Assembly (NCBI GenBank): GCA_035534955.1 | Contig: DATLQV010000032.1 | Location: forward strand, 1,988 to 65,987 | Direction: 5' to 3' | Length of the DNA: 64,000 nt | From: Gaiellaceae bacterium | GTDB lineage: Bacteria; Actinomycetota; Thermoleophilia; Gaiellales; Gaiellaceae | In this document: piece by piece, positions 1 to 64,000 of the stretch | How the letters are laid out: each line of letters begins with the position of its first letter | How positions within the stretch are numbered: position 1 is the first letter of the stretch | Program-made: the position numbers and the translations under genes | The notes under the pieces: generated by a model | The model's database searches: none | The model's input: only the letters and a program-made list of their open reading frames with translations | Told to the model about the DNA's origin: nothing

Positions 1-797
1 TCGGCGACTACGGCCTGATTGTGATCGACGAGTGCCACCACCTGCCCGCCTTCTCCTTCGAGGCTGCCGTTCGGCATGCCCCCGCCCGCCACTTCCTCGG
101 CCTCACTGCCACCCCCTACCGCCGCGACGGGCTACAGGAAATTGTCACGATGCAGTGCGGACCGATCCGCCATCGGATCGCAAGCAGCGAGAGCCCAGCC
201 GGCGAGATCAGCCTCTCGCTGATTGTGCGCGAGACCGGGCTCGCATTCGCCGATGCCGCTGAACAGCCGATCCACGAAGTCTTCCGTCTGCTCGTCGAAG
301 ACGAACAGCGCACAACGCTCGTCTGCGACGACGTGCGCGCCGCGCTCGCCGGAGGCAGACGCTGCCTCGTGCTCAGCCAATGGAAACAACACTGCCATGC
401 GCTCGCCGAACGGTTACAGGACAGAGGCGTCTCGCCGCTTGTGCTCGAGGGCGGTCTGGGAAAGCGCGCACGCGCTGCCCTGCTCGCCCAGATCGAGAAC
501 ACGCCAGCTGACGAGCCGCTCGTCGTCATCGCCACTGGCCAGTATCTCGGCGAGGGCTTCGATTGCCCGCAACTCGACACCCTCTTCCTCGCCTTCCCCA
601 TCTCCTTCAAGGGCCGCCTCGTCCAGTACACCGGTCGGCTCATGCGAGCGCACGACGGGAAAGCAACCATCCACGTCTACGACTACGCCGACCTCAGAGT
701 GCCGGTACTGCGGGCCATGCACGCGCGACGCCTGACCACCTACAAGACGCTCGGCTTCGCACGCGAGCAGCAAACCCTCCCGGCGGTCGCCGCCTGA
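1..797 (+). CDS. SF2 DEAD/DEAH-box helicase (type III restriction Res-like), C-terminal part; 5' end lies outside the window
   Basis: Frame open from nt 3. 'VIDECHHL' (DExH box), 'GLTATP' (motif III), C-terminal lobe motifs 'ATGQYLGEGFDCP' and 'VQYTGRLMR'. Stop at 797. Confidence 0.85.
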   Translation, partial: GDYGLIVIDECHHLPAFSFEAAVRHAPARHFLGLTATPYRRDGLQEIVTMQCGPIRHRIASSESPAGEISLSLIVRETGLAFADAAEQPIHEVFRLLVEDEQRTTLVCDDVRAALAGGRRCLVLSQWKQHCHALAERLQDRGVSPLVLEGGLGKRARAALLAQIENTPADEPLVVIATGQYLGEGFDCPQLDTLFLAFPISFKGRLVQYTGRLMRAHDGKATIHVYDYADLRVPVLRAMHARRLTTYKTLGFAREQQTLPAVAA

Positions 798-817
798 ACG
801 CTTGCAAGCGCGAGGCA

Positions 818-1201
818 CTACCCCGAGGCCGGTCGCAGCCAGTCTGCGAGCTCACGCTCCGAGATGTTCCCGGCCGCGACACCCTCCATCGTCGTGACCG
901 TCTCGTCCACCGACGGCGGCATCCACTCGACTCCGTTCCGGGCGAGAAACTCGACCATCGCGAGGTAGGCGACGCGCTTGTTCCCATCCGGGAGCGGGTG
1001 GTTTCGAGCGAGTCGCACGCAGAGCACTGCGGCCTTGTCGATCACGTTCGGATATAGCTCGACGCTCTCGAAAGCCGCCGCTGGCGCGTGCAGCGCTGAG
1101 TCCACGAGACCGATGCCCGGCCATCGCGCGATCTCCTCGGCGGGCACGCCGAGGACTGCTTCGGCGATCAGCAGGTAGTCCGCGAGATCGAGGTACTCCA
1201 A
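818..1201 (-). CDS. doc: Fic/Doc family toxin (death-on-curing type)
   Basis: 127 aa with Fic/Doc active-site motif 'HPLPDGNKRVA'. Lies 3 nt downstream of a small RHH-type gene. Confidence 0.9.
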   Translation of the reverse strand: MEYLDLADYLLIAEAVLGVPAEEIARWPGIGLVDSALHAPAAAFESVELYPNVIDKAAVLCVRLARNHPLPDGNKRVAYLAMVEFLARNGVEWMPPSVDETVTTMEGVAAGNISERELADWLRPASG

Positions 1202-1204
1202 ACG

Positions 1205-1423
1205 TCAGCGCGCGAGCCGCTCGAGGATCTCGCGATCACGCTCCATGACGGTGCGAAGACGCGCGCGAAACACCTTGTCCTTCCGCTTGCGCGCGATGTG
1301 CTCCGCGATCGCTTCGCGCACCGCGTCTGAAACGCTAATCCCTTCGGCACGAGCGACGGCCTCAAGCTCATCCGCCTGCCCGGCAGGAAGCCTCAAGGTC
1401 ATGTTCTTGCGATCATTCATCAC
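1205..1423 (-). CDS. Ribbon-helix-helix (CopG/Phd-like) antitoxin partnered with Doc
   Basis: 72 aa. 'MTLRLPAGQADELEAVARAEGISVSDAVREAI' is a typical RHH N-terminus. GGAGG RBS, directly upstream of doc. Confidence 0.75.
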   Translation of the reverse strand: MMNDRKNMTLRLPAGQADELEAVARAEGISVSDAVREAIAEHIARKRKDKVFRARLRTVMERDREILERLAR

Positions 1424-1434
1424 GCCTCCATCTC

Positions 1435-1448
1435 GGTATCAAGATACC
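1435..1448. promoter_or_regulatory. Perfect palindrome GGTATC-AA-GATACC upstream of the antitoxin gene; candidate TA autoregulatory operator
   Basis: 6-2-6 inverted repeat read directly, 12 nt upstream of the antitoxin start. It sits in the only AT-rich patch locally, followed by a second GATA..TATC half-palindrome. Confidence 0.45.
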
Positions 1449-1463
1449 AAGATAGCACATCGT

Positions 1464-1649
1464 ATCCGCCGCGGAAGATGGAGCACTTATGGAGCCCAGC
1501 GGGCGCAATCGGTGGCAACCAGTGGCAAATCGGACACCCCCGAAAACCGCCCAACAAGCCGATCCGCAACTGGTGGCAACCCACGGCAACGGTTCGAAAA
1601 ATCATGGTAAGGAGGGGGTCGACGGTTCGAGTCCGTCAGAGGGCTTCAG
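1464..1649 (+). repeat. Copy A of a ~185-nt repeat ending in a tRNA-like T-arm/acceptor-like segment
   Basis: Aligns over its whole length with 5903..6089. The 5' ~44 nt (2 mismatches) and 3' ~47 nt (one G indel) are near identical. The 3' end is 'GACGGTTCGAGTCCGTC' + 'AGAGGGCTTCA'. Confidence 0.8.
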
Positions 1650-1920
1650 GAAGGTCCCGCCCGCATAGCGCGGCGCTTTTTCTATAGGAAGGCCGCCGAT
1701 CTTCCGCTCCTCGGCGAGGACATGGTTCTCGCGACGCGCTCGACCGAGCAGAGCCCCTCTGACTGCCTTCGGCAACGTCGAGCTGGACCGACCAATTACG
1801 CAACCACTGCGGTGAGACGCCGAGCTCCGGCGCGAGCTGCGGGACAGAACGACCACTGCTCCGGAGCAACCTCACGACCTCCGCGCGGAACTCCAGCGAG
1901 CAGCGCGGGATCCTTGGCAT
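1636..1920 (-). pseudogene. IS3-family transposase OrfA (HTH) remnant; no OrfB/DDE part present
   Basis: 'MPRIPRCSLEFRAEVVRLLRSSGRSVPQLAPELGVSPQWLRNWSVQLDV' matches the IS3 OrfA N-terminus. The rest of the ORF is junk and no catalytic ORF follows. Confidence 0.6.
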
Positions 1921-2073
1921 CAGCGGACATCCTTCCCGACCAAGCGAACTCAGTCAGAAGATGTCCACGGAAGGGGAGGGAACTCCTCTCTCTCTCTTTG
2001 TGCTGAAGAGGCGAGCCCTGCAACCCTTCGGTTGCCGGGCTCGTCTCGAGGCTGTCGTTGGAGTGTTCGCGCT

Positions 2074-3549
2074 TCACGCGGCGTCGACCACCACCGCGGG
2101 CTCGCCCAGCGGCTCGACGGCCGGTGCTTGCGGACGGCTGTTGCTTGCGCGCGAGGCGATCACGCTGGCAGCGACTAGGAAGATGCTGCAGGCGAGGAGC
2201 GCATGGTGGAAGCCGGAGGTGAGTGCGACCGACCGCGTCACATGGGCGTTGATGAGGTGCTGGGTGTGGCTTGCGGCGATCGCGGTGAAGATCGCTAGGC
2301 CGAGTGCGCTTCCGAGTTGGGCGGAGGCTGTGCCGAGTGCAGCGGCGAGGCCGGCCTTGTCGGCCGGGACGCCGGCGTTCGCGGCGGTCTGGACGCCGAC
2401 GAAGATCGCACCGAGTCCGAGCGCCATCACGACCAGGCCGGGCAGGACGTCGGCGATGTAGTTGCCGTGCACCGGGATCTGTGCGAGCCAGAAGACGCCG
2501 GCGGCCCCGATTAGGGCGCCGGCCATGATGATCGGCCGCGCGCCAACGCGAGGCAGCAGCTTGGTCGCGACGCCGGTGGAGATGCCGACGCCGACGGTGA
2601 CCGGGACGTAGGCAGCTCCGGCGGCGATCGGGGAGAAGCCGAGCACGTTCTGCATGTACAGCGTGACGAAGAAGAACATCGAGTAGAAGCCGGCCTGCGC
2701 GATCACTTGCGTAGCGTCGGCGGCGGCGATGCCCTTGATCCGGAAGATCGAGAGCGGGAACAGTGGGTTGCGATGCCGCAACTCGGTGACGACGAACAGG
2801 CCCAACACGGCGACCGCACCTGCAAGCTCGCAGATGGTGCGGGCGCTGCCCCAGCCGACCGTCGGTGCGTTGACGAGCGTGTAGACGACGCCGAGCATGC
2901 CGACGGTGGAGAGGACTGCGCCGATCGCGTCGAAGTCCTTGATCGGCGCCTGCCTTCCGTCGTTGGCGAGCAGACGGAACGCACCTGCGAGAACGAGCGC
3001 GCAGACGGGAAGGTTGACGAAGAACACCCAACGCCAGCCGATGCCCTCGGTGAGCACGCCGCCGGCAAGGACGCCGATGACGGCGCCGAGCGGGATCGTC
3101 GCGCTCCAGAGCCCGATCGCCTTGGTGCGGTCCTTCCCCTCGGCGAACGTCGTCGTCAGGATCGAGAGCGCGGCCGGGGTCATCATCGCCGCCCCGAGGC
3201 CCTGAGCGAGGCGAGCGCCGATCAGCACGCCTTCGCTGCCGGCGAGCCCGCAGGCGAGCGACGAGGCCCCGAACAGCAGCGTGCCGACGACGAATAGGCG
3301 GCGGCGGCCGAGCAGGTCGGCGGCGCGGCCGCCGAGCAGCAGGAAGCCACCGTAGGTGAGCAGGTAGCCGCTTGCGATCCACTGCAGGCTCTGCACCGTG
3401 AAGTGGATGTGCTCGCGGATCGAGGGAAGCGCGATGTTCACGATCGTCGTATCGATCACGTCGAGGAACGCCGCGAGGCAGACCAACGCCAGGATCAGCT
3501 TGCCCTGGCGGGTCGAAAGGGCCGAATTGTCCGTGGCGGTGGTGCTCAT
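2074..3549 (-). CDS. MFS transporter, DHA2 (EmrB/QacA, 14-TMS) drug:H+ antiporter family
   Basis: 'LDVIDTTIVNIALPSI', 'GGRAADLLGRRR' (motif A), many TM segments. ATG at 3549 has GGAGG 7 nt upstream, so it is preferred over the track start at 3606. Confidence 0.9.
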   Translation of the reverse strand: MSTTATDNSALSTRQGKLILALVCLAAFLDVIDTTIVNIALPSIREHIHFTVQSLQWIASGYLLTYGGFLLLGGRAADLLGRRRLFVVGTLLFGASSLACGLAGSEGVLIGARLAQGLGAAMMTPAALSILTTTFAEGKDRTKAIGLWSATIPLGAVIGVLAGGVLTEGIGWRWVFFVNLPVCALVLAGAFRLLANDGRQAPIKDFDAIGAVLSTVGMLGVVYTLVNAPTVGWGSARTICELAGAVAVLGLFVVTELRHRNPLFPLSIFRIKGIAAADATQVIAQAGFYSMFFFVTLYMQNVLGFSPIAAGAAYVPVTVGVGISTGVATKLLPRVGARPIIMAGALIGAAGVFWLAQIPVHGNYIADVLPGLVVMALGLGAIFVGVQTAANAGVPADKAGLAAALGTASAQLGSALGLAIFTAIAASHTQHLINAHVTRSVALTSGFHHALLACSIFLVAASVIASRASNSRPQAPAVEPLGEPAVVVDAA

Positions 3550-3649
3550 CGAAAGACCTCCATCAGGTCGAGAATGTGACGGTTCGTGAAGAGGACGAAC
3601 GGCCACAGCTCTGAATGGACATTTCGGCCTTCGCTCGGGTCGCCGCGGG

Positions 3650-4891
3650 TCAGATCGAGGCTTCGCCGAGCCGTTTGCGGAGGTAGCGGCGCTCGGCGTC
3701 GGTGGGAGCGAGCTCGAGCGCCTGCGCGTACGCGATGCGTGAATCCGCCGTTCGCCCGAGCCGGCGCAGGAGATCGGCGCGCGTAGCGGGGAGCAGGTAG
3801 TAGTCGGCGAGCTCGCCGCCGCGCTCGAGTTCGTCGACGAGGTCGAGTCCTGCCTGAGGCCCGAAGGCCATTGCGACCGCTACGGCCCTGTTCAGACCAA
3901 CCACGGGTGTGGCCGCCAGTTGGTTCAGCCGGTCGTAGAGGAGGACGATCTCGGCCCAGTCGGTCTCGCCAGCGCTTTCGGCTGTGGCGTGGCAGGCGGC
4001 GATCGCGGCCTGGAGCTGGTACGGGCCCGATCGGCGCAACCGCATCGCTCGGTCGAGCAGGGCGCATGCCTCCTCGATTGTTGAGCGGTCCCAAAGGCTA
4101 CGGTCCTGATCCTCGAGCGTGACGATGTCGCCCGCCTGATCGAGGCGGGCCGGCCGCCGTGCATCGTGCAAGAGCAGCAGGCTGAGCAGACCAAGCGCCT
4201 CAGGCTCGTCAGGCATCAGCTCGACAAGCAGGCGCGCGAGCCGGATCGCTTCGAGACAAAGGTTTTGACGAATGAGGTCCGCGCCTGCTGTCGCGCTGTA
4301 GCCCTCGTTGAACAGCGCGTAGAGAACGACGAGCACCGCGCGCAGCCGGTCCGGCAACTGATGATCAGGCGGCACGCGGTAAGGGATGCCGGCGTCTTGA
4401 ATCTTGTGCTTCGTTCGCACCAGCCGCTTGGCCATCGTTTCGGTTGGAATCCTGAACGCGCGCGCAATCTCGACGGTGGTCAGTCCGCACAGCGCTCGCA
4501 GCGTCACGGCAACCTGTCCCTCGATCGGCAGCGCGGGGTGGCAGCAGGTGAAGATCAGGCGCAGGCGGTCATCCTCGATGCCACCTTCGTTGTCTTCGTA
4601 TTCCTCGTTTTCGCTCATCGTCTTGCCGACCTCTTGCAGCTTGTGCTCGCCCACGCGTGTGCGTCGTAGGCGATCGAGAGCTCGGTTGCGCGCAGTCACC
4701 TTCAGCCAGCCGCCAGGGTTGTCGGGAACGCCGTCGCGAGGCCACCGCTCCAGCGCTCGCGTAAACGCATCCTGGGCGCACTCCTCGGCGAGATCCCAGT
4801 TGCCGGTGACGCGGATCAGATGCGCAACCACCCGCCCCCACTCGGTCCGGAAGGCGTCGCTGACCGCCTGCTCGGCGCTTACCCCACCCAA
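3650..4891 (-). CDS. ECF-type sigma-70 factor with long C-terminal extension (the type usually paired with YCII proteins)
   Basis: Region 2 '[18 protein letters not shown]', region 4 HTH '[31 protein letters not shown]', ~200-aa C-terminal helical domain. Start is a TTG overlapping the YCII stop, so it is uncertain. Confidence 0.85.
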
Positions 4892-5223
4892 ACGGGCCTC
4901 ACCTCGACGGTTCCAAACTCGGCAGCAGGATTCCGGGCTGCAATCTCAAGCGCCTCGTCTAGATCGTCGCATTCGAGCACGTAGAAGCCGACGATCTGCT
5001 CGCGCGTCTCCGCAAACGGACCGTCGGCCAAGACGAGCCCCCCACCCCGCTTGCTCACCTTCGTCGCCGTCGACGTCGGCTGCAACCGCTGCAGAAACAC
5101 GAGTGCGCCGCGAGCCTCCATGTCCTCCTGGAACCCCAGGAACGCCTCGTATCGCTCCTGCACCTCTCTCTCGCTTAGTTCCTGGCTCTCGTCTGCACAA
5201 ACAAACAGCGCGTAACGCATCAC
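4879..5223 (-). CDS. YCII-related domain protein
   Basis: 114 aa. '[12 protein letters not shown]...[32 protein letters not shown]' is a typical YciI-like fold signature. Directly upstream of the ECF sigma gene. Confidence 0.85.
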
Positions 5224-5324
5224 ACCCTCCTTGGTCGAATCAATCGTCTCACGCGTCGGCTCGTCGATCGCAAGAGCGGCGGCGCCGGGCCAGCGTTGCC
5301 GGCCCCGCCGCTCTCAGGCCAGCC

Positions 5325-5717
5325 CTAGCTGACAAAGAAGACGACGTGCTCGATCTTGATCTTGCCGTTCTCGTCGAACACGTACATCCGCGCCCCGGGG
5401 GCATCCATCTCCGGCGCGTCAGGGCCGAACTTGACCCTGGCGCTCACCGTCAACAGCGCCTGCCTGTCGTCACCGACAGCCTCGACGACCTCCGTGCTGT
5501 CGGGGACGACCCCGTCGGCGAACTGGATCAGCCCCTGCATGTACGCGTCGATCCCGTTCAGGTCCGTCTTCGGGAAGTTCGGATCCGCCGCGATCACCGT
5601 CACCCAGACGTCGTCGGCGAGCGCCTCACGCGCCGCCTCGTAGTCACGACTACCCCACGCCTCGACGTGAGCCCGCGCTGCAGCAACTGCTGCTGAGTTC
5701 TGCTGAAGGGACATCAC
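5325..5717 (-). CDS. SnoaL-like / NTF2-fold protein
   Basis: 130 aa. 'AARAHVEAWGSRDYEAAREALADDV...' is a typical NTF2-like N-terminus. Confidence 0.7.
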   Translation of the reverse strand: MMSLQQNSAAVAAARAHVEAWGSRDYEAAREALADDVWVTVIAADPNFPKTDLNGIDAYMQGLIQFADGVVPDSTEVVEAVGDDRQALLTVSARVKFGPDAPEMDAPGARMYVFDENGKIKIEHVVFFVS

Positions 5718-5902
5718 AACTCCTCTCGTCGTTGACCTGCACTACTCCCTGGACGAAAGGCACGACACCGAAATGGACATGTCGCCCACCAGCCGAGACT
5801 TCTTCTTCAGCAACGCAGAGGCCAGAATCGACCCTCTATACACCTGAGGCCGCATCGACACGACCTGGGCTCGGAACGTCGGAACCCTTCTCCGCGCCTC
5901 AA

Positions 5903-6089
5903 ATCCGCAACGCATGGATGGAGCACTTATGGAGCCCGGCGGGCGCAACCGGTGGCAACCGGTGCCAAATTGGGACGCGCGCGAAAACGCTCGAACAAGC
6001 CGATCCGCGCCCGGCGGCAGCCGACGGCAACCGTTTCACAGCGCATGGTAAGGAGGGGTCGACGGTTCGAGTCCGTCAGAGGGCTTCAG
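5903..6089 (+). repeat. Copy B of the ~185-nt repeat ending in a tRNA-like T-arm
   Basis: Same orientation and same conserved ends as 1464..1649. The centre is diverged but still alignable. Confidence 0.8.
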
Positions 6090-6120
6090 CGAGGCGCTGC
6101 TCAGCCACCGTTTTCGTTGT

Positions 6121-7530
6121 CTATTCGGTGAGCGCTTCGAATGTGTCAAGCGCCAGATCGTCGACCGATTGGACGTGGCGGGCGCGGACCCGGCCGAGTC
6201 CGAGCGCGGCGAGCGCGCTGCCGATGCCGCCGCCGATCATCAGCGCCCAGACGTGGTGGAAGGTGCCAATGGTCGAGCCGCCCGCGTTGAGGAGCGCGAC
6301 GAGGAGCGCGATTCCGATGACGGCGGCCAATTGGCGAAACATCGAGAAGATTCCGGAGCCGGTCGAGAAGCGGTCACGCGGCAACTCGGCGACGGCGGCC
6401 GACGCGAAGCCGCCGAACGTCAGTCCGACGCCGGCGCCGGTGAGGAGGGTCGCGGGTAGGAACGCCGATGCGTAGTGCGGCGTGGCGGCGACGCGGGTCG
6501 CGAAGAGCAGCGTCCCGAGCGCGAAGAGGAGGCCGCCGGGTGCGGCGACGACGCGCTGGCCGAAGCGATCCGCGAGTCTTCCTGCGATCGGCGAGAAGGT
6601 CGTCGCCATCAACGGCCCGGGTGTCAGCGCGACACCGGCGCGAATCGTCGAGTAATGCCACACACCGGTCAGGAAGAGCGCGTTGGAGAGGAGCAGCGCG
6701 AAGAACGAGAGCGCGAAGATGAACGCGCCAAGGGTCGCGACGGCGAACGAGCGGACGCGGAAGAGCGACAGCTCGATGAGCGGACGGCTCGAGCGCGCAG
6801 AGTGCGAGACGAACGCGGCGCCGAGAACGGCTGCGGCGGCAAACGCGCCGACGATGCGTGCGCTCTCCCAGCCCCACTGACCACCGTCGACGATCGCGAG
6901 CGAGAGCGCGCCGATCGCACCGACGAGCAGTGCGACCGCGAGCGGGCTCGGGAACGGTTGAGCGTGCTCTTCTCGCAGCTCGCGCAGGATCCGCCGCGCG
7001 GGGATGAGCGCGGGCAGGCCGATGAAGAGGTTGACGAAGAAGACTGCGCGCCAGTCGAAGGCCTCGATGAGGACGCCACCGAGCGCCGGCCCGGTCGCCG
7101 CGGCGATACCACCGGTCGCCCCCCAGAGCGCGGTCGCGGTCGCGCGCTGCTCGAGCGGAAACTCGGGGAGCAGGAGACCGAGCGAGGTGGGGACAAGTGC
7201 GGCAGCCCCCGCGGCCTGGACGACGCGCGCGGCGGTCAGCAAACCGGCGGTCGGCGCGAGCCCGCAGGCGACCGACGCGGCGAGGAAGAGGAGGACGCCG
7301 GCGAGGAAGACCCGCTTGCGACCGACGCGGTCGGCGAGGCGGCCGGCGGGAATGAGCAGCGAGGCGAAGACGATGTTGTAGGCGTTGATCACCCACGAGA
7401 GATCGCCGAGGCTTGCGCCCGGAAAGGAGGCGCGGATCGACGGAAAGGCGATGTTCACGATCGTCGCGTCCAGGAAGCTCATGAAGACGGCGACAGAGGT
7501 GACGGCGAGAACGAGCCATTTGCGTTGCAT
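6121..7530 (-). CDS. MFS transporter, DHA2 family
   Basis: 'LDATIVNIAFPSI', 'GRLADRVGRKR', 14-TMS-like profile. ATG at 7530 (alternative GTG at 7542). Confidence 0.9.
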   Translation of the reverse strand: MQRKWLVLAVTSVAVFMSFLDATIVNIAFPSIRASFPGASLGDLSWVINAYNIVFASLLIPAGRLADRVGRKRVFLAGVLLFLAASVACGLAPTAGLLTAARVVQAAGAAALVPTSLGLLLPEFPLEQRATATALWGATGGIAAATGPALGGVLIEAFDWRAVFFVNLFIGLPALIPARRILRELREEHAQPFPSPLAVALLVGAIGALSLAIVDGGQWGWESARIVGAFAAAAVLGAAFVSHSARSSRPLIELSLFRVRSFAVATLGAFIFALSFFALLLSNALFLTGVWHYSTIRAGVALTPGPLMATTFSPIAGRLADRFGQRVVAAPGGLLFALGTLLFATRVAATPHYASAFLPATLLTGAGVGLTFGGFASAAVAELPRDRFSTGSGIFSMFRQLAAVIGIALLVALLNAGGSTIGTFHHVWALMIGGGIGSALAALGLGRVRARHVQSVDDLALDTFEALTE

Positions 7531-7555
7531 GACGAAACCCACCGTACCAGATTAG

Positions 7556-7572
7556 AGTTGCGTCACGCAACT
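7556..7572. promoter_or_regulatory. Perfect palindrome AGTTGCG-TCA-CGCAACT between divergent MFS and HxlR genes; candidate HxlR operator
   Basis: 7-3-7 inverted repeat read directly, 16 nt upstream of the HxlR start codon. Confidence 0.4.
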
Positions 7573-7587
7573 TGCTATCCTGAAGCG

Positions 7588-8019
7588 ATGCTCGGACGCG
7601 ACTACGAAGGCCAAGACTGCTCGGTGGCGCGCACGCTGGAGCTCGTCGGGGAGCGCTGGACGCTGCTCGTCGTGCGGGACGCGTTCCTCGGCCGGCGACG
7701 ATTCGAGGAGTTCCAGGAAAGCCTCGGGATCGCGCGCAACGTCCTCGCCGACCGGCTGGCGAAGCTCGTCGAGCACGGCATCTTCGAACGCGTCCGCTAC
7801 CAGGAGCGCCCCGAGCGCTACGAGTACCGGCTGACGCCGAAGGGCCGCGACCTCCGGCTCGCGCTGGCCGCACTGATGCAATGGGGCGACCAGTACGTCT
7901 CGCCCACGCCGCCGCGACTCCTCCGCCGCAAGTCCGACGGAACACCGGTCCGCGTCGCCCTTATCGACGCCGACGGAACGCCGATCGAGCCCACAGAAAT
8001 CGAAAACGTCGCCGCCTAA
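7588..8019 (+). CDS. HxlR-family (winged-helix, MarR-like) transcriptional regulator
   Basis: 'CSVARTLELVGERWTLLVVRDAFLGRRRFEEFQESLGIARNVLADRLAKLVEHGIFER' is the HxlR signature. Start trimmed from the spurious 6475 ORF. Confidence 0.9.
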   Translation: MLGRDYEGQDCSVARTLELVGERWTLLVVRDAFLGRRRFEEFQESLGIARNVLADRLAKLVEHGIFERVRYQERPERYEYRLTPKGRDLRLALAALMQWGDQYVSPTPPRLLRRKSDGTPVRVALIDADGTPIEPTEIENVAA

Positions 8020-8440
8020 ACGTGCTCGAGGAGCGCAGACCGGATCGCCTCCTCGAAGCTTGTGCGTTGGACTCCGACGATGTCCCAGAGTCGATCGTCG
8101 TGTGCGACGGTCGGGACGCGCAGTCCCTCGACGAGGGGTCGCGCCACCGCGACGCTCGCAGGTGTGACGAGGTGCAGCCACAGCGACGAAAGCCGCGGCG
8201 TCAACAACGGGACCTCGATCAGGAACGGATGCTTGCCACGGACACGTGCGACTCGTTCCATCATCGTCCGGTAGGTCATCACCTCGAGGCCACCGACATC
8301 GAAGGTCTGGTCGTAGGCGAGGCGTTGCCACACACGCCGACGAGGACGGCGAGCACGTCGGCCATCGCAACCGGCTGCGTCTCGACCGACACCCACCGCG
8401 GGAGGATGGTCGACGCCACCATCGATAGAAGCGTCCGATG
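8016..8440 (-). pseudogene. C-terminal remnant of an NAD(P)H-binding (atypical SDR / DUF2867-type) oxidoreductase, frameshifted and lacking the Rossmann half
   Basis: Two frames carry consecutive pieces: 'LPRWVSVETQPVAMADVLAVLVG' (frame of 8279..8671) then 'FDVGGLEVMTYRTMMERVARVRGKHPFLIEVPLLTPRLSSLWLHLVTP'. The N-terminal half is replaced by the end of the FRD gene. Confidence 0.55.
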
Positions 8441-8448
8441 TCCCAGCC

Positions 8449-9015
8449 TTACACGGGCGCAGAGGCGGGCACAGCGGCACGCGGGAACGTCCGTGGGGCG
8501 AGCAGCCTGTAGAACGTGAGCCAGAGCACAGGCCCTGCTGCGAGCAGTGCGACCACGGGGCCGCCGAGCCCTTTTAGGTCGGTGCCGACGAAGAGCGCAT
8601 GGCCGAGTGACAGCGCAAATCCGGCGAAGGCCGCATAGTGGAGGCGACGCCAGCCTTTCTGACCGATCCACTTCCGGAGATAGAACGACGCGGCAATCGC
8701 GAGGCTCAGCCAGCCGCCGACGACGCCGGCCGCGACCGCGCCGGGCTTGTAGGGGGACGCGAACGGGACGATCGCCGTCAGTGCGGAGAAGTGCATGACG
8801 GGGTCGAGCATGAGCGCGACCACATGCAGGCCGACCGCCGCGAGCCCTGTCCAGACGAGGGTGCGGTGCAGGCCGAGCAGCGGCTTCATTCGCTTAGACC
8901 CGAGCAGCCGCGTGCTCATCGCGAGGCCGAGCCAGACTGAAAGCGTCAGCAGGCCGAACGCGACGAGTCCGGCGGCGCGGGCGATGAGCCACGCGATAGG
9001 GAGCGTCGTCGCCAT
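8449..9015 (-). CDS. Ferric-reductase-like transmembrane domain protein (bis-heme, MsrQ/NOX-type), stand-alone 188 aa (FRD-a)
   Basis: 6 predicted TMs. 'HRTLVWTGLAAVGLH' (H-x13-H) and 'HYAAFAGFALSLGH' (H-x12-H). ATG overlaps the ApbE stop (TGATG). Confidence 0.85.
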   Translation of the reverse strand: MATTLPIAWLIARAAGLVAFGLLTLSVWLGLAMSTRLLGSKRMKPLLGLHRTLVWTGLAAVGLHVVALMLDPVMHFSALTAIVPFASPYKPGAVAAGVVGGWLSLAIAASFYLRKWIGQKGWRRLHYAAFAGFALSLGHALFVGTDLKGLGGPVVALLAAGPVLWLTFYRLLAPRTFPRAAVPASAPV

Positions 9016-9968
9016 CACGCGGCCCGAAGGAGCATGCGGCGTGCGAGCGGGAGCGGGCCGAGCTCGACTGGCTCGCCGTCGACCGGGAGGTACAGCGCAG
9101 CGATGCTTGGGTGCAGCGCCACGTGCGCTGCGGCGTCCTCGGGCGTAGAGATTGCGAGCGCGGTCGCGTGCGCCTCGGCATCGGTCGCGGTCGGCGCGAC
9201 GACGGTGACCGCGAGCGGGCCGGGTTGCGCTGGCGCGCCGGTAGCCGGATCGATCAGATGGTGAAGGGACGCGTCGGGGCCGAAGCGGCGCACGTCGCGG
9301 CCCGAGGTGGCGACTCCGCCGCTCCGCAGGGCGAGGATGCCCGCAGTCGTTCCGGGGTGGCGGGCGTCTGCGATGGCGATTCGCCACGGCCCGCGCTCGG
9401 GCGTCTCTCCGGCGAGGGCGATGTCTCCGCCGAGATCGACGAGCCCGCCGGGCAGTCCGGGCCAAGCGTCCGCCATCGCCTCGAGCGCGCGCGTCGCCGC
9501 GTAGCCCTTGCCGATGCCGCCGAGATCGACCGCAGCCCCGGACTCGATTCGCACGCGGCCGGCCCCCGCGTCGACGTTGATCTCGGCGCCTGCACGCCAG
9601 CCATTGGCGCGTCGAGGAACCCGCACCGCGAGCTGTTCGAACGAGCGGTCGTAACCGGCGGCGATGAGCGCGGGTAGGACGGTCGGGTCGAAGCGGCCCC
9701 CGGTCGTCTCCCGCGCTCGGACGGCCAGGCGCAGCACCTCTACGAGGCGGCGATCGACCGGCAACCATTCTCCGCCGGCGGCGTTCAAGCGGGAGAGGTC
9801 GCTGGTTACGTCGAAGCGAGAGAGTGCCGACTCGCAGGCGGCGACTTCGGCCCGCGCCGCCGCCAGCGCACGCTTTGCCCGCCCGGAATCGCCCGGAGCA
9901 GAGGTGACCGCGGCGGCGCAAGTGGTGCCGACCGCATGGAACTCGACGCGTTCGAGCCGGCGGATCAC
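9015..9968 (-). CDS. apbE: FAD:protein FMN transferase (ApbE family), no signal peptide or lipobox (ApbE-a)
   Basis: 'SRFDVTSDLSRLN', 'GGRFDPTV', 'LGGIGKGYA', 'VDLGGDI', 'VATSG...HHLIDPATG'. GTG start at 9968 overlaps the upstream stop (GTGA). Confidence 0.9.
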   Translation of the reverse strand: MIRRLERVEFHAVGTTCAAAVTSAPGDSGRAKRALAAARAEVAACESALSRFDVTSDLSRLNAAGGEWLPVDRRLVEVLRLAVRARETTGGRFDPTVLPALIAAGYDRSFEQLAVRVPRRANGWRAGAEINVDAGAGRVRIESGAAVDLGGIGKGYAATRALEAMADAWPGLPGGLVDLGGDIALAGETPERGPWRIAIADARHPGTTAGILALRSGGVATSGRDVRRFGPDASLHHLIDPATGAPAQPGPLAVTVVAPTATDAEAHATALAISTPEDAAAHVALHPSIAALYLPVDGEPVELGPLPLARRMLLRAA

Positions 9969-10189
9969 GGCTTCACGACTCCGGACGTGGAAGTCGTCGC
10001 GTGCGTCGCGCCGATTGCGCCGGGCTGGACGACGACGAACTGCTGCTTCCCGTTGGGCCCCTTGACCACGAGCGTCTGCGCGGCGGGCGCCGGCGCTGCC
10101 GTGGAGACGGGCCGGTACGACCAGGCCAGAACGGTCACGATGGCCAGCATCGCCCAGACGGAGAGCACGACTGCCCAGACGCGTTGCAT
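9965..10189 (-). CDS. Small single-pass membrane protein (74 aa, 'sp2a')
   Basis: N-terminal TM 'VWAVVLSVWAMLAIVTVLAW'. Translationally coupled on both sides. Paralogue of 12906..13190. C-terminal 'PGAIGATHATT'. Confidence 0.6.
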   Translation of the reverse strand: MQRVWAVVLSVWAMLAIVTVLAWSYRPVSTAAPAPAAQTLVVKGPNGKQQFVVVQPGAIGATHATTSTSGVVKP

Positions 10190-10365
10190 CAGTCCCCCCC
10201 CTCCCAGGTCTGCGTGGGCGCCGGCGGCTGCTGCGCTTGCACAACTGCTGCAGGCGCCGGCTGCGCGACAGCCGCCGTGTGGCTTATGCCGAGGATCGCC
10301 GCGCCGCCCGTGAGGACAGTGGCGGCAAGCACGCCTGCGAGTGTGAGAGCGGTTCGCTTGTTCAT
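10189..10365 (-). CDS. Small signal-anchor or secreted peptide (58 aa, 'sp1a'); below the ORF-track size cut-off
   Basis: Hand translation: MNKRTALTLAGVLAATVLTGGAAILGISHTAAVAQPAPAAVVQAQQPPAPTQTWEGGD. GGAG RBS 6 nt upstream, and the TGA overlaps the next ATG. Same position as 12578..12913 in the paralogous operon. Confidence 0.5.
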   Translation of the reverse strand: MNKRTALTLAGVLAATVLTGGAAILGISHTAAVAQPAPAAVVQAQQPPAPTQTWEGGD

Positions 10366-10432
10366 CGTGGCTCCTTCACTTGGGGAACGCTCTCGTTTTA
10401 TGGCGACGCCGGCAAATGCGGGGCGAAGGTAT

Positions 10433-10452
10433 GGCGAGGGTTCGGTAAAGAC
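10433..10452 (-). promoter_or_regulatory. 20-nt box GTCTTTACCGAACCCTCGCC (minus strand), shared with 12491..12510; candidate response-regulator operator or internal promoter
   Basis: 18/20 identical to the box upstream of the paralogous operon. The first base is 87 nt from the first start codon in both cases. Confidence 0.45.
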
Positions 10453-10455
10453 AGA

Positions 10456-11799
10456 TCAGGCTCGCCGGAGGCGGACCACGGCGTCGAGGCCGCCGCCCGG
10501 CGCGTCGGCCAGCTCGACCGAGCCTCCATCCGCCTCGACGAGCCTGCGGACGATGGCGAGACCGAGCCCGGAGCCGCCGGCCCCAGAGCCCGCGCGCCAG
10601 AACCGGTCGAACGCACGCGTGCGCTGCTCGGCTGTGAGACCAGGCCCTTGGTCGCCGACGTGGATCTCGACCGCGTCCGCTTCCGACCGAACCGCGATGG
10701 TGACGGCGCTCCCCGCCGGCGCGACGGCGAGCGCGTTCGCGACGAGGTTGTCCAGAACCTGCACGAGGTGGTCCCGCGCCGCGCGCACCATCACGTCCCC
10801 TGCGGTCCGCGCGAGGATGCGAACGCCGCGTTCCTCGGCGAACGGCGCCCAGTGAGCGACGCGCTCGCGCACGACGGCGCTGGCATCGAGCGTTGCGATC
10901 GGGGCCGTGCCCGCGTCGGCGCGCGCAAGCGCGAGCAGCCCCTCGACAAGATCAGAGAGCCGCTCCGCCTCGCGCAGCCCCGCCTCGACGTCACCGTTCT
11001 CGAGCCGGAGCCGGAGGGCCGTGAGCGGGGTCCGGAGCTCGTGAGACGCATCGGCAACAAAGTCTTCCTGCGAACGGACGAGTTGGCCGAGCTTCGTGAC
11101 CGTCTCGTTGAAGACGGCCGCGAGAGACCGCACCTCGGGCGGGCCGGCATGCTCGGATGCGCGTGCGCCGAGATCGCCCTCGCCTACCGTTGCCGCCGTC
11201 CGTTCGAGGTCGCGCAGCGGACGGGTAACAAAGCGCGCGGTGAGCAGACCGAGAGCAACCGCGGCAGCGAGGACGACCAGGCCAACGGCACCGAGGATGA
11301 GCCAGTAGTGCATGATCCGGGAGTCGACGGCCGACGTCGGATACGTCACGCGCACGGCGCCATGCACGACTCCTCCGGATGCGATCGGCACTGCGACGTA
11401 CAGCAGCGTGGTGTGCAGCGTCGCCGATCGCCGCGTACCGGATGCGACATTCCCACGCAGCGCTGATCGGATCTCGGGGCGCGTGGCGAAGCTCTCGCGC
11501 CCCGTATGGCTTGCGCTCGTGTCGACGACTGCGTCGCCCTGCTTGTCGACGATCACCACCCTTGCGCCGCTGCTACCGGTGTACGCGTACGCCTTCTGCG
11601 CGATACCGCGTAGCTGCGGCTCGGAGAGCGTCTGCACGGCGTCCTCCGAGAACGACGCGAGCGTGGTCGCGTCGTGCTCGAGCCGAACGGTCAAGTCGTG
11701 CCGCTCGTTGCGCTGGTTCTGAATGCCGAGCGGAACCTCGAGCGCGAGGAGCACGAACAGCGTGATGCCCAGATACCCGAGGAGAAGGCGGCGGATCAC
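10456..11799 (-). CDS. Sensor histidine kinase (2 TM, ~150-aa extracytoplasmic domain, HAMP, HisKA, HATPase_c)
   Basis: H-box 'ASHELRTPLTAL', N/G boxes 'VLDNLVANAL', 'DQGPGL', 'GSGLGLAIV'. GTG start at 11799 overlaps the RR stop (GTGA). Confidence 0.9.
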   Translation of the reverse strand: MIRRLLLGYLGITLFVLLALEVPLGIQNQRNERHDLTVRLEHDATTLASFSEDAVQTLSEPQLRGIAQKAYAYTGSSGARVVIVDKQGDAVVDTSASHTGRESFATRPEIRSALRGNVASGTRRSATLHTTLLYVAVPIASGGVVHGAVRVTYPTSAVDSRIMHYWLILGAVGLVVLAAAVALGLLTARFVTRPLRDLERTAATVGEGDLGARASEHAGPPEVRSLAAVFNETVTKLGQLVRSQEDFVADASHELRTPLTALRLRLENGDVEAGLREAERLSDLVEGLLALARADAGTAPIATLDASAVVRERVAHWAPFAEERGVRILARTAGDVMVRAARDHLVQVLDNLVANALAVAPAGSAVTIAVRSEADAVEIHVGDQGPGLTAEQRTRAFDRFWRAGSGAGGSGLGLAIVRRLVEADGGSVELADAPGGGLDAVVRLRRA

Positions 11800-12452
11800 G
11801 CGTCGCGCAGGCGGAAACCGACGCCGCGCACGCTCTCGATCCAGCCGGGATCTCCCAGCTTGCGACGCAGGGCGGCGACGTGGACGTCGATCATCTTCGC
11901 CGATCCGTACCACGTCGTCTCCCAAACCTCCTCGAGCAGCCGCCGCCGGCTAACCGCAGCGCCCGGATCTCGTGCGAGCGCGGCGAGCAGCTCGAACTCC
12001 TTCGGAGTCAGCTTGAGATCGCGCCCGTCGAGCTCGGCGCGGCGGGATCGCTCGTCGACCTCGAGCGTTCCGACCCGCAGCGGCTCGTGCGCATGTGGAC
12101 GGTCTTGCGTTCGCCGTGTAACGGCCCGGATACGAGCGATCAGCTCGCGGAGGCCAAAAGGCTTGACCACATAGTCGTCGGCTCCAAGCTCGAGGCCGAC
12201 GACGCGGTCGCTCTCCTCGCCGCGTGCGGTCACGACGATGATCGGTACCGCCGAGGTCGAGCGAAGCTGGCGGCAGACGTCGAGCCCGTCCCCGTCGGGC
12301 AGGCGCAGGTCAAGAAGGACGACGTCCGTTGGCCCGGCGGCGAGCGCGCCTGCGGCGGTGCCGACCCGCTCAACGTCGAATCCCTCGCGCCGCAACCCTT
12401 CGGTCAGCGGCTCGGCGATCGCATCTTCGTCCTCGACGAGCAGGATCTTCAC
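11796..12452 (-). CDS. OmpR/PhoB-family response regulator
   Basis: 'MKILLVEDEDAI', 'VVLLDLRLPDGDG', winged-helix C-terminus 'LTPKEFELLAALA...RGVGFRL'. Confidence 0.95.
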   Translation of the reverse strand: MKILLVEDEDAIAEPLTEGLRREGFDVERVGTAAGALAAGPTDVVLLDLRLPDGDGLDVCRQLRSTSAVPIIVVTARGEESDRVVGLELGADDYVVKPFGLRELIARIRAVTRRTQDRPHAHEPLRVGTLEVDERSRRAELDGRDLKLTPKEFELLAALARDPGAAVSRRRLLEEVWETTWYGSAKMIDVHVAALRRKLGDPGWIESVRGVGFRLRDA

Positions 12453-12490
12453 GGCCTCAGTGTCGGATCGCCGGCGAGTCTGCGCATCCG

Positions 12491-12528
12491 GTCTTTACCG
12501 AATCCTTGCCGAGGAGTGCCCGAATCCT
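12491..12528 (+). promoter_or_regulatory. Box GTCTTTACCGAATCCTTGCC plus a second CCGAATCCT direct repeat 22 nt downstream, in the divergent RR/operon intergenic region
   Basis: CCGAATCCT occurs at 12498..12506 and 12520..12528, about two helical turns apart. The first copy is embedded in the 20-nt box shared with 10433..10452. Confidence 0.45.
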
Positions 12529-12577
12529 GGTTAGACGCGTGCCCGGCGCTAACTGCGTGCTCCCTACCGTCGGGGTC

Positions 12578-12913
12578 ATGTCCAGATCACACATCGCTCT
12601 TATCTCGGGACTGCTCGCGCTCGCCGCAGTTGTCGGCACCGTTGCGGCGACGCGGACCGTCTCCCTCAGCTCCACGAGCCGGCAATCCGTGGACGCGATC
12701 GTGGCCGCGCGTACGAAGCAGCTCGACCGCCTGCAGGCCGCCCTGCAGCGCGCGCTCGCCAAGCGCCCGCCCGCCCGCGTCGCGGCCGCAGCCGCACCGA
12801 CCCCACGGGTCGTCTACCGCCGGCCGCCCTCGATCCTCGTCGTCAAGCACGTGCATCACGGCGACGACGGTGCATTCGAGAACGCCGACGGCGGAGGCGG
12901 CGGGGATGGCTAA
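12578..12913 (+). CDS. Small signal-anchor protein (111 aa, 'sp1b') with acidic Gly-rich C-terminus
   Basis: TM 'IALISGLLALAAVVGTVAA'. C-terminus 'HVHHGDDGAFENADGGGGGDG'. Overlaps the next gene by 8 nt. Confidence 0.55.
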   Translation: MSRSHIALISGLLALAAVVGTVAATRTVSLSSTSRQSVDAIVAARTKQLDRLQAALQRALAKRPPARVAAAAAPTPRVVYRRPPSILVVKHVHHGDDGAFENADGGGGGDG

Positions 12914-13190
12914 CCACACCGTCCGCCTGTACGCGCTCGCGCTTGGCCTCGTCGTGTTCTTCCTGGCGTGGGCCGTGGTTGCAGCCAGGCCGTGGACGAC
13001 AAGGGCGGCCGACCCGCGTCTGCGCGCGCTCGCCGTACGCGCGGCGCTGCTTCGCAAGGAAGCGAAGCTCGTGAATCAGATCGTCGCCGCACGGCAGCGC
13101 GCAGCCTCCGCAGCCACTGCCCCCGCCGCAGCGTCGAGCGCCGTCAGAGTCGTCACGCTCCCGCCACTGACGATCACGAGGACGTCGTGA
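12906..13190 (+). CDS. Small single-pass membrane protein (94 aa, 'sp2b')
   Basis: TM 'LYALALGLVVFFLAWAVVAARPW' resembles sp2a 'VLAWSYRP'. Its stop overlaps the ApbE GTG (GTGA). Confidence 0.55.
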   Translation: MANHTVRLYALALGLVVFFLAWAVVAARPWTTRAADPRLRALAVRAALLRKEAKLVNQIVAARQRAASAATAPAAASSAVRVVTLPPLTITRTS

Positions 13191-14023
13191 TCGAGCGGCG
13201 CGGCTTTCGCGCGATGGGCACCGACATCGAGCTCATCGTCGAGGCCGGCGACGCCGGGCCTCAGCTAACGGCCGCCGAGCAGGAGTTCGACCGGCTCGAG
13301 GCGCTCTTATCGCGCTTCCGGGACGACTCGGAGCTCTCACGCCTCAACCGCGACGGCTCGATCGACGCGGGGCCGGATCTGCAACGGCTCGTCGCGCTCG
13401 CGCTCGAGGCGCGCGAGCGTACCGGCGGCCGATTCGATCCCACCGTCCACGACGCCCTCGTCGGAGCCGGCTACGACCGCTCCTTCGAAGACGTCCCCGG
13501 CGACTCGGCGGAGCCGCCGCGGGCCGCGCGCTGCGGCGGCGACGTCCGCATCGACGGAGGCCGCATCGTGCTCGGCGACGGCGTCCACCTCGATCTCGGA
13601 GGCATCGGCAAGGGCTACGCGGCCGAACGCGCGGCCGAGCTGCTCGGAATCGCAGGGCCGTGTCTCGTCAACGCGGGCGGCGACATCGCAACGCGAGGCG
13701 GTGCATGGCCGGTCGGCGTCGAGACCGCCGACGGGACGATGACGCTCGAACTGCACGCCGGCGGGCTCGCCACGTCCGGACGCGACCGCCGCCGGTGGCG
13801 CAAGAACGGCCGGGAGCAGCACCACATCATCGATCCCTCCACTGGCGAGCCCGCCGAGACCGATCTGCTTCGTGTCACCGTCATCGCCCGAGACGCCGTC
13901 GAGGCCGAGGTCGAGGCGAAGGTCATCTTCCTCTCCGGGTCGCGCGCCGCTGCACATACGGAGCTCTCGACGATCCTCGTCACCGACGACGGACGCACGC
14001 TGCTCACGGGAGCGCTCGCATGA
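13187..14023 (+). CDS. apbE: FAD:protein FMN transferase (ApbE family), no signal peptide (ApbE-b)
   Basis: 'FRAMGTDIELIV', 'SRFRDDSELSRLN', 'GGRFDPTV', 'LGGIGKGYA', 'NAGGDI', 'LATSG...HHIIDPSTG'. Confidence 0.9.
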   Translation: MIERRGFRAMGTDIELIVEAGDAGPQLTAAEQEFDRLEALLSRFRDDSELSRLNRDGSIDAGPDLQRLVALALEARERTGGRFDPTVHDALVGAGYDRSFEDVPGDSAEPPRAARCGGDVRIDGGRIVLGDGVHLDLGGIGKGYAAERAAELLGIAGPCLVNAGGDIATRGGAWPVGVETADGTMTLELHAGGLATSGRDRRRWRKNGREQHHIIDPSTGEPAETDLLRVTVIARDAVEAEVEAKVIFLSGSRAAAHTELSTILVTDDGRTLLTGALA

Positions 14024-14577
14024 CCCACGACCCAACCTTCTGGCTTCTCGCGCGCGCGAGCGGTCTCACGGCCTATGTGCTCATCACCGCCTCCGTGCTC
14101 GCCGGGCTCGTGGTCAAGTCGCGCCCCTTCGGCCGCGCGGTCAAGGCGGCGGACTCCGTCGATGCCCATCGAACCCTCGCACTGCTCGGTCTCGGGATGC
14201 TCGCCTTGCACGGCGTCGCGCTCACACTCGACAGCACACTGCATATGCCGACTGCGGGGCTTGCCGTGCCGGGGCTGTCGCCCTATCGGCCGGCGTCGGT
14301 CGCCCTCGGCGTCGTCGCGTGCGAGCTCGCCGCACTGCTCGTCGTCTCCTTCCCACTGCGCCGCCGGATCGGGATGCGCGCTTGGCGCAGGATCCATTGG
14401 GCCTCCTACCTCATCTTCGCCATGGCTACCGCTCACGGCATCGCCGCCGGCACCGACTCGACACAGCCGTGGGCACGCGGCCTCTACCTCGGAGCGGTGG
14501 GCGCCGTCGCGTTCGCAACCGCATGGCGTGCGCTCATCCGCCCCACCCACACCCCGGCCCCCGAAAGGAGCACGTGA
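14020..14577 (+). CDS. Ferric-reductase-like transmembrane domain protein, stand-alone 185 aa (FRD-b)
   Basis: 'HRTLALLGLGMLALH' (H-x13-H), 'HWASYLIFAMATAH' (H-x12-H), 6 TMs. ATGA overlap with ApbE-b. Confidence 0.85.
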   Translation: MTHDPTFWLLARASGLTAYVLITASVLAGLVVKSRPFGRAVKAADSVDAHRTLALLGLGMLALHGVALTLDSTLHMPTAGLAVPGLSPYRPASVALGVVACELAALLVVSFPLRRRIGMRAWRRIHWASYLIFAMATAHGIAAGTDSTQPWARGLYLGAVGAVAFATAWRALIRPTHTPAPERST

Positions 14578-14774
14578 TGTACAAGATCGTGATCGACCGT
14601 TCGCTCTGCAGCGGCTTCGGCTCCTGCGCTGAGCTCGCTCCAGAGATCTTCGAAGTCGACGCGGGCGGTCTCGCCTCCCTGCGCGTCGGCACCACCGGCG
14701 ATCCGGCCGTCCTCGAGGCGGCGAGCGCCTGCCCGATGGCGGCCATCACCGTCGTCGAGGAGGAGGCAGCATGA
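14577..14774 (+). CDS. Small ferredoxin (actinobacterial 3Fe-4S/4Fe-4S type, 65 aa)
   Basis: 'IVIDRSLCSGFGSCAELAPEIFEVD...ACPMAAI' is the classic Cys pattern. AAAGGAG RBS. The start shares its A with the FRD-b stop. Confidence 0.85.
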   Translation: MYKIVIDRSLCSGFGSCAELAPEIFEVDAGGLASLRVGTTGDPAVLEAASACPMAAITVVEEEAA

Positions 14775-15865
14775 CTCCGCGCACGGTCGTGATCGTGGGC
14801 GCCGGCCTCGCCGGCGCCCGTGCGGCCGAGGCGTTGCGCGCCGAGGGTTTCGACGGGCGCGTGGTGCTCGTTGGCGAGGAGCCGTTCGGCCCGTACGAGC
14901 GTCCCGCCCTCTCGAAGGAATTCCTCGCCGGCACGCGTGATGAGACCTCGTTGCAACTGCGCAAGCCCGGCTTCTGGAACGAGCGCGAGATCGAGCTCGT
15001 GCTCGGCACCCGCGTCGACTCCGTCGATCCGGTGTCGCGCGTAGCCAGGACGAGCCGTGGGTGGGAGCTCCCTTTCGACGCGATCGTCCTTGCCACGGGC
15101 GCTCGCCCCCGGCGTCTTCCGCTCGATCTTCCGGCGGGCGTGCATGAGCTGCGCACACTCACGGATGCACAAGCGCTCCGGGACGAGCTCGTGCCGGGAC
15201 GCCACCTGGTGGTCATCGGCGGAGGCTTCGTCGGTGCGGAGGTCGCCTCAACGGCGTCCTCCCTCGGCATGCATGTGGCTATCGTCGAAGCTGCGCCGGC
15301 GCCCGTCTCGCGCGTCCTTGGAGAAAAGGTTGGGCTCATGCTCGCAAGCCGCTGGCGCGCGCGAGGCATCGACGTCAGGCTTCGCACCGGCGTCGAGCAC
15401 ATCAGAGCGGACGTCTCCGGACGCGTCGACGCAGTCGCGCTCACCGACGGCACGACCCTCCGAGCCGATGCCGTGCTTGTCGGGGTCGGCGTCGAGCCGC
15501 GGCGCGAGCTCATGCCGAAACGTCCTTCGGCCGACGTCCATCCCGCCGGCGACGTCGTCGGACCCGGGCACTGGAACGCCGCCGCACTCGACGGAACCGC
15601 GGCCGCTCGCCGGATCCTCGGCCTCGAGGTTCCTCCGGCGCAGCCACACTACGTCTGGTCGGACCAGTTCGGCCTCCGCCTGCAGGTGGTAGGAACCCCG
15701 CGACCCGACGACCCGTTCGAGCTGAACGGCGACGACGACTCCTTTGCCGTCCGCTACTTCGATGAGCTCGGGCGCACTCGAGCGGCGCTGCTTGCGAATC
15801 GTCCTGCCGAAGCCGCGGCGATCAGGCGCACGCTGCAGGAGAGCGCGTTACCGTTCGCGGCATGA
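14771..15865 (+). CDS. NAD(P)H-dependent ferredoxin reductase (FAD pyridine nucleotide-disulfide oxidoreductase, putidaredoxin-reductase type)
   Basis: 'VVIVGAGLAGARAAEALR', 'YERPALSK', 'LVVIGGGFVGAEVAS', 'HPAGDV'. Confidence 0.9.
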   Translation: MTPRTVVIVGAGLAGARAAEALRAEGFDGRVVLVGEEPFGPYERPALSKEFLAGTRDETSLQLRKPGFWNEREIELVLGTRVDSVDPVSRVARTSRGWELPFDAIVLATGARPRRLPLDLPAGVHELRTLTDAQALRDELVPGRHLVVIGGGFVGAEVASTASSLGMHVAIVEAAPAPVSRVLGEKVGLMLASRWRARGIDVRLRTGVEHIRADVSGRVDAVALTDGTTLRADAVLVGVGVEPRRELMPKRPSADVHPAGDVVGPGHWNAAALDGTAAARRILGLEVPPAQPHYVWSDQFGLRLQVVGTPRPDDPFELNGDDDSFAVRYFDELGRTRAALLANRPAEAAAIRRTLQESALPFAA

Positions 15866-16077
15866 CACGACGCCTCTCCACAGTCGTCCTCGGGGCGCTT
15901 CTGCTCGCCGCCGCCGCCGGAGCGATCGTCGTGCTAAACGTCCTCCTGCTCGGTCGTGCCTCCGCGACGAACGACCCCGTCGGCCATCTCAGCGCACGAA
16001 CGCACCTGCCGGCGGCTCCAGCATGGACAGTGCGACCCACGCACGGAGAGGTGGAGAACGACGGCACCGACGACTAG
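15862..16077 (+). CDS. Small signal-anchor protein (71 aa, 'sp3') with acidic C-terminus
   Basis: TM 'VVLGALLLAAAAGAIVVLNVLLL'. C-terminus 'WTVRPTHGEVENDGTDD' resembles the sp1a and sp1b tails. ATGA overlap with the reductase gene. Confidence 0.5.
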   Translation: MTRRLSTVVLGALLLAAAAGAIVVLNVLLLGRASATNDPVGHLSARTHLPAAPAWTVRPTHGEVENDGTDD

Positions 16078-16466
16078 CAGGACTGCCACCGCCTCATCGG
16101 CGGTCGCACGCTTGCTCGCGAGCATCTCAGGAGCCCTGGAGTTCTGTATGAGCAAAGCGTCTGGCTGCATCGAGCACCTCCTTGGAGGACAGGTACCCGG
16201 CGACCGAGAGCGGCTGGGCATCGATTGAGCGGAACTCCTGGAGAGCGATGCGTTCGACGACGCTGGGCTGATCAGTCCTTTCGTCGTCGGTGGGGACGAC
16301 AAGAACGAGCTTCGGCGTCCACCGAGCGTCCACGCGCCGGTGAATTCTTCGCCGACGCCTCGCACTGCTGTTGCTGAGGACGTTGGCCCGCCTTCCGGTC
16401 GACGTCGCCGGCAGGCCCGAATGTATGCTATACCTCTATTTAACTGTTTAGTTGATTGGAGGATTG

Positions 16467-16808
16467 ATGGCACTTCCGCACCCTTTGCCGGACGACCTCG
16501 TTGAGCTGATCGCCCGGCGGTTCCGTGTGATCGGCGAGCCGATGCGGGTCCGCTTGCTCGACCGGCTCCGCGATGGCGAGGCGACCGTTTCCGAGCTCGC
16601 GGAGGCGCTCGCCGCCTCGCAGCAGAACATCTCGAAGCACCTCTCTGTCATGGCCGACGTCGGCATCCTGGGCCGTCGGAAGGAAGGCAACCACGTCTAC
16701 TACCGGATCGTGGACGAAGGTGTCTTTGCTCTCTGCGATCAGGTCTGCGGGGCCGTCCAGGAGCAGCTGCGCACGCTGAACGAGCTCGTGGAAAGCGTAG
16801 GACGTTGA
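16467..16808 (+). CDS. ArsR/SmtB-family metalloregulator
   Basis: 'FRVIGEPMRVRLLDRLRDGEATVSELAEALAASQQNISKHLSVMADVGILGRRKEGNHVYY'. GGAGG RBS upstream of the ATG at 16467. Confidence 0.9.
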   Translation: MALPHPLPDDLVELIARRFRVIGEPMRVRLLDRLRDGEATVSELAEALAASQQNISKHLSVMADVGILGRRKEGNHVYYRIVDEGVFALCDQVCGAVQEQLRTLNELVESVGR

Positions 16809-17023
16809 TGCACCCTTCCTGGCCGCTGGAGCGGGTCCTGTTCGCGCTCGCAGGCTCGATGACGCTTCTGAGCGTGCTCCTGGCGGTGCTGGTCAGCCCC
16901 TGGTTTCTCGTGCTGGCCGCCTTCGTCGGCGTGAATCAGTGGCTGCTCGTCGGCGTGGGCTCGTGCCCGGCGTCGCTCGTGCTCGAGCGGGGCATCGGGA
17001 TCGAACGAGGGTGCCGACGATGA
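16805..17023 (+). CDS. DUF2892-like (YgaP-type) small inner-membrane protein
   Basis: 72 aa, two TMs, 'LERVLFALAGSMTLL...GVNQWLLVGVGSCPAS'. ATGA overlaps on both sides. Confidence 0.65.
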   Translation: MMHPSWPLERVLFALAGSMTLLSVLLAVLVSPWFLVLAAFVGVNQWLLVGVGSCPASLVLERGIGIERGCRR

Positions 17024-19191
17024 GCGTCCTCGCCAAGCGCGCCGCTATCTCCCCCGTCGTTCCGCCGCCGCCCGACCACGACCCCGTCGTCGTCGGTCCG
17101 ATCGGGCGGCTCGGCCGTTGGACGGCCGACCATGTGCGGTTCGTCGCCGTGTCCTGGGTGGTCGTCGCGGTCGCGCTCGGCGTCTTTGCGCCTGCGGTCG
17201 AGACGGCGCTTTCGGGGGCGGGCTGGCAGGCGAACGGCTCCGAGTCCGTTCAGGCCCGGCAGCTGATCCAGCGGAACTTTGGCGGGCTTTCGAGCTCCTC
17301 CCTGCTCGTCGTCGTCCATTCGAGCAGCGCCACCGTCTCCGAGCCCGCGTTTCGCGCGACGGTGTCGCGCGTGGAGCATCTGTTGCGGTCGAACCGTTCG
17401 GTGGCGTCGGTCGTGCCTCCGCGTGCAGGAGCCTCGATCTCCGCCGATGGTCACACGGCACTCGTCACCGCAGGCGCAAAGGGCGACCCGACGGCAATGG
17501 TCGCCGCCGCGGACGCGCTCAAGTCGAAGCTGCATGCCGCCGGCACGAACGGCGTCGAGGTCTCGCTGACCGGGGCGTCCGGAATGTGGAGCGACTTCAA
17601 CACCGCGAACCGCACCGCGATGATGAAGTCGGAGCTCTACTCGTGGCCGGTTACCCTCGCGATCCTCACGCTCGCATTCGGCGCTCTGGCGGCGGCAGGG
17701 CTGCCGCTGATGCTGACGATTCTCGGGCTCGTCGCCTCCGCGGGATTGCTCTCCGTGCTCACCCACGGGTTCGAGATCTCGATCTGGGCGATGAACTTCG
17801 CGCTCATGTTCGCGCTCGCGCTCGGCATCGACTACGCCCTCTTCATCGTCAACCGCTTCCGCGCTGCGCTCTTCGGGTCGAAGCTTGCGGTGCGCGATGC
17901 GGTCGCGGTCACGATGGACACCGCGGGCAAGGCGGTCCTCTTCTCCGGCGCGACCGTGCTGATCTCGCTCTCTGCGGTGATGCTGGTGCCGAGCCCGGCG
18001 TTCCGCTCAATGGCGCTCGGGATCATGATCAGCGTCGTCTTCATCCTCGCCGCGACACTGACGCTCCTTCCTGCAGTGCTCGCGAAGCTCGGGCCGCGCG
18101 TCGACGCGATGCCGCTTCGCTGGGTGCACTCCGGCGAGCACCGCTCCGCTCGCTTCGCGCGGTGGGGCGAGCGGCTTTGGCGCAAACCTCATCTCTACGG
18201 CCCCGCCGCAACGCTCATTCTCGTGCTGCTGGCGCTCCCGATCTTCGGGCTGAAGACCGGCATGCCCTCGATCAAGGTCGTGCCGACGACCGACGGCTCG
18301 CGCATCGGCTACACCCAGGTGCAGCAAGCATTCGGGACGGGTGCTCCGGGTGCGCTGCAACTCGTCATGCCGCAGCACGATGCTGCGGCTTCGATAGCGA
18401 TCGCGCGTCGCGATCCCGGCATCGCCCGCGTCGCCGCCGCGCAGCGCGGCGGTCGTGGCCTCGCGCTCGTCCAGGCAATTCCAAAGACCGATCCTTCGAG
18501 CACGGCCACCGGCCGCACGATCGACCGCCTGCGTTCGACGTTGCCGCAGGCCGCACTCGTTGGCGGCGCCGCGGCGGAGAACCACGACCTCGAGCAGGCG
18601 CTCTCGGCCAAGACGCCGCTCGTGATCGGCGTAGTCCTCGCGCTCGGCTTCCTGCTCCTGCTCTTCGCGCTCCGGGCGCCGCTGATCGCCGCGCTCGGCG
18701 TCGCAACGAACCTGCTTGCAACCGGTGCCGCCTTCGGGATCGCGCGCTTGATCTTCCAGGACGGGCACGGCGCCCGGCTGCTCGGCTTCCAGCCGCAGGG
18801 CTTCCTCGATGCCTGGGGACCGGTGTTCTTCTTCGCGATGATCTTCGCGATCTCGATGGACTACACGGTCTTCCTGCTCTCCTCGGCGAAGGAGCACTAC
18901 GACCGGACCGGCGATCCGCGCGATGCGATGATCGGCGGGCTCGCCCACTCGGGCCGCGTCATCTTCGCCGCCGCAGCCGTGATGGTCGCCGTCTTCTTCA
19001 CCTTCGCGCTCTCCGGGCCGCTGCCGCCGAAGGAGATGGGCGTCATCCTGGGCGTCGCCGTGCTCCTCGACGCAATGCTCGTCCGGCTCGTCCTCATCCC
19101 AACGCTTCTCCGGGTCTTCGGCCACACAGCCTGGGCGCTCCCACACTGGCTCGACCGCATCCTCCCCGACGTCAAGTTCGGGCACTCGTGA
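17020..19191 (+). CDS. MMPL-family (RND superfamily) transporter
   Basis: 723 aa with two 6-TM bundles, each preceded by a large extracytoplasmic loop. 'GIDYALFIVNRF' and 'SMDYTVFLLS' MMPL motifs. Confidence 0.9.
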   Translation: MSVLAKRAAISPVVPPPPDHDPVVVGPIGRLGRWTADHVRFVAVSWVVVAVALGVFAPAVETALSGAGWQANGSESVQARQLIQRNFGGLSSSSLLVVVHSSSATVSEPAFRATVSRVEHLLRSNRSVASVVPPRAGASISADGHTALVTAGAKGDPTAMVAAADALKSKLHAAGTNGVEVSLTGASGMWSDFNTANRTAMMKSELYSWPVTLAILTLAFGALAAAGLPLMLTILGLVASAGLLSVLTHGFEISIWAMNFALMFALALGIDYALFIVNRFRAALFGSKLAVRDAVAVTMDTAGKAVLFSGATVLISLSAVMLVPSPAFRSMALGIMISVVFILAATLTLLPAVLAKLGPRVDAMPLRWVHSGEHRSARFARWGERLWRKPHLYGPAATLILVLLALPIFGLKTGMPSIKVVPTTDGSRIGYTQVQQAFGTGAPGALQLVMPQHDAAASIAIARRDPGIARVAAAQRGGRGLALVQAIPKTDPSSTATGRTIDRLRSTLPQAALVGGAAAENHDLEQALSAKTPLVIGVVLALGFLLLLFALRAPLIAALGVATNLLATGAAFGIARLIFQDGHGARLLGFQPQGFLDAWGPVFFFAMIFAISMDYTVFLLSSAKEHYDRTGDPRDAMIGGLAHSGRVIFAAAAVMVAVFFTFALSGPLPPKEMGVILGVAVLLDAMLVRLVLIPTLLRVFGHTAWALPHWLDRILPDVKFGHS

Positions 19192-19308
19192 TGCTCGAGC
19201 CGTGGCGGACGGAATGGTGCCCCCCCTCGCATCGCGTGCGCACTAGTCCACCGGGCGTCCACGGCGTGGCCCTCGGCGCTGATTGGGACGGGAGCGAGCA
19301 TCGAGGAG

Positions 19309-19785
19309 GTGGATCGCGTGCTCGCGTCCGTCGCGGGCGAGGAACTGAAGACACGGACGCTCGAAGGCTTCGAGCGCATGTTCAACGACGGCGATCTCGC
19401 CTCCGTCGACACGACCCTGGCACCCGGTGCGGTCGACCATCAGGAGCCAGCCGGCACCGACTTCGCGTCCCACCTCAAGAACGTCATCTCGACGCTGCGA
19501 ACGGCCTTCCCCGACCTGCATTTCGACGTCCACCAGCTCATCTGCGAAGACGACACGGTCGCCTGCCGTTCGACGATGACCGGCACCCACCAGGGGCCGC
19601 TGCGGATCGGGCCGCTGGCCGGCCTCCCCGTCAATAGCACGCCGATCGACGTTCCACACATGCACTTCTTCCGCTATGACGACGACGGCCGCGTCACCGA
19701 CCTCTGGCACGTCTGGAACACGATCGGTCTCGCCCGTCAGCTCGGCGCCCCCGCGCCCAACCTGAACATCAGCGCCCCCGCATGA
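19309..19785 (+). CDS. Ester cyclase / SnoaL-like polyketide cyclase family protein
   Basis: 'FPDLHFDVHQLICEDDTVACRSTMTGTHQGP...GLPVNSTPIDVPHMHFFRYDDDGRVTDLWHVWN'. Confidence 0.8.
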   Translation: MDRVLASVAGEELKTRTLEGFERMFNDGDLASVDTTLAPGAVDHQEPAGTDFASHLKNVISTLRTAFPDLHFDVHQLICEDDTVACRSTMTGTHQGPLRIGPLAGLPVNSTPIDVPHMHFFRYDDDGRVTDLWHVWNTIGLARQLGAPAPNLNISAPA

Positions 19786-19820
19786 AGGCCGCCGCGACCG
19801 ACGACCATGAGGAGAACTAC

Positions 19821-19922
19821 ATGGCGATCGTCGACAGCATCGAGATCGACCGCAGTCCCCTCCGGCTGCGCGGCACGGCCGAGGGGGATCGTGGAGACGA
19901 TCGCGGCGAAGCCGTCACGTAG
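19821..19922 (+). pseudogene. Possible N-terminal stub of an SRPBCC (polyketide cyclase/dehydrase-like) gene
   Basis: GGAG RBS plus 'MAIVDSIEIDRSP', a typical SRPBCC start, then a nonsense tail and a stop after 33 aa. Confidence 0.3.
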
Positions 19923-19994
19923 GCGTCTGAGGCGCTGACCGAATCGTCTCAGCCTACGGCGAGAGACCATGCAGCAGCGGAGGCCGGCTTTGAG

Positions 19995-20032
19995 CCTCCC
20001 TCTTTCCTTGTTTGTCCAAGGGAAGAGGGAGG
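19995..20032. terminator. Strong hairpin between convergent genes (bidirectional terminator candidate)
   Basis: 'CCTCCCTCTTTCCTTG-tttgtc-CAAGGGAAGAGGGAGG': 16-bp stem with one G-U position, between the 19785 (+) and 20049 (-) gene ends. Confidence 0.6.
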
Positions 20033-20048
20033 CGCGAAGGCAGAAGTG

Positions 20049-20501
20049 CTAGCTGTGCGTGGTCGTGGTCGTCGACGTGGTCGTCGTGCGGTTGTGATGG
20101 TCGTCGTTGGTGTCGCCCTGGTCGTTGGCGTCCTTCCCTGTCGTCGCTGTTTCGGTCGTGGACGTCTCGAACGCCTTCAGGTCGACCGAACGGACGGTGA
20201 GCGTCGAGGACGTCGTCGTCCCGGTTGCACCAGAGCAGGCGTTGACGTCTGCCCGCACCGTCTGGCCGGCGCCACCGATGGTGAACGTGACCGTCGAGCC
20301 CGGCGAGATCGAACCATGGCCTTCGGCGCGCGTCACCGTCAACGTGAACGTCTGCGGCGAGACCGTTCCGGAGACGCGCGACGCGCGGCAGCCGGTGCCA
20401 CTCTCACCCTGGCCGTTCCCGTTGCCATTGTCGGCGACGGCCATCGACGCCCCCACCCCAGCGGCGGCAAGCGCGACGAGGAGCAGTGCCTTCAGCTTCA
20501 T
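20049..20501 (-). CDS. Secreted protein of unknown function with Thr-rich C-terminal tail
   Basis: Signal peptide 'MKLKALLLVALAAAGVGASMAVA' (ATG at 20501). Beta-rich core with 2 Cys. Tail 'TTTTSTTTTTHS'. Confidence 0.7.
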   Translation of the reverse strand: MKLKALLLVALAAAGVGASMAVADNGNGNGQGESGTGCRASRVSGTVSPQTFTLTVTRAEGHGSISPGSTVTFTIGGAGQTVRADVNACSGATGTTTSSTLTVRSVDLKAFETSTTETATTGKDANDQGDTNDDHHNRTTTTSTTTTTHS

Positions 20502-20612
20502 GAAGTCCCCCTTGTGTGAACCATCGACCAACAAGATGCCCGGGCGGGCCGAAAACTTGCGCAGTACCCGATGGCCTACGGTGGGAGCGGCAGCCGGAGT
20601 GCGTGGACCTCC

Positions 20613-21398
20613 CTAGCCTGCCTTGATGTCGTTGCCGTTGGAGGCCGCTACCGCGATGACAGCCCGCGCGTAGCGTGAGGCGGCGGCGGGACTCAATCGC
20701 CCGGCGGGCAGCTCGACGACGAATGCGGTGCCGTTGAGGTGCTGGTGATTTGTCCAGCCGACAACGCTTCCTGGCTCGCGTGTGAGTCTGGCGAGCCGCA
20801 TACCGGTCAGCTTGGCGAACTGACGCTCGAGAGCGAGGTTGCCGCCGGACTCGTCGACCACATCGAGGTGCTGGTGGAACCAGATAGAGACCCTTGGTTC
20901 CAGGCGCCTGATTAGGCGGTAAGCGATTCGGCTCTCGGGTTCGGAAAGCGCACGCGGGCCCGAGTAGAAGATGCCGCCGAGAGCTCGCCAACGCCACGGG
21001 AAGTTGCGGTTCAAGTCGACGTGATCAGCGTTCCCCCGCGTGCCCGCGGACACCCCATCCGGGTTGAGGTCGGGAATGATCCAGAGGTCGAGCTCGCTAG
21101 GCGGTCTCGCGTGTGCGAGTCGCACCGCAACTGCGATGCCCGCAGGCTCGTTGCCGTGGATGCAGCCGACGACGAGCGCTCGCCTCGGTGCGTCGAAATC
21201 GCCGATCTCGATTGCGGTGATCGGACGTCCGTCAACCGAGTACCCGAGAGTGATACGCCTCTCTCCGAGCGGGTCGGAACGCTCCGAGGCGAAGCTGGCC
21301 GCACCGAGGCTCAGCAGTGCCACGAAGGCGACCGCGCACGAGGTGCCGAAGCGAAGCAACCGCCGACGTCTCAGTATGTATGGGCCGCGGCGCAACAT
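20613..21398 (-). CDS. M14-family zinc carboxypeptidase (murein peptide amidase/MpaA-like), secreted
   Basis: 'VVGCIHGNEPAG' (HxxE zinc site), 'DLNPDG', 'VDLNRNF', 'IWFHQH'. N-terminal signal anchor. Confidence 0.85.
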   Translation of the reverse strand: MLRRGPYILRRRRLLRFGTSCAVAFVALLSLGAASFASERSDPLGERRITLGYSVDGRPITAIEIGDFDAPRRALVVGCIHGNEPAGIAVAVRLAHARPPSELDLWIIPDLNPDGVSAGTRGNADHVDLNRNFPWRWRALGGIFYSGPRALSEPESRIAYRLIRRLEPRVSIWFHQHLDVVDESGGNLALERQFAKLTGMRLARLTREPGSVVGWTNHQHLNGTAFVVELPAGRLSPAAASRYARAVIAVAASNGNDIKAG

Positions 21399-21471
21399 TC
21401 GATGACTAGAGAGTCGATCATGCGCAACGCCCGGCTCAACAAGAGAGGATCGTCCATGGGAGGTCTCACTG

Positions 21472-22002
21472 ATGGCCGCTGATCTTCGCGCACGTGCTGG
21501 CCTCCGTCTCGGCGGCGGTCGATGGCTCGTCCCGCCGTGGAGCGCGCCGGCGCTACTGGGCTGCGCCGTTGTGCTCGTTCCATGGACAGCGTTGCTGTTT
21601 GCGACCCTGCCGCGCCACTATGTCGCTAACCACTGGGCGATCGCCTGGGGTGGATTCGACGTCGGGCTTGGCGTTGCGCTCGCCAGCACAGCCGTGATGG
21701 TCGCGCGGCGGTCGCCGTTGGCGGAAGTGACCGCCACGATCACCGGGTCGCTTCTCTGTTGCGATGCCTGGTTCGACGTCCTGACGTCGCGCGGCGTTTC
21801 AGACGTCGCTCAAGCGGCCGCCTCCGCACTCTTCATCGAGCTGCCGCTCGCTGCGCTTTGCTTCTGGATGGCGCGCAATCTCGCCCACGCGGTCGAGGTT
21901 GCTCGTCCCTTCCTGCAAGCAGCCGGATTCACGATCATCGACAACAAGCTCGTGCCACCGACCGAGGCGACGAAGTCCAGCGAGCATCGTTCTGGGTCGT
22001 AG
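21472..22002 (+). CDS. Integral membrane protein, unknown function (4 TM)
   Basis: Hydrophobic segments 'LLGCAVVLVPWTALLF', 'WGGFDVGLGVALASTAVMV', 'ITGSLLCCDAWFDV', 'ALFIELPLAALCFWM'. Confidence 0.6.
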   Translation: MAADLRARAGLRLGGGRWLVPPWSAPALLGCAVVLVPWTALLFATLPRHYVANHWAIAWGGFDVGLGVALASTAVMVARRSPLAEVTATITGSLLCCDAWFDVLTSRGVSDVAQAAASALFIELPLAALCFWMARNLAHAVEVARPFLQAAGFTIIDNKLVPPTEATKSSEHRSGS

Positions 22003-22060
22003 GTCAGGCTTCGAAACGGCTCAAACAAGCCGATCCAGCGGCTCAATCTGGCCTTGCTGT

Positions 22061-23491
22061 TCAAGAGCTGCAACTAGTCAGCATGCCGAGCTCGAGCAGG
22101 CGGCGAACGGTGCGTGCGACGTCCGCCGCATCGAGTTCTGCGGCTGCAGCGACCTCCGCCAGCGTGCGCTCCGGCGTCAGCTCGAACAGGAATGGGAGGA
22201 CGTGCGGCTCGATCTCTGCGACGAGGCCGACGGTCGCCTCCAGCGACATCGCCACACCGGCGATCTCGTAGTCGTCGCGAAACACGAGCGCCTGCTCGAG
22301 CCGGTGTCCGCGCACGAGCTCGAAATGACCGTCGAGCAGCTCCTCCTCGGACGCGAGGCGCTCCAGGCGGTCGGCGCCCGCGAAGATCCGCCGGATGTGC
22401 TCCCCGGCCGCCCCGGCCGCGGGCGTCGGCGCCGCAAACCCGCGCACCCAGCCCGGACCGTCGCGGCCGCGCAGGATGACGGCGCCGATGCCGATACCGA
22501 CGATCCCCTCCCGTTCGTAGTAGTCGAGCCAGCGACCCACCGCGCGCGCATATGCCTCCGGGGCCTTCCGGTGCGGCTCATTCCACCGCGACGCGTACCG
22601 CAGCGGCTCGATCACGCCATGCGAGAAGAGGAGCGCGTCACAGCTCAGGCCCTCGACCCACCCGGCGAGCGGCTCCCAGCGCTCGTCCGGCGATCGGCAG
22701 ATCCAGTTGCACAGGACTGTGGCGAAGCCGCCGGGACGCAGGTGCGCAGCCGCGCCTCGCACGACCTCGCGGCAGATGGCGTCACCCGGAAGGCCGCTGT
22801 CGCGGAAGACGAAGTCGGTGTCCGGGGAGACGACGAAAGGCGGGTTGGCGACGATGAGGTCGAACGTCTCGCCGACGACCGGGTCGAAGAGGCTTCCCTC
22901 GCGGATGTCGAGAGATAAGCCGTTGAGACGCGCGTTGAGCGACGCGAACTCGAGGGCTCGGGGATTGATGTCGGTCGCGACGACGGTCGTCGCATGACGC
23001 GCCGCGAGCAGCGCCTCGACGCCAGAACCGGTGCCAACGTCGAGCACCCGCTCGACGTCGTCGCGCACGGTCAGCGTCGCGAGCGTGCGCGAAGCGGCAT
23101 TGACTCCGGTGACGAATCCCTCGTCGGCGACCTCGGCCTCGTGCACGACGAGAATTCCCGCAAACGGGGTGATCCGGACCCTCGAGCTCACCCAGCCGTC
23201 GTGCGCGTCGACGAGGCCGGCTTCGGCGAGCGCCCTGACGTCCACAGGAAGCGTGTTGCATGCGACCCGCTCGCCGAGCACGAAGACCCGGGCGAGCGCG
23301 GCGCGCGGGTCACCCGCGCGGTACCGGTCGAGGACGAGCGGGATGTCGTCGCTCGTCCACGCCCGTCCGAAGAGCTCGGCGAGCGCGAACTCGTTGAGTC
23401 CAGCCAGCTGCAACGCCCGTCCAAGTTGGTGCATCTCGGTGAACATCTTGCCCCTAGACGCGCCGGCCGGAAAGTGGTTAATTCGTGTCAT
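22061..23491 (-). CDS. Class I SAM-dependent methyltransferase (PrmC/HemK-like core with N- and C-terminal extensions)
   Basis: 'VLDVGTGSGVEALLAA' (motif I), 'DLIVANPPFVVSP' (NPPF/Y catalytic motif). Confidence 0.85.
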   Translation of the reverse strand: MTRINHFPAGASRGKMFTEMHQLGRALQLAGLNEFALAELFGRAWTSDDIPLVLDRYRAGDPRAALARVFVLGERVACNTLPVDVRALAEAGLVDAHDGWVSSRVRITPFAGILVVHEAEVADEGFVTGVNAASRTLATLTVRDDVERVLDVGTGSGVEALLAARHATTVVATDINPRALEFASLNARLNGLSLDIREGSLFDPVVGETFDLIVANPPFVVSPDTDFVFRDSGLPGDAICREVVRGAAAHLRPGGFATVLCNWICRSPDERWEPLAGWVEGLSCDALLFSHGVIEPLRYASRWNEPHRKAPEAYARAVGRWLDYYEREGIVGIGIGAVILRGRDGPGWVRGFAAPTPAAGAAGEHIRRIFAGADRLERLASEEELLDGHFELVRGHRLEQALVFRDDYEIAGVAMSLEATVGLVAEIEPHVLPFLFELTPERTLAEVAAAAELDAADVARTVRRLLELGMLTSCSS

Positions 23492-23519
23492 TTACAGGTC
23501 TCTCGATTGGAGGAAGGCC

Positions 23520-24095
23520 ATGGGTAGGAAGCTCAATGCTGCGAAGGCGAGCCTCGTCGCGGCGTTCCTCGCCGCCGGGGGCGCGGCGACGGCCAGAGCG
23601 GTTCACGCGGCTCCTGCGCGGCCCGCGAACACGATCGGCGGCGTCTCGGTCAACTGGGGCGACCAGCTCGTGCGGTTCCTGAAGCTGGACGGGTTCCCGG
23701 CGTACCTGAAGGCCGACGGGTTCGAGGCGCTGACGCAGTTCTACAAGGAGGTACTCCTGTCCGACGCGTCGACGCTGTACGCGAAGTACGGCGGCACGGT
23801 GTCCGACGTGCTCTCGCTCTACCAAAAAGCAGACGGCGGCCCGCTCGCGGGCATCCTCAGCGGCCTCGAGCAGTTCTACAAAGACGACAACCTCCAGCCG
23901 CTGCTCAACGACTTGAAACAGCCCGGTGCCATGGACGCGTTCGACAAGTGGGACAAGTGGTTCACCGCGCTGCAGGCCGTCGGAGAAGCCGACCAGCAGG
24001 CCGGCGCACCGAGCGCACTCGACTACTACATCAAGCTAACCGGGATCCAGGGCGACCCGCTCCAGCAGATCACAAACAGCGGCGCACCAAGCTAG
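23520..24095 (+). CDS. Secreted protein, unknown function, with four '[FLY]Y-x-K' helical repeats
   Basis: Signal peptide 'AAKASLVAAFLAAGGAATARAVHA'. GGAGGAAGG RBS. Repeats 'TQFYKEV', 'LSLYQKA', 'EQFYKDD', 'DYYIKLT'. Confidence 0.7.
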   Translation: MGRKLNAAKASLVAAFLAAGGAATARAVHAAPARPANTIGGVSVNWGDQLVRFLKLDGFPAYLKADGFEALTQFYKEVLLSDASTLYAKYGGTVSDVLSLYQKADGGPLAGILSGLEQFYKDDNLQPLLNDLKQPGAMDAFDKWDKWFTALQAVGEADQQAGAPSALDYYIKLTGIQGDPLQQITNSGAPS

Positions 24096-24183
24096 CTGCA
24101 AGACCCGAGCGCGTTGCTTCAGTCAACCACGAGGCTGGTGGCCGAGGGCTGCGTTACGCCCGTGCTGATGACGTGCTCGAGCG

Positions 24184-25203
24184 CTAGCTGCTTTTGTGCT
24201 CGCGTATGCGGCTGATCGCCGCCTGCGCGACAGTCGGCATCGCGAACTCAGGGAATGCGAAGGTCGAGCTGACGTTGATCTCGCAGAGCACGTAGGTGTC
24301 AGCGCCCCAAGCGTCTTTTGGCCCGTAGAGGAAGTCTGCGTCCCAGATGACCGGGAGCGAGTAGGTATCGATCTCGAGAATCCTCTGCAGTTCGGGCACC
24401 CATTCGGACTCCAGTCGGGCGCGGAGGTCGCGATAGGACGGCTCCCCCGCTGGCTCGAACAGCTTGGTCGACGGTTGAGCATCTGAGTCGGCGGGCAGCA
24501 GACCGCGCGGGTACTGGTGCGTGAAGCCGACCACTCGATCGTGGGTGAGGTAGGCGCGGATCATCCCTTCGCCAAGCCGGGGCTGGTAGGGCTGCTCCAC
24601 CATCAGCCCGGCGCCTGCGAAGTACGGTTCGCACCACCCGAGAAACTCGTCGAGCGGTATCCGCTCGGAGGCTGCGGCTCCGGCGGCATGCTGGGCGATA
24701 ACGGTCGTCGCGTCGGCGAGCTCGACCTTCCAGACGCCGTGTCCGCCCATTCCGCGCCGCTGCTTGAGGACGAGTGGCCCGGCTTCGGCGAGTCGCGCGG
24801 GCAGCTGTTCGCGAAGGTCGGCTGCCGTCCGGTAGATCCGGGTGTCGGTGCCCCAGCTCATGCTCCGCGTGTCGACGAGAACGTTCTTGGTTCCCATCTT
24901 CAGGATCACGTCGGGATGGGCGCTGACGAAGACGCCGCGGCCGGCTGCCTCCCGGAGCAGCGGGTCGAGCGTCGAACGATCCCGCCCCTGCTCGATCGGG
25001 TTGACCCAGACGAGCACGCCGCCCAGCTTCAGCAACCGCTCCCGGACATCCTCCGCGGTCTCGTCCGAATAGACGATGGGCTCGGCGGCCACTCCGAGCT
25101 CTGCGAACGCGGCGAAAACACCGTGCAGCCTGCAAGTCGCTTCCGACTCGAAGGTATCCCACTCCGCACGCCACAAGAGACCGACCGTCATGTTCCCGCT
25201 CAT
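24184..25203 (-). CDS. ATP-grasp-like protein of unknown function (resembles the 'Cj0069 family')
   Basis: 'GPLVLKQRRGMGGHGVWKV', 'MIRAYLTHDRVVGF', 'YVLCEINVSS' are ATP-grasp-like elements. Start ambiguous (25203 or 25191). Confidence 0.65.
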   Translation of the reverse strand: MSGNMTVGLLWRAEWDTFESEATCRLHGVFAAFAELGVAAEPIVYSDETAEDVRERLLKLGGVLVWVNPIEQGRDRSTLDPLLREAAGRGVFVSAHPDVILKMGTKNVLVDTRSMSWGTDTRIYRTAADLREQLPARLAEAGPLVLKQRRGMGGHGVWKVELADATTVIAQHAAGAAASERIPLDEFLGWCEPYFAGAGLMVEQPYQPRLGEGMIRAYLTHDRVVGFTHQYPRGLLPADSDAQPSTKLFEPAGEPSYRDLRARLESEWVPELQRILEIDTYSLPVIWDADFLYGPKDAWGADTYVLCEINVSSTFAFPEFAMPTVAQAAISRIREHKSS

Positions 25204-25515
25204 CTGGCGACGATCGTAAGCGCCGGCAACCGGCAGCAACCGCCGCAGAAGTTGAGCGCCTCCGCGGAGAGTGTGTGGGCCGCCCTAGAGGTCTGGTTGT
25301 GGCTCATGTGCCGGGAAGACGAGGCAGCCTTCGGTCTGGAAGGTGATGCCGACGATTTCGCCACGGTGGGTGCGCTGTGGTGCGTAGCCGCCGGTAATGC
25401 GGGCGCGCGGTCGTCGAGTTCACGGACGACGACTGGCTCCCGATCGTCGCCGAGCCCGGTCGCCTCACGCGAATCATCGCCCCGACAGCGCTTCGCTAGG
25501 CCCGCCTCATCCACG

Positions 25516-25620
25516 TTCACCGTGCACCTCCTGACGCGCTACTTCAGACGAGCAAACCTCATCCCCTTCGGGATTTACTGCGTGCTGTTCGGCCTGGCGA
25601 TGATCGGCTACAACGCATAG
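25516..25620 (+). pseudogene. C-terminal fragment of undecaprenyl-diphosphatase (UppP/BacA)
   Basis: 'FTVHLLTRYFRRANLIPFGIYCVLFGLAMIGYNA*' matches the last TM region of UppP. Nothing UppP-like lies upstream in any frame. Confidence 0.4.
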
Positions 25621-25644
25621 ACGCGAGTGATCACCACACCTAGC

Positions 25645-25977
25645 TCACGTTGAGGCGAACTCCCCGACGAGAACATCCCAACGTTCGACCGATTTCGTCT
25701 CGAGTACGTCAACGGTCGTCCACGGATCGTCTTCGAGCCGCGCTGCGGCTTCGCTCTCGTCGTCGGCGTTGACGACCAACATTGCTCGATACGGATTCCC
25801 ATCGCCAACGGGTCCGGCCACGATCAGGAAGCCTTCGTCCGCAATAGCGTTGATGAATTCGACGTGTTCAGGCCACTGGTCCTGTTCGCGCATCGCCAGC
25901 GACGCGTCCCACGCCCGGCTTTGTTCTCGATTAACCACGAAGTACACGGCTCGAGTCTGACAGGCGCATCCGGGCAC
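25645..25977 (-). CDS. YCII-related domain protein
   Basis: 'VYFVVNREQSRAWD...EHVEFINAIADEGFLIVAGPVGDG...YRAMLVVNADDESEAAARLEDDPW'. The likely true start is the GTG at 25947. Confidence 0.8.
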   Translation of the reverse strand: MPGCACQTRAVYFVVNREQSRAWDASLAMREQDQWPEHVEFINAIADEGFLIVAGPVGDGNPYRAMLVVNADDESEAAARLEDDPWTTVDVLETKSVERWDVLVGEFAST

Positions 25978-26063
25978 GTGCGGTCCAGGTTTGTCGGCAT
26001 CTCGTCGATAGGTCAGGCGTAGGCCCGCTGGGCCGCCTTTCGACGAAGGAGCAATCGCGGCCC

Positions 26064-27740
26064 ATGAGAGCGCGCGCGTGGTGGATCTTCCTGCTCGTGA
26101 TGGCTCCGATCGTGGGTCTCTATCTCTTTGGTCCCCACGCGTTCAACGCCGGGCCGGTGTTCAACGGCATCGGTCTGAGCGCAGTCGTGGCCATCGTGGC
26201 CGGTGTGCGTCTGCATCGCCCGCGCGCCCGGCTCGCCTGGTATCTGTTCGCAGTCGGCCAGGCGCTCTTTGTCGGCGGCGACGTACTCGCCTACAACTAC
26301 CAGCGGATCTTCGGAAGCGCGCTTCCGTTCCCATCGATTGCCGACGCGCTCTATCTCGGCGTTGGTCCGGCGATCGCCGCCGGGCTCGTGCTGCTGATCA
26401 GAAGGCGGGATCGTGGTGGAGCCCGTGCGGCCCTCATCGACTCGCTGATCATCAGTACAGCGATCGGGCTCCTCTCCTGGATCTTCCTGATGGCGCCCTA
26501 TGCACACGACACGACTCTCTCCGTGCCGGTGAAGCTCACGTCGATCCTCTACCCGTTGATGGACGTGCTCATCTTGTCGGCAGCCGTCCGCCTGGCGTTC
26601 GGCGGCGGTCACCGCGGGAAGTCCTACTACTTGATGGTCACCTCGGTCTGCGTGCTGTTCGCCACCGACGGTGTGTACGGCTGGCTCCAGCTGCATGGCG
26701 GCTATCAGACCGGCGGCCTTTTGGACGGCGGGTGGATTCTCTTCTACCTCCTGTTCGGCGCCGCAGCCCTTCACCCGTCGATGGCGACTGAAGACGCAGC
26801 GACGGCTGCGCCGGAGCGCCTCACACCGACGCGACTTGCGGTGCTGGCCGTCGCCACCTTCGTCGCTCCGATCACCGGGCTCCTCGGACCGACGAGGACG
26901 ACCGACCGGCTCGTGATCGCCGGCTCGGCCATCGTCCTGTTCAGCCTCGTCTTGCTACGAATGGTCGGGTCGGTGCAGAAGCACGAGTCGGCGGTTGCTC
27001 GGATGCGAGCGTTGCAGGAGACAACGGATCGCATGCGCGAGCTCGATCGACTCAAGGACCACTTCGTTGCGACGGTCTCGCACGAGCTCCGCACGCCGTT
27101 GACCTCGATCCACGGCTATCTCGATCTCGTTCTCGGCGGTGACTCCGACTCGCTGGAGGACGAACAGCGCCGGTTCCTCTTGATCGCCGATCGCAACACG
27201 GACCGCCTGCAAAAGCTCGTCGAGGATCTGCTGTTCATCTCCGAGCTCGACGCCCACGGACTGACGCTCGAGCTCACCGAATGCGACCTGGGCGGCCTTG
27301 CGCGCGAGAGCCTGGAATCGGCGCGGCCGCGAGCGGAGGCGGACGGCATCAGCCTCGGATTCTCGTCGACGAGCCCGGTCCATCTCAGGGGTGACCGCAT
27401 ACGCCTCGGCCAGTTACTCGACAACGTGATCTCGAACGCGGTCAAGTTCACCCCCCGCGGAGGAAGCGTGTCGGTCCGGGTCGGGCGATCGAACGGCTCG
27501 GCCGTGCTCGAGATCGAGGACACCGGGCTGGGGATCGCCACCGACGAGCAGTCGCAGGTCTTCGATCGCTTCTTCCGCACACAGGCCGCGGGCGACCACG
27601 CCATTCAGGGGACAGGCCTCGGGCTGTCGATCTCCCAGGGCATTGCCCAGGCCCACGGCGGGCTCATCGGCGTCACGAGCGAGGAGAATGTCGGCACGAC
27701 GTTCCGCGTCGAGCTGCCGGTGCACGCGACGATCGTGTAG
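26064..27740 (+). CDS. Orphan sensor histidine kinase with ~9-10 TM N-terminal domain
   Basis: H-box 'VSHELRTPLTSI', 'NVISNAVKFTP', 'DTGLGI', 'GTGLGLSI'. No response regulator gene adjacent. Confidence 0.9.
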   Translation: MRARAWWIFLLVMAPIVGLYLFGPHAFNAGPVFNGIGLSAVVAIVAGVRLHRPRARLAWYLFAVGQALFVGGDVLAYNYQRIFGSALPFPSIADALYLGVGPAIAAGLVLLIRRRDRGGARAALIDSLIISTAIGLLSWIFLMAPYAHDTTLSVPVKLTSILYPLMDVLILSAAVRLAFGGGHRGKSYYLMVTSVCVLFATDGVYGWLQLHGGYQTGGLLDGGWILFYLLFGAAALHPSMATEDAATAAPERLTPTRLAVLAVATFVAPITGLLGPTRTTDRLVIAGSAIVLFSLVLLRMVGSVQKHESAVARMRALQETTDRMRELDRLKDHFVATVSHELRTPLTSIHGYLDLVLGGDSDSLEDEQRRFLLIADRNTDRLQKLVEDLLFISELDAHGLTLELTECDLGGLARESLESARPRAEADGISLGFSSTSPVHLRGDRIRLGQLLDNVISNAVKFTPRGGSVSVRVGRSNGSAVLEIEDTGLGIATDEQSQVFDRFFRTQAAGDHAIQGTGLGLSISQGIAQAHGGLIGVTSEENVGTTFRVELPVHATIV

Positions 27741-27988
27741 GTGGGGTCTCCCGCCGGCTGCGCGCTCACCTGACCCCCAACGACCCTCAACAAGGTTTCT
27801 GGGCCGCTCGTTCAGGGGAAAAGGAGAAGGCGCGTCGGCGGCATGCAACCGGAGCCCGACGACCTCCGCTTTAGGACTCCGCCCCAGCAAACGGTCGGAA
27901 ATCAGATATCGGCAAAGCGGCCGATCAAGACCCGGCGGTTGGAGGCGACATCGATAGGTCAGCAATCAGGGCTTCGCACGCGACACCG

Positions 27989-28903
27989 GTGGTTGCGGAT
28001 TGGAAGCAGCCGCTCAGCGGCGCCTACAAGGCGATCAACCTCGCGGGAATCGCGCTGCCACTTCTCGGGCTCGCCCTGGCAGTTGCTCTGCTCTGGGACA
28101 GGATGGTCGGAGTCACGGAGCTTGCGATCCTCACCGTCGGGTATCTCGCCACCGGCCTTGGGATCACCGTCGGCTTCCACCGTCTGTTCACGCACCGGTC
28201 ATTCCAGACATCGCGGGCGGTGCGCTACACCCTCGCGATCCTCGGACAGATGGCCGTCGAGGGCGATGTCCTGACCTGGGTCGCAGACCACCGCAAACAT
28301 CACCAGTACTCCGACCGCGCAGGAGATCCGCACAGCCCGCACGTCGACTTCGGCGACGGTCCCATCGAGAGCATCAAGGGGCTCTGGCACGCGCACACCG
28401 GCTGGCTCTTCTCCCACGTCGGGCGCGCCAACCGCGAAAAGTACGCCAAGGACCTCATGGCCGACGCGGGGCTGCGAGCGATCGCCGGGATGTTCCTTCC
28501 ACTAGTCCTGGTGTCGCTCTTGCTCCCCGCCCTCGTCGGTTGGCTCCTGCTCGGCGGCTGGTACGGCTTCCTCGCCGGCCTGGTCTGGGGCGGAGGCGTC
28601 CGGATCTTCCTGCTCCACCATGTCACCTTCTCGATCAACTCGATCTGCCACATGTGCGGCCGCCGCCGCTTCGCCTCCGGCGATGAGTCACGCAACGTCT
28701 GGTGGCTCTCCTGGCTCTCGTTCGGCGAGTCCTGGCACAACAACCACCACGCCTTCCCCTCCTCGGCCTTCCACGGGCTCCGCGGCTGGGAAGTCGACCC
28801 CGGCGGCTGGTTCATCCGAGGACTCGAATGGTCCGGCCTCGCGTGGGGTGTCATCCGGATCGACACCAAGCGCCAAAGCCGAAAGCTCTTGCAAGCGCGG
28901 TAG
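27989..28903 (+). CDS. Membrane acyl-CoA/acyl-lipid desaturase (stearoyl-CoA 9-desaturase family)
   Basis: Three His boxes 'HRLFTHRSF', 'HRKHHQYSD', 'HNNHHAFP'. GTG start. Confidence 0.9.
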   Translation: MVADWKQPLSGAYKAINLAGIALPLLGLALAVALLWDRMVGVTELAILTVGYLATGLGITVGFHRLFTHRSFQTSRAVRYTLAILGQMAVEGDVLTWVADHRKHHQYSDRAGDPHSPHVDFGDGPIESIKGLWHAHTGWLFSHVGRANREKYAKDLMADAGLRAIAGMFLPLVLVSLLLPALVGWLLLGGWYGFLAGLVWGGGVRIFLLHHVTFSINSICHMCGRRRFASGDESRNVWWLSWLSFGESWHNNHHAFPSSAFHGLRGWEVDPGGWFIRGLEWSGLAWGVIRIDTKRQSRKLLQAR

Positions 28904-28908
28904 CCTCG

Positions 28909-29985
28909 TCATTCGCCGCGCAGCCGCGCGAGCAGCACGGCGTACCCGTCGCGGTCGACAGGCAGCGGCACAGCGCGCTCCTCGTGCGTCGACAGGACGA
29001 TCGCGTTCGCGAGCTCGAGCGAGCAGAGCGCATCGCGCGCTGGGACGCGCGGTTCGCGGCCCTCGAGGACGGCTGCGGCGAAGTCCGCGTGCACGTCTCG
29101 ATGGTCGCCGCGACCGGGCGGGAGCCCGACGGCCTCGGTGACGCGCTCGGGCTGCGCGAACATCTCGGTCGCGCTCCTGAGATGCTCCGAGATCGGCGGC
29201 TCGAAGCGCTCGAAGACGATCGACTCGGCGACGATCTCGATCCGGCCGCGGTCGCCGACGAGCTCGATGCGCTGCACGCCGGGCTCGAGCGTCGAGACCG
29301 CGATCGTGCCGACAGCGCCGCCTTCGTACGACAGGAGTGCGGTCGCCGTGTCCTCCGCCTCCATCGGCTGCGCGCGCCGTTGCGCGACGCCCCACACGGT
29401 CACAGGAGGCCCCGCGAGATGGCAGAGGAGATCGAGCGTGTGCGGCGCCTGATTCATCAGGACGCCCCCGCCTTCGCCCTTCCACGTGCCGCGCCAGCCT
29501 GCTGTGCGGTAGTAGGCGTTCGGCCGGTACAGCGGATCGACGATCGACGCGCGCACGAGCGTCCCGAGCCGGCCCTCGTCGACCAGTTGCCGTGCGGCCG
29601 CGATCACCGGCCGGAAGCGCTGCTGGAAACACACGCCGAGGAGCCGGCCCGCCCGGTCGGCCGCGGCGATCATCGCGTCCGCGTCCCGCGCCTCCGGTGC
29701 GAGCGGCTTCTCGCACAGCACATGCGCGCCCGTCTCGAGTGCCGCGATCGTCAGCTCGGCGTGCGAGGGGTGCGGCGTGGCAACAACGACGACGTCGAGC
29801 TCGCACGCGAGCAGCTCGTCGCTCTCGGCAAAGGGGCGGCTGCCAGACTCCCGCGCGCGCAGGGCCGCCGATTCCGTGTCGTGCGCGGCGATGCCGACGA
29901 GCTCGACGTCGTCGAGCGCCGCGATCGCTTCGAGATGCATCCCCGCGACGACGCCTGCGCCGATCAAGCCGTAGCGCAACGTCAC
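28909..29985 (-). CDS. Gfo/Idh/MocA-family NAD(P)-dependent oxidoreductase
   Basis: 'LRYGLIGAGVVAGMHLEAI', 'VVVATPHPSHAELTIAALETGAHVLCEKPLA'. Confidence 0.9.
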   Translation of the reverse strand: MTLRYGLIGAGVVAGMHLEAIAALDDVELVGIAAHDTESAALRARESGSRPFAESDELLACELDVVVVATPHPSHAELTIAALETGAHVLCEKPLAPEARDADAMIAAADRAGRLLGVCFQQRFRPVIAAARQLVDEGRLGTLVRASIVDPLYRPNAYYRTAGWRGTWKGEGGGVLMNQAPHTLDLLCHLAGPPVTVWGVAQRRAQPMEAEDTATALLSYEGGAVGTIAVSTLEPGVQRIELVGDRGRIEIVAESIVFERFEPPISEHLRSATEMFAQPERVTEAVGLPPGRGDHRDVHADFAAAVLEGREPRVPARDALCSLELANAIVLSTHEERAVPLPVDRDGYAVLLARLRGE

Positions 29986-30773
29986 GCCAACGACCTGAGG
30001 GCGGCGATGCAGTCGCGCGTTGCGAGCTCACCGCTGCCGTCGCGCACGTAGTGCGTCTCGAAGGAGAGATACCCGTCGAAACCGGCCCGCGCGAGACAGT
30101 CGAGCTGCGCCCGAAAATCGACGATGCCGTCGCCGACTCTCGTCCACTCCCGGGACGGGCTGACGTCTTTCACGTGGACGTGCGCGATGCGCTCGACGAT
30201 CGTCTCGAGCCCGCCGAGCCCGTTCCACGCGGCCGGGTCGAGCATCGCGGCGTTGCCCGGGTCCCAGATGAGCCGCAGTTGCGGCGAGTCGGCGGCATCG
30301 AGCGCGGCGTGCGCCTCGGCGGCGGTGGCAACGTTGCACTCGTGCTCGTTCTCGAGCGCGAGCGTGAGACCCGCAGCGTGCGCGAGCGCCGTCGCGTCGT
30401 ACAGCGCGCGGCCGAGGTCGGGCAGTGCGGCAGCCGGATCGGGCTCGCGCCAGTAGCCGAACGCGCGGATGACCGGTGCGCCGAGCGCGATCGCGGCACG
30501 TAGCGTTCCCGCGAGCACGTCGTCCTGGCCCTCTCCGCGGTCGCACTTGAGGAACGGAGAAGCGACCGCACAGACGGTGAAGCCGCGCCGGTCGAGCGCG
30601 TCCCGGATCGCGGCCAGCTCCGCGTCGGAGCGCTCGACGACCTGCACGCCATCGAGCGTGCGCAGCTCGACCGCATCGATCCCGAGCGCCTCGCAGACGT
30701 CGAGGGCCGGCGTGAGGCCGGGGTCGATCTCGTCGGTGATGACGCTCAACCGCACCGACCGTGCTTGTATCAC
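29982..30773 (-). CDS. Sugar phosphate isomerase/epimerase (xylose isomerase-like TIM barrel)
   Basis: 'LALENEHECNV', 'HVHVKD', 'DGYLSFETH'. 4-nt overlap with the downstream gene. Confidence 0.85.
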   Translation of the reverse strand: MIQARSVRLSVITDEIDPGLTPALDVCEALGIDAVELRTLDGVQVVERSDAELAAIRDALDRRGFTVCAVASPFLKCDRGEGQDDVLAGTLRAAIALGAPVIRAFGYWREPDPAAALPDLGRALYDATALAHAAGLTLALENEHECNVATAAEAHAALDAADSPQLRLIWDPGNAAMLDPAAWNGLGGLETIVERIAHVHVKDVSPSREWTRVGDGIVDFRAQLDCLARAGFDGYLSFETHYVRDGSGELATRDCIAALRSLA

Positions 30774-30777
30774 CTGG

Positions 30778-31545
30778 ATGGGTTCCGATCTTCAGGGTCG
30801 CACCGCGGTTGTCACGGGCGCCTCCGGCGTGCTCGGCGGGGCGATCGCGCGCGGCCTCGCGGCGGCGGGCGCCCAGGTCGGATTGCTCGCGCGTCGCCGC
30901 GACCGGCTGGAGGCGCTCGCGACCGAGCTCGACGGCGCATTCGTGCTCGAGGCGGACGTACTCGACCGCTCCTCGCTCGAGCGTGCCCGGGCGCAGCTCG
31001 ACGAGCTCGACGTCCTCGTCAACGCCGCGGGCGGAAACGTCGCGGCGGCGGCGACCGGCGAGCAGACGTTCTTCGAGCTGCCGTCGTCGGCGATCGACGA
31101 GGTCGTGAAGCTGAACTTCAACGGCACGGTCCTGCCATGCCAGGTCTTCGGCGAGGCGATTGCGGAGGGCGGCTCGATCGTGAACGTCTCGTCCCTCTCG
31201 GCCCACCGCGCCCTGACCCGGGTCGTCGGCTACGGCGCCGCGAAGGCGGCGGTCGAGAACCTGACGCGGTGGCTCGCGGTCGAGCTCGCTCCGCGCGGCG
31301 TGCGTGTCAACGCGATCGCGCCAGGCTTCTTCGTCGGCGAGCAGAACCGCGCGCTGCTCCTCGACGAATCGGGCGGGCTGACCGAGCGCGGCGAGCGGAT
31401 CGTCGCGGCCACGCCGATGGGGCGCTTCGGCGAGCCGCACGAAGTCGCGGGAACCGTCGTCTGGCTCGCAGGCGCCGGTGCGTCGTTCGTCACCGGGATC
31501 GTCGTCCCGGTGGACGGCGGCTTCGACGCGTTCAGCGGCGTCTAG
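30778..31545 (+). CDS. Short-chain dehydrogenase/reductase (mannonate/fructuronate oxidoreductase-like)
   Basis: 'AVVTGASGVLGGAIA', 'NAAG', 'YGAAKAAVENLTRWLAVE', 'VRVNAIAPGFF'. Confidence 0.9.
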   Translation: MGSDLQGRTAVVTGASGVLGGAIARGLAAAGAQVGLLARRRDRLEALATELDGAFVLEADVLDRSSLERARAQLDELDVLVNAAGGNVAAAATGEQTFFELPSSAIDEVVKLNFNGTVLPCQVFGEAIAEGGSIVNVSSLSAHRALTRVVGYGAAKAAVENLTRWLAVELAPRGVRVNAIAPGFFVGEQNRALLLDESGGLTERGERIVAATPMGRFGEPHEVAGTVVWLAGAGASFVTGIVVPVDGGFDAFSGV

Positions 31546-32882
31546 ACCCGGTACGCGCGCTTCGCAAGGTCGTAAGCGAGCTCGCGCGCGATGCGGCGTG
31601 CCTCATCCTCGTTTGCAAAGCCGCCGGCAACCCGGCGCGCGAGCCAGCCGCACGTGCGGCGCCGCCAGAGATCGTGTCGCGCCGGAAGCGCAGTGAGCGC
31701 GCGCGCGTCGTCGACGAAGCCGGCCAGGTTGCGGACGCCGGCCGTCTCGACAATGCGATCGAGGAAGCGGTCGATGCCGAGCGGGCTGTCGTGAAACCAC
31801 CACGGACACCCGAGCAGAACAGCCGGATAGTGGCCGGCGAGCGGAGCGAGCTCGCGGCTATACGTGCTCTCGTCGAGTGTGAACAGAATCAGCGTGAAGT
31901 GCGGGTCGTTACCGCACGCCTCGAGCAGCGGCCGCAGACCGCGCGTCCAGTCGGTCGCGACCGGGATGTCGGCCCCGAGGTCTGCGCCGAAGCGCGCGGC
32001 AAGCGGCACGTTGTGGTCGCGGAGGCTACCGATGTGCAGCTGCATGACGAGGCCGTCGTCGAGGCTCATGCGCGCGAACTCGTTCAGCATGTGCGCCTCG
32101 AAGCTGCGCGCTTCTCCGTGCGATACCTCACCCGCGAGCGCAAGCGCGAAGAGGCGGGCAGCGTCGGCGTTCGCGAGCCGCGTCGTGTCGGCGCTCGTCG
32201 CCGCGTGGTCGGTCGCCGTCGCGCCGAGCGCCTTGAACGCGGCCCGCCGCTCGGCGAGGGCGTCGAGGAACGACTCGTAGTCGCCTAGCTCGCGACCGAC
32301 GGCGACGCCGAGCTCCGCGAGTGCGCCACGCCAGCCGGGAGCGTCGAGCACGACGACCGCGTCCGGGCGGAACGTCGGCCGGATCCTCGGGGCCAGACCC
32401 TGGTGGTCGTCGAGCGGCGCGCCGGCGGGATCGGTCGTCGCCAGGCATTCGACGCCGAACCGGTCGAGCAGCGCCGGCGGTGCGAACTCCTCGCTCGCAA
32501 GCTGCGCCTCGATCGCGTCGTACGCATCCACCGTGAGCTCGTGGATCCCGAACACGCCCGCGAGCGTCTCCCGCAGCCAGAGCCACGACGGCGTGAGCGC
32601 GAACAGGTCAGCGTTGTCGACGAGAAGCTGCCAGACGTCCCGGTCTTCGCCGCGCGTCGCCTCGAGCGCCACGCCTTGCGAGTAGAGCATCCGGACGACG
32701 TAGTGGTCACTCGTGACGAACAGGCGGCCGGGCGGCTCGAGCCGCGCGCCCGGCCGGGAGAAGAGCCGAACGTCGATGTGTCCGTGCGGACTGACGAGCG
32801 GCAGCCCGGCAACCTCGCGATAGAGATCGAGCCCGAGCGAGCCGCCCTCGATGTAGCGGTCCGGCGACTCGCGGATCGGCAT
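31542..32882 (-). CDS. uxaC: Glucuronate (uronate) isomerase family protein
   Basis: 446 aa. 'LPLVSPHGHIDVRLF' (HxH metal site of the amidohydrolase fold), 'LHIGSLRDHN', 'GCPWWFHDS'. Confidence 0.8.
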   Translation of the reverse strand: MPIRESPDRYIEGGSLGLDLYREVAGLPLVSPHGHIDVRLFSRPGARLEPPGRLFVTSDHYVVRMLYSQGVALEATRGEDRDVWQLLVDNADLFALTPSWLWLRETLAGVFGIHELTVDAYDAIEAQLASEEFAPPALLDRFGVECLATTDPAGAPLDDHQGLAPRIRPTFRPDAVVVLDAPGWRGALAELGVAVGRELGDYESFLDALAERRAAFKALGATATDHAATSADTTRLANADAARLFALALAGEVSHGEARSFEAHMLNEFARMSLDDGLVMQLHIGSLRDHNVPLAARFGADLGADIPVATDWTRGLRPLLEACGNDPHFTLILFTLDESTYSRELAPLAGHYPAVLLGCPWWFHDSPLGIDRFLDRIVETAGVRNLAGFVDDARALTALPARHDLWRRRTCGWLARRVAGGFANEDEARRIARELAYDLAKRAYRV

Positions 32883-32917
32883 ATAGGCCGAAGCCTATGC
32901 CCCTCGTCGCATCTCCA

Positions 32918-33475
32918 TCAGTGGTTGTGCAGCGGGAACTTGCACGCGACCGCCGCGCGCACGAACGCCGGCGACTGCGGATCGAGCGAGGACGGGAACA
33001 CGAAGATCACGCCGTCGATGTCGGACACCTCACGAACGCCTGCGCCGAGGCTCCTCGGGACCGATGTCCCAGGATCAGGGAAGTTGGGGATGCCGTGCCC
33101 GCGCATGCACTCCGCGGCCTTCACCATCTGCGCCAGCCACTGCGTCGTGGGGTGCGTCTGCGCTCCAGGCGCGAGCCCGGCTCCGATCGGTAGGAACTTT
33201 GCGCACTTCGCGTGTGCCGTCCCGAATGCGGGCGACGAGGGATCGACTCCGCTGCCCACGCGGAATTGGAAGCCGCCGGAGCTCGGGTCCGGGAAGTTGG
33301 GCTCGCCGTTGGCTCGCATGCACGCGGCGAACTTCAGCAAGCTCTCCTGCAGCTGCGTTTGGGTCGGCGCCACGGCAGAGGCGGAGGTCGTCGTCGCGCC
33401 GACGCCGGCGACCGGCGGCGGCTTCGAGCCGCCGCCGCATGCAGCAAGCCCGACGACGGCGGCTGCGGCGAGCAC
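32918..33475 (-). CDS. Lipoprotein with two 'C-M-R-x-[HN]-G-x-x-x-F-P-D-P ... A-C' repeats (LpA)
   Basis: Lipobox 'VGLAAC'. 'CMRANGEPNFPDP...AKC' and 'CMRGHGIPNFPDP...VAC'. Start uncertain: GTG at 33475 gives a short signal peptide with no upstream canonical start. Confidence 0.75.
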   Translation of the reverse strand: MLAAAAVVGLAACGGGSKPPPVAGVGATTTSASAVAPTQTQLQESLLKFAACMRANGEPNFPDPSSGGFQFRVGSGVDPSSPAFGTAHAKCAKFLPIGAGLAPGAQTHPTTQWLAQMVKAAECMRGHGIPNFPDPGTSVPRSLGAGVREVSDIDGVIFVFPSSLDPQSPAFVRAAVACKFPLHNH

Positions 33476-33497
33476 TGCGAGTGCCCCAACCCTCGCG

Positions 33498-34091
33498 TCA
33501 ATGGCCGGCGTTGTTGATCGCCTCTCTCACTTTCGCGGCGGTGAGCCAACCGTGCGACGCCGGGAGACACGCCTGCACGACGTGCAGGAACGTCGGCGCG
33601 TGCACGTCGATGCCCTGCGCCTGCACCGCCGAGACCGGCAGCTGACCCTGCGCGGTCGGATCGGGGAAGCGCGCGATACCGTGGCTGCGCATGCACTTGG
33701 CGAAGGACAGCTCGGCTGCGAGCTGCGAGCGCTGTTGCGCGGCAGTTTGCTCCGTCCCCCCGGGACCGCTCGGGAGCAGGTGATTGCAGGCGTTCAAGGC
33801 GGACTGGACCGCCGGGTTCGTCCCGAACCCGTGGATGGTCAGCTTGACGTTGCCTCCGGCGAAGCGCTGCGGATCGGGGAAGTTCGGCACGCCGTTGGAG
33901 CGCATGCACTGCGAGAAGGCGAGCAGCGCGCTCGGCTGCGGCGGCGTCCCCGTCGTCGTGGCTGCGGTCGTCGTCGAAGAAACGGTGTTCGCAACGCCGG
34001 GCGAACCTCCGCCCCCGCCGCAACCGGCGGCTAAGAGTGAGAACGCCGCAACGGCGGCGACGAAGGCGAGGATGAGCGGACGGCGAGGCAT
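33498..34091 (-). CDS. Two-repeat Cys lipoprotein of the same family (LpB)
   Basis: Lipobox 'LLAAGC'. 'CMRSNGVPNFPDP...NAC' and 'CMRSHGIARFPDP...QAC'. ATG at 34091, trimmed from the track ORF. Confidence 0.8.
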   Translation of the reverse strand: MPRRPLILAFVAAVAAFSLLAAGCGGGGGSPGVANTVSSTTTAATTTGTPPQPSALLAFSQCMRSNGVPNFPDPQRFAGGNVKLTIHGFGTNPAVQSALNACNHLLPSGPGGTEQTAAQQRSQLAAELSFAKCMRSHGIARFPDPTAQGQLPVSAVQAQGIDVHAPTFLHVVQACLPASHGWLTAAKVREAINNAGH

Positions 34092-34104
34092 ATCGGTCCT
34101 TTCG

Positions 34105-35298
34105 TCACACGGTTCGGAGGGCTTCAGTCGGTGAGAGGCGGGCGGCGCGGATGGCGGGCAGGAGCCCGGCGACCGCGCCGATGAAGACGGCGGCGACGAG
34201 GCCGCCGGCCCACGCGGTCGTCGGCACGACGGTCGTCCAGTGCTTGAGGTGCGCGTAGACCGCGGTGGAAATCGCTCCGGCGGTGACGCCGACTGCGCCG
34301 CCGATGACGGCGAGCAGGATCGCCTCCGAGAGGAACTGCGCGCGGATGTTTCTCTTCGTGGCGCCGAGCGCCCGTCGCAGCCCGATCTCGCTGCGGCGCT
34401 CGAGGACGCCGATGAGCATGATGTTGGCGACGCCGACCGCGCCGACCAGAAGTGAGACGGCGCCGAGGCCGAGGAAGAGACTGTTGAGCGCACCTTGTGC
34501 GTCGGCGCGCGCGGTCAGCGCCGCCGACGGTTGGCTGACGTTGACCTCGTTCGGCGCTTCGGGATTCGCGGTCGCGCCAAGCACGGACTGCACCGCCGCT
34601 GTCTCACTCGTCACGGAGCGGACGTAGATGGTCGTGGGGTGCCCGTCGAAGCTGAGGTAGCGCTTCGCGGCCGCGAAGCCCACGAGCACGCTCGAGTCGA
34701 TCTCGGGAGCGAGCGCGGCGGAGTTGAGGATCCCGCCGAGGTAGAACCACATTCCGCCGAGCCAGATGCGCTCGCCGGGAAAGATGCGGTCGATACCGAG
34801 ACGCTGCGCGGCGGCGTAGCCGAGCACGGCGACCGGCTGCCGCGCGGTCGCCGCGTTGAGGAAGCTGCCGGCGGCGACGGTCGCGCCGACCGTCCGCGGC
34901 AGGCCGAGGCTCGCCGCCTGGACGGAAAGCGCGTTCGTGTTGACGGACGGGATGAGCGGGCTGCGGTAGACGTTCGCGCTCGTCGACCCCGTGTACTGCA
35001 CCTGCTGCACGGGGCCGATGCGCGCGATCATCCCCGGGGCAGCGAGCGGGAGCTCCGCGGTCTGTCCGAACAATGTCTGGCCGTTCTGCACCGTGAGCAG
35101 GTTGGTGCCGAGCTTGTCGATCTGCGCGAGCAGCCCCGCCTGCGACGACGAGGAGAGCCCGAGCACCGCCACGATCGCAGCGACACCGATCGCGATCCCC
35201 AGCGCCGAGAGCGCTGCGCGCATGCGCCGCGTGCGCAACCCGACGCTCGCGACGCGTGCGAGATCGGACAGCCGAAGCTTCGGCGACTCGATCCTCAA
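34105..35298 (-). CDS. MacB-type ABC transporter permease (FtsX fold, 4 TM, large extracytoplasmic domain)
   Basis: 'LRTRRMRAALSALGIAIGVAAIVAV', C-terminal 'RSEIGLRRALGATKRNIRAQFLSEA...LPAIRAARLSPTEALR'. Confidence 0.9.
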   Translation of the reverse strand: MRIESPKLRLSDLARVASVGLRTRRMRAALSALGIAIGVAAIVAVLGLSSSSQAGLLAQIDKLGTNLLTVQNGQTLFGQTAELPLAAPGMIARIGPVQQVQYTGSTSANVYRSPLIPSVNTNALSVQAASLGLPRTVGATVAAGSFLNAATARQPVAVLGYAAAQRLGIDRIFPGERIWLGGMWFYLGGILNSAALAPEIDSSVLVGFAAAKRYLSFDGHPTTIYVRSVTSETAAVQSVLGATANPEAPNEVNVSQPSAALTARADAQGALNSLFLGLGAVSLLVGAVGVANIMLIGVLERRSEIGLRRALGATKRNIRAQFLSEAILLAVIGGAVGVTAGAISTAVYAHLKHWTTVVPTTAWAGGLVAAVFIGAVAGLLPAIRAARLSPTEALRTV

Positions 35299-36722
35299 CG
35301 CGGTATGACGATGAGCGCGAATGCGGTGCTCCTCGATGTGCCGCGGACGGTGGCGGTGACGACAAAGCCTCCGGCGGTGTCGCCGGCGGTGAACAGCGGC
35401 GCCACGGCGATGCCGTTTGCGTTCGTCGCAACGCGCGCGACGCGGGTCCGATGCTTGTGCGGACGCTTGAAGGACCCGCTGGCGCCCTTGACGGGAGCCC
35501 TGAACACGACGACGGCGCCCTTGATGGGATTGCCGTGCACGTCGGTGACGGTGACGGCGAGTGGGACGTCGAAGCGCGAGCCGACGACGGTCGACGTGCC
35601 CGATGCCGCGCCGGTGCTGATCGCATACGGCGAGGACGCGAGGTTCGTCAGCGTGAATCCGAGCGGCTCCGCGCCCGCGGTGGACGCAGTGGCGCCGAAT
35701 GCGCCTGCAGTCTTGTCGGCGACGAGTGCAGGCGAGACCGCACGCCCGTCGGTGTCGGTGAGCGCGGTCGCCTGCGCGCCCCCGCCCAGGAAGCTCGCGC
35801 CTGCGCCGTTGTCGGCGGCGGCGATCGCGAAGGTGACCGTCGCCCCCTCGACCGGTTGCCCGGTCGCGTCGACGACCAGCGCCTGCAACCGGTCGCGATA
35901 GCTCGTGTCCACTCTTGCCGTCGGATCCTTCGGCGTCGAGTTCGAGAGCGTCATCGCGGCCGCGTGGTTGTCGAGCGCGAACATCGCCACGCTCGAGAGC
36001 CCGTCCGTCGACGCGGTGGCGGCGAACTTGCCCGGCACGCCGTTGGCGAGGAACGGCGGCGAGGTCGCGACGCCGTCGGCGTTCGTGACGGCGCTCGCCG
36101 GCCCGCCGCCGAGGAACGTCGCGCCCGCGCCGGTGGCACCTGGGAGGACGGCGAAGCTCACGGTGACGCCTTGCACACCGGCGCCGTTCGCATCGGTAAT
36201 CCGCACCTGCAGTGGCTGCGCGTACTGCGTGTTCACCACCGCCTCCGCCGTGCTCGATCCTTCCGGCGCGATCGCGGCGGGCAGACCGTTCGCGGTGTTG
36301 CTCAGGTCGATGCCGACGGTCCCGTAGTCTGAATGCGCGTCGACCGTGTACCCGCCGACGGTGAAGTTGGCGGTGAACGGCGGCGCGGTCGCCACTCCCT
36401 GGGAGTCCGTGCCGACGTAGGCCTCGCGCGATCCACTGCTGGCGAAGATGCCGCTCGCCCCGCTGCCGGGAGCGTCGAAGTTGACGGTGACGCCGGCGAG
36501 GTTCCCCGTGAGCGGGCAGCCGTTGGTGTTCGCGAGCGCAACTTGCAGGTTCTGCCCGAACTGTTTGCCGAGCTGCGCCTGCTGCCCACTGCCGCCCGCG
36601 AGCACGAGCTCGTTCGGTTGGTTCGACGTCGGACAGGCGTTCCCCGCCCCGCGCGCGCTGCCGCCCGCGACGGCGAGCACGACCGCCGCCATGACTGTGC
36701 CGAGAACGAGCACGCGCCTCAT
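35295..36722 (-). CDS. Secreted protein made of ~4 Ig-like (Big_1/invasin-type) repeats
   Basis: Signal peptide '[22 protein letters not shown]'. Recurring 'G..VTF......GA.F.....T.T(D)..G.A..P...A....G.....A' units. 4-nt overlaps with both ABC genes. Confidence 0.8.
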
Positions 36723-37408
36723 GTCGTTTCCTCCTTGCGGGTGTCCGAGACGACGCGGCCGTCGAGCAGCGTGATCCGGCGCGGGAAGCGGCCGGCGATC
36801 TCGTGGTCGTGCGTGATGACGACGATCGTGGCCCCGTCGGCGTTGAGCTCGTCGATCAACGCCATGATCCCGGCGCTCGTTGCGGAGTCGAGGTTGCCGG
36901 TCGGCTCGTCTGCGAGCACGATCGCCGGCCGCCCGACGAGGGCGCGTGCGATCGCGACACGCTGTCGCTCGCCGCCGGACAGCTGCGTCGGCCGGGAGTC
37001 CAGCCGATCGCCGAGCCCGACACGCATGAGCGCCTCTGCGGCGAGCGAGCGCCGCTCGTCGACGGACGGTCCGGCGTAGAGGAGCCCGTCGGCCACATTC
37101 TCGAGTGCGCTCGAGTGCTCCGACAGGAAGAACTGCTGGAAGACGAATCCAATTCGCGTCGCGCGCACCGCGGCGAGCTCTCGGTCCGACATCTCTGCGA
37201 CGTCGAGCCCCGTGATCGCGACGCGCCCGGAGGTCGGCCGGTCGAGCGTCCCCATTAGATGCAGGAGCGTCGACTTGCCCGAGCCCGACGGCCCGACGAT
37301 CGCAACGAGCTCGCCTGCGCGGACGACGAAGCTCACGCCCTGCAGCGCGTCCACGGGCGGATCGGATCCATACGACTTCGTCACGGTGTCGAGCTCGAGC
37401 GTCGTCAT
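36719..37408 (-). CDS. ABC transporter ATP-binding protein (MacB/LolD-type)
   Basis: Walker A 'GPSGSGKST', signature '[15 protein letters not shown]', Walker B '[12 protein letters not shown]'. Confidence 0.95.
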
Positions 37409-38802
37409 GACGCCGGCACCACGACGTGCTGGCCGGCAGTAAGACCCGAGCCGCTCACCTCGACCGTCCCGGCGGCGTCGTCGAACATCCCGACGCCGAC
37501 GCCGACGAGCTGGTGGACGCCAGTCGACTCGACTTCCTCCACCGCGTAGCCGCCGCTCGCGAGCGCGACTAGCGCGTTCACCGGCACGGCGAGGACGTTG
37601 CGCACGGTCGCCGTCGTGATCGACACGTCGACCGGCGCCTGATCGAGCCGTCCCGTCGCTGCCGCGCGATCGGGGGCGACATCCACCTCGATCGTCGGCG
37701 AGCCCGAACCGCCGCCGTTCTGGTCGGACGGCGTCGTCGCGACCGTGCCGACGTACGAGACGCGTCCAGGCGTCGTCGAGTTGTCGGGAAGCGTGATGAG
37801 CACCGGGTCACCGACCTTGATGCTCGATTGCTGCGACGCGTCGAGGGCGATCGTCACGACGCGACGAGTCGAGCTGATGCCCAGGACCGGCCCGGCTTGC
37901 ACCGGCGAGCCTTCGGTCGGAGTCACGCTCGTCACCCGCACCGCACCCGGCTCGAACACGACCGACCCGAGCGGCAACTGCCCGGTGGCCGGCAGGTGAT
38001 GCTGCGATTGGAACCGCTCGACCGCGATCGTCGTCGACGCTCCGAACACGTCGCTGCTCGGCGCGCCGTACCCCCGCAGGTCGCGGTTCAACTCGGCGAC
38101 GTCCGCGCCGGCCGACATCCCCGGCATGAACGCGCGCGACGCGGGCACGCCGCCGTACAAGAGGAACGCGGGCGCCGCGTTGATCGCGTACAGCGGCTGA
38201 CCGGCGCGAACGATCGCGCCAACCTTCGGCAGCATCGTGTACACCGCGTCCTGCCCGTAGGTCGCCGCCGACTCCTCGCCCTGGCTGAGCGTCGCGGATG
38301 CCGCCGAGAGCCCGCGCTGATCGGCCTGCACCTTTCCGGTGGCGGCGGTCACGTTCTGACGGTCGGCCGTGATCGCCTGGGCATCGGTCGCGCACGGACC
38401 GGTGCCGGTTTGCGCAGCGCTTCCGCCGCGGCAGTCGACCGCCACCTTGCGCATGTCGGCGTCCAGCGATCCCTGCGCCTGCGCGAGCGCGCGCTGGTCG
38501 TCGGCGAGCGTCTGCTGGGCAGATGCCACTGACTGCTGCGACTGCTCGAGACTGGACGGCGCCGTCCCGCTCGGAACCGACACGGTCGACGTACCGGCGT
38601 AGCCGAGCGTCGCGCTCACCTGCGTCTGCTGCGACAGGTCCATCCGCTTCACGGTCGCCACCGACGTGGCGGCCCCGTTGTCGGACACCCCGCTCGCAGC
38701 GGGCGAGCTGGACGCGAAGGGATCCGCGATCGCAACAGCCACTCCGGCAACGAGCAGCACCACCGCGCCTGCGGCCACCAGTCGCTTGCGCGCACGGGTC
38801 AT
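37405..38802 (-). CDS. Membrane-fusion/periplasmic-adaptor (HlyD/MacA-like) protein with embedded peptidoglycan-binding domain
   Basis: N-terminal TM '[18 protein letters not shown]', a coiled-coil stretch, and PG_binding-like '[20 protein letters not shown]'. ATG at 38802, trimmed from the track ORF. Confidence 0.8.
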
Positions 38803-38806
38803 CGGC

Positions 38807-39412
38807 TCACCCGCCCTTGAACGGCATGTACTTCTGGCAGGCCTGCTGGGCCTTTTGGAAGGTCGGGTTGTTCGGCTCGAGATCGCTGCCGGGATGGACC
38901 GAGATCCGGAGACCGCCGTTCGAGGGGTCGGGGAAGTCTTTGAGCCCGTGCGCACGCATGCAGGCCGAGAACACGAGCAGCTTCTGCTGCTGCTGCGCGA
39001 TCTGCGCCGGTGTCGGCCGGCCACCGTTCGGAAGCAGCTTGGAACAGGTCGCCTGGGCGGACCGGAACGCCGGCGAGCCCGGGTCGAGCCCCATGCCCGA
39101 GTTGATCGTGATCACTCCCTGGCTGTTCGGATCGGGATAGTTCGGGAGGCCGTGCTTGCGCATGCAGGCAGAGAACTTCTCTCCGTCGGCCGCGTTTCCG
39201 GTCCGCATCGAGAGCGAGAACTGGCCGTGCCCGCCGCCGGGCGGGCCGAACGGCTTCCCTCCCGAGCTGGAACCGCTCTGTGTCGTCGTCGTACCGCCGG
39301 TCGTGGAGGAGTCGGCGAGGTTCGCAACCCCGGGGGCCTTCCCGCCGCCGCCGCAGCCCGCAGCGAGGAGCCCAAGGGCGCCGACCACGACGATGAGGGC
39401 GATGCAGCGCAT
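38807..39412 (-). CDS. Two-repeat Cys lipoprotein of the same family (LpC)
   Basis: Lipobox 'LLAAGC'. 'CMRKHGLPNYPDP...ATC' and 'CMRAHGLKDFPDP...QAC'. Confidence 0.8.
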   Translation of the reverse strand: MRCIALIVVVGALGLLAAGCGGGGKAPGVANLADSSTTGGTTTTQSGSSSGGKPFGPPGGGHGQFSLSMRTGNAADGEKFSACMRKHGLPNYPDPNSQGVITINSGMGLDPGSPAFRSAQATCSKLLPNGGRPTPAQIAQQQQKLLVFSACMRAHGLKDFPDPSNGGLRISVHPGSDLEPNNPTFQKAQQACQKYMPFKGG

Positions 39413-39497
39413 GCCGAAGAGATAGCCGGGCCTCGGTTACGGCGGGGGAACAGAAGCTGTTACCTGCGCGTAACCCGGGCTGGGGCATCCTTTGCTG

Positions 39498-40157
39498 ATG
39501 CGGGTTCTCGTCGTCGAAGACCACAAGGAGCTCGCCGCCACGATCGCGGTCGGGTTGCGCCGCGAGGGAATGGCCGTCGACATCGCCTTCGACGGCGAGG
39601 ACGCGCTGCGTCACGCCGCCGGGGACAGCTACGAGGTGATCCTGCTCGACCGCGACATTCCCAAGATCCACGGCGACGACGTCTGCCGTGCGCTCGTTGC
39701 GCGCGGGTCGCGGTCGCGTGTGCTCATGTTGACCGCCTCCGACGCGATCGAAGACCGGGTGGACGGGCTCGGCCTCGGCGCCGACGACTACCTGCCGAAG
39801 CCGTTCGCATTCGCCGAGCTCGTCGCGCGCATCCGTGCACTTGCCCGCCGCGGCCAGGCCGGGCGCGCACCGACCCTCGCGCGCGGCGACCTCCGCCTCG
39901 ACACCGTGCAGCGGGTCGCGACGCGCGCCGGCCGCCGGCTCGAGCTGAGCAGCAAGGAGCTCGCCGTGCTCGAGCTCCTGCTCGCTGCCGGCGGCGCTCC
40001 GGTCCCGACACGCGAGCTGCTCGCCCGCGGCTGGGACGAGTACGTCGACCCCGACGGCAGCGTCGTCAAGGTCACGATCAGCCGGCTGCGGCGCAAGCTC
40101 GGCGACCCGCCGATGATCGAGACCGTCCCCCACACCGGTTACCGGATCAATCCGTGA
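39498..40157 (+). CDS. OmpR-family response regulator (RR1)
   Basis: 'MRVLVVEDHKEL', 'VILLDRDIPKIHGDD', 'LSSKELAVLELLL', 'TVPHTGYRI'. Confidence 0.95.
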   Translation: MRVLVVEDHKELAATIAVGLRREGMAVDIAFDGEDALRHAAGDSYEVILLDRDIPKIHGDDVCRALVARGSRSRVLMLTASDAIEDRVDGLGLGADDYLPKPFAFAELVARIRALARRGQAGRAPTLARGDLRLDTVQRVATRAGRRLELSSKELAVLELLLAAGGAPVPTRELLARGWDEYVDPDGSVVKVTISRLRRKLGDPPMIETVPHTGYRINP

Positions 40158-41329
40158 CGATCAGGCTTCGGCTCACGCTCATCTACGGCGGGCTCTTCCT
40201 CTGCTCGGCGGTGGCGTTGCTCGCCATCACCTACACGCTCGTCAACCACCAGTACACGAGCACGTTCTTCGTCAGCTCGGGGCGACAGGCACTGATCGCG
40301 AAGGCGTATCCCACCAAGCGTCTGCTCGGCGCCAGCCCTACGCCGAAAGGCTTCATAGTCCCGGTCGGCCCGAAGGCGTTCGCCACCAACTCGAAACTCG
40401 TGGTCGCCGCCGCGCAAGGGCAGTCGGACGCAGCCGTGCACAAGCTGTTCGTCGACTCCGCATTCGCGCTCGCCGTCATGACGGTTATCTCGCTCTGGCT
40501 CGGCTGGGTGATCGCCGGACGCGCATTGCGCCCGCTGCGGACGATCACCGAAACCGCGCGGGAGATCTCCGCGAGCAGCCTTCACCGCCGGCTCGACCTC
40601 GCCGGCCCCGACGACGAGCTCAGGCAGCTCGGAAACACCGTCGACGGACTGCTGGGCCGGCTCGAGACATCCTTCGAGGCGCAACGACAGTTCGTCGCCA
40701 ACGCATCGCACGAGCTGCGCACACCGCTCACGCTCGAGCGCACCCTGCTCGAGCTCGCATTGAGCGACCCGAATGCCAGCATCGAGTCCTACCGGCACAC
40801 GTGCGAGCAGCTTCTCGCCGTCGGCGAGCAGCAGGAGCGCCTGATCGAAGCGCTGCTCATGCTCTCGCGCAGCCAACGGGGTGTCGACAGCCATCAACCC
40901 GTCGATCTCGCCGCGATCGCTTCGGCCGCAGCAGCGGCGGTGGATCATGACGGCCTGGCATTCGACACTTCGATCGAGCCCGCGCACACGACCGGCAATC
41001 CGCGCCTGGTCGAGCGGCTCGTCGCCAACCTCGTCGGCAACGCGATCCGGCACAACGTCGAGAACGGAACCGTCAGCCTCGCGACCGAGACGCGCGGCGG
41101 TCGCGCGCTTCTCACGATCACGAACTCCGGACCGACGATTCCGCCGGCCGAGCTCTACCGGCTCTTCCAGCCGTTCCAACGTCTCGAGGGAAGCCGCACG
41201 AACAGTCACGGGCTCGGACTCGGCCTCTCGATCGTGCGTGCGGTCGCGGATGCGCACGACGCGACCATCGCTACGGACGCGCCGGACGACGGCGGCCTCC
41301 GTATCCAGGTCAGCTTCCCCAGCTCATGA
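40154..41329 (+). CDS. Sensor histidine kinase (HK1; 2 TM, HAMP, HisKA, HATPase_c)
   Basis: GTG at 40154 overlaps the RR1 stop (GTGA). 'ASHELRTPLTL', 'LVGNAIRHN', 'NSGPTI', 'HGLGLGLSIV'. The N-terminal 496 aa of the track ORF are rejected. Confidence 0.9.
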   Translation: MTIRLRLTLIYGGLFLCSAVALLAITYTLVNHQYTSTFFVSSGRQALIAKAYPTKRLLGASPTPKGFIVPVGPKAFATNSKLVVAAAQGQSDAAVHKLFVDSAFALAVMTVISLWLGWVIAGRALRPLRTITETAREISASSLHRRLDLAGPDDELRQLGNTVDGLLGRLETSFEAQRQFVANASHELRTPLTLERTLLELALSDPNASIESYRHTCEQLLAVGEQQERLIEALLMLSRSQRGVDSHQPVDLAAIASAAAAAVDHDGLAFDTSIEPAHTTGNPRLVERLVANLVGNAIRHNVENGTVSLATETRGGRALLTITNSGPTIPPAELYRLFQPFQRLEGSRTNSHGLGLGLSIVRAVADAHDATIATDAPDDGGLRIQVSFPSS

Positions 41330-41842
41330 GCCATTCGGATGGGTCCGCGCGTAGGCGTCGTACGCGGAGTTCGACGGCATGTACGGCGGCCGGTACTTCC
41401 CGCACGCCTGGTTCGCTGCCTGGAACCTCGGCGAGCCCTGGTTGATTCCGACAGTTGCGGGATCGGGGATGCGACCGCTGCTGTCCGGGTCGGGGAAGTT
41501 CGGCACGCCGTGGGCGCGCACGCACCGGGCATAGCTCAGCCCCTGAGCTTTCTCCTGCTGGAGCTGGGCCTGGTTCGGCGGCCGTCCGCCGTTCGGGAGC
41601 AGGTGTTGGCACGCCCGCTGAGCCGACTGGAACCGCGCGCTCGTCACACCGAGCCGCTCGACGCTCTCCTTGGGGATCGCGCCGCCGCTGCCGGGGTCGG
41701 GGAAGTTCGACACGCCGTTCGAGCGCATGCACTGGGAGAACGCGAGCGGCCCGCTCCCCTGCACCGACACCGAGGGATGTGCCCCGCACGCGGAGACCAA
41801 GAGGACGGTGGCTATGACGGCGACGACGGACGAGGCTCTCAT
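41324..41842 (-). CDS. Two-repeat Cys lipoprotein of the same family (LpD)
   Basis: Lipobox 'LLVSAC'. 'CMRSNGVSNFPDP...RAC' and 'CVRAHGVPNFPDP...QAC'. Its 3' end overlaps the HK1 3' end by 6 nt (convergent). Confidence 0.8.
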   Translation of the reverse strand: MRASSVVAVIATVLLVSACGAHPSVSVQGSGPLAFSQCMRSNGVSNFPDPGSGGAIPKESVERLGVTSARFQSAQRACQHLLPNGGRPPNQAQLQQEKAQGLSYARCVRAHGVPNFPDPDSSGRIPDPATVGINQGSPRFQAANQACGKYRPPYMPSNSAYDAYARTHPNGS

Positions 41843-42321
41843 GACACGCCGAGTGCCGTCTGCGCCTGTTGCTCGCAGGCAGTCTCCACCGTCTGGAACT
41901 GCGGCGAGTTCGGATCGATCCCCGAAGGCAAGGCCTGTTGTCCGAGATGCGTCGGATCGGGAAAGTCGGGATATCCGCGTGCGCGCAAGCACTCGGCGAC
42001 CTTCACGCCAAACTCGAGCTTCAGTTGCTGCTGCGCCGGCGTGGCGGTGCCGCCGCTCGAGAGCCGGCGGCGGCAGGCCTCGTCAGCAACGCTCGACGTC
42101 TGCTTCGAAACACCGGTATCGAACGGAGGGAACTTCCCCTGCGCGTCAGGGTCGGGAAAGCTCGGCACTCCATGTGAGCGCATGCAGCGCGCGAAGGCCA
42201 GCGCAGCGTTCGGCTGCGCCGACTGAGTCGAAGCACGCGGACTCGATGAGCCACCGCATGCGGAGACGAGCAACGACAGTGCCCCAACTGCGAGGGCGAG
42301 GAGCAGCAGGCGCGGATGCAT
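41839..42321 (-). CDS. Two-repeat Cys lipoprotein of the same family (LpE)
   Basis: Lipobox 'LLVSAC'. 'CMRSHGVPSFPDP...EAC' and 'CLRARGYPDFPDP...TAC'. ATGA overlap with LpD. Confidence 0.8.
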   Translation of the reverse strand: MHPRLLLLALAVGALSLLVSACGGSSSPRASTQSAQPNAALAFARCMRSHGVPSFPDPDAQGKFPPFDTGVSKQTSSVADEACRRRLSSGGTATPAQQQLKLEFGVKVAECLRARGYPDFPDPTHLGQQALPSGIDPNSPQFQTVETACEQQAQTALGVS

Positions 42322-42365
42322 GTTGTCGATGTTCGCTTGGCCCGATGACAGCGGCACGTGCCCGC

Positions 42366-42383
42366 GATGAAAAGCTGATGAAA
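42366..42383. promoter_or_regulatory. Direct repeat GATGAAA-N4-GATGAAA (11-nt period) between divergent LpE and RR2 genes; candidate OmpR-type binding site
   Basis: Read directly: 'cGATGAAAagctGATGAAAgcg'. Two further GATG(A/T) units lie at 42328 and 42344. Confidence 0.35.
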
Positions 42384-42418
42384 GCGACTTCCCGCAGGCC
42401 TGGAAGGACCGTGTTTGC

Positions 42419-43129
42419 GTGACACTGCGTCGTGTGACCGGCGATGACCGAACGGCAGCGTCGATCCTGGTCGTCGAGGACGACGAGCAGATCGCGGAGC
42501 TGATGCGCGATTTCCTCGAGGCGGAGGGCTTCCGCGTGCGGCATGCGGCCAGCGGGCGCGAGACGACCGAGCAGTTCGAGCGGGGTCGTCCCGACCTGGT
42601 GCTGCTGGATGTCATGCTGCCCGACGAGTCCGGCTTCGAGATCTGCCGTCGCCTGCGCCGTGACTCGACCGTGCCGGTGCTGTTCCTGAGCGCACGCGAC
42701 AGCGACGCCGACAAGATCCGGGGGCTCGGTCTCGGCGGTGACGACTACATCGTCAAGTCCGCCACACCGGCGGAGGTTGTCGCCCGCGTCAAGGCGGTCC
42801 TGCGACGCACGTCTCCGTCCGGCGGTCAGAGGTTGCACTTGGGCGGGCTGGAGGTCGACCTCGCCGCGCACGAGGTCAGCTGCGAGGGGCGGCAGATGGT
42901 GCTGACGGCACGCGAGTTCGAGCTGCTGCGCGTGCTCATCGAGCATCCGCGGCAGGTGTTCAGCCGCGACCAGCTGTTCGAGCTCGTCTGGGGCTCGTTC
43001 GGCGACCGCAGCGCAGTCGCCGGTTACATCGCCCGGCTCCGTCAGAAGCTCGAGCCCGACCCGGCGAGCCCGCGCTACATCGTCACCGTCTGGGGCGCCG
43101 GCTACCGGCTCGACCCGGGCAACAAATGA
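42419..43129 (+). CDS. OmpR-family response regulator (RR2)
   Basis: 'ILVVEDDEQIAEL', 'LVLLDVMLPDESG', 'LTAREFELLRVLI', 'VWGAGYRL'. Confidence 0.95.
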   Translation: MTLRRVTGDDRTAASILVVEDDEQIAELMRDFLEAEGFRVRHAASGRETTEQFERGRPDLVLLDVMLPDESGFEICRRLRRDSTVPVLFLSARDSDADKIRGLGLGGDDYIVKSATPAEVVARVKAVLRRTSPSGGQRLHLGGLEVDLAAHEVSCEGRQMVLTAREFELLRVLIEHPRQVFSRDQLFELVWGSFGDRSAVAGYIARLRQKLEPDPASPRYIVTVWGAGYRLDPGNK

Positions 43130-44475
43130 GACGAGCGCCGGTCCGCATCCGGACGTTTCTCCTCGGCACCGTGCTCGTGTTGCTGGTGCTGCCGACGCTG
43201 GCCGGTGGCGCAGGCTGGTTGATCGAACGCGACCACCAACGGGCGAGCATCCGTGAGCGGCTGAACGCCGCCGCTGCGTACCTCACCTCCCATCGCAGCG
43301 AGATACACGCGCCGGCAACCATCCACGGATTCGCGCGGCTGGTCGACCGGTTCGATCTGCTCGGGCAGCTGGTCATCATCGGGCCTTCCGAGAAGGCGGT
43401 GCTCTACGTCAGTCCGAGCCTCGAGCAGGGATTCCAAGGCAAGACGCCGCCCGGCCGGGACGATGACCGCCGGCTCTTGGAGGTCGGAACGACCAAATCG
43501 CGGGCGACTCTGGTCACCGACCTGTATTACCGGCCGGCCTCCAGCACCACAGCGCCGCTCGTCGCGCTCCTCAGCGGACTCATCGTCTTCCTCGCCGGGC
43601 TCGCGCTCGCGGTCTGGCTCGCCGGCCGCTGGATGGTCGCGCCGCTCGCCAGGCTCAGCGCCCAGGTCGACAAGGTCGCCGGCGGCGAGCTGACGATCGA
43701 TGTCCCACGCAGCCGGATCGGCGAGGTCGCGAACATCGCGCAGGCGGTCGAGGGCATGACAGACGCGCTCGGCGAGACCGCGAAACGACGAGCCGAAGCC
43801 GACGAGGCAAGACGGTTCCTCGTCACGAGCATCGCCCACGACCTGCGCACACCGCTGTTCGCGCTCCGCGGACATCTGCAGGCGATCGGCTCTCGGCTGG
43901 GCGACCCAGGCGTCCACCTCGAGCGCGCCGAAGCACGAGCAGACGCGCTCGAACGACTGATCGGCAACCTGTTCGCCTACACGCGCGACGACTACGCCCA
44001 GCCGGCGCCCCAACTCGAAGCGGCACCGGTGGCCGGCCTGCTCGGCGAGGTCGCGGTTGGCCTCGAGCATACGACCCGCCTCCGAGACAACACGTTCGAC
44101 TTCGACGGCGACCGGACGCTCGCCGTCATCGTCGACCGCGACCGGTTCAAACGCGCTCTCACCAACGTCCTCGACAACGCGCTTCACTACAGCCCGCCGG
44201 GCGCTCCGATCCACCTCAGCTGGGCGGCCGCCGGCGAATCGGTCGTCCAGATCACCGTCCGGGATCACGGACCGGGAATCGACCCCGACGTCCTCCCGCA
44301 CGTCTTCGAGCCCGGCATTCGCGGGACACCGGCAGCCGGCAGCGCCGACAACGGAGCCGGGCTCGGCCTCACGATCGCGAAACGCCTCCTCGAACACCAA
44401 CACGCCACCCTCACCGTCGACAACCAACAGACCGGAGGCGCAGTCATCATCCTCACGCTCCAGCGCGCGCTGTAG
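43126..44475 (+). CDS. Sensor histidine kinase (HK2)
   Basis: ATGA overlap with RR2. 'IAHDLRTPLFAL', 'VLDNALHYSP', 'DHGPGI', 'GAGLGLTIA'. Confidence 0.9.
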   Translation: MRRAPVRIRTFLLGTVLVLLVLPTLAGGAGWLIERDHQRASIRERLNAAAAYLTSHRSEIHAPATIHGFARLVDRFDLLGQLVIIGPSEKAVLYVSPSLEQGFQGKTPPGRDDDRRLLEVGTTKSRATLVTDLYYRPASSTTAPLVALLSGLIVFLAGLALAVWLAGRWMVAPLARLSAQVDKVAGGELTIDVPRSRIGEVANIAQAVEGMTDALGETAKRRAEADEARRFLVTSIAHDLRTPLFALRGHLQAIGSRLGDPGVHLERAEARADALERLIGNLFAYTRDDYAQPAPQLEAAPVAGLLGEVAVGLEHTTRLRDNTFDFDGDRTLAVIVDRDRFKRALTNVLDNALHYSPPGAPIHLSWAAAGESVVQITVRDHGPGIDPDVLPHVFEPGIRGTPAAGSADNGAGLGLTIAKRLLEHQHATLTVDNQQTGGAVIILTLQRAL

Positions 44476-44503
44476 ACCGACTCGCTGCGGTTAGGGTCCC
44501 GGA

Positions 44504-46063
44504 GTGGACGCTCCCGCGAGCCCGATGTTGTCGGCATTGCAGCTGGCGACATTTGCCGAGCTCGGCGAGGAGCGGACGGCAAAGGTCGGTGACGTGCTCT
44601 ATCGCGTCGGTGATCCGACGTATCCGTTCATCGCCATCCTCGACGGCGAAGCGGCGATCCTGGACAGCGCCGGCAACGAGCTCGTCCGCCATGGGACGTC
44701 GGGCTTCCTGGGGGAGTTGAATCTGCTCTCGGGGCAGACGGTCTTCGTCACGGCAGTGGTCACACAGCCGTTGCGCTATATCGCCGTCGACCGCGAGGCG
44801 TTGCGGTCGCTGCTGTTCGAAGACGGCCCGCTGAGCGATCTCCTGCTCTCGACCTTCATCGCGCGCCGCGAGGCGTTGCAGACGGTCCAGGGCGTCGGTC
44901 TGGAGATCGTCGGCCCCCACTCGTCGGAAGCGACCATGCGGATGCTCGAGTTCGCCCGAGGCAACCGCCTTCCGTACACGTGGGAGGACGTGTCGCCACC
45001 CGCCGGAGGACCGTTGCCGCTCGTGCGCTTGCCGGGCGGCGCCGAGTTGCGCGGGCCGACCACCGGCGAGGTCTCGCGCGCACTCGGGATCGGCCGGGAG
45101 CTCGCGCCCCTGGAGGAGGCCGATCTGGTCGTGGTCGGCGCCGGACCGGCCGGTCTCGGTGCGGCGGTCTACGGGGCCTCCGAAGGCCTCGACACGCTCA
45201 TCGTCGAGAGCACTGCACTCGGCGGTCAGGCCGGCTCGTCCCGCCGCATCGAGAACTACCTCGGCTTCCCTGCCGGGATCTCGGGATCGGAGCTGACGAG
45301 CCGCGCAGTCACCCAGGCGCGGAAGTTCGGGGCGCGCATGGCGTCGCCGTACCGCGCAGTGTCGCTCGAACCGGGAACGGATCGACACCTCGTCCATCTG
45401 GAAGACGATCACGTGATCGCCGCGCGCGCCGTCTTGCTTGCGCCCGGCGCCCAGTACCGCCGGCTCCCCGTCGACGGGCTCGCCGAGTACGAGGGGCTCA
45501 CCGCCTTCTACGCGGCGGGACCGCCCGAGGCGCAGCTCTGCGTCGCGTCGCGTGTTGCAGTCGTCGGCGGCGGCAACTCGGCCGGCCAGGCCGCGGTGTG
45601 GCTCGCACGCGGCGGAGCGCTCGTGACGCTGCTGCATCGTCGCGCCGATCTGCGCGAGACGATGTCCGACTACCTCGTGCGCGAGCTCGAACGTTTCGGG
45701 GTGGTCGTGCGTGACCGCAGCGAGATCGCCGCGCTGCACGGGAAGGACGGGCACCTGAACGCCGTCACCCTGAAGAGCGGAGAGCAGCTGCCGTTCTCGT
45801 TTCTGTTCCTCTTCCTCGGCGCGAAGCCCTGCACCGAGTGGCTCGACGACGCCGTCGCACGCGACGACAAGGGCTTCATCCTCACGGGCGCCGGCGCCGC
45901 CGCTGAGAACCTGCTCGAGACCGACACTCCGGGCATCTTCGCGGCCGGCGACGTCCGCTCAGGATCGACCAAGCGCTGCGCGACCGCCGTCGGCGAAGGA
46001 GCGATGGCCGTGCAGTTCGTCCACGCCCACCTCGCGGAGGATTCGCCCAAGCAAGCGGCGTGA
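44504..46063 (+). CDS. Cyclic-nucleotide-binding domain fused to thioredoxin-reductase-like FAD/NAD(P) oxidoreductase
   Basis: cNMP domain 'GDVLYRVGD...GFLGELNLLSGQ', then 'LVVVGAGPAGLGAAVYGASEG', 'VAVVGGGNSAGQAA', 'IFAAGDVR'. Confidence 0.9.
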   Translation: MDAPASPMLSALQLATFAELGEERTAKVGDVLYRVGDPTYPFIAILDGEAAILDSAGNELVRHGTSGFLGELNLLSGQTVFVTAVVTQPLRYIAVDREALRSLLFEDGPLSDLLLSTFIARREALQTVQGVGLEIVGPHSSEATMRMLEFARGNRLPYTWEDVSPPAGGPLPLVRLPGGAELRGPTTGEVSRALGIGRELAPLEEADLVVVGAGPAGLGAAVYGASEGLDTLIVESTALGGQAGSSRRIENYLGFPAGISGSELTSRAVTQARKFGARMASPYRAVSLEPGTDRHLVHLEDDHVIAARAVLLAPGAQYRRLPVDGLAEYEGLTAFYAAGPPEAQLCVASRVAVVGGGNSAGQAAVWLARGGALVTLLHRRADLRETMSDYLVRELERFGVVVRDRSEIAALHGKDGHLNAVTLKSGEQLPFSFLFLFLGAKPCTEWLDDAVARDDKGFILTGAGAAAENLLETDTPGIFAAGDVRSGSTKRCATAVGEGAMAVQFVHAHLAEDSPKQAA

Positions 46064-46070
46064 CGGGTAC

Positions 46071-46724
46071 CTAGGAGTCGAGCAGCGGGAAGACGATCGT
46101 CTCTTCCTTCGTCATGTGCGCCGTCACGAGCGCATCGAGGCGATGGAACTCGCGCGTGAGACAGGCGCGGTCGTCGCGGTCGATGCGGGCGAGCTCGCAC
46201 GCCTCTTCTTCGATGGCGCGATGGTCGAGCAGCATCGCTTCGATCAGTGGGCCGCCGCCGTGCAGCCGTTCGACCGCTGGATAGATCTCCAATTCTTCGA
46301 CACGCGCATGGTGCAGGATCCGGCGCATCAGGTCGATCGTGACCAGTGCGAACTCGTGGCAGCGCACGTCGGTGAGCCCGGGCAGGATCTGTACGGCGGC
46401 GCGCAGCTCTCGCAACTCCTCTTCGAGGCTGCCGTGCTCGGCGCGCAGCGCACGTAGCGTCTCGACGCGCGCCGCCATCGTCTCGATGTCTGCTCCGAAG
46501 ACTCTCGCCGCCGCCGATTCGATCCGAATGGGATCGCCGGTCCTCAGCTCCAATTCGACCGCCGACGGCTGCCGTCGAACGACGGAAACGTCCGCGAGCC
46601 GAACCTCGTGCGGCTCCTCACGGCCGGCCGGCGTGAACGCGACCGCCCTGGGCGTCAGCTCGAGACGGCCGGGGACGGCCGCCCCGCCGTCTTCCTGCCA
46701 CGAAGCCGAATACGTCGTCTTCAT
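46071..46724 (-). CDS. Hemerythrin HHE cation-binding domain protein with N-terminal PH/GRAM-like domain
   Basis: C-terminal 'HHARVEELEIYPAV...DHRAIEEE...HMTKEETIVFPLL'. ATG at 46724, trimmed from the track ORF. Confidence 0.7.
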   Translation of the reverse strand: MKTTYSASWQEDGGAAVPGRLELTPRAVAFTPAGREEPHEVRLADVSVVRRQPSAVELELRTGDPIRIESAAARVFGADIETMAARVETLRALRAEHGSLEEELRELRAAVQILPGLTDVRCHEFALVTIDLMRRILHHARVEELEIYPAVERLHGGGPLIEAMLLDHRAIEEEACELARIDRDDRACLTREFHRLDALVTAHMTKEETIVFPLLDS

Positions 46725-46817
46725 TGCTTCGATTCTGCGCTCCCCAGGCGAACCCGGCATCGGGTCGCACCCTGAGCCCGTCAGCGGAGAAACGCCGATG
46801 TCGCCGGCGCCGACCGG

Positions 46818-47786
46818 ATGCAAGCTGGGAACATGCCCGAGCTGGACACGATCGCGCTGCGTTGGAACGACGCGCTCGACGCCGCCTCCCGGGCGCTGGA
46901 CGCCGAATCCGACGTCCTTCCGGCAGGTGAGCTGGGCGAGCGCCGACAGGCGCTGGCGCGCGACCGCCACGAGATTCCAGAGCTGCTCATGCGCGTGGCG
47001 AGCGCCCTCGGCGTCGACCCGAAGCCTTGGCTCCCGCCGCGGCCCGTCTCCGCACGCATGCTCGGCCTCGACTCCGCCACCAAGGCGTGCATCTTCGACC
47101 TCGACGGCGTCCTGACCGACAGCGGCATGCTGCACGCCGTCGCATGGGCGGAGGCGCTCGACCCGGTGCTGGCATCACTCGCGCACACGACGCCCTGGGC
47201 TCTTCCTCCGTTCGACCCCGCTGCCGATTACGTCCTGTACTTCGACGGACGCACGCGGCTCGATGGCATCCGCATGTTTCTCGAGGGCCGCGGCCTCCAC
47301 CTGCCGGATGCGACGGTGCGGGACATCGCCCGCCGAAAGGGCGAGCTCCTCGAGGGGCGGTTGGCGCACCGCGGTATCGCCGCCCTCGCAGACGCCCGGA
47401 GGTTCCTCCAGGCGGCCGGATACGCACACCTGGGGCGTGCGGTCGTGTCCGCGAGCACGACGACCGAGCCGATGCTCGAGGTTGCGCAGCTGGTGCAGCT
47501 CGTCGATGTTCGCGTCGACGCCGACACGATTCACGCCGAGCATCTGCACCCGCGTCCCTCACCGGACCTCCTGCTCGCCGCGTGCGCCGAGCTCGGCGTC
47601 GCACCGGGCGAGGCCGTGAGCCTCACGCACAGCGGAGCTGGGATCGTCGCCTGCCGCGCGGCCGGGATGCCCGCGATCGGCGTCGCCTCCGGCGAAGAGG
47701 CGGAGCGGCTACGCGACTACGGGGCCGAACAGGTCGTCGCTTCTCTCTCCGGCCTCCTCGCTCCCGAGCTCCGCACCGCAGCCTGA
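46818..47786 (+). CDS. HAD-superfamily hydrolase (beta-phosphoglucomutase-like) with ~95-aa N-terminal extension
   Basis: 'ACIFDLDGVLTDS' (DxD motif I), 'VVSAST', 'GVASGEE'. Confidence 0.8.
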   Translation: MQAGNMPELDTIALRWNDALDAASRALDAESDVLPAGELGERRQALARDRHEIPELLMRVASALGVDPKPWLPPRPVSARMLGLDSATKACIFDLDGVLTDSGMLHAVAWAEALDPVLASLAHTTPWALPPFDPAADYVLYFDGRTRLDGIRMFLEGRGLHLPDATVRDIARRKGELLEGRLAHRGIAALADARRFLQAAGYAHLGRAVVSASTTTEPMLEVAQLVQLVDVRVDADTIHAEHLHPRPSPDLLLAACAELGVAPGEAVSLTHSGAGIVACRAAGMPAIGVASGEEAERLRDYGAEQVVASLSGLLAPELRTAA

Positions 47787-47842
47787 GCGGCAGCGAAGGA
47801 GGCGGCGGGCGGAAACCTGCCCGCCGCCTCCGCTCTCTGTCG

Positions 47843-48937
47843 TCAGCGGGCGACCGCCGGCGCTGCCTCCGCATGCTGCGGAAGCATCGGCACCGGCTCC
47901 GCGGTCAGCACGACCTTGAGTGCGTGCGTGTCGGCCGCGGCCGCGAACACGTCGTACGCATCCTCCGTCTGCGAGAGCGCGAAGCGATGCGTCGCGAACG
48001 GGCTCGGGTCCAGCCGGCGCTCGGCGATGAGCCGCATGAGCTGCGGCGTCGTGATCGTGTCGACCAGGCCCGTCGTGATGGTGATGTCGCGAATCCACAA
48101 CGTCTCCAGATGGAGCGTCGCGGAATGGCCGTGGACGCCGACGTTGGCCACCCGGCCACCGGGGCGGACGATCGCTGTGCAGAGCTCGAACGTCTCCGGC
48201 ACGCCGACCGCCTCGACCGCGACGTCGACGCCGAGGCCGTCCGTCAACGTCTGGATCGCCTCGGCCGCGTCCTCGCGGCTGTTGTTGATCACGACGTCGG
48301 CGCCGAACTCGAGCGCCTTGTCCAGACGTGCGTCGGCGAGATCGATCGCGATCACGCGGCTCGGCGTGAAGAGCTTGGCCGTCATGATCACGGCGAGGCC
48401 GATCGGGCCTGCGCCGACGACCGCGACGGTGTCGCCGGGCTGCACGCCGCCGTTGAGGACACCGACCTCGAATGCCGTCGGCAGGATGTCGGCGAGGAAG
48501 ATGACGTCCTCGGGCGTGAGCCCTTCCGGCAGCTTGTAGACGGAGGTATCGGCGAACGGGACGCGGGCGAGCTCGGCCTGCAGGCCGTCGATCGTGTGGC
48601 CGAAGATCCAGCCACCCCCGCCGGTGCAAAGGCCGTAGTGGCCCTCTTTGCAGAACCGGCACCGGCCGCAAGACGTGATGCAGGACACGAGCACCTGGTC
48701 GCCGGGCTCGATCGTCGTAACTGCCGAGCCGACCTCGACAACGGTGCCGACGGCCTCGTGGCCGAGGATCGTGCCCGGGGTCACCTCCGGCACGTCGCCC
48801 TTCAGAATGTGCAGGTCGGTCCCGCAGATCGTCGACACGTCGATGCGGACGATGGCGTCGGTCGGATCGAGGATGACCGGGTCGGGAACCTCTTCCCAAG
48901 CCCGTTCCCCAGGACCGTGGTACACGAGCGCGTACAT
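47843..48937 (-). CDS. Zinc-dependent alcohol dehydrogenase (MDR family)
   Basis: 'CGTDLH', 'GHEAVGTVVEVG', 'CGRCRFCKEGHYGLC', 'VAVVGAGPIGL'. ATG at 48937 with a GGAGGA RBS. The upstream 567 aa of the track ORF are rejected. Confidence 0.9.
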   Translation of the reverse strand: MYALVYHGPGERAWEEVPDPVILDPTDAIVRIDVSTICGTDLHILKGDVPEVTPGTILGHEAVGTVVEVGSAVTTIEPGDQVLVSCITSCGRCRFCKEGHYGLCTGGGGWIFGHTIDGLQAELARVPFADTSVYKLPEGLTPEDVIFLADILPTAFEVGVLNGGVQPGDTVAVVGAGPIGLAVIMTAKLFTPSRVIAIDLADARLDKALEFGADVVINNSREDAAEAIQTLTDGLGVDVAVEAVGVPETFELCTAIVRPGGRVANVGVHGHSATLHLETLWIRDITITTGLVDTITTPQLMRLIAERRLDPSPFATHRFALSQTEDAYDVFAAAADTHALKVVLTAEPVPMLPQHAEAAPAVAR

Positions 48938-48963
48938 GGCTCCTCCGTTTCGTTGTTCGACAT

Positions 48964-49977
48964 TCAGACCGCGGCCGCGACGAGCACGCGCTGCGCGAGC
49001 TCGACGAGACGGGTCGAGTAGCCCCATTCGTTGTCGTACCAGGCGACGACCTTCGCCTGCGTGCCTGCGACGACGGCTGTCAGGTCGCCGTCGACGGTCG
49101 CCGAGTAGGACGACTTGATGACGTCGCTCGAGACGAGCGGCTCGTACGAGATGCTGAGAATCCCGTCGAGGCCGTTGCCCGCCGCGTCGGCGAATGCGGC
49201 GTTGAGCTCCGAGGGGGTCGTCTCCCTGGCGAGCTCCACGGTGAGATCGACAAGCGAGCCGGTCAGGACCGGCACGCGCGCGGCCATCCCGTGCAGCTTG
49301 CCTTCGAGCTCGGGAATGACGAGCCCGATCGCGCCCGCCGCGCCGGTCGACGTCGGGATGATGTTCGCGCCTGCTGCACGTGCGCGACGGAGATCCTTGT
49401 GCGGCAGGTCGACGACGCGCTGGTCGCCGGTCACCGCGTGGATCGTGGTCATCGTGCCGTAACGGATCCCGAAGGTGTCGTTCAGCACTTTCGCCACGGG
49501 TGCGAGGCAGTTCGTGGTGCACGATGCGTTCGAGATGACGTGGTGGATGTCCGGGTCGTACGCGTCGTCGTTCACGCCGCGCACGATCGTGGCATCGACG
49601 CCTTTGCCCGGCGCCGAAATGATCACCTTGGCTGCGCCGGCGTCGAGGTGCTTCGCTGCGTCGGCGCGCGCGCGGAACCTCCCGCTGCACTCCAGCACCA
49701 CGTCGACCCCCGTGGTCGCCCAGGGTAGGTCCGCCGGGTCCGCGATCGCCGTCACCGGGATCTCGACTCCGTCGACGACGAGCGCTCCGTCGTCGATTTC
49801 GACTGTTCCGGGAAACGGACCGTAGACGGTGTCGTGCCGGAGAAGATGCGCGAGCGTCTCGAGGTCGGCGACGTCGTTGATGCCGGCCCACTCGATCGGC
49901 GCGTCCGTCTCGAATGCGGAGCGGAGCGCACACCTTCCGACACGGCCGAAGCCGTTGATGGCAACCCGAACGGACAT
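48964..49977 (-). CDS. gap: Type I glyceraldehyde-3-phosphate dehydrogenase
   Basis: 'VAINGFGRVGR', active site 'SNASCTTNCLAP', 'WYDNEWGYS'. Confidence 0.95.
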   Translation of the reverse strand: MSVRVAINGFGRVGRCALRSAFETDAPIEWAGINDVADLETLAHLLRHDTVYGPFPGTVEIDDGALVVDGVEIPVTAIADPADLPWATTGVDVVLECSGRFRARADAAKHLDAGAAKVIISAPGKGVDATIVRGVNDDAYDPDIHHVISNASCTTNCLAPVAKVLNDTFGIRYGTMTTIHAVTGDQRVVDLPHKDLRRARAAGANIIPTSTGAAGAIGLVIPELEGKLHGMAARVPVLTGSLVDLTVELARETTPSELNAAFADAAGNGLDGILSISYEPLVSSDVIKSSYSATVDGDLTAVVAGTQAKVVAWYDNEWGYSTRLVELAQRVLVAAAV

Positions 49978-49992
49978 GACAGGCTCCTTTCG

Positions 49993-52587
49993 TCAGCCGC
50001 CTGCGGGGACGTAGGCGGTCTCGTGGTCGTGGGCGAGCGCGGCTTGCGCGGCGGCGAGTCGCGCGACCGGCAGGCGGAACGGCGAGCAGGACACGTAGTC
50101 GAGCCCCACCTCTTCGCAGAATGCGATCGATGCGGGGTCGCCACCGTGCTCGCCGCAGATGCCCACGTGGAGCTCGGGGTTGGACGCGCGGCCGCGCTCG
50201 ACAGCAAGCCGGATGAGCTCGCCGACGCCGGCGACGTCGAGCGTCGCAAACGGATCCTTGTCGAGAATGCCGTGCTCGAGGTAGTAGGTGAGGAACCGTC
50301 CCTCTGCGTCGTCGCGCGAGAAGCCGAGCGCCGTCTGCGTCAGATCGTTCGTCCCGAACGAGAAGAAGTCGGCGTGACGCGCGAGCTCGCCCGCGCGCAA
50401 GGCAGCGCGCGGCAGCTCGATCATCGTCCCGCAGCTGTAGTCGAGGCCCCCCTCCTCCGCGACGGCTCGCGCCGTCAGCTCGCGCAGTCGGATGAGCTCG
50501 GTGTCGAACGCGACCAGCGGATGCATGATCTCCACCGTCGGCGCGACGCCGGTGCGCTCCTGCACCGCGTGGGCGGCCCGGACGATGGCGCGGATCTGCA
50601 TCTCGTAGATCTCGGGCCACTCGAGGCCGAGCCGGCATCCGCGCGTGCCGAGCATCGGGTTCGCTTCGTGGAGCGCGAGCACGCGCTCGCGCGTCTTCTC
50701 GTCATGGACCTCTTCGAGCGGCGGTAGGAACTCGTGCAACGGCGGGTCGAGTAGCCGGATCGTGACCGGCAGGCGCCCCATTGCCTCGAAGAGCCCCTCA
50801 AAGTCTCCCTGCTGCAGCGGGAGAAGACGCGCCAGAGCTGCAGCGCGCTCGTCATCGGTCGCAGCGAGGATCATGGCGCGCACGATCGGCAGCCGGTCGT
50901 CCGCCATGAACATGTGCTCCGTGCGGCAGAGCCCGATGCCCTCGGCGCCGTTCTCTCGTGCCCGCCGCGCATCGACAGGCGTGTCGGCGTTGGCGTGCAC
51001 ACCGAGCCTGCGCAGGTGGTCGGCCCAGTCGAGGACGAGTGCGAGATGGGCGTTCGGCTCCGGCTCGACGAGCTCGACGGGGCCGAGAATGATGTCCCCG
51101 GAGGTGCCGTCGATGGTGATGACGTCGCCCTCGCGGATGGCATGACCCGCCAGGTCGGCGGCCCGCGCTCCGAGGTCGACGTGGAGTGCGGAGCACCCGG
51201 CGACGCACGGCTTGCCCATCCCGCGCGCGACGACGGCTGCATGCGAGGTCATCCCGCCGCGCGCCGTGAGGACGCCGCGTGCGCCGATCAGCCCGTGGAT
51301 GTCGTCGGGTGTCGTCTCGGGCCGTACGAGGATGACGTCTCCACCGGCGGCCGCCTGCTCGGCGGCGCGGTCGGCGTCGAAGACAGCGCACCCGCACGCC
51401 GCGCCGGGCGAGGCTGCGAGACCCACGGCGACGACGTCGACGGCGCTGTCCGGGTCGATCGTCGGGTGCAGCAGCTGGTCGAGCGACGACGGCTCGATGC
51501 GCCGTACCGCCTCGGCCCTGTCGATCAGCCCTTCGTCGACGAGAGCGACCGCACACGCGAGCGCGGCAGCGGCGGTGCGCTTTGCTCCGCGTGTCTGCAG
51601 AAGATGGAGCCGTCCGCGCTCGATCGTGAACTCGACGTCCTGCATGTCGCGGTAGTGGCGCTCGAGCTCGGCGACGAAGCGTTCGAGCTCGCCATACGCC
51701 TCGGGGAACTGCTGACGCATGCGGGCGATCGGCTCCGGCGTGCGCGCACCGGAGACGATGTCCTCTCCCTGCGCATCGGCGAGGTACTCGCCGAAGAGGC
51801 CGGGACGGCCCGTCGCAGGATCGCGGCTGAAGCAGACGCCGGTGGCGGAGTGCTCGTCGCGGTTGCCGAACACCATCTCCATGACGTTCACGGCCGTACC
51901 GAGGTCGTCCGAGATGCCGTACTCGTGCCGATACACCTGCGCGCGCGGAGCATTCCACGACTCGAACACCGCCTGGATCGCCAGCCCCAGCTGGACGTGC
52001 GGCTGGTCGGGGAACGCCTCCGACGTCTCGGTGAGGTAGATCTCCTCGAAGCGCTGCGCGATCTCGGCGAGATCGTCGGCGGAGAGGCTCCACTCGAGGT
52101 CGACGCCGCGGCGCGCCTTCACGTCCGCGAGGACCGACTCGAACGCGTCCACGTCGATGCCGGCGACGACGGTTCCGTACATCTGGAGCAGCCGGCGGTA
52201 GGCGTCGAAGGCAAAGCGCCGGTCGGCGCCGAAGCCGTCGCTCTCGACGACGCGGCGGTTGAGGCCGAGGTTGAGGACGGTCTCCATCATCCCGGGCATC
52301 GAGATCGGACCGCCCGAGCGGACGGACAACAGCAACGGCTTGCGCACATCGCCGAAGCGTTTGCCGGTCGCGCGCTCGAGCCGGGCGAGGTGCTCCGCCA
52401 CCTCGGTGGAGAGCACCGGAGGCTCGTGTCCCGTGCGCATCGTCACGCGACACGCTTCCGTCGTGATCGTGAATCCGCGCGGAACTGGCAGGCCGAGCTG
52501 CGTCATCTCCGCCAGCCCGAGACCCTTCCCGCCGAGCAGCGCACGTCCCTCGTCGCATGGTTCGTCGAAGTCGTAGACGTAGGTCAT
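49993..52587 (-). CDS. ppdK: Pyruvate, phosphate dikinase
   Basis: 'LLGGKGLGLAEM', phospho-His loop 'GGMTSHAAVVARGMGKPCV', 'GICGEHGGDP'. ATG at 52587, trimmed from the 1257-aa track ORF. Confidence 0.95.
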   Translation of the reverse strand: MTYVYDFDEPCDEGRALLGGKGLGLAEMTQLGLPVPRGFTITTEACRVTMRTGHEPPVLSTEVAEHLARLERATGKRFGDVRKPLLLSVRSGGPISMPGMMETVLNLGLNRRVVESDGFGADRRFAFDAYRRLLQMYGTVVAGIDVDAFESVLADVKARRGVDLEWSLSADDLAEIAQRFEEIYLTETSEAFPDQPHVQLGLAIQAVFESWNAPRAQVYRHEYGISDDLGTAVNVMEMVFGNRDEHSATGVCFSRDPATGRPGLFGEYLADAQGEDIVSGARTPEPIARMRQQFPEAYGELERFVAELERHYRDMQDVEFTIERGRLHLLQTRGAKRTAAAALACAVALVDEGLIDRAEAVRRIEPSSLDQLLHPTIDPDSAVDVVAVGLAASPGAACGCAVFDADRAAEQAAAGGDVILVRPETTPDDIHGLIGARGVLTARGGMTSHAAVVARGMGKPCVAGCSALHVDLGARAADLAGHAIREGDVITIDGTSGDIILGPVELVEPEPNAHLALVLDWADHLRRLGVHANADTPVDARRARENGAEGIGLCRTEHMFMADDRLPIVRAMILAATDDERAAALARLLPLQQGDFEGLFEAMGRLPVTIRLLDPPLHEFLPPLEEVHDEKTRERVLALHEANPMLGTRGCRLGLEWPEIYEMQIRAIVRAAHAVQERTGVAPTVEIMHPLVAFDTELIRLRELTARAVAEEGGLDYSCGTMIELPRAALRAGELARHADFFSFGTNDLTQTALGFSRDDAEGRFLTYYLEHGILDKDPFATLDVAGVGELIRLAVERGRASNPELHVGICGEHGGDPASIAFCEEVGLDYVSCSPFRLPVARLAAAQAALAHDHETAYVPAGG

Positions 52588-53534
52588 GATCGTGCTCCCT
52601 TCTCGTCGCAACGCTCGCGCAGCGCCGCCCACTCGCGGTCGACGCGTTCCTGGATCGCTTCCACCAGCTGCGCGCTCTCCGGGCGAAGGAGGTGTGCGAA
52701 TCGCTTCTGTCCCTCGAGCCAGCGCTCGATCGGCTGCAGGCTCTCGGGCTCGTAGGTGATCCGGTAGGCGCCGTCGACGACCTCGTACAGCGGCCAGAAC
52801 CCGGTCTCGACGGCGGCCGCGACGACGTGCGGCGCGGTGCGGGGCTCGTGCCCCCAGCCCAGTGGGCAATCGGTGAGCACGTTGAGGAACGCAGGCCCGT
52901 CGACGGCTGCGGCGCGCTCGACCTTGACGCTCAGGTCGTGCCAGTACGTGGACGCCGCCTGTGCGACGTACGGCACATGGTGGGCGACGGCGATCGCCGT
53001 CATGTCCTTGCGCTGCTGTGCCTTGCCGAAGCTCTCGAGGCCGACCGGGCTCGTCGTCGTCGACGCGGCGAACGGCGTCGCGCCGGAGCGCTGCACGCCC
53101 GTGTTCATGTACGCCTCGTTGTCGTAGCAGACGAAGAGGAAGCGATGGCCGCGCTCGAGCGCGCCCGAGAGCGCCTGCATCCCGATGTCGTAGGTGCCGC
53201 CGTCTCCGGCGAAGACGACGACCGCGACGTCCTCGTCGGCGGGAAGCGCATGACGGCGGCGGAGCGCTCGCTGGGCCGCCTCCACGCCGCCCGCGACCGC
53301 GGCGGCGTTCTCGAAGGCGACGTGCATCCACGGCACCGTCCAGGCAGTGGTCGGGAACCGGGTCGTCGCGACTTCGAGGCAGCCGGTCGCGTTGATGACG
53401 ACGGCGGGACGGTCGATCGTCGAGAGCACGGTCCTGACGACCATCGGGATGCCGCAGCCCTGGCAGAGCGCGTGACCTCCCCGAAGCGGCTGAACGCCAT
53501 GCTGGTTCGCGACGAGGGTCTTCAGGCGGGACAT
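52584..53534 (-). CDS. porB: 2-oxoacid (pyruvate):ferredoxin oxidoreductase, beta (TPP-binding) subunit
   Basis: 'CQGCGIPMVVR', 'GDGGTYDIGMQALSGA', 'YDNEAYMNTG'. Confidence 0.9.
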   Translation of the reverse strand: MSRLKTLVANQHGVQPLRGGHALCQGCGIPMVVRTVLSTIDRPAVVINATGCLEVATTRFPTTAWTVPWMHVAFENAAAVAGGVEAAQRALRRRHALPADEDVAVVVFAGDGGTYDIGMQALSGALERGHRFLFVCYDNEAYMNTGVQRSGATPFAASTTTSPVGLESFGKAQQRKDMTAIAVAHHVPYVAQAASTYWHDLSVKVERAAAVDGPAFLNVLTDCPLGWGHEPRTAPHVVAAAVETGFWPLYEVVDGAYRITYEPESLQPIERWLEGQKRFAHLLRPESAQLVEAIQERVDREWAALRERCDEKGARS

Positions 53535-54682
53535 TCGTCACCTCGCACACCGACGTAGTGCGGCGCCCGTTGGAGGAAGACGTCCCGTACCGCCTCCGGG
53601 TGCAGGTCGCGTCCGCCCAGGCCGTAGACGTGGCTGTGCAGGCACGAGGCCTCGCCCGCAAGCGCGAACGCGACGTCCGCCGCGAGCGGTGGGGCGCCTC
53701 CGGGCGAATCGGCGCGGTCGAGCACGAACACGTCGGCGGCGTCGGAGAGCAGGCAGCGCAGTTCACGCAACGGCAGCGGCCGGAATGCGCGGATCTTCAA
53801 CAGGCCGACGTGCCTCTGCGCTGCGCGTAGCTCGTCGACGACGTCCTTGATCGTGCCCGCGGACGAACCGAGCGCGACGATCACCTCGTCGGCTCCGCCG
53901 ACTTGGTACTGCTCGAGCGCGCCGTTGCGCCGGCCGGTGAGGCTCTCGAACTCGTCGGCCACTTCGTCGATGACGCGGCCGGCCGCAGTGATCGCGTCGG
54001 CCTGGGCCCGGCGGAACTCGAAGTAGTAGTCGGGCATCGCAAACGGGCCGTGCGTCCCGGGGTGGGAGACGTCAAGGAGCGCATCGGCGCGGCGATACGG
54101 CCCGACGAAGTCGCGCACGAGCTCATCGGCGAGCAGCTCGACCGGCTCCGCCGCGTGGGTGATCGTGAAACCGTCCTGGCACACGAGCACCGGCAGCAGC
54201 ACATCGGGGTGCTCGGCGATGCGCGGCGCCATCACCATCAGGTCGTATGCCTCCTGCGCGTTCTCCGCGAAGAGCTGCACGACGCCCGAGTCGCGCACGA
54301 GCATCGAGTCCGAGTGATCGCAGTGGATGTTGATCGGCCCGGACAGCGCGCGGTTGCCGACGGCCATGACGATCGGCGCGCGCATCGACGCGGCGATGTA
54401 GACCACCTCGGCCATGAGCGCGAGCCCCTGCGACGACGTCGCCGTCGCCGTGCGTGCGCCGGCGAGAGCCGCTCCGATGGCAGCGCTCATCGCCGAGTGC
54501 TCGGACTCGACGTTCACGATCTCGGTGTGCGCGGCGCCGTCGGCGACAAGCGTCGCGAATGTCTGGATGATCGGCGTCTGCGGCGTGATCGGGTACACCG
54601 GCACGACATCCGGCTCGATCTGGCACAGCGCGTGCGCGACCGCCTCGCCGCCGGTCAGGAGCTGCGGCTCGGCGGCGATCAT
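53522..54682 (-). CDS. porA: 2-oxoacid:ferredoxin oxidoreductase, alpha subunit
   Basis: 'LTGGEAVAHA...VYPITPQTPI', 'ESEHSAMSAAIGA', 'TSSQGLALM'. Confidence 0.9.
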   Translation of the reverse strand: MIAAEPQLLTGGEAVAHALCQIEPDVVPVYPITPQTPIIQTFATLVADGAAHTEIVNVESEHSAMSAAIGAALAGARTATATSSQGLALMAEVVYIAASMRAPIVMAVGNRALSGPINIHCDHSDSMLVRDSGVVQLFAENAQEAYDLMVMAPRIAEHPDVLLPVLVCQDGFTITHAAEPVELLADELVRDFVGPYRRADALLDVSHPGTHGPFAMPDYYFEFRRAQADAITAAGRVIDEVADEFESLTGRRNGALEQYQVGGADEVIVALGSSAGTIKDVVDELRAAQRHVGLLKIRAFRPLPLRELRCLLSDAADVFVLDRADSPGGAPPLAADVAFALAGEASCLHSHVYGLGGRDLHPEAVRDVFLQRAPHYVGVRGDECPA

Positions 54683-54966
54683 GTGTCAGCCTCCGGCGCC
54701 ATCTCGAGCGCGGCGGCGGGGCACACCTCGACGCACAGCTCGCAGCCCTTGCAGACGTCGTAGTCGATTCCGACCAGCGTCGTGCCCTCGAGCTTGAACG
54801 CAGAGTCGGGGCAATAGAGCCAGCAGAGCAGGCAGCTGACGCAGCGGTCGAGCCGCAGCTCGGGTCTGCCGTTCGTCCGCCAGTCTCCCGTCTTCGGCCG
54901 CGGGCTCTCCGTCGGCGTGACGACGCCACCCGGTCCGAGCTCGTCCCAGCGCATCAGTTCAGACAT
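54679..54966 (-). CDS. porD: 2-oxoacid:ferredoxin oxidoreductase, delta (2x[4Fe-4S] ferredoxin) subunit
   Basis: 'CVSCLLCWLYCP' and 'CKGCELCVEVCP'. ATG at 54966. Confidence 0.85.
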   Translation of the reverse strand: MSELMRWDELGPGGVVTPTESPRPKTGDWRTNGRPELRLDRCVSCLLCWLYCPDSAFKLEGTTLVGIDYDVCKGCELCVEVCPAAALEMAPEADT

Positions 54967-55490
54967 GCGAATCCCTCCGCGGCCGCCGCACGCAGCGCGT
55001 CCGGGGACGCCTTTGCACCGAGTGCCTCGACAATCGCGTCCTGCAGCGTCTCGAGCGGCGGCTCGCCGAGCGCGGCGGCGACGGCGCCGAGCATCGCGAC
55101 GTTGGCGAAGCTCCCGCCACCGGCACCGGCAAAGCGCGCCGTAGGCACGGCGTGAACCGCTGCACCCGCGAGCGTCGGCATGGCGCGATCCGCGTTGACC
55201 AGGACCATCGTCGTCGCCGAGACGCCATCGCACACCGCCTGCTCCCCGAGAAGCGACTCGTCGAGAACGACCACGAAATCGGGCTCCTCGATCGAGTCAT
55301 GGCGGCGCACGCGGTGGTCGCTGTAGCGCGTGTACGCCCGCAGCGGGGCGCCGCGCCGCTCCGGCCCGTATTCCGGGAACGACTGCACGCTCTTCCCGGT
55401 GCGGAGCAGCGCGAGCGCCAGGATGTTCGAGGCGGTCTTCGCGCCCTGGCCTGCACGTGCGTGCCAGCGAATCTCGGTCAGGTCGCGCAC
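54954..55490 (-). CDS. porG: 2-oxoacid:ferredoxin oxidoreductase, gamma subunit
   Basis: 'IRWHARAGQGAKTASNILA...FPEYGPERRGAP'. Confidence 0.85.
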   Translation of the reverse strand: MRDLTEIRWHARAGQGAKTASNILALALLRTGKSVQSFPEYGPERRGAPLRAYTRYSDHRVRRHDSIEEPDFVVVLDESLLGEQAVCDGVSATTMVLVNADRAMPTLAGAAVHAVPTARFAGAGGGSFANVAMLGAVAAALGEPPLETLQDAIVEALGAKASPDALRAAAAEGFACLN

Positions 55491-56839
55491 AGCGCCTCCT
55501 CGATGGCGCGCGCGGCGCGCTTGCCGTCGGCGACGGCCTGCACGACGCTCGCGCCGCCGTTGATCGCGTCACCGCCGGCGTAGACGTAGGGGGCCGAGGT
55601 GCATCCGGTCTCGGCGTCCGTGGTGAGCACTCCCTGAGCCTGGTCGAGACCGCCGAACCAGCTCGAGATCTCGGTGCGGGGCTCCTGGCCGATCGCGGCG
55701 ATCACGCTGTCGGCCGACAGCGCGAATTGCGCGCCGGGAACGACGTCGAGGACGCGCCCTTCTCCGAGGCGCAGCCGGTCGAAGACAACGCGTTGCACGT
55801 GGCCGTCTCCCTCCAGCGCCGCCGGCGCGGCGAGCCATTCGAAGGCGACCCCTTCCGCTTCGGCGTCCGCGACCTCGAATGCGTATGCCGGCATCTGCTC
55901 AAGCGTGCGCCGATACGCGATCGTCACCTGTGGTGCGCCGAGCCGAATGGCCTCTCGCGCGACGTCGATCGCGGTGTTGCCGCCGCCGAGGACGACGACG
56001 TGCTCGCCGAGCTCGGGTGCGCGCCCCTGCTTGACCGCTGCGATGAACTCGAGAGACGGCCAGACGCCCACGAGATCGGTGCCGGGGCACTCGAGCCGGC
56101 GGTCGGCGCCCAGGCCGACGCCGAGGAATATGGCGTCTGCGTCGCCGAGCAGGTCGGCCAGATCGCCGTCCGAGTCGATCCGAACGCCGAGGCGGAAACG
56201 GACACCGAGCTCCTCGAGCGCGATCCGCTCCTCCGGGAGTGGATCGACGAGCTGCCGGTACGGCGCGATCGCGGTCCGGACGACGCCACCGACCTCGTCG
56301 TGCTCGTCCACGACGACGACGTCGAATCCGTCCGCGGCGAGCTCTCCGGCGCAGCTCAATCCGGCCGGCCCCGCGCCGACCACGAGGACGCGGCAGCCGG
56401 TGGGGGCCAAACGGCGGCGCAGGGGTACGTCCTCGTCGCGCCCGGCATCGGTCGCGAATCGCTGGAGCGCGGCGATCGCGATCGGCTTCTGGCCGATGTG
56501 CGACAGGACGCAGGCGCCTTCGCAGAGCACTTCGACCGGGCACACGCGCGAGCACGTGCCCCCGAGCAGGTTTTCGCGATAGATCGTTCTCGCGGCGTCG
56601 AGCGCTGCACCGGCTGCGAGCTCGCGGATGAAGCGCGGCACGTCCACGCCCGCAGGGCACGCGGCCGTGCACGGCGCCTGCGCGTACGGCCCGGAGCAGT
56701 CGAGACAGCGGTCGGCCTCGATCAGCGCGGCCTCCGCAGCAAGCGCCGGCCGAAGCTCTGGGAACCGGTCGAGAACAGCCACAGAATGAGCTTGGCCGCA
56801 CCAGGCCTGCGGAACCTCCGCATGTTCCCTGATCGGCAC
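55478..56839 (-). CDS. Glutamate-synthase-small-subunit-like NAD(P)H:acceptor (ferredoxin) oxidoreductase
   Basis: N-terminal Fe-S Cys clusters 'CLDCSGPYAQAPCTAACP', 'CSRVCPVEVLCEGAC'. 'VLVVGAGPAGLSCA', 'VVVLGGGNTAIDVA', 'VYAGGDA'. Confidence 0.85.
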   Translation of the reverse strand: MPIREHAEVPQAWCGQAHSVAVLDRFPELRPALAAEAALIEADRCLDCSGPYAQAPCTAACPAGVDVPRFIRELAAGAALDAARTIYRENLLGGTCSRVCPVEVLCEGACVLSHIGQKPIAIAALQRFATDAGRDEDVPLRRRLAPTGCRVLVVGAGPAGLSCAGELAADGFDVVVVDEHDEVGGVVRTAIAPYRQLVDPLPEERIALEELGVRFRLGVRIDSDGDLADLLGDADAIFLGVGLGADRRLECPGTDLVGVWPSLEFIAAVKQGRAPELGEHVVVLGGGNTAIDVAREAIRLGAPQVTIAYRRTLEQMPAYAFEVADAEAEGVAFEWLAAPAALEGDGHVQRVVFDRLRLGEGRVLDVVPGAQFALSADSVIAAIGQEPRTEISSWFGGLDQAQGVLTTDAETGCTSAPYVYAGGDAINGGASVVQAVADGKRAARAIEEALCAT

Positions 56840-56912
56840 TCAGCGAGTGACCCGATTCGACGCCGCCGCGGAGCGCCAACACTAGAGGTCCACGAGTGAA
56901 GTGGAGGACAGG

Positions 56913-57401
56913 ATGAAACCGATCATGTTGGCAACCGACGGGTCGCCCTCGGCGGAGGACGCGACGCGAGAGGCGATCGAGCTCGCGAGCGAGCTCCATG
57001 CTCCGCTCACGGTCGTGGCCGTCGCACATGCACACCTGCCGTTCGTCGGCTATTACGGCTACGCGTACACCGACGTGATCGCCGAGCTGCAGAAGATGCA
57101 GCGCGAGCACGTCGAGCAGGTGCTCGAGACCGTTGGCGAGCGGGTCACCGCCGCCGGCGTCGCCGGCGAGACACTCGCGCTCGAGGGCATGCCGGGCGAG
57201 GAGATCTGCAAGGCCGCGCAGGAGCGCGACGTTCGCCTGATCGTCGTCGGCGCGCACGGCTGGGGCCGAGTCGGCAGGGTGGTCCACGGCAGCGTCTCGG
57301 AGTACGTCCTGCACCACGCCGATGCGCCGGTGCTCGTCGTGGCAGGGGAGCCTGCAACGCCCACGGACGCGGAGACCGAGAAGAACGCGGTCGCGGCATG
57401 A
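56913..57401 (+). CDS. Universal stress protein (UspA family)
   Basis: 'IMLATDGSPSAEDA', 'IVVGAHGWGRVGRVVHGSVSEYVLHHADAPVLVV'. The ATG at 56913 follows a GGAGGA RBS. Confidence 0.9.
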   Translation: MKPIMLATDGSPSAEDATREAIELASELHAPLTVVAVAHAHLPFVGYYGYAYTDVIAELQKMQREHVEQVLETVGERVTAAGVAGETLALEGMPGEEICKAAQERDVRLIVVGAHGWGRVGRVVHGSVSEYVLHHADAPVLVVAGEPATPTDAETEKNAVAA

Positions 57402-57562
57402 GCTTCCACGCCGCGAATCCCCTGGCAGCCGCGGCGATCGCAGTCATGTCCGGCTACCTCATGGTGTCTGCCGGGATCGCGAAGAAGCGTCTCACGGTGC
57501 GCGGGAAGGCCTGCCCGACGTGTCACAACCCGCGCACCGGGTGTACGTGCCGGTGGCTCTGA
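57398..57562 (+). CDS. 54-aa membrane micro-protein with C-terminal CPTCHNPRTGCTC motif (below the ORF-track cut-off)
   Basis: Hand translation: MSFHAANPLAAAAIAVMSGYLMVSAGIAKKRLTVRGKACPTCHNPRTGCTCRWL. ATGA overlap with the USP stop. High GC3. Confidence 0.45.
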   Translation: MSFHAANPLAAAAIAVMSGYLMVSAGIAKKRLTVRGKACPTCHNPRTGCTCRWL

Positions 57563-57564
57563 GC

Positions 57565-57999
57565 TCACCCGTCGAGCGCTAGCCGCTGCAGCACCGCGTC
57601 CACGCGCAGGAAGCCGCCCTTCGCTCCCTCCTCGACGCCGTACTGCATCGTCGTGTCGCGCTCCTCGGTCGTCGCGAAGTGCATCGTCTGCGTCAGCTTC
57701 GTCCGCTCGCCGAGATCCTCGAACTCGAGCGTCTGCAGATGGTTCATGAATGTCTGCACGAGCCGCTCGGGCGCGTCGACCTCGCGGTATTCGCCCTCGA
57801 CGACGCCGAATGCGGTCCGGAAGCGGTACGTGCCACCGGCACGGACATCCATCTCCTCGACGACCGTGCCGTCGCCCCACCACTCCGGGATCAGCTTCGG
57901 GTCGGTCCAGACGGAATAGACGTGGGCGCGCGGCGCGTCGAAGATCCGCTCGACGCGAATCTCGAGCTCGTTCGGCATGGTGACTGTGGTCTCGTTCAT
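57565..57999 (-). CDS. SRPBCC-superfamily protein (AHSA1/Aha1-like)
   Basis: 'LEIRVERIFDAPRAHVYSVWTDPKLIPEWWG'. Confidence 0.85.
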   Translation of the reverse strand: MNETTVTMPNELEIRVERIFDAPRAHVYSVWTDPKLIPEWWGDGTVVEEMDVRAGGTYRFRTAFGVVEGEYREVDAPERLVQTFMNHLQTLEFEDLGERTKLTQTMHFATTEERDTTMQYGVEEGAKGGFLRVDAVLQRLALDG

Positions 58000-58415
58000 C
58001 AGCTTGCCGCTTTCTTCACGAGCGCCCGAATCTTCGTTTCATCGGCTGCTGTCAGCTTCGTCAGCGCGAAGGCGATCGGCCACATCGAGCCTTGGTCGAG
58101 CTTGGCACTGTCGTTGAAGCCGAGCATCGCGTATCGCTCCTTGAATTTCGCCGCGTCGCGGAAGAAGACGACGACTTTCCCCTCTCGGGCGTACGCGGGC
58201 ATGCCGTACCAGGTCTTCGGCACGAGGTCGGGTGCAGCCTCGGTGACGATCGCGTGAATGCGCTTCCCGAGCGCGCGATCGGCGGGCGTCATCTTCGCGA
58301 GCGCGTCGAGCACGGCAGTCTCCCCCTCGGCGGCCGCCTTCAGCTCTTTGGCCCGCGCCCGCATCGCCGCCTTTTCCTCGGCGCTGAATCCTTCTTTCTT
58401 CTTCGTGGTACTCAT
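57999..58415 (-). CDS. DUF1801 (YdhG-like) domain protein
   Basis: 'WYGMPAYAREGKVVVFFRDAAKFKERYAMLGF'. ATG at 58415 with an AAGGAGA RBS. Confidence 0.7.
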   Translation of the reverse strand: MSTTKKKEGFSAEEKAAMRARAKELKAAAEGETAVLDALAKMTPADRALGKRIHAIVTEAAPDLVPKTWYGMPAYAREGKVVVFFRDAAKFKERYAMLGFNDSAKLDQGSMWPIAFALTKLTAADETKIRALVKKAAS

Positions 58416-58732
58416 CGTTCTCCTTTTGTCCGTTCGACAACATGTGCAAAACGGTCGAGCCGTTGCAGCCACGTGCTGATGCCTTCGAAGGCGTAGGGCG
58501 CGAGCGTGCACCTGCGGACGCGGCCGACCTTCTCCGTCGTCACGAGCTCCGCCGCCTCGAGCAGCCGGATGTGCTTCTGCATTCCTGTCAAGGACATGCC
58601 GAAGGGCTCGGCAAGCTCGCTGATCGTCGCCCTGCCGGAACCGAGCCGTTCGAGGACAGCCCGGCGGGTCGGGTCGGCCAGGGCCGCGAACGCTCGATCG
58701 ACCGCCGCTGAATGCTGAACCATTCGGTTCAC
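58412..58732 (-). CDS. ArsR/SmtB-family transcriptional regulator
   Basis: 'FAALADPTRRAVLERLGSGRATISELAEPFGMSLTGMQKHIRLLEAAELV'. Heads the ArsR-DUF1801-SRPBCC operon. Confidence 0.9.
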   Translation of the reverse strand: MNRMVQHSAAVDRAFAALADPTRRAVLERLGSGRATISELAEPFGMSLTGMQKHIRLLEAAELVTTEKVGRVRRCTLAPYAFEGISTWLQRLDRFAHVVERTKGER

Positions 58733-58763
58733 TGTAGCAGCGCGGCCGCGAACGGTGGTTCGG

Positions 58764-60299
58764 CTACGCGTCGAGCGTCTCGCGCACCTTGCGCGCGAGG
58801 TCGTTCGGGAGATAGGGCTTCTCGATGAACGCTGTCTGCGCCTCCGCGATTCCGTGGCGCAGGACGGTGTCGGAGGGATAGCCGGACGTGAAGAGCACCT
58901 TCAGGCCGTGACAACTGGCTATCAGTCGCTCTGCAAGCTCTCGTCCGTTCATCCGTGGCATCACGACGTCGGTCATCACCAGGTCGATCCGGGTGTCCGT
59001 CTGTTCGGCGATGCGCAGTGCATCCCGGCCGCCGGCGGCGGCGAGCACGGCGTACCCGTACGACTCGAGCGTATTCGTGACGAGCGCGCGGACCACCTCC
59101 GTGTCCTCGACGAGCAAGATCGTTTCATTGCCTCTGAGCGACGGCAGATCGCGCGAGATGGTCCTGGGCTCCACGTACGCGTTCGTGGTCGGGAAATAGA
59201 GCTTGAAGGTCGTCCCCATCCCCGCCTCGCTGTAGAACCAGATGTGGCCGCCGCTCTGCTTCACCAGGCCGTAGACCGTCGCCAACCCGAGGCCGGTGCC
59301 TTCGTCCTTCGTCGTGAAGAAGGGATCGAACACACGACTCTGCGTCTCCTTGTCCATCCCTGTGCCGGAGTCGGTGATCTGCAAGAGGACATACGAGCCC
59401 GGAGCGACTTCCCCATGGGTATGCAGCAAGTCCTCATCGAGTTCGACGCCGACGGTGCTGATCCTGAGCGTGCCGCCGCTTTCGCTCATCGCGTCCCGGG
59501 CGTTGAGGGCGAGGTTCATGACCGCCTGTGCAATCTGGCCGCGATCGACGAGGACCGTCCCGATGCCCGGTTCGAGCTCCGATTCGATCTGGACACTTGC
59601 ACCGATCGAGCGTTGCAGCAGCGTCAGCGTCTCCGCGACGACCGCGTTGAGGTCGGTGACCTCCGGCCGAAGGACCTGCTGCCGGCTGAACGCGAGTAGC
59701 TGACGTGTGAACTCTCCCGCTCGTTCTGCGGCGCTGTCGATCTGCTGCGCGCTATCGCGTTGGTCCTCGTCGCTCAACTCGTTGAGCAGGATGGCGCTGT
59801 AGCCGCGAATCACGAGCAACAGGTTGTTGAAGTCGTGTGCGATGCCGCCGGCCAGCCGACCGATCGCCTCCATCTTCTGACCCTGCCGTAACTGTTCTTC
59901 CAGCTCGCGCTGAGCGGTCATGTCCTGGGCGAGGACCAGACCCGCCTGGCGTCCCTCGAACGGGATCGAATCCGACGACACGAGAACCTCCACGAAGGTG
60001 CCGTTCTTCCGCCGGTGGCGCACGATGCTGGCCTCTCGTCCCTCACCGAGTGCCGCCTCGTCCTCCGGCGCGAGGATCTTCTTGATCGTCATCGAGAGAA
60101 ACTCATCGCGCGAGTAGCCATACGAAGCGATGGCGGCTTCGTTGACGCGCAGAAAGCGAAGCGTCGCCAGGTCGTAGAGCCACATCGGCGCCGGATGGCG
60201 CTCGAACAGGGCGCGGTAACTGTCCTCCGATCGATGAAGTGCCTCCTGGAGCTCCCGCTCGGTCAGGTCGGGTCTCATCGACGCTACGGCATCGGTCAT
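58764..60299 (-). CDS. Hybrid sensor kinase: PAS - HisKA - HATPase_c - receiver, cytoplasmic
   Basis: PAS 'YRALFERHPAPMWLYD', H-box 'IAHDFNNLL', 'NLALNARDAM', 'DSGTGM', 'GLGLATV', receiver 'ILLVEDTEVV...DLVMTDVVMPRMNG'. ATG at 60299. Confidence 0.9.
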   Translation of the reverse strand: MTDAVASMRPDLTERELQEALHRSEDSYRALFERHPAPMWLYDLATLRFLRVNEAAIASYGYSRDEFLSMTIKKILAPEDEAALGEGREASIVRHRRKNGTFVEVLVSSDSIPFEGRQAGLVLAQDMTAQRELEEQLRQGQKMEAIGRLAGGIAHDFNNLLLVIRGYSAILLNELSDEDQRDSAQQIDSAAERAGEFTRQLLAFSRQQVLRPEVTDLNAVVAETLTLLQRSIGASVQIESELEPGIGTVLVDRGQIAQAVMNLALNARDAMSESGGTLRISTVGVELDEDLLHTHGEVAPGSYVLLQITDSGTGMDKETQSRVFDPFFTTKDEGTGLGLATVYGLVKQSGGHIWFYSEAGMGTTFKLYFPTTNAYVEPRTISRDLPSLRGNETILLVEDTEVVRALVTNTLESYGYAVLAAAGGRDALRIAEQTDTRIDLVMTDVVMPRMNGRELAERLIASCHGLKVLFTSGYPSDTVLRHGIAEAQTAFIEKPYLPNDLARKVRETLDA

Positions 60300-60444
60300 G
60301 TCGCCGCCCCTTCCACACCAGAGACTTCCGTGTCCACAGGATCCACGCGGGCCGAATCGCGAGCGGCACCGGCAGGTGGTCTGATTCCACCCTACTCCCG
60401 GTAGTCCAAACGTCAACACACATTTGGGTCTATAGCGTGTTGAG

Positions 60445-61494
60445 GTGCCCGAGCCCAGGCTCCGGCGGCCCGCCCGCAGCTACGACCTCCATCAGCACCT
60501 GACGGTGCTGTTCGTCTGCGCCGTTGCGACCGTGATCTTCACGCGCGCCTTTCTCGCTGCGACCGGCTACCCGCAGGTCGGCGGCTCGAAGTTGCACATC
60601 GCGCACGTGCTCTGGGGCGGTCTGCTGCTCTTGACGGCGCTGATCACGACGCTCGCATTCCTGAGCCCGGCTGCAAAGCCGATCGCCTCGGTGTTGGGCG
60701 GCGTCGGCTTCGGCCTCTTTATCGACGAGGTCGGCAAGTTCGTCACGAAGGACGTGAACTACTTCTACCGGCCGGCTATCGCGATCATCTATGTCTGCTT
60801 CGTCGTCCTGTTCGGTGTGATCCGCTGGTTGTCGCGCCGCCGCTTCAGCGCGCAAGAGGCAACGCTGAGTGGGCTCGACGCGCTGCAGCGAGCGGCCGTC
60901 GGGGCTCTCAGCGCAGAGCGGCGCACGCACATCCTCAATCTGATGGCAAGCACGGGAGCCGACACTCCGCTCGCGCAGAGCGTGCGCGAGCTGCTCGCGC
61001 AGAGCGCGAGCGAGCCGGTGCTCCACTCACCGGTGACGCACCGTCTCTCGAAGTGGCTGGAACGGCGCTGGGTTCCGCTCACCGAGCACCGCCTCTTCCG
61101 CCAGGGACTGTTCGCCATCCTGTGCGTCGCGGCGGCGATCTCCGCAGCAGAGGCCGGCTGGCTGCTGCGCCACGGGGTCGGGCACCTTTCCTTCAGCCAA
61201 CGCGCGTTCACGCTGACGACGGTCGTCGCCGATCTCGCGCTCCTGATCGGCGCCATCAGGCTCTCGCGGTCACTGCTCTCTGCACTGCACTGGTACGACC
61301 ACGCCGTCCTGCTCGAGATCACCGTCGGCCAGATCTTCCTCTACACCTCCGAGCAGCTCGCAGCGACGCTCAACCTCGTCGCCCTCTTGATCGTCTGGAG
61401 CCTGATCCGCTGGGCGCTCCAGTTCGAGACCGCGAAACAGTCCACGCACCCCGCGGTGGCCGCGCGAGGAGCTGGTTCGGGCAAGGAGAACTGA
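60445..61494 (+). CDS. Integral membrane protein, unknown function (~8 TM)
   Basis: Repeated hydrophobic helices. 'GLFIDEVGKFVTKDVNYFYRP'. GTG start. Confidence 0.6.
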   Translation: MPEPRLRRPARSYDLHQHLTVLFVCAVATVIFTRAFLAATGYPQVGGSKLHIAHVLWGGLLLLTALITTLAFLSPAAKPIASVLGGVGFGLFIDEVGKFVTKDVNYFYRPAIAIIYVCFVVLFGVIRWLSRRRFSAQEATLSGLDALQRAAVGALSAERRTHILNLMASTGADTPLAQSVRELLAQSASEPVLHSPVTHRLSKWLERRWVPLTEHRLFRQGLFAILCVAAAISAAEAGWLLRHGVGHLSFSQRAFTLTTVVADLALLIGAIRLSRSLLSALHWYDHAVLLEITVGQIFLYTSEQLAATLNLVALLIVWSLIRWALQFETAKQSTHPAVAARGAGSGKEN

Positions 61495-61531
61495 GAGGGG
61501 CGAGCAGGCAGCGTCGCCGAAGGAGTAGACC

Positions 61532-61945
61532 GTGCCCAAGAAGAAGGTGTCGGCGTCCAAGAAGCGCAGCAGGCCCGAGCACTGGAAGGACGAGCCAGAC
61601 GAGCACGACTTCCCGGCGGCCGCGGACTATCTGACGCTGGTCGTGTCGGAACCGGCAGCGGCAGTGCTCGTCGACGGGCTGAAGCGTGCCGAGAAGGTCG
61701 CCCGCCAGGCGAAGGATCTGCTGCGCGCCAGCCGGCTGACGCTGCTTCCGCGCAACAACGCCCATGTCGCCGCGGATCTGAAGAAGGTGTCCGGCGGCGA
61801 GCGGCTTTCGCCCGTCCTGCTCGTCCGCGGCCAAGCGGAGAAAGGCCTCCCGCTTCTGGTCGCCGACGGCTACCACCGCATCTGCGCGAGTTACCACCTC
61901 GACGAGGACGCGGACATCCCCTGTCGCATGGTCGAGTTGCCGTGA
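61532..61945 (+). CDS. Small ParB/sulfiredoxin-fold-like protein
   Basis: 'PVLLVRG...LPLLVADGYHRICASY' resembles the ParB N-terminal domain 'DG.HR' motif. Basic N-terminal tail. Confidence 0.5.
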   Translation: MPKKKVSASKKRSRPEHWKDEPDEHDFPAAADYLTLVVSEPAAAVLVDGLKRAEKVARQAKDLLRASRLTLLPRNNAHVAADLKKVSGGERLSPVLLVRGQAEKGLPLLVADGYHRICASYHLDEDADIPCRMVELP

Positions 61946-62769
61946 CCGAGCTCCCCGCATCGCCGCGGGACGATCAACACGTCCGGCGGGCGCTGCTTGC
62001 GCTCGAGTTTCCCGGCCTGGGCGACTTCGACGACCCGAAGCTCGCATGGCGGCGGCTGTTCGGGGAGCTCTTCGGGACGTTTCTGCTCGTCCTCGTGGGC
62101 GCAGGCGGCGCCGTCGTCGGCGCGCTCAGCCACGGCGCGGTCAGCCGGACGGCTGCCGTCGCGGCGCCGGGGCTGATGGTGATGGCGATCATCCTCTTCA
62201 TGGGCGCCGTGTCGGGCGCGCACCTGAACCCCGCGGTCACGCTCGCATTCAGCCTGCGCCGCGACTTTCCCTGGCGGCGCGTCCCCGGGTACCTGCTTGC
62301 ACAACTCGCCGGCGCGACGCTCGCGTGCCTGTTCCTCTGGGGGGTCTACGGCAAAGTGGGCGCGCTCGGGGCAACCGAGCCCGGGGCGGGCATCTCCGAC
62401 TGGAAGGTGATGCTGACCGAGCTCGTACTCACGGGCGGGCTTGTCAGCACGATCCTCGGCACGGCCTCACGTGCCCAGAACGTCGGCCCGTTCTCCGCCC
62501 TCGCCGTCGGCGGCTACATCATCCTCGCCGGCCTCTGGTCGAGCCCGATCAGCGGCGCGTCCATGAATCCCGCGCGCTCGTTCGCGCCCGATCTCGTCCT
62601 CGGCCGCTTCGACCACTTCTGGGCCTATGTCGTCGGACCCGCCATCGGCGGCACGATCGCGGTCGGCATCGCCTGGCTCCTCCGCGGGCCTGGAGGCGAC
62701 CCCGGCGGCCTCGCCGCCGCGCGTGGCACGCTCGAGGATCCGAGCGCAACGGCCGGCCCGCCCGGCTGA
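61942..62769 (+). CDS. MIP-family channel (aquaporin/glycerol facilitator)
   Basis: Two NPA boxes 'HLNPAVTLA' and 'SMNPARSFA'. GTG start overlaps the upstream stop (GTGA). Confidence 0.9.
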   Translation: MTELPASPRDDQHVRRALLALEFPGLGDFDDPKLAWRRLFGELFGTFLLVLVGAGGAVVGALSHGAVSRTAAVAAPGLMVMAIILFMGAVSGAHLNPAVTLAFSLRRDFPWRRVPGYLLAQLAGATLACLFLWGVYGKVGALGATEPGAGISDWKVMLTELVLTGGLVSTILGTASRAQNVGPFSALAVGGYIILAGLWSSPISGASMNPARSFAPDLVLGRFDHFWAYVVGPAIGGTIAVGIAWLLRGPGGDPGGLAAARGTLEDPSATAGPPG

Positions 62770-62820
62770 CAAAGAGGCTTCCTCGCGATGAGTTACCCGC
62801 CCCGCGCTCGTCTGGGTTAG

Positions 62821-63006
62821 ACCGCGGGCGGGAGCCAGACGGGGATCTGCATCGACACCTCCGACGTCGACGCCGACCACGCCGCGCTGAAGGCCGCCGG
62901 CGCCGACGTCGACGACGAGGTCACCCGCTGGGGCGGCCCGATCCCGCCGATGTTCTGGCTGCGCGACCCGGACGGAAACGCGCTCATCATCGTCCAGCCG
63001 CTCTAG
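62821..63006 (+). pseudogene. C-terminal fragment of a VOC/glyoxalase-family gene
   Basis: Open frame without any start codon: '...GICIDTSDVDADHAALKAAGADVDDEVTRWGGPIPPMFWLRDPDGNALIIVQPL*'. Confidence 0.45.
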
Positions 63007-63121
63007 CCCCTGCCGTGCTACCGTCGAATCAAGGTGTGAGGCCAAGGCTCGCCTCTTCTCGAGTACTCGAGCTGAAAGGCGGAAGTCGTGGCATCGAATC
63101 TCTCCAACGGCCCCACGTAGC

Positions 63122-64000
63122 GTGCCGGCCTACGATGCAATCGTCGTCGGCGGCGGACCTGCCGGGTCGACCTGTGCGTACAGACTCGCGACCGCGGGCA
63201 AGTCGGTCCTGCTGCTCGACCGGGCGCGGTTCCCGCGCGACAAGGCGTGCGGGGGTGCGGTCACCGCTCGTGCGCTGCGGGAGATGCCCGTAGGGATCGA
63301 GCAAGTCGTGGAGAGGACCGTGAGCCGGTTCGAGCTTCGGGCGCGCCATCGGCACGGATTCTCCCGCGTCGCCGCGAGCCCGCTCGCGTACATGACCCAG
63401 CGCCACCGCCTCGACGCGTATCTCCTCGGGCGCGCCGTCGAGGCAGGCGTCGAGCTTCGAGAAGGGACGGCTGCGTCGGAGATCCGGCAAGACGGCGTCG
63501 ACGACGACGACGCTCGCGTCGTCATCGGCGCGGACGGCGCAAACGGCGTCTCCCGCCGCCTGTTCGACACGAAGCGCAGGAACGCGGTCGCGCTCGAAGG
63601 GAACCTCCCACACAGAGAAGCGCCCTATGAGCGCTATGCGGAGCGCCTCGTCCTCGAGTTCGGAACCGTCCCCGGCGGCTACGGCTGGATCTTCCCGAAG
63701 GCCGATCACCTCAACGTCGGCGTCGGCGGATGGACATCGGAGGGGCCGCATCTGCGCGATCACCTCGCGCGCCTCTGCGAGGCCCACGGCTTCGACCGCG
63801 ACGCCCTGACAGACGTCCGCGGCCATCTGCTTCCGTTCCGCAAGCGCGGCGCCGTCATGGCGACCGGGCGAGTCGCGCTCGTCGGAGACGCTGCCGGTCT
63901 CGCCGACCCTCTCTCGGGCGACGGCATGTACGAGGCTGCACTGTCGGCAAGGCTCGCCGCGGAGCACGCACTGCGGATCCTCGCAGGCGAGCTCGACTGC
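63122..64000 (+). CDS. Geranylgeranyl reductase-family FAD-dependent oxidoreductase; 3' end outside the window
   Basis: 'YDAIVVGGGPAGSTCAYRLA', 'KACGG', 'VIGADGANG', 'VALVGDAAGLADPLSGDGM'. Probable GTG start at 63122. Confidence 0.85.
   Translation, partial: MPAYDAIVVGGGPAGSTCAYRLATAGKSVLLLDRARFPRDKACGGAVTARALREMPVGIEQVVERTVSRFELRARHRHGFSRVAASPLAYMTQRHRLDAYLLGRAVEAGVELREGTAASEIRQDGVDDDDARVVIGADGANGVSRRLFDTKRRNAVALEGNLPHREAPYERYAERLVLEFGTVPGGYGWIFPKADHLNVGVGGWTSEGPHLRDHLARLCEAHGFDRDALTDVRGHLLPFRKRGAVMATGRVALVGDAAGLADPLSGDGMYEAALSARLAAEHALRILAGELDC

Follow-up and report, generated by a model that had tools for sequence, protein, structure and literature searches.

Partial copies of tRNA-Thr(GGU) in a Gaiellaceae contig as probable attR-type junctions of elements integrated in tandem

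The attP site of phage lambda is composed of two arms, P and P', and is served by a heterobivalent tyrosine integrase. Elements that use tRNA genes in actinomycetes include pSAM2 (tRNA-Pro), SLP1 (tRNA-Tyr) and pSE101 (tRNA-Thr), as well as mycobacteriophage L5 (tRNA-Gly). Tandem accretion is known for the cis-mobilisable elements (CIMEs) found at the ICESt1/ICESt3 sites of Streptococcus thermophilus, for which mobilisation has been shown. Integron arrays consist of small, promoter-poor cassettes of unrelated cargo with a conserved recombination site and a single integrase family. In Prochlorococcus, tycheposons are cargo elements with a tyrosine recombinase that reside in tRNA genes, including tRNA-Thr(ggt); they have replication modules, adjoin one another with partial tRNA copies between them, and genomic islands retain pieces of their integrases along with dispersed partial tRNAs (bioRxiv 10.1101/2020.12.28.424599).

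The stretch of DNA analyzed here (the window) comprises 64,000 nucleotides of a contig assigned to a Gaiellaceae bacterium, and contains a direct repeat of about 170 nt, copy A at 1478-1648 and copy B at 5918-6088. The initial annotation had described two copies in the same orientation, and both the alignment and the recurrence of exact words agreed with it: exactly two occurrences in the 64 kb were counted for a 32-mer from the 3' end and for a 21-mer from the 5' end, with 0 expected (100 shuffles). Its two mismatches within the first 44 nt, its single G indel in the 3' block (GGAGGGGG versus GGAGGGG), its diverged center (the arms of the two copies are 77% identical) and its T5 run after copy A, at 1677-1681, were likewise recovered. 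The starts at 1464 and 5903 were revised, as the homology common to the whole family begins at (G/A)TGGAGC, positions 1478 and 5918, and in place of three or four GGCAAC-like units there are six GCAAY units arranged as two triplets with 10-bp spacing. The parts of the two copies are:

1479..1495, + strand: copy A distal pair TGGAGC-N5-TGGAGC, 11-bp spacing, the left limit of family-wide homology
1505..1529, + strand: copy A left triplet GCAAT/GCAAC/GCAAA, 10-bp spacing, conserved in the alignment
1566..1590, + strand: copy A right triplet, three GCAAC in direct orientation, 10-bp spacing
1603..1645, + strand: copy A core, tRNA-Thr(GGU) positions 31-73, from identity to tRNA genes called by ARAGORN
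1646..1690, + strand: copy A trailer, a weak hairpin and the T5 run, interrupted by an IS3 remnant
5919..5935, + strand: copy B distal pair TGGAGC-N5-TGGAGC, from sequence and alignment
5945..6031, + strand: copy B left triplet (5945-5969), spacer and right triplet (6006-6031), from sequence and alignment
6044..6085, + strand: copy B core, tRNA-Thr(GGU) positions 31-73 minus one G of the variable loop, from comparison with the tRNA

The right triplet of copy B is partly degenerate (GCGCC, GCAGC, GCAAC). The trailer of copy A resembles the terminator that follows tRNA-Thr cores at other loci (L182 and L297: CCCCGCATAGCGGGGCTTTTTT), and a terminator scan called no terminator in it.

The last 42-43 nt of the repeat are positions 31-73 of the tRNA-Thr(GGU) of Thermoleophilia, and comprise the last base of the 5' anticodon stem, the anticodon loop ATGGTAA, the variable loop, the T arm, the 3' acceptor strand and the discriminator. 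In copy A the core is identical to the 3' part of tRNA-Thr(ggt) genes called by ARAGORN at L001, L002, L004, L009-L012, L039, L041, L058 and L080, and such genes are present in many Gaiellales, Solirubrobacterales and Conexibacter genomes. The 3' end had initially been termed tRNA-like, which was correct as to its form and understated its identity to a real tRNA. The repeat is not a functional tRNA gene, as it has no complete cloverleaf, ARAGORN called 0 genes in it and the sequence before position 31 is unrelated to tRNA. No intact tRNA-Thr was called by ARAGORN anywhere in the 64 kb window, and a leftward extension of about 2.4 kb did not reach the start of the window's own array. Across these related genomes, the sequences in front of the tRNA half fall into several arm families that are unrelated and of comparable length, and in each of them a tandem repeat lies about 165-185 nt before the end of the tRNA. 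This is how the attP arms of different elements sharing one attB would be expected to look.

The arm shared by copies A and B, which we call F1, is a conserved sequence of about 125 nt before the core, made up of the TGGAGC pair and the two GCAAC triplets. In an alignment of 31 family members the distal TGGAGC pair is nearly invariant and the left triplet is conserved, while the right cluster of about 28 nt is present as its exact reverse complement (GTTGC three times) in 21 members. The homology has a sharp edge at TGGAGC, to the left of which the loci have unrelated DNA. A search with an arm-only pattern recovered 131 arms, and F1 occurs at more than 119 loci, with several contigs per MAG; no match was found in phage, plasmid or IMG/VR collections. 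The core follows at a fixed offset in 83 of the 131 arms (at 140-149 nt in 69 of these). The remaining 48 are truncated or rearranged and have no intact tRNA half after them, and at least 16 of them are a variant without the T arm that this layout does not explain. For 39 distinct tRNA-Thr cores, a TGGAGC pair also lies 70-75 nt past the core, so that these pairs lie at about -120 and about +115 nt from the anticodon loop. The phased and conserved repeats next to the core, with their spacing of 10-11 bp, are putative sites for the arm-binding domain of an integrase or for accessory proteins, by analogy with a lambda-type attP.

A gene for a tyrosine recombinase (Pfam Phage_integrase) ends 10-170 nt past the tRNA-Thr core at nearly all of 77 loci, in all of which the cores are on the same strand. 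The order that recurs in these relatives is a tRNA-Thr gene or partial copy, the integrase, 4-10 kb of varied cargo, and then an F1 arm with the tRNA half. The F1 arm was found on the next core downstream of the integrase, 4-10 kb away, in 16 loci, and the complete layout with an intact tRNA-Thr is present in L162, L179, L182, L196 and L199. The N-terminus of the integrase has weak matches to Arm-DNA-bind_4, the best of which, at 22.2 bits, falls just below the cutoff of 22.3. The arm next to the integrase has two to three phased GCGTCCAC repeats that fall in differing reading frames of the integrase C-terminus, which points to a constraint on the DNA rather than on the protein. There is no 6-mer in common between these repeats and those of F1 (TGGAGC, GGCAAC), and a simple model with the same site on both arms fails for the integrase-bearing elements. 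Arm family and integrase subclade are only partially correlated.

No integrase of the associated clade was detected in the 64 kb window in tblastn searches with three integrases. The window contains two relics of the integrase 3' end and one P' arm start:

6086..6122, + strand: start of an integrase-type P' arm right after copy B, from similarity to L191
16267..16406, + strand: P' arm and integrase 3'-end relic, with the pair GTCCACCGAGCGTCCAC at 16317-16333 and no core remaining alongside
19246..19342, + strand: second P' arm and integrase 3'-end relic, with a GTCCAC pair at 19246-19262, from tblastn

Positions 6097-6117 share 95% identity with the segment 14-34 nt past the core in L191, and this P' start is cut off where an MFS gene (6121-7542, minus strand) ends. 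The relic at 16267-16406 has 83-94% identity to the segment 15-157 nt past tRNA-Thr in L182, L196 and L199. The relic at 19246-19342 is 98% identical over 42 nt to P' positions 121-162, and its minus strand encodes ...LARDGREHAIHLLDA...VD.RW. All three (6097-6117, 16267-16406 and 19246-19342) have one orientation.

The genes to the left of copy A and between the two copies, all identified with Pfam, are:

21-797, + strand: helicase fragment (Helicase_C/ResIII), right-hand end of the preceding element
818-1201, - strand: Doc/Fic toxin (Fic), preceding element
1205-1423, - strand: RHH antitoxin (RHH_1), preceding element
1700..1920, - strand: remnant of an IS3-family OrfA (HTH_Tnp_1, PF01527, E 3.8e-7; ORF 1636-1920)
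2074-3606, - strand: MFS transporter
3650-4891, - strand: ECF sigma factor with DUF6596
4879-5223, - strand: YCII protein
5325-5717, - strand: SnoaL-like protein

The gene content proposed earlier for the segment between the copies was thus confirmed. The helicase is full-length in contig L121, with AEP-TOTE, DEAD and ResIII domains, and the RHH-Doc-helicase block is also found beside an F1 arm and core in L208. The arm of copy A belongs to this element on its left and not to the 4.3 kb cassette. The 4.3 kb interval has no integrase, according to Pfam and tblastn with the three clade integrases, and an IS3 remnant occupies the place where the integrase is expected. It is either a remnant or an integrase-less cassette.

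We consider it very probable that each copy is an attR-type junction of an element that integrated at tRNA-Thr(GGU) by tyrosine-integrase site-specific recombination; the tRNA identity of the core, the layout across the family and the link to an integrase are all established by the data above. Several observations weigh against it: the window has neither an intact tRNA-Thr nor an integrase of the associated clade, the repeats of the two arms are unlike, arm family and integrase subclade agree only in part, 48 of the 131 F1 arms have no intact tRNA half after them, a search for excisionase-like genes found none, and neither a circle nor an empty site nor the A/B joint was seen in soil metagenome contigs. 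An element would enter the tRNA-Thr(GGU) gene through its integrase, and the junction would be its own attP P-arm of about 125 nt fused to the 43-nt 3' part of the tRNA that it carries, which would leave the tRNA gene intact after insertion. The crossover probably lies in or adjoining the anticodon loop, because tRNA identity begins there. Each later element that entered this tRNA, or a partial copy already left there, would displace older elements downstream, and repeated insertion would result in a row of partial tRNA copies in a single orientation, two of which are in the window. The intact tRNA-Thr would be expected further left, outside the window. Copy A would close the element with the primase-helicase-like gene and the Doc/RHH pair, and copy B the 4.3 kb interval that lacks its own integrase. 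An att-like duplication at a tRNA-like locus was among the first suggestions for this repeat, and that part is retained, with a genuine tRNA-Thr(GGU) as the target and its 3' 43 nt carried by the element. The copies do not represent attL and attR of one element; both are attR-type, from two successive elements of a tandem array.

Several features are common to this family and to lambda-type elements at tRNA genes: the direct repeat corresponds to the 3' part of the tRNA, starting at the anticodon loop and running as far as the tRNA end; opposite the integrase there is a long arm that is non-coding and contains phased repeats; the arm near the integrase has adjacent repeats of its own (two to three here); the integrase gene terminates beside the tRNA; and the integrase N-terminus resembles an arm-binding domain, albeit in weak matches. 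The family differs in that the arm repeats are distinct from the integrase-side repeats, the elements looked at yielded no excisionase-like gene and no other conserved accessory gene, and their size is small (4-10 kb, with an integrase and a few unrelated cargo genes). As in CIMEs, there are att-flanked stretches without an integrase in tandem with integrase-bearing elements, and the 4.3 kb interval fits this description, since 1646-6043, judged from its sequence, lies between two cores and has no recombinase of its own. The target of CIMEs is, however, not a tRNA gene, there are few of them per site compared to at least four cores within 20 kb here, and their mobilisation has been demonstrated. 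Tycheposons likewise have a tyrosine recombinase with cargo at tRNA-Thr(ggt), partial tRNA copies and integrase fragments, but belong to another phylum; no replication module was apparent among the few elements inspected, and only the present family has the arm of about 125 nt with its TGGAGC and GCAAC repeats. The rows of small, promoter-poor cassettes with unrelated cargo, each closing in a conserved recombination site and with one integrase family that would serve them, recall integrons. Unlike in integrons, there are no attC hairpins and the junction folds no better than shuffles, the site is a tRNA half with arms (double-stranded and lambda-like rather than a folded single strand), and the only known families matched by the integrase are Pfam Phage_integrase and, weakly, an arm-binding domain.

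Three other origins of the repeat were weighed against attR-type junctions. The initial annotation had considered a structured small RNA. An RNA gene about 180 nt long, tRNA-like or otherwise structured, would account for the retention of the T-arm helix with compensatory changes at two pairs, and for a proposed 5'/3' helix, five of whose seven pairs can form in 29-31 of 31 sequences. However, the T-arm covariation mirrors the host tRNA gene, and the pairing of GGAGCCC with GGGCTTC, although present in both copies in the window, is not maintained across the family: two of the seven pairs break, in 12 and 18 of the 31 sequences, and a compensatory change was seen in one sequence at one terminal pair only. 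The Rfam and ARAGORN searches and the covariation analysis of collected copies that had been called for gave no match to either resource (no Rfam family at gathering score, the best at a chance-level E of 0.84) and no covariation in the arm (RNAalifold on 31 members, -15.6 kcal/mol, covariation term -0.09). The minimum free energies are no better than those of shuffles (z-scores +0.88 and +0.48), and no promoter-like site was found at the repeat. The inversion of the right GCAAC cluster in most members indicates that a DNA motif was kept and an RNA fold was not. A soil metatranscriptome contig covers the RHH gene region (1178-1425) and not the repeat, a weak indication since contigs drop rare RNAs. 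Based on these results, an RNA gene is extremely unlikely. A tRNA-derived SINE/MITE-like repeat spreading itself to many loci, also proposed earlier, is favored by the number of loci and by the arms without an intact tRNA half, and is nonetheless highly unlikely because the 83 arms with a core have a fixed offset and orientation before it. The coreless arms that were examined share their arrays with tRNA-Thr cores, further F1 arms or an integrase, unrelated cargo borders the arms on their left side only, the phage, plasmid and IMG/VR collections hold no match, and neither terminal inverted repeats nor target-site duplications were seen, in MAGs whose fragmentation limits a test of dispersal. 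A local segmental duplication of arm, core and following gene is suggested by the minus-strand MFS gene after each copy, short stretches of which align at 72-75%. Yet the two MFS proteins have only 34% identity, against 77% for the arms and full identity, apart from the one-G indel, for the cores, which excluded this candidate; the initial annotation had itself named a simple duplication with only two copies as the contrary case, and the family has more than 100 members in other genomes. The arms of A and B are also closer to arms elsewhere (L192, 83%; L175, 79%) than to one another, indicating that the two copies were acquired separately. We therefore regard duplication as barely credible.

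A stronger claim, compatible with attR-type junctions, is that the cassettes are not decay products and are mobilised in trans, in an integron-like manner, with an integrase from elsewhere in the array capturing and releasing them at tRNA-Thr. The sole mobile part would be an attP-like junction of about 320 bp, composed of the F1 arm, the tRNA half, the terminator and the second TGGAGC pair. Consistent with this, 51 of 88 distinct core-to-core intervals (median 2.8 kb for the 51), from sampled loci of 8-21 kb in mostly fragmented MAGs, have no integrase match, and 50 of the 51 also lack the GTCCAC pair of the integrase P' arm. Their cargo has no protein in common except an IS66-like transposase in three loci, the junction modules are well kept with sharp edges despite the unrelated cargo, and the 39 cores noted above are followed by a conserved module with the TGGAGC pair at +70-75 nt. 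On the other hand, decay does occur, as is evident from integrase fragments in eight intervals and from the P'/integrase 3' relics in the window, and the cassette in the window has an IS3 remnant where an integrase or P' arm is expected. No excised circle was found in a search of circular contigs, the A/B joint was absent from four soil metagenomes, whose contigs miss rare forms, and neither an empty site nor any presence/absence polymorphism was observed in soil metagenome contigs. Mobilisation in trans is thus possible, and on balance we think it rather unlikely.

An attR-type junction at a tRNA gene, our preferred interpretation of both copies, is of a known kind, and is found here in little-studied soil Actinomycetota. 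If the cassettes were indeed mobilised in trans, tRNA-Thr(GGU) in soil Thermoleophilia would anchor an integron-like array of recombinase-free cargo cassettes, and one clade of arm-binding tyrosine integrases within the same array would insert and excise them.

The window holds one element in two direct copies, copy A at 1477-1648 and copy B at 5917-6088. The 21-mer at its 5' end and the 32-mer at its 3' end each occur exactly twice in the 64 kb, with no occurrence in 100 shuffles, and the initial annotation was right that the two copies have near-identical ends and a diverged centre. Its account of the genes between the copies (IS3 OrfA, MFS, ECF sigma, YCII and SnoaL-like) was likewise borne out by Pfam. 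Each copy consists of a non-tRNA part of ~125 nt, the F1 arm, followed by a core derived from tRNA-Thr. The features are listed below by window position.

1479-1495 (copy A) and 5919-5935 (copy B): TGGAGC-N5-TGGAGC, the start of F1, read in the sequence
1505-1529: first GCAAC triplet of copy A, 10-bp spacing, followed by an A-rich spacer
1566-1590: second GCAAC triplet of copy A, after the A-rich spacer
1603-1645 (copy A) and 6044-6085 (copy B): core, tRNA-Thr positions 31-73, by match to the ARAGORN-called gene
Left of copy A: RHH antitoxin, Doc/Fic toxin and helicase fragment (Pfam)
Between the copies: IS3 OrfA HTH remnant, MFS transporter, ECF sigma factor with DUF6596, YCII and SnoaL-like genes (Pfam)
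2074-3606 and 6121-7542, minus strand: DHA2-type MFS transporter genes, one after each copy

The 3' end of the copies had been called tRNA-like; the relationship stands, but the sequence is more than tRNA-like, being the true 3' part of tRNA-Thr(ggt). A scan of one genome per species with the 24-mer GACGGTTCGAGTCCGTCAGAGGGC found at least 119 loci and, among the matches listed, the named loci were mostly Gaiellales, Solirubrobacterales or Conexibacter, i.e., Thermoleophilia. One match listed is from a cultured strain, Conexibacter arvalis DSM 23288 (L041), where the tRNA gene alone was confirmed. In 52 of 126 occurrences among these matches the 24-mer terminates a complete gene, GCCCTCTTAGCTCAGTTGGTAGAGCACCTCCATGGTAAGGAGGGGGTCGACGGTTCGAGTCCGTCAGAGGGCT, which ARAGORN identified as tRNA-Thr(ggt). 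Correspondence between the window copies and this gene begins at the final base of the 5' anticodon stem and runs through the loop ATGGTAA to the discriminator, and it is this match to positions 31-73 of a genuine gene that identifies their 3' end. ARAGORN called no tRNA or tmRNA gene in the window, which rules out the copies as such genes themselves. In four soil metagenome runs (X1-X4), contig word depth at the tRNA part of the two copies (1603-1869 and 5875-6141) was raised 3-6-fold and contigs broke at both, as expected for a sequence common to many genomes or elements in the sample.

In the other 74 of the 126 occurrences among the matches listed, the sequence before the tRNA half is not tRNA but belongs to several unrelated families of similar length, each with its own tandem repeat ~165-185 nt upstream of the tRNA end (for example GAGGGAACAC twice, GGGTAC-N5-GGGTAC, TTGGGGACA twice, or GGTGCAC twice). 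At least eight arm families other than F1 precede the same tRNA-Thr half (e.g., at L006, L017, L020, L016, L035, L043, and L098, loci fetched from other genomes); their repeats sit at the same distance, and many look like variations on (G/T)GGNAC. For the GGACAC family, the repeats recur downstream of the core (L105, L035, L032). Homology within F1 begins abruptly at (G/A)TGGAGC in a 31-member alignment, and the DNA further left is unrelated between loci. The second GCAAC triplet is direct in 10 of the 31 members (the window copies and eight others) and the exact reverse complement in 21, an inversion that preserves a motif in DNA but would abolish a fold in RNA.

A profile search for the arm found only copies A and B in the window and dozens in the fetched loci, while an arm-only pattern scan, made without the tRNA part, gave 131 full-length distinct arms among the matches listed. 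The tRNA-Thr core is present for 83 of these, at an offset of 140-149 nt in 69, and the remaining 48 are cut off by unrelated DNA or are rearranged variants; of 16 variant loci examined, four also have tRNA-Thr cores and one has a distant integrase. No match to the F1 arm turned up among 50,697 phage records and 72,556 plasmids or in IMG/VR, and a phage or plasmid origin of the arm was set aside on that basis; a single Tsukamurella plasmid among the 72,556 was hit, by the tRNA part of the element only. Several contigs with an F1 arm or the integrase described below (L025, L027, L030, L066, L076, L134, L179, L282, L300, L311, L317) come from MAGs labeled Gemmatimonadaceae, Xanthobacteraceae, Vicinamibacterales, Burkholderiales, Verrucomicrobiia, and Dormibacterota, which could reflect mis-binning of short contigs or inter-phylum transfer.

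At one related locus, L074, the ORF adjoining the upstream core encodes a 380-aa tyrosine recombinase (Pfam Phage_integrase) whose N-terminus gave weak but repeated matches to Arm-DNA-bind_4 (best 22.2 bits, cutoff 22.3). Relatives of this protein were retrieved from 77 loci. In nearly all of them a tRNA-Thr core, whether the full gene or a partial copy of it, is situated 10-170 nt from the 3' end of the integrase gene, and the cores are all on one strand. In 16 loci the next core downstream of the integrase, at a distance of 4-10 kb, bears an F1 arm, and five loci (L162, L179, L182, L196, and L199) have the complete layout of intact tRNA-Thr, integrase, cargo, and F1 arm with core. In this prophage-like arrangement attL would be the restored tRNA followed by the integrase-side (P') arm, and attR the P arm with the displaced tRNA 3' part. 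By analogy with the relatives, each window copy corresponds to an attR-type junction whose element lies to its left. The proposal that the repeat is an att-like duplication arising from integration at a tRNA locus is supported in kind by both the tRNA identity and the layout in relatives.

Downstream of cores that precede an integrase there are two to three GCGTCCAC repeats at 10-11-bp spacing. These overlap the coding sequence for the integrase C-terminus (WTLVDARWTP), in frames that differ between the repeats, and so are a feature of the DNA and not a repeat of the protein. The F1 and GCGTCCAC repeats have no 6-mer in common; GGCAACC matches GTCCACC at 5 of 7 positions with the same phasing, in a comparison made after the fact. 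No conserved small ORF that might encode an excisionase was found upstream of the integrases. Strict pairing of integrase N-terminus or subclade with arm family was ruled out as agreement is only partial, which could be due to reshuffling of the arrays by recombination between cores.

Other explanations for the repeat fared less well. The proposal of a structured small RNA is contradicted by several analyses: no Rfam family reached its gathering score, which sets aside a known family (the only match, to archaeal RNase P, was at chance level, E 0.84), and the minimum free energies of both copies were no better than those of shuffles (z = +0.88 and +0.48). RNAalifold on 31 members gave -15.6 kcal/mol with a covariation term of -0.09 and, together with pair counting, led us to reject a conserved structure. 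The suggested GGAGCCC/GGGCTTC pairing can be written for the copies, but not as a conserved helix: of its seven pairs, one is disrupted in 12 and another in 18 of the 31 sequences, and the compensatory change is confined to a single sequence, at a terminal pair. Pairing in the T-arm helix reaches 99%, with compensatory changes, a property inherited from the host tRNA. No promoter or terminator was called inside the element, and in one soil metatranscriptome a contig covered the RHH gene (1178-1425) but none covered the element, which is weak evidence. A self-spreading, SINE/MITE-like dispersed repeat is a poor fit to the positions of the arms relative to the tRNA-Thr core, since 83 of the 131 arms among the matches listed have the core and the rest are cut off or rearranged. 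Segmental duplication is ruled out by the MFS proteins that follow the two copies, which are only 34% identical. This value, and the fact that the arms of A and B (77% identical) have closer relatives in other genomes (L192, 83%; L175, 79%), indicate that the copies are separate acquisitions. An MFS gene also directly follows a core at L057, so that MFS genes may be recurrent cargo.

The attR assignment has several weak points: the window contains neither an intact tRNA-Thr nor an integrase, the repeats of the two arms differ, integrase subclade and arm family agree in part only, and neither a circle nor an empty site was seen. Another is a set of at least 16 F1 arms with a variant core. In these, CATGGTAAG is kept and is followed by an insert of 35-60 nt, at the end of which is a CCTCC-loop-GGAGG hairpin whose loop varies, and there is no T arm after GGGGGTC. 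Most variant cores are followed by a conserved tail, GGCTCCGCAA..., and about half by a AAGTCCTG...CAGGACTT hairpin; the junctions had no Rfam match. A distant integrase (37% identity) follows the variant core at L340. The variant site lies ~120-230 nt after the arm start (L282, L292, L340, L341, L348, L285, L309, L342, L351, L390, L288, L293, L325, L371, L305, and L344).

Relics of the integrase-side arm were also found in the window, all in the same orientation as the copies.

6097-6117: P'-arm relic, directly after copy B
16267-16406: P'-arm and integrase 3'-end relic, 83-94% identical to arm positions 15-157
19246-19342: P'-arm and integrase 3'-end relic; the minus strand still encodes LARDGREHAIHLLDA

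The latter two have the GTCCAC-repeat arm with no adjoining tRNA core, and between them are genes for an ArsR-like regulator and an MMPL transporter. Based on these relics the island seems to reach at least 19.3 kb, and their shared orientation makes window base 1 to ~19.3 kb look like a worn array of several insertions. A possible P'-arm start after copy A, completed at 16267, was dropped as it is only ~14 nt and not significant. Neither an intact tRNA-Thr nor an integrase is present within the 64-kb window, and contigs extending it leftward by ~2.4 kb did not meet the intact tRNA. The helicase fragment at 21-797 corresponds to a full gene at L121:720-3056 (778 aa; AEP-TOTE (primase-like), DEAD, and ResIII domains) and adjoins the Doc/RHH toxin-antitoxin pair; together these may have served the preceding element for replication and maintenance. 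The best match to Doc among GTDB representatives was 89%, and the relative L208 has no integrase or tRNA within 10 kb.

Stretches between att sites that lack an integrase are known as CIMEs. Among 88 distinct core-to-core intervals sampled in the fetched loci, 29 have an integrase (median 5.2 kb), eight have integrase fragments and 51 have none (median 2.8 kb), the group into which the A-B interval (about 4.3-4.4 kb) falls. The GTCCAC pair of the integrase-side arm is missing in 50 of the 51. In many integrase-less intervals the tRNA trailer comes first, then a terminator hairpin, a promoter-like TTGCAC-N17-TAGGTAT and another TGGAGC-N5-TGGAGC pair; for 39 distinct cores this pair is located 70-75 nt past the tRNA end. 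The anticodon loop is thus flanked by the F1 motif, at ~-120 and ~+115 nt, and the TGGAGC pairs mark both edges of a ~320-bp conserved junction, much as a lambda-type attP is bounded by its outermost arm sites. The downstream module, which also includes TTCAGGTCGAAAACGC, spans +40 to +125 nt past the tRNA-Thr end (L001, L009, L010, L011, L047, L054, and 33 other cores), and a transcript may start at its TGGAGC pair. No conserved protein was common to the cargo of integrase-less cassettes. Either integrase-bearing elements decay quickly and leave such intervals behind, in keeping with the integrase fragments and the IS3 remnant of the window, or integrase-less cassettes were moved in trans, which we consider rather unlikely. 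No terminal overlaps indicative of circular forms were seen in whole-contig loci, no excision joints in the four soil metagenomes, and no empty site.

The feature is real; it belongs to a known kind and occurs in an uncharacterised lineage. Elements with heterobivalent tyrosine integrases that reside in tRNA genes include lambda, L5, pSAM2, SLP1, and pSE101, and the layout of the F1/tRNA-Thr elements matches theirs. Tycheposons, in which rows of elements are split by partial tRNA copies, with fragmented integrases and use of tRNA-Thr(ggt) (bioRxiv 10.1101/2020.12.28.424599), resemble the present arrays in the element rows, the partial tRNA copies and the tRNA.

Recognizing the repeat as an ordinary integration junction explains its "tRNA-like" appearance and guards against wrong annotation, be it as an RNA gene or as small hypothetical peptides, which both strands seem to encode. 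The compact integrase with its att site of roughly 170-320 bp offers experimental material, and the natural series of arm variants should be useful for work on arm-site specificity. Window 1 to ~19.3 kb stands out as a probable composite island, assembled at a hotspot in tRNA-Thr, which bears on the movement of MFS pumps, ECF sigma factors and toxin-antitoxin pairs among uncultured soil Actinomycetota. Its importance would be greater if the arrays were cassette arrays, as mobilization of integrase-less cassettes in trans would constitute a second, lambda-type route to such arrays.

Follow-up and report, generated by a model that had tools for sequence, protein, structure and literature searches.

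Between positions 8449 and 16077 of the window, the 64-kb stretch of a Gaiellaceae MAG that was analysed, two paralogous gene strings flank one OmpR-type two-component system. Each string encodes, in order, two small transmembrane (TM) proteins, an ApbE and a five-helix bis-heme ferric-reductase-domain (FRD) protein. The minus-strand genes are RR, HK, p58, p74, ApbE1 and FRD1; those of the plus strand are p111, p94, ApbE2, FRD2, Fd, FdR and p71, of which the last three code for a ferredoxin of the 3Fe-4S type, a ferredoxin reductase and a further TM protein of 71 aa. A preliminary description of the locus had recognised two paralogous strings around a single RR/HK pair, which was borne out by the gene models and by the identity between the paralogues (42% for ApbE1 and ApbE2, and likewise for FRD1 and FRD2). 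This identity, together with the occurrence of the same arrangement in many species, indicates that the arrangement is more than chance. Gene junctions overlap by 1, 4 or 8 nt: the GTG start of HK at 11799 shares 4 nt with the RR stop, the p74 stop overlaps the ApbE1 start and the p94 stop overlaps the GTG start of ApbE2. The initial statement that every junction overlaps was nevertheless slightly overstated, because HK and p58 are separated by a 90-nt spacer (10366-10455) with a conserved box inside, the sole exception.

The response regulator RR (11796..12452, minus strand) belongs to the OmpR family, with Pfam Response_reg and Trans_reg_C domains and no NCBIfam equivalog at cut-off. The histidine kinase HK (10456..11799, minus strand) combines TM segments, an extracytoplasmic sCache-like region of ~150 aa and HAMP, HisKA and HATPase domains (Pfam), with no specific NCBIfam assignment. 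The divergent RR/p111 intergenic region carries a direct-repeat box (12492..12533, plus strand), in which TTACCGAATCCTTGCC and CCCGAATCCTGG lie ~22 nt apart and which is a candidate RR operator. The box in the HK-p58 spacer, TCTTTACCGAACCCTCGCC (10433..10451, minus strand), shares an exact 19-mer with it and is a candidate RR operator or promoter element for module 2. Two matches to the box were observed in the 64-kb window, versus 0.01 expected. Related boxes in other loci precede p58 by 66 or ~108 nt, and a consensus from 55 loci stands at a fixed distance of ~105 nt upstream of p111. The shared direct-repeat box upstream of both modules is, on these sequence grounds, a candidate operator, and RR would bind it in front of the two modules as well as of its own gene.

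FRD2 (14020..14577, plus strand; 185 aa) matches Pfam Ferric_reduct with 30.9 bits (cut-off 28), and its AF2 model (pLDDT 86.5) displays five TM helices and retrieves SpNOX, DUOX1, STEAP1 and NOX5 as top Foldseek matches. FRD1 (8449..9015, minus strand; 188 aa) reaches no Pfam family at threshold in the Pfam search and retains all four His; its database relatives number 973 (E <= 0.001), and P0121, a protein of a Gaiellaceae MAG, is identical to it. Both proteins contain H-x13-H and H-x12-H, and an alignment of 63 homologues showed that the four His are invariant, which upholds the earlier assignment of NOX/FRE-type heme ligand pairs; in FRD2, H50/H64/H126/H139, R51, D71 and G144-T145-D146 show no or almost no variation. 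Judged by these residues, the FRD proteins are of the NOX/FRE type, with a four-His (bis-heme) signature. In contrast to NOX, the cassette contains no FAD/NADPH dehydrogenase domain, and the term 'split NOX' is therefore a description of its logic and not of family membership. Identity with ordinary MsrQ was considered and rejected, the NCBIfam MsrQ model, with its cut-off of 130 bits, giving a score of 14. At the position of the FMN-binding Arg77 of MsrQ, these FRDs carry a heme-ligand His, as NOX does, so that the inner FRD site is a heme site and not a flavin site.

The ferredoxin Fd (14577..14774, plus strand; 65 aa) matches Pfam Fer4_15/Fer4_13 and has three Cys (C-x2-F-x2-C ... CP), a pattern of 3Fe-4S type by motif that is found in 79 sequences (the window and 78 orthologues). 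FdR (14771..15865, plus strand) is a FAD-dependent ferredoxin-NAD(P)+ reductase of the putidaredoxin-reductase type, with Pyr_redox_2 (182.6 bits) and Reductase_C; its best NCBIfam matches, HcaD/AndAa-type ferredoxin reductases, fall under their cut-offs. ApbE1 (9015..9968, minus strand) and ApbE2 (13187..14023, plus strand) belong to the FAD:protein FMN transferase family, with 187.6 and 180.4 bits against Pfam ApbE (cut-off 25.6). The Pfam search thus recovered the ApbE, Ferric_reduct (FRD2), Fer4-type and Pyr_redox_2 families, with FRD1 below thresholds. ApbE2 matches the PDB ApbE/Ftp structures 1vrm (E = 5.5e-23) and 3pnd (E = 2.8e-19), and its HH-I-I-D-P segment can be aligned with TM1553 (1vrm), an ApbE homologue of known structure. 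Neither enzyme has a signal peptide, as already described, and this extends to the upstream sequences: no hydrophobic in-frame extension exists in 58/58 ApbE2 and 36/37 ApbE1 orthologues, and a signal peptide is impossible in 94 of 95. Cytosolic ApbEs are known, and flavinylation tags of 7 residues are most effective at the ends of proteins (reviewed in PMC12052999). ApbE2 has a Glu aligned with the metal-ligand Asp283 of E. coli Ftp (PMC4767422), and by eye ApbE1 and the ApbE of the distant locus L085 apparently have one too.

None of the small proteins of the cassette matches a Pfam family. p58 (10189..10365, minus strand), the positional counterpart of p111, is a single-pass protein without Pfam or NCBIfam family, with a charge bias towards N-in/C-out and an acidic C-terminus (...WEGGD) whose final D is kept in 31 of 35 sequences, window included. 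p111 (12578..12913, plus strand) is also single-pass, and alignments delineate a helical segment, a Pro/Ala linker, VVYRRPPxxVVKHxHHGDDG and a Gly-rich acidic end. Single-pass p71 (15862..16077, plus strand) contains NDPVGxLxPR...LPAAPxWTVRP, and its C-terminus, ...[AS]DD, is strictly conserved (DD in 58/59 sequences). p94 (12906..13190, plus strand) and its paralogue p74 (9965..10189, minus strand; single-pass) sit immediately upstream of the signal-less ApbEs and are candidate substrates of ApbE2 and ApbE1, respectively. p94, likewise single-pass, whose family comprises 323 representatives at 50% identity, none with a Pfam domain, consists of a TM helix, a basic helix (helices 3-33 and 37-70 in the AF2 model) and a tail ending LPPLTITRTS, which is predicted to be disordered (pLDDT ~50). 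Residues K+R average 4.7 in the 25 positions after the TM helix versus 1.05 before it; the C-domain of p94 has 15.7% K+R and 3.9% D+E, and that of p74 zero acidic residues.

The C-terminus of the p94 family reads [ST]-x-[ST]-S, with T(-1) and S(0) retained through synonymous codon changes, and a subset ending SGSS fits the canonical [ST]-G-[AS]-[ST]. The codon of Arg(-2) is AGG/AGA in 65/67 cases, and this residue therefore reflects the Shine-Dalgarno sequence that the following gene requires and not the protein. The near-C-terminal H-A-T-T-x-T-S of p74 is retained by 33/36 orthologues, and its codons vary synonymously at each position. Its His at -6 (33/33) stands where the canonical flavinylation motif has Asp. 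In p94, His(-6) was found in 18/22 loci keeping only ApbE1, whereas it occurs in 0/51 loci with ApbE2, a co-variation that probably represents one clade; a second set of loci that lost ApbE2 (L044, L057, L072 and L084) retains Leu or Val at -6. The canonical D-x-x-[ST]-G-A-[ST] motif and the FMN_bind domain are absent from all operon proteins, and the p94/p74 tail differs from the canonical motif in having neither Gly-Ala nor Asp. If the cassette has a non-canonical flavin tag, the conserved T-x-T-S tail on the disordered C-terminus is the best candidate, and a likely attachment site. It gives a concrete candidate for the component other than FMN_bind that, according to the earlier suggestion, ApbE would flavinylate.

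Conservation was evaluated in 66 complete species-level loci of Gaiellales/Thermoleophilia. All 66 contain a p94-type protein and one ApbE or more, and a check of the other small ORFs located p111 in 63, p71 in 52 and p58 in 29 (34 orthologues counting all loci). The ferredoxin gene adjoins the FRD gene in 62/66, the two-component system adjoins the cassette in 52/66 and a second module exists in 30/66; FdR occurs in 34/66 and is translationally coupled in all of them. Fd travels with the cassette where gene order differs, the Fd/FdR pair being placed after FRD1 and not FRD2 in three loci, and the linkage is kept despite differing genomic neighbourhoods. Co-occurrence of the complete seven-gene string held for four genes and mostly for Fd, but not for FdR, and the distant relatives L085 and L086 have neither. 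Because of these absences the core is smaller than the string: small protein-small protein-ApbE-FRD, found in every relative examined. The loci of Gaiellaceae nearly always couple the 3Fe-4S-type ferredoxin to this core, and FdR is coupled in half of the species. Two FRD modules with ApbE1 only were identified in 21 loci, so that ApbE can be shared, as an enzyme can. The same layout, with the stop of a tail protein overlapping a signal-less ApbE, recurs in a third ApbE-FRD lineage of no more than 31-39% identity, and also in distant relatives without Fd. The conserved Fd/FdR linkage and the lack of any P450 signature within the 64-kb window make a cytoplasmic feed from NAD(P)H through FdR and Fd to heme reasonable; the linkage lends partial support to the conduit proposed at the outset, better for Fd than for FdR, as a putative route of electron transfer.

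Our tentative reading, to which we give somewhat less than even chances, is a Gaiellales-specific trans-membrane electron conduit, present twice in the window, under one two-component system and with a cytoplasmic T-x-T-S flavin leash. NAD(P)H would reduce FdR, and FdR would reduce Fd, which would dock on the Arg-rich cytoplasmic face of the FRD; electrons would then pass from the inner to the outer heme and to an extracytoplasmic acceptor. We infer that ApbE, as a cytoplasmic maturation enzyme and not a subunit, would attach FMN to the tail (p94 for ApbE2, p74 for ApbE1), that the tail would lie on the cytoplasmic face, as its charge distribution suggests, and that a metal cation or O2, bound close to the invariant Asp71 and Gly-Thr-Asp144-146 of the outer face, is the probable acceptor. 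The flexible leash would take the place of the FMN_bind domain that canonical MsrQ-like systems have and put FMN between the soluble donors and the inner heme, much as MsrQ does with its FMN and the dehydrogenase domain of NOX with its FAD. Ferredoxin, as a one-electron donor, could pass electrons straight to heme, so that the need for a flavin on the cytoplasmic side is not obvious.

The same conduit might instead carry its flavin tail outside, which we regard as rather unlikely. The tag would be flavinylated in the cytoplasm just after translation and the FMN-bearing tail then translocated, the small proteins being inserted post-translationally; electrons would flow from the outer heme to the tethered FMN and external acceptors, the role of FMN_bind proteins in canonical MsrQ-like/EET systems. 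We know of no description of the export of an FMN-modified peptide, and the positive-inside signal of p94 is strong for a cytoplasmic C-domain, that of p74 having no acidic residues. Contrary to this, the third-module tail proteins, with one TM and a strongly basic N-tail (7 K/R), are clearly N-in/C-out next to an equally signal-less ApbE, which argues for an exported tail and counts against a cytoplasmic leash, although these proteins may be non-homologous to p94/p74. Among the products of the third module are a probable lipoprotein with Kelch repeats and an FRD that has an additional TM and an outside domain, and the tails stand on Pro/Ala/Ser/Gly-rich linkers. Catalogued ApbE-associated membrane cytochrome systems all have an extracytosolic flavinylated partner (PMC8238504, PMC11334425); no extracytoplasmic redox partner is encoded in the cassette, and an outside tail would supply it. 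FAD export, for which Listeria has a dedicated transporter (PMC9973259), would no longer be needed.

It is unlikely, but worth weighing, that ApbE modifies no cassette protein. Its target might be an FMN_bind, Nqr/Rnf-like or fumarate-reductase-like protein encoded elsewhere, or ApbE might bind or hydrolyse FAD in flavin trafficking to the FRD complex, with the FRD flavin non-covalent and the tails serving O-glycosylation, phosphorylation or protein contacts. Thr/Ser beside Pro-rich stretches look like actinobacterial O-glycosylation sites, and the missing canonical motif and the Glu at the Asp283 position of ApbE2 agree with this view, as do the ApbE/Ftp members that are FAD pyrophosphatases or FAD binders and not transferases (PMC4767422) and the non-covalent FMN of MsrQ (PMC12525009). 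However, every species examined and three divergent paralogous lineages show translational coupling of ApbE to a tail protein and an FRD, one locus contains two ApbE copies, and the inner FRD site is that of a heme. That the FRDs are ordinary MsrQ/YedZ serving a periplasmic MsrP encoded elsewhere, beside an unrelated Fd/FdR pair such as P450 redox partners, is very improbable. The name 'sulfoxide reductase heme-binding subunit YedZ' is given to many homologues in source (JGI) annotations, and Fer4_15 ferredoxins with such reductases commonly serve P450s in actinobacteria; yet the MsrQ score, the four His in place of the Arg77/His pattern, the lack of an MsrP-like gene in the Pfam tables of four annotated neighbourhoods, the P450-free window and the ferredoxin that moves with the cassette largely refute it.

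In conclusion, Gaiellales soil actinobacteria possess a conserved, uncharacterised cassette, in which the p94/p74 tail and the shared box are new relative to the catalogued "MsrQ-like + ApbE" systems.

Gene models were set from ORFs together with start-codon context in this window of about 70% GC, and they place two strings of genes back to back. On the minus strand lie a response regulator (RR, 11796-12452), a histidine kinase (HK, 10456-11799), the small single-pass proteins p58 (10189-10365) and p74 (9965-10189), named by their length, the ApbE protein ApbE1 (9015-9968) and the 188-aa bis-heme ferric-reductase-domain protein FRD1 (8449-9015). The plus strand carries the small single-pass proteins p111 (12578-12913) and p94 (12906-13190), ApbE2 (13187-14023), the 185-aa FRD2 (14020-14577), a ferredoxin (Fd, 14577-14774), a ferredoxin reductase (FdR, 14771-15865) and a further small protein, p71 (15862-16077). 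None of the five small proteins matched a Pfam or NCBIfam family. The two ApbE proteins are 42% identical to each other, as are the two FRDs, and this paralogy, together with the gene models and the Pfam matches, confirmed the preliminary description of duplicated strings around one RR/HK pair. The same description had every junction within the strings overlapping. Overlaps of 1, 4 or 8 nt were indeed found at all junctions but one, HK and p58 being separated by a 90-nt spacer. FRD1 is identical to protein P0121 from a Gaiellaceae metagenome-assembled genome (MAG). Its 3′ end is overlapped by about 30 nt by a 154-aa ORF at 8016-8480 (minus strand), which has no Pfam match; it resembles the C-terminus of something larger and may have been left behind when the cassette was inserted. 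The cassette is flanked by an HxlR regulator and an MFS transporter on one side and by ArsR, a YgaP-like transmembrane (TM) protein and an MMPL transporter on the other; these flanks are unlike those of the relatives.

The membrane component of both strings is predicted to be a stand-alone cytochrome of NOX-like character. Pfam PF01794 (Ferric_reduct) matched FRD2 with 30.9 bits against a gathering cut-off of 28; FRD1 gave no significant match, and many orthologues of both FRD types carry a precomputed match to this family. The NOX/FRE-type histidine pairs reported earlier for both proteins held in 63 sequences drawn from the two paralogue types, in which H50/H64 (H-x13-H) and H126/H139 (H-x12-H) are invariant, as are R51, D71, W122-R123, G144 and D146, with T145 nearly so. 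The AlphaFold2 model of FRD2 is a five-helix bundle (pLDDT 86.5) whose best PDB matches by Foldseek were SpNOX, DUOX1, STEAP1 and NOX5 (probability 0.97-1.00 and TM-score 0.53-0.58 on the query for the top matches, with weak E-values of 0.03-0.3). Both proteins end after the fifth TM helix, and a fused C-terminal FAD/NADPH dehydrogenase is absent. Judged by sequence, the FRDs are not MsrQ proteins, because the MsrQ equivalog NCBIfam NF003831 scored 14 bits against a cut-off of 130 and the position of Arg77, which binds flavin in MsrQ and STEAP, is occupied in the FRDs, as in NOX, by a heme-ligand His with an Arg next to it (His50-Arg51). An MsrP-type molybdoenzyme was found in none of the Pfam tables of four annotated neighbourhoods. 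Application of the positive-inside rule by eye predicts that loops 34-46 and 114-124 and the C-terminus of FRD2 are cytoplasmic, and that residues 71-91, with D71, and 144-152, with a G-T-D sequence, face outward. The G-T-D loop was considered as a flavinylation site and rejected, given its predicted location on the outer face beside the outer-heme His and its pairing with the invariant Asp71; sequence and model are more consistent with a substrate or cation site.

Both ApbE proteins are predicted to be FAD:protein FMN transferases. They scored 187.6 (ApbE1) and 180.4 bits (ApbE2) against a PF02424 cut-off of 25.6, ApbE2 matched ApbE/Ftp structures in the PDB (E = 5.5e-23 to 9.1e-12) and the alignment with the solved transferases runs lengthwise, including the HH-I-I-D-P segment. 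As had been noted before, they have neither signal peptide nor lipobox, the mature-domain motif beginning no more than 10 residues from the start codon. In-frame upstream extensions contained no hydrophobic stretch in 94 of 95 orthologues, and the remaining one is probably a frameshift. The earlier statement that no FMN_bind partner is present was likewise borne out, since none of the cassette proteins matched FMN_bind, DUF2271 or DUF3570 in Pfam. In place of the canonical D-x-x-[ST]-G-A-[ST] motif, absent from all 13 of them, there are only degenerate T-x-T-S tails. A signal-less ApbE is a paradox that the present analysis adds to the preliminary description. Within ApbE2 (residues ~233-250), a Glu aligns with the metal-site-1 Asp D283 of E. 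coli Ftp and the next Thr is replaced by Lys. The Asp-to-Glu change appears, by eye, also in ApbE1 and in the ApbE of the distant relative L085, and it may alter metal or substrate handling. The only canonical-looking D-x-x-S-G-S-T string within a long ORF of the 64-kb window is DVRSGST at ~45950 (plus strand); by eye, its context is a GD-type flavoprotein motif, FAAGDVRSGSTK, and the string is most likely there by chance rather than as an ApbE target.

The candidate substrates are encoded directly 5′ of each ApbE gene, where p94 and p74, both single-pass proteins, have stop codons that overlap the start of ApbE2 and ApbE1, respectively. At E <= 0.01, the p94 family comprises 1260 proteins, or 323 representatives at 50% identity; every one that carries a name is called hypothetical. 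Its members share an invariant N-terminal region, a variable linker rich in Ala, Ser and Gly, and an extreme C-terminus of the form ...LPP[LV]-T-x-T-R-T-S, and in the AlphaFold2 model of p94 the TM helix is followed by another helix and then by a disordered tail. Endings in the wider family are TRSS, TKTS, THSS, SGTS or SGSS, the last of which fits the canonical [ST]-G-[AS]-[ST]. In p74, H-A-T-T-x-T-S is found 4-6 residues before the C-terminal end in 33 of 36 orthologues. According to a review of ApbE flavinylation, seven-residue tags suffice for the enzyme, tags at protein termini work best as substrates, and cytosolic ApbEs exist (PMC12052999). The conserved T-x-T-S tail is the probable target of ApbE, and this sequence-based assignment is the main addition to the preliminary description.

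A conserved C-terminus that overlaps the next gene could also reflect a constraint on nucleotides only. Counting back from the last Ser as position 0, Arg(-2) of p94 is encoded by AGG or AGA, rare Arg codons in a genome of ~70% GC, in 65 of 67 orthologues, and the tail in the window (13176-13190) reads ACG-AGG-ACG-TCG-TGA, overlapping the GTG start of ApbE2. Evidently, this codon acts as the Shine-Dalgarno sequence of the ApbE2 start, the coding sequence being clearly shaped by the ribosome-binding site of the next gene. A purely nucleotide-level constraint therefore holds for Arg(-2), but it fails for T(-1) and S(0), kept in 70/71 and 71/71 sequences, and for the p74 motif, which has synonymous variation at every position. 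Because they are conserved through synonymous codon changes, the Thr and Ser residues of the tail are under selection at the protein level. Position -6, an Asp in the canonical motif, is His in 33/33 matched p74 proteins; in p94, His(-6) occurs in 18 of the 22 loci retaining only ApbE1 and in none of the 51 loci with ApbE2. This pattern looks like a substrate tracking its enzyme, although it may come from a single clade. Apparent fusions of p94 with FRD (P0055, P0080) or with ApbE (P0370, P0383, P0479, P0492, P0506) were rejected as evidence, because the joining segments are the out-of-frame p94 tail and ApbE is matched only piecewise; from their sequences, they are frameshifted gene calls from error-prone metagenome assemblies.

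The other small proteins have their own conserved ends. Three different single-pass proteins have acidic C-termini that are strictly conserved: p71 ends in ...[AS]DD in 58/59 sequences, p58 in ...GGD in 31/35, and the last residue of p111 is D in 66/78, often as GGGGDD after KHxHHGDDG. One may guess at metal binding, or at a signal for sorting or contacts, as their role. Tat export of p71 was rejected, as the 'TRR' of the window copy is not kept in orthologues.

Searches at E <= 0.001 returned 2505 close relatives of FRD2 and 973 of FRD1 from soil metagenomes. In four annotated neighbourhoods the same genes occur in differing chromosomal settings, with the full mirror duplication in two. Scanning a single genome for each GTDB species gave 373 relatives; the best 80 of these 373, all Gaiellales/Thermoleophilia MAGs, were annotated by tblastn with the window proteins, and 66 loci had enough flank for counting. 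p94 and at least one ApbE are present in 66/66, p111 in 63, Fd in 62, RR plus HK in 52, p71 in 52, ApbE2 in 45, FdR in 34 and the second module (p58-p74-ApbE1-FRD1) in 30. The co-occurrence proposed earlier as a check therefore held for a smaller core and not for the whole seven-gene string. Gene order varies among loci, which are mirror-arranged or colinear, with Fd-FdR following FRD1 in three. ApbE2 has been lost and ApbE1 kept in 21 loci, so that a single ApbE can serve both FRD modules, as a maturation enzyme would. More distant p94 relatives show the order small protein, p94-like protein, ApbE, FRD, and have neither Fd and FdR nor a two-component system in the vicinity; these four genes are therefore taken as the ancestral unit. 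On this comparison of gene content, Fd/FdR, p71 and the regulator are additions to the core. In L001 (15746-19272) and L003 (17332-19754), two relatives' loci, the riboflavin genes ribD, ribE, ribBA and ribH lie 5-9 kb from the cassette. This proximity, which may be a coincidence, is seen in relatives with the cassette beside recG and fakA/degV and not in the window.

Regulation of both modules by the two-component system is suggested by a repeated site. The 19-mer TCTTTACCGAAYCCTYGCC occurs exactly twice in the 64 kb, at 12492-12510 (plus strand) and 10433-10451 (minus strand), against 0.01 expected by chance, and each precedes one module and shares its orientation. In 55 loci, the equivalent site holds a pair of direct repeats ~22 nt apart with the consensus TTtGCCGAAcCTTTaCC ... 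GAAcCcT.GC, at a fixed distance of ~105 nt upstream of p111 and of 66 or ~108 nt upstream of p58. The pair has the look of an OmpR-family operator and is put forward as a candidate. Assignment of the two-component system to a known regulon was rejected, all NCBIfam equivalogs scoring below cut-off; the best HK match, to the heavy-metal sensor subfamily, reached 179 against 293 bits and covered the cytoplasmic part only.

The plus strand adds a predicted electron supply. Fd matched Fer4_15 (46 bits) and Fer4_13 in Pfam, and FdR, of the putidaredoxin-reductase type, matched Pyr_redox_2 (182.6 bits) together with Reductase_C (42 bits). Three Cys in the pattern C-x2-[FYH]-x2-C...CP are found in 56 of 79 Fd sequences, including that of the window, and this motif suggests a single cluster of the 3Fe-4S type. 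Gene linkage supports the 'split NOX' reading of the preliminary description, in which electrons would pass from NAD(P)H through FdR and Fd to FRD.

The side of the membrane on which the tail resides determines where a flavin would enter this path. p94 has 4.7 K+R in the 25 residues after the TM helix against 1.05 before it, its C-domain contains 15.7% K+R and 3.9% D+E, and the C-domain of p74 has no acidic residue at all. By these charges the tail would lie in the cytoplasm, where ApbE, Fd and FdR also are. A third ApbE-FRD module, divergent at 31-39% identity, lies near the cassette in L035 (13143-16054) and also in L058, L050, L014, L042 and L064. Here too, the stop codon of a gene for a small single-pass protein overlaps an ApbE gene that encodes no signal peptide; these tail proteins end in PPPIVTSTS, TTSSS or VSGGS and, because their 20-residue N-tail holds seven K/R, they would be N-in/C-out. 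The FRD of this module has an extra TM helix and an outside domain of ~130 aa that ends in ...LGASSS. The module also encodes a Kelch-repeat protein, probably a lipoprotein judging by its signal. Since the charges of p94/p74 suggest a tail inside and those of the third module a tail outside, two versions of the mechanism are kept, in both of which ApbE would act in the cytoplasm. In one, FMN would stay inside as entry cofactor before the inner heme. In the other, the cytoplasmic ApbE would flavinylate the T-x-T-S tag, a minimal and non-canonical one, at the C-terminus of the small single-pass proteins before their insertion, and the FMN-bearing tail would be exported as an outside leash and accept electrons from the outer heme. 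We consider the exported leash rather unlikely. If true, it would represent a new class of ApbE substrates, allow extracytosolic flavoproteins to be made without FAD export and complete a ferredoxin-driven NOX-like conduit built of entirely separate small parts.

Several known systems share parts of this logic. MsrQ-like flavinylation clusters, mainly actinobacterial, likewise have a PF01794 membrane cytochrome beside apbE and a proposed trans-membrane electron transfer from a cytosolic donor (Meheust et al. 2021, PMC8238504; Huang et al. 2024, PMC11334425). They typically hold an FMN_bind (PF04205) protein, whereas the cassette has small tail proteins instead; their cytochromes usually carry a fused NAD-binding domain (1437/1797 clusters), in contrast to the separate Fd/FdR; and the dedicated two-component system and predicted cytoplasmic ApbE set the cassette further apart. 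The survey looked for a PF01794 gene within five genes of apbE, which here is adjacent and overlapping, and kept only clusters in which ApbE, FMN_bind, DUF2271 or DUF3570 carried a signal peptide or a lipidation site (PMC8238504). Because of this requirement, cassettes with a signal-less ApbE and none of the three domains would have been excluded, and the accessible part of its supplement text contains no Gaiellales clusters. In logic, the cassette is akin to the catalogued 'MsrQ-like + ApbE' systems, but it falls outside their operational definition and differs from them in all accessory parts. Regarding NOX, which includes the best structural matches to the FRD2 model (SpNOX, PDB 8qta and 8qq7; NOX5), the FRDs share the bis-heme pattern, the inner-site His-Arg and, presumably, the route from NAD(P)H over flavin/FeS and two hemes to the outside. 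NOX has six TM helices and a FAD/NADPH dehydrogenase domain; FRD2 has five and no such domain, its donor would be a separate ferredoxin, and D71 and D146 are invariant Asp residues of its outer face. E. coli MsrQ (YedZ) with Fre is also a stand-alone FRD fed by a separate soluble cytosolic reductase, with flavin at the cytoplasmic face, as might be the case here. However, MsrQ binds one heme and a non-covalent FMN on Arg77/Arg78 (PMC12525009), the FRDs having a heme-ligand His at the Arg77 position, and it pairs with MsrP, which the cassette lacks. The cytosolic ApbE of Klebsiella pneumoniae also has no signal peptide and acts in the cytoplasm, and in engineered flavin-tags a short unstructured terminal peptide, to which the p94/p74 tail can be likened, is a sufficient substrate (PMC12052999). 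The Klebsiella enzyme is known to modify a soluble fumarate reductase, on an FMN_bind domain that has the canonical D-x-x-[ST]-G-A-[ST] motif (PMC12052999), whereas the candidate substrate here, natural but non-canonical, is the C-terminal tail of a membrane protein with a single TM pass. Finally, the Listeria extracellular electron transfer system (PplA/FmnB/EetAB/Ndh2) shares the Gram-positive host, an ApbE-type enzyme, a membrane-tethered flavoprotein and outward electron flow, the last two presumed for the cassette. It uses the quinone-dependent EetA/B in place of an FRD cytochrome, FMN_bind domains on a lipoprotein, an extracytosolic FmnB and a dedicated FAD exporter (PMC9973259). Literature searches for the cassette architecture found no paper describing such a system.

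Among uncultured soil actinobacteria, Gaiellales are one of the most abundant groups, and soil metagenomes hold thousands of homologues of the cassette genes. The cassette would provide these bacteria with a dedicated, regulated and often duplicated trans-membrane electron conduit that was not previously characterised, with metal reduction or uptake, superoxide production and extracellular electron transfer as possible roles. For enzymology, it is a natural test of whether ApbE accepts a degenerate tag at the end of a membrane peptide and whether flavinylation can come before export. If the reading based on gene linkage holds, NOX-type cytochromes could be driven by ferredoxin without a fused dehydrogenase.

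Follow-up and report, generated by a model that had tools for sequence, protein, structure and literature searches.

The locus considered here belongs to an uncultured soil actinobacterium (Gaiellaceae), and it raises the question of why two diverged operons share a nearly identical 20-nt box upstream of their first genes. The box was read at 10452->10433 on the minus strand (GTCTTTACCGAACCCTCGCC) and at 12491-12510 on the plus strand (GTCTTTACCGAATCCTTGCC), with 18 of 20 positions identical, as the initial annotation had reported. Within the whole stretch of DNA analysed (64 kb, hereafter the window), a degenerate 20-mer allowing up to three mismatches matched only these two boxes on both strands. 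No match occurred in any of 100 dinucleotide-preserving shuffles, and none is expected by chance.

Operon 1 lies on the minus strand (8449..10365) and comprises the small proteins A1 (10365-10189) and B1 (10189-9965), ApbE1 (9968-9015, PF02424) and FRD1 (9015-8449), the last being 40% identical to FRD2. Operon 2, on the plus strand, begins with A2 (12578..12913), a small membrane-anchored protein of 111 aa with a His/Asp/Gly-rich tail, and B2 (12906..13190), a small membrane protein of 94 aa with the invariant C-terminus LPPLTITRTS. These are followed by the flavin transferase ApbE2 (13187..14023; PF02424, E = 6.7e-53), the ferric-reductase-like (MsrQ-like) membrane protein FRD2 (14020..14577; PF01794), a ferredoxin (14577-14774), a ferredoxin reductase (FdR, 14771-15865) and a conserved 71-aa ORF at the end of the operon (15862-16077). 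This gene order is kept in most of the related loci L033-L038, with FdR not called in L036 and L038.

The label FRD does not denote fumarate reductase, given that PF01794 identifies a ferric-reductase-like membrane protein; for FRD1, the search returned no Pfam match. ApbE and a PF01794 membrane protein occur together, which is the criterion for MsrQ-like clusters, and judged by their gene content the operons look like an MsrQ-like extracytoplasmic electron-transfer module. Neither Pfam nor NCBIfam models detected an FMN-binding domain in A1, B1, A2 or B2, and TGAS / TSGAT-like motifs were seen only in one related small protein from a distant clade.

Between the two operons, ApbE and FRD are 40-41% identical and the small proteins are barely alignable (20-24%). 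The 90% identity of the box, compared with at most 41% for the proteins, thus far exceeds the background divergence of the duplication. A dispersed genomic repeat of the REP/MITE type was rejected, given two copies per 64 kb and the positional bias found in 24 related loci, where sites lie mostly upstream of genes of the proposed regulon.

The box proved to be composite. It is built from a pair of 8-nt units repeating every 11 bp, TCTTTACC-gaa-TCCTTGCC, with the consensus nCTTTRCC-gaa-yCYTTRCC. An array unit would accordingly be the 8-nt core nCTTTRCC plus a 3-nt spacer, and two units would form one 22-bp module. The initial annotation had noted that CCGAATCCT at 12498-12506 recurs at 12520-12528 and had taken the 22-nt distance as the repeat geometry. 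The recurrence is present, but it marks the next dimer module of an array of four to six units; the actual repeat unit measures 11 bp and is contained within the box. Similarly, the remaining upstream regions cannot be aligned between the paralogues, yet conservation is not confined to the box: the remaining upstream DNA of both operons holds further degenerate repeat units in register. The roughly 70 nt previously described as leaders are mostly promoter DNA and not transcribed leader.

Upstream of operon 2, the array comprises six units (three modules), of which the box is the distal and best-conserved module. This module, u1-u2 (TCTTTACC gaa TCCTTGCC, 12492-12510), has columns invariant across nine taxa. 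It is followed by u3-u4 (GAGTGCCC gaa TCCTGGTT, 12514..12532), which contains the recurrence of CCGAATCCT, and by the weak module u5-u6 (CGCGTGCC cgg CGCTAACT, 12536..12554), which lies over the -35 position; within the window, the proximal units u3, u5 and u6 are weak consensus matches. A -10-like hexamer, TACCGT (12565..12570), is situated 10 nt past u6 and 7 nt before the ATG at 12578.

Nine Gaiellaceae intergenic regions could be aligned here without gaps, and the invariant columns fell into the -10 and three blocks spaced by about 22 bp. In u3-u4 these columns are G70, A71, C74 and T76; u5-u6 carries a conserved CCCG.C..T block, with u6 reading GCTTRCC in relatives; and the -10 block (CCTASNGTCG) is invariant at T113, A114, G117, T118, C119 and G120. 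Operon 2 is probably leaderless, its transcript starting at ATG 12578. The N-terminus of A2 (MSRSHIALIS...) is conserved in L033, and in the A2 orthologues of L034-L038 ATC replaces this ATG and is followed by a leader with a Shine-Dalgarno sequence.

Upstream of operon 1, four units on the minus strand directly follow the stop codon of the histidine kinase gene (TGA 10458-10456), with 3 nt between the stop and the box. The distal module u1-u2 (TCTTTACC gaa CCCTCGCC) occupies 10451-10433 and the proximal module u3-u4 (CCTTCGCC ccg CATTTGCC) 10411..10429. The -10-like hexamer TAAAAC (10395..10400; TAGAAC in relatives) begins 10 nt past u4 and is without the usual final T of a -10 element. Downstream comes a 29-nt leader carrying a Shine-Dalgarno sequence, GAAGGAG.

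The distance from the first base of the box to the A of the start codon (ATG 10365 on the minus strand, ATG 12578 on the plus strand) is indeed 87 nt in both cases. Its equality is coincidental, as one promoter combines four units with a 29-nt leader and the other six units with a leaderless start. The spacing is also not conserved in relatives and was discarded as a meaningful feature.

The arrays were further evaluated with a position weight matrix (PWM) derived from 27 sites outside the window. The matrix displayed two equivalent half-sites, CTTTRCC / CYTTRCC, 11 bp apart, and among approximately 128,000 window positions it ranked the plus-strand box first and the minus-strand box second. 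Their scores were 27.0 and 22.3 bits, compared with 11.5 bits for the next match and a mean shuffle maximum of 13.6; the minus-strand u3-u4 module scored 10.0 bits. The next match (16346-16364), considered as a third target, was rejected because it falls below the mean shuffle maximum, and the regulon count of the window covers 64 kb of this genome. When the matrix was restricted to sites of the distant clade, whose kinases are 36-40% identical, the plus-strand box again ranked first of 127,964 positions, the minus-strand u3-u4 module second and the minus-strand box itself about sixth.

Between the two arrays lies a two-component system encoded on the minus strand. The response regulator (RR, 11796..12452), the proposed binder, belongs to the OmpR/PhoB family, with a receiver domain (PF00072, 6e-25) and a winged-helix Trans_reg_C domain (PF00486, 2e-23). 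Its nearest solved relatives are RegX3, MtrA and PrrA, with E-values of 1e-50 to 1e-44. The sensor histidine kinase (HK, 10456..11799) was assigned by domain search a HAMP-HisKA-HATPase_c architecture with an extracytoplasmic loop. Neither protein reached an NCBIfam equivalog threshold, the best model for the HK being 'heavy metal sensor' (179 bits against a cut-off of 293 bits). The RR was rejected as a PhoB orthologue (TIGR02154, 192 bits against 296 bits). Membership in the Pho regulon (PhoB/PhoP) was likewise dismissed, as the unit CTTTRCC is unlike the pho-box consensus and the RR score does not reach the PhoB cut-off. The RR gene has a -10-like GACACT (12459..12464, minus strand) 6 nt before its GTG start codon at 12452; a NANNNT hexamer occupies this position in most aligned orthologues, and the gene is probably leaderless.

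Comparison with genomes and assemblies of Gaiellales/Thermoleophilia, which supplied 24 related loci and also many of the sites used to train the PWM, showed that the array tracks the small-protein/ApbE/ferric-reductase operon and not the RR gene. Where an operon diverges from the RR, a site lay upstream of the RR in 21 of 21 loci, against none of the three loci lacking such an operon (p = 5e-4). Where an operon follows the HK, a site lay after the HK in 14 of 15 loci, against none of the nine lacking one (p = 8e-6); the significance of both Fisher p-values is overstated, given the phylogenetic non-independence of the loci. The latter counts favor the internal promoter that the initial annotation had postulated after the HK stop. 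Further sites in the related loci mostly precede additional A-like or ApbE/FRD units; for those in L006 and L013 no target was evident.

As to the binding protein, the array adjoins the two-component system in all 24 related loci as well as in the window, and no other conserved DNA-binding gene was found in the neighborhood among the loci compared. Both observations make it quite unlikely that the array is bound by another factor, either a paralogous OmpR-family RR of the same specificity, for instance the htrA-linked one of other lineages, or an unrelated protein. What speaks for such a factor came from a metagenome scan with CTTTACCGAAYCYTTGCC, which listed at least 80 loci and gives no clean regulon census. 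Among the matches listed, about 55 of 80 lay on contigs of low or mid GC content. Six of these contigs had weak tblastn matches to the locus proteins and the rest had none, so that these occurrences are probably due to chance, leaving only about 24 high-GC contigs informative among the matches listed. On high-GC contigs other than that of the window, the same 19-mer, with the same geometry of four units plus 10 nt, was found upstream of HtrA-like protease genes, and in L108 such a gene adjoins an RR 52% identical to that of the window. The specificity would thus be common to a wider group of RRs, and a paralogous regulator could bind here.

Both window arrays end 10 nt before a conserved -10-like hexamer, and 2-6 in-phase units were displayed per promoter. 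In 36 of 38 promoters, the best dimer ended 10, 32 or 54 nt ahead of the -10, or one nucleotide closer to it, and this offset modulo 11 equaled 9 or 10 in all 38, with the -10 hexamers picked by eye from conserved blocks, so that the phasing statistic is not fully blind. A fixed -35 element could not have a distance that shifts in steps of about 22 bp, and this argues against the box as an alternative (ECF-type) sigma element, despite GAAC-like letters within it. An RNA element is disfavored by folds no better than those of shuffled sequences (z = -0.10 and +1.47). A functionless duplication relic would explain the presence of the box upstream of both operons, but neutrality is excluded by its conservation between clades that share only 36-40% identity in their HKs and have diverged flanks. 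These three explanations together are considered highly improbable.

The 11-bp direct repeat, the conservation of the box across orders of Thermoleophilia, the phasing to the putative -10 and the co-occurrence with the operon all support the earlier proposal, in which the box serves as operator for the neighboring OmpR/PhoB-type RR and both modules belong to a single regulon. The shared box is real and most likely represents the strongest putative RR-binding site in a longer 11-bp direct-repeat array, a regulatory site of an ordinary kind, though well supported. It quite probably acts as the high-affinity distal dimer site of this tandem array, recognized by the adjacent RR and activating both operons.

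According to the proposed mechanism, the HK would phosphorylate the RR, whose dimers would bind the distal module head-to-tail and spread cooperatively onto the weaker proximal modules. With 10 nt separating the last unit from the -10, the proximal dimer would occupy the -35 position and recruit RNA polymerase, in a pho-box-type class II activation. One promoter driven in this way would be the RR/A2 intergenic one, with six units, the -10 TACCGT and a probable leaderless start at ATG 12578. The other would be the internal promoter after the HK stop, with four units, the -10 TAAAAC and the 29-nt leader. Each would serve one of the paralogous operons, whose products are two small membrane proteins, the flavin transferase ApbE and a haem membrane protein of ferric-reductase-like type. 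Operon 2 additionally provides ferredoxin and ferredoxin reductase. The transcription start sites of both promoters are predicted from these elements. A consensus scan of 10150-12750 found no sigma-70-type -35/-10 pair and no terminator, which fits activator-dependent promoters and read-through from the HK gene. The sequencing runs holding the locus are exclusively soil DNA metagenomes, with no RNA run among them.

The sign of regulation, activation by the phosphorylated RR, is inferred from the promoter architecture. The same architecture could also be read as repression by the adjacent RR, relieved by the signal, since the proximal units overlap the -35 position and their occupancy could equally block RNA polymerase. 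For some OmpR-family regulators, CutR among them, the location of the site decides between activation and repression (PMC12802291). However, no recognizable -35 element is available to be occluded, and the 10-nt gap to the (inferred) -10 hexamers, with an orientation always toward the operon, is the signature of pho-box-type activation. Alternatively, the distal box might mainly autoregulate the divergent RR-HK promoter, as its module lies at -40 to -58 from the presumed RR start; against this as a conserved role, L009-L011 keep the RR gene and have no upstream array. Repression or autoregulation is thus regarded as unlikely, and activation of both operons remains the preferred reading.

A broader interpretation can be offered only tentatively, and taken as a whole it is doubtful. 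The two-component system and the array might control a previously unrecognized extracytoplasmic electron-export chain, running from NAD(P)H through ferredoxin reductase, ferredoxin and the haem membrane protein to ApbE-modified mini-proteins. The acceptors would be the membrane-anchored A/B proteins, flavinylated or metal-binding and of no known domain, and the kinase would sense the redox or metal state of the envelope. In the same scenario, the RR family and the box would be re-used for HtrA-type proteases in a broad Thermoleophilia envelope-stress regulon.

The results provide a concrete candidate operator, a promoter architecture and a target set for an uncharacterized two-component system. 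It is conserved throughout the Gaiellales/Thermoleophilia MAGs and the soil metagenome contigs analysed, and it is tied to the MsrQ-like ApbE clusters widespread in Actinobacteria. With the consensus, the regulon can be predicted in any complete genome of the group, and reporters offer a route to the inducing condition, be it redox, metal or envelope stress.

Among known systems, MsrQ-like flavinylation-associated clusters are, according to the portion of Meheust et al. 2021 (PMC8238504) considered here, broadly conserved in Actinobacteria and share with the window the combination of ApbE and a PF01794 ferric-reductase-like membrane protein; the same portion describes no dedicated two-component system or operator. 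The window differs from these clusters in having no gene with a recognizable FMN_bind domain and in its unfused NAD-binding module, with a separate ferredoxin and ferredoxin reductase instead.

The related RR with the same box beside an HtrA-like protease recalls the synteny of MprAB-pepD and CutRS-htrA3, and MprAB-PepD and CutRS/CssRS-HtrA are the actinobacterial OmpR-family comparators. In the literature searched, the unit sequence had no counterpart and matched neither of the known CutR and MprA motifs: the CutR motif TAWATAAA (PMC12802291) and the C. glutamicum MprA motif TKTTAAGAAM (PMC12113857) are both unlike the window unit. RegX3, MtrA and PrrA have the same domain architecture as the window RR.

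In the classical pho box of E. coli, the array ends about 10 bp before the -10. PhoB/PhoP boxes resemble the window in their 11-bp direct repeats, an OmpR/PhoB winged-helix RR, tandem 22-bp modules (one to three here), core and weaker units and, given the putative -10 hexamers of the window, overlap with the -35 and an end about 10 bp before the -10. The PHO boxes of Streptomyces PhoP (S. coelicolor) consist of 11-nt direct-repeat units overlapping the -35 region; besides well-conserved core units they include weaker ancillary ones, which become occupied as the protein concentration rises (PMC7866108). In contrast, the window unit CTTTRCC bears no relation to CTGTCAT or GTTCACC, the RR falls below any PhoB model cut-off, the targets are redox/flavinylation genes and not phosphate genes, and the strongest module is distal, not proximal.

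At ompF and ompC, OmpR occupies three tandem dimer sites of about 20 bp (F1-F2-F3 and C1-C2-C3) hierarchically and cooperatively, the distal site being the strongest and the proximal one, by the -35, the weakest. The window differs from these sites in sequence, organism and signal, and shows no sign of a repressing upstream site. It shares with them the three tandem dimer sites with the strongest in the distal position, and by analogy this OmpR-like hierarchy suggests graded or threshold activation.

The two-component system comprises RR, an OmpR/PhoB-family response regulator (12452-11796, minus strand) with receiver and winged-helix Trans_reg_C domains, most closely related among solved structures to RegX3, MtrA and PrrA, and the sensor histidine kinase HK (11799-10456, minus strand). 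Neither protein reached an NCBIfam equivalog. Operon 1 follows HK and its box on the minus strand in the order A1 (58 aa), B1 (74 aa), ApbE1 and FRD1, while operon 2, divergent from RR, follows the plus box with A2 (111 aa), B2 (94 aa), ApbE2, FRD2, a ferredoxin, a ferredoxin reductase and a 71-aa ORF on the plus strand. This map was as described in the initial annotation, with the clarification that FRD denotes a ferric-reductase-like membrane protein (PF01794) and not a fumarate reductase. The DNA originates from a soil metagenome (Gaiellaceae, Thermoleophilia).

The minus box (10452->10433, GTCTTTACCGAACCCTCGCC) and the plus box (12491-12510, GTCTTTACCGAATCCTTGCC) were identical at 18 of 20 positions when read directly from the sequence, and their annotated coordinates proved exact. 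The minus box starts 3 nt after the HK stop codon, as close as had been noted. A common repeat was not indicated, as the degenerate 20-mer (up to 3 mismatches) matched two places in 64 kb, both of them the boxes, and was found in none of 100 shuffles. Between the two operons, the ApbE and FRD paralogues share only about 40% identity, and A and B can barely be aligned; at 90% identity, the non-coding 20-mer is thus far better conserved than the duplicated genes around it.

In an 11-nt register (8-nt core plus 3-nt spacer), the box is one unit written twice, TCTTTACC-gaa-TCCTTGCC. On the minus side, the units and spacers are TCTTTACC gaa CCCTCGCC ata CCTTCGCC ccg CATTTGCC, followed after 10 nt by TAAAAC, and on the plus side they are TCTTTACC gaa TCCTTGCC gag GAGTGCCC gaa TCCTGGTT aga CGCGTGCC cgg CGCTAACT, followed after 10 nt by the -10-like TACCGT, 7 nt from the ATG at 12578. 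The recurrence of CCGAATCCT at 22-nt spacing (12498-12506 and 12520-12528) was seen as annotated, and direct repeats are present; the repeat, however, is an 11-nt unit, so that the recurrence falls in the middle of the following module of two units. Conservation had been considered limited to the box, but the register display and nine Gaiellaceae RR-A2 intergenic regions aligned with MAFFT revealed further conserved in-phase units and a conserved -10; the alignment contained no gaps between the RR start and the -10, and its invariant columns were grouped at the -10 and in three blocks spaced by about 22 bp. The identical distance of 87 nt from box start to ATG (10365 and 12578) was measured on both sides, but is coincidental, since it combines four units and a 29-nt leader (minus) with six units and a leaderless start (plus), and relatives such as L006 and L033 differ. 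The region contained neither a sigma-70-type -35/-10 pair nor a terminator, and its RNA folds were no better than those of shuffles.

From comparison, we infer the transcription starts. In operon 2 of the window and of the related loci L033, L006 and L014, 7 nt separate the -10 from the start codon (CATG), as is typical of actinobacterial mRNAs without a leader. Loci L034-L038 carry CATCGA at that position, then an AGGAGG leader and ATG, so that A2 orthologues alternate between leaderless and leadered forms. Gene callers place the A2 start at 12689 (74 aa), while the conserved hydrophobic N-terminus starts at ATG 12578 (A2, 12578-12913). The RR gene, preceded by GACACT (12464-12459), 6 nt and GTG, also looks leaderless. 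A conserved CC(T/G)GATG block (within 12453-12490) touches the first unit on the RR side, roughly at -35 of this presumed promoter, so that the distal box may also act on transcription of RR-HK.

Related loci were collected through HK, 18 from species-representative genomes (L005-L022, HK identity 36-65%) and six closer ones by exact-protein look-ups of HK homologues (L033-L038, 68-83%). In all 24, an A-B-ApbE-FRD(-Fdx-FdR) operon, whole or incomplete, adjoins the two-component system. Among the variants, L034 has a divergent operon without ApbE, with FRD2 directly after B2 (3070-3360 / 2516-3073), and L038 encodes a ferric-reductase and ferredoxin fusion of 255 aa (1482-2249). Every operon promoter carried 2-6 in-phase units, 10 nt (sometimes 9) and a conserved -10-like hexamer: CCTA[CG]NGT at Gaiellaceae operon-2 promoters, CGTAGAACG at operon-1 promoters, and CCTATCGT and CAGGAT in the distant clade. 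Where operon 1 is absent and recG follows HK (L035, L036, L038), no array lies behind the HK stop; where the operon lies downstream of HK (L009-L011), the array is there and none is upstream of RR. Among these phylogenetically related loci, a site upstream of RR was present in 21/21 with a divergent operon versus 0/3 without, and a site after HK in 14/15 with an operon there versus 0/9 without. By this positional bias, the array follows the operon and not the RR gene.

With a matrix built from the distant clade only, the plus box ranked first among 127,964 window positions; in the minus array, the third and fourth units ranked second and the box itself about sixth. A matrix from 27 non-window sites gave the boxes 27.0 and 22.3 bits against 11.5 for the next match and an average maximum of 13.6 on shuffled sequence, leaving exactly two significant sites in the window. 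The third-best match (16346-16364, plus strand, TCTTCGCCGACGCCTCGCA, 11.5 bits) was not counted, being below the average shuffle maximum; about 100 nt downstream of it comes an ArsR-type HTH gene, itself followed by an MMPL transporter. With -10 elements picked by eye from conserved blocks and a weight matrix trained on many of the same related-locus sites, the best dimer ended 10, 32 or 54 nt (or one less) from the -10 in 36/38 promoters, and the offset modulo 11 was 9 or 10 in 38/38. Additional high-scoring sites in related loci lay mostly upstream of extra A-like or ApbE/FRD units. Two, both outside the canonical positions, had no clear target: L013 9931-9949 (plus strand, 17.7 bits), upstream of a leaderless ion-channel-like gene and out of phase with its -10, and L006 940-958 (minus strand, 18.0 bits), with no obvious downstream ORF.

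A metagenome scan with CTTTACCGAAYCYTTGCC returned, among the matches listed, mostly chance matches in low-GC contigs, together with about 24 high-GC contigs. At least four of these adjoin the RR, one of which (L093) also showed HK and operon-2 genes. In at least 12 (L042, L047, L049, L062, L065, L068, L081, L085, L088, L104, L105, L108), an identical 19-mer, TCTTTACCgaaCCTTTGCC, opens an array of four units, with GACACT 10 nt beyond it. The downstream gene was HtrA-like in 4/4 contigs with ORFs read (L042, L047, L062, L108), with Trypsin_2 and PDZ confirmed by Pfam in L062; in L108, this gene has behind it an RR with 52% identity to that of the window, and an HK. In L042, a divergent TauE/SafE-like gene, assigned by eye from sequence, looks leaderless. 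The shared array and the related RR indicate a recognition specificity common to a broader set of regulators, and chiefly for this reason some probability is kept for binding of the array by a paralogous regulator instead of the adjacent RR. The operator-of-adjacent-RR and one-regulon reading is supported, with the corrections described, by the tracking of the operon, the matrix ranks and the phasing.

Each operon opens with two genes (9965-10365 and 12578-13190) for tiny membrane-anchored proteins with conserved C-termini (B2 ...LPPLTITRTS, B1 ...HATTSTSGVVKP, A2 ...HRPPPIVVVKHxHHGDDGxFENADGGGGGDG). A1, B1, A2 and B2 gave zero Pfam or NCBIfam matches. In the distant clade, L017 encodes a third, predicted box-controlled small protein (8059-8364, minus strand) with an acidic tail (GGEERDD) and TGAS and TSGA(T/A) motifs resembling ApbE flavinylation sites. 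These small proteins could be ApbE substrates that have gone unrecognised, or acceptors that bind metal.

Sequence comparison supports the box as an OmpR/PhoB-type tandem direct-repeat operator, a kind already known. In E. coli, pho boxes follow a 10-bp rule relative to the -10. Like the array here with its putative -10 hexamers, PhoB/PhoP pho boxes are built of 22-bp modules, each a pair of 11-bp direct repeats, have their last unit 10 bp from the -10, where a -35 would otherwise stand, and combine weaker ancillary units with strong core units; a layout of 11-bp direct repeats with core and ancillary units is described for Streptomyces PhoP (PMC7866108). On the basis of this likeness, phosphorylated RR dimers would occupy the distal box first, binding would spread cooperatively onto the weak proximal modules, and the proximal dimer would recruit RNA polymerase. 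The unit sequence had no match in literature text searches, and it is unlike the motifs of the HtrA-linked actinobacterial regulators CutR (TAWATAAA; PMC12802291) and C. glutamicum MprA (TKTTAAGAAM; PMC12113857). The operons match the 'MsrQ-like' flavinylation-associated clusters described by Meheust et al. 2021 (PMC8238504), poorly understood ApbE systems on whose regulation the box offers a testable handle. Unlike those clusters, the operons here are without a recognisable FMN-binding-domain gene and use a separate ferredoxin and ferredoxin reductase.
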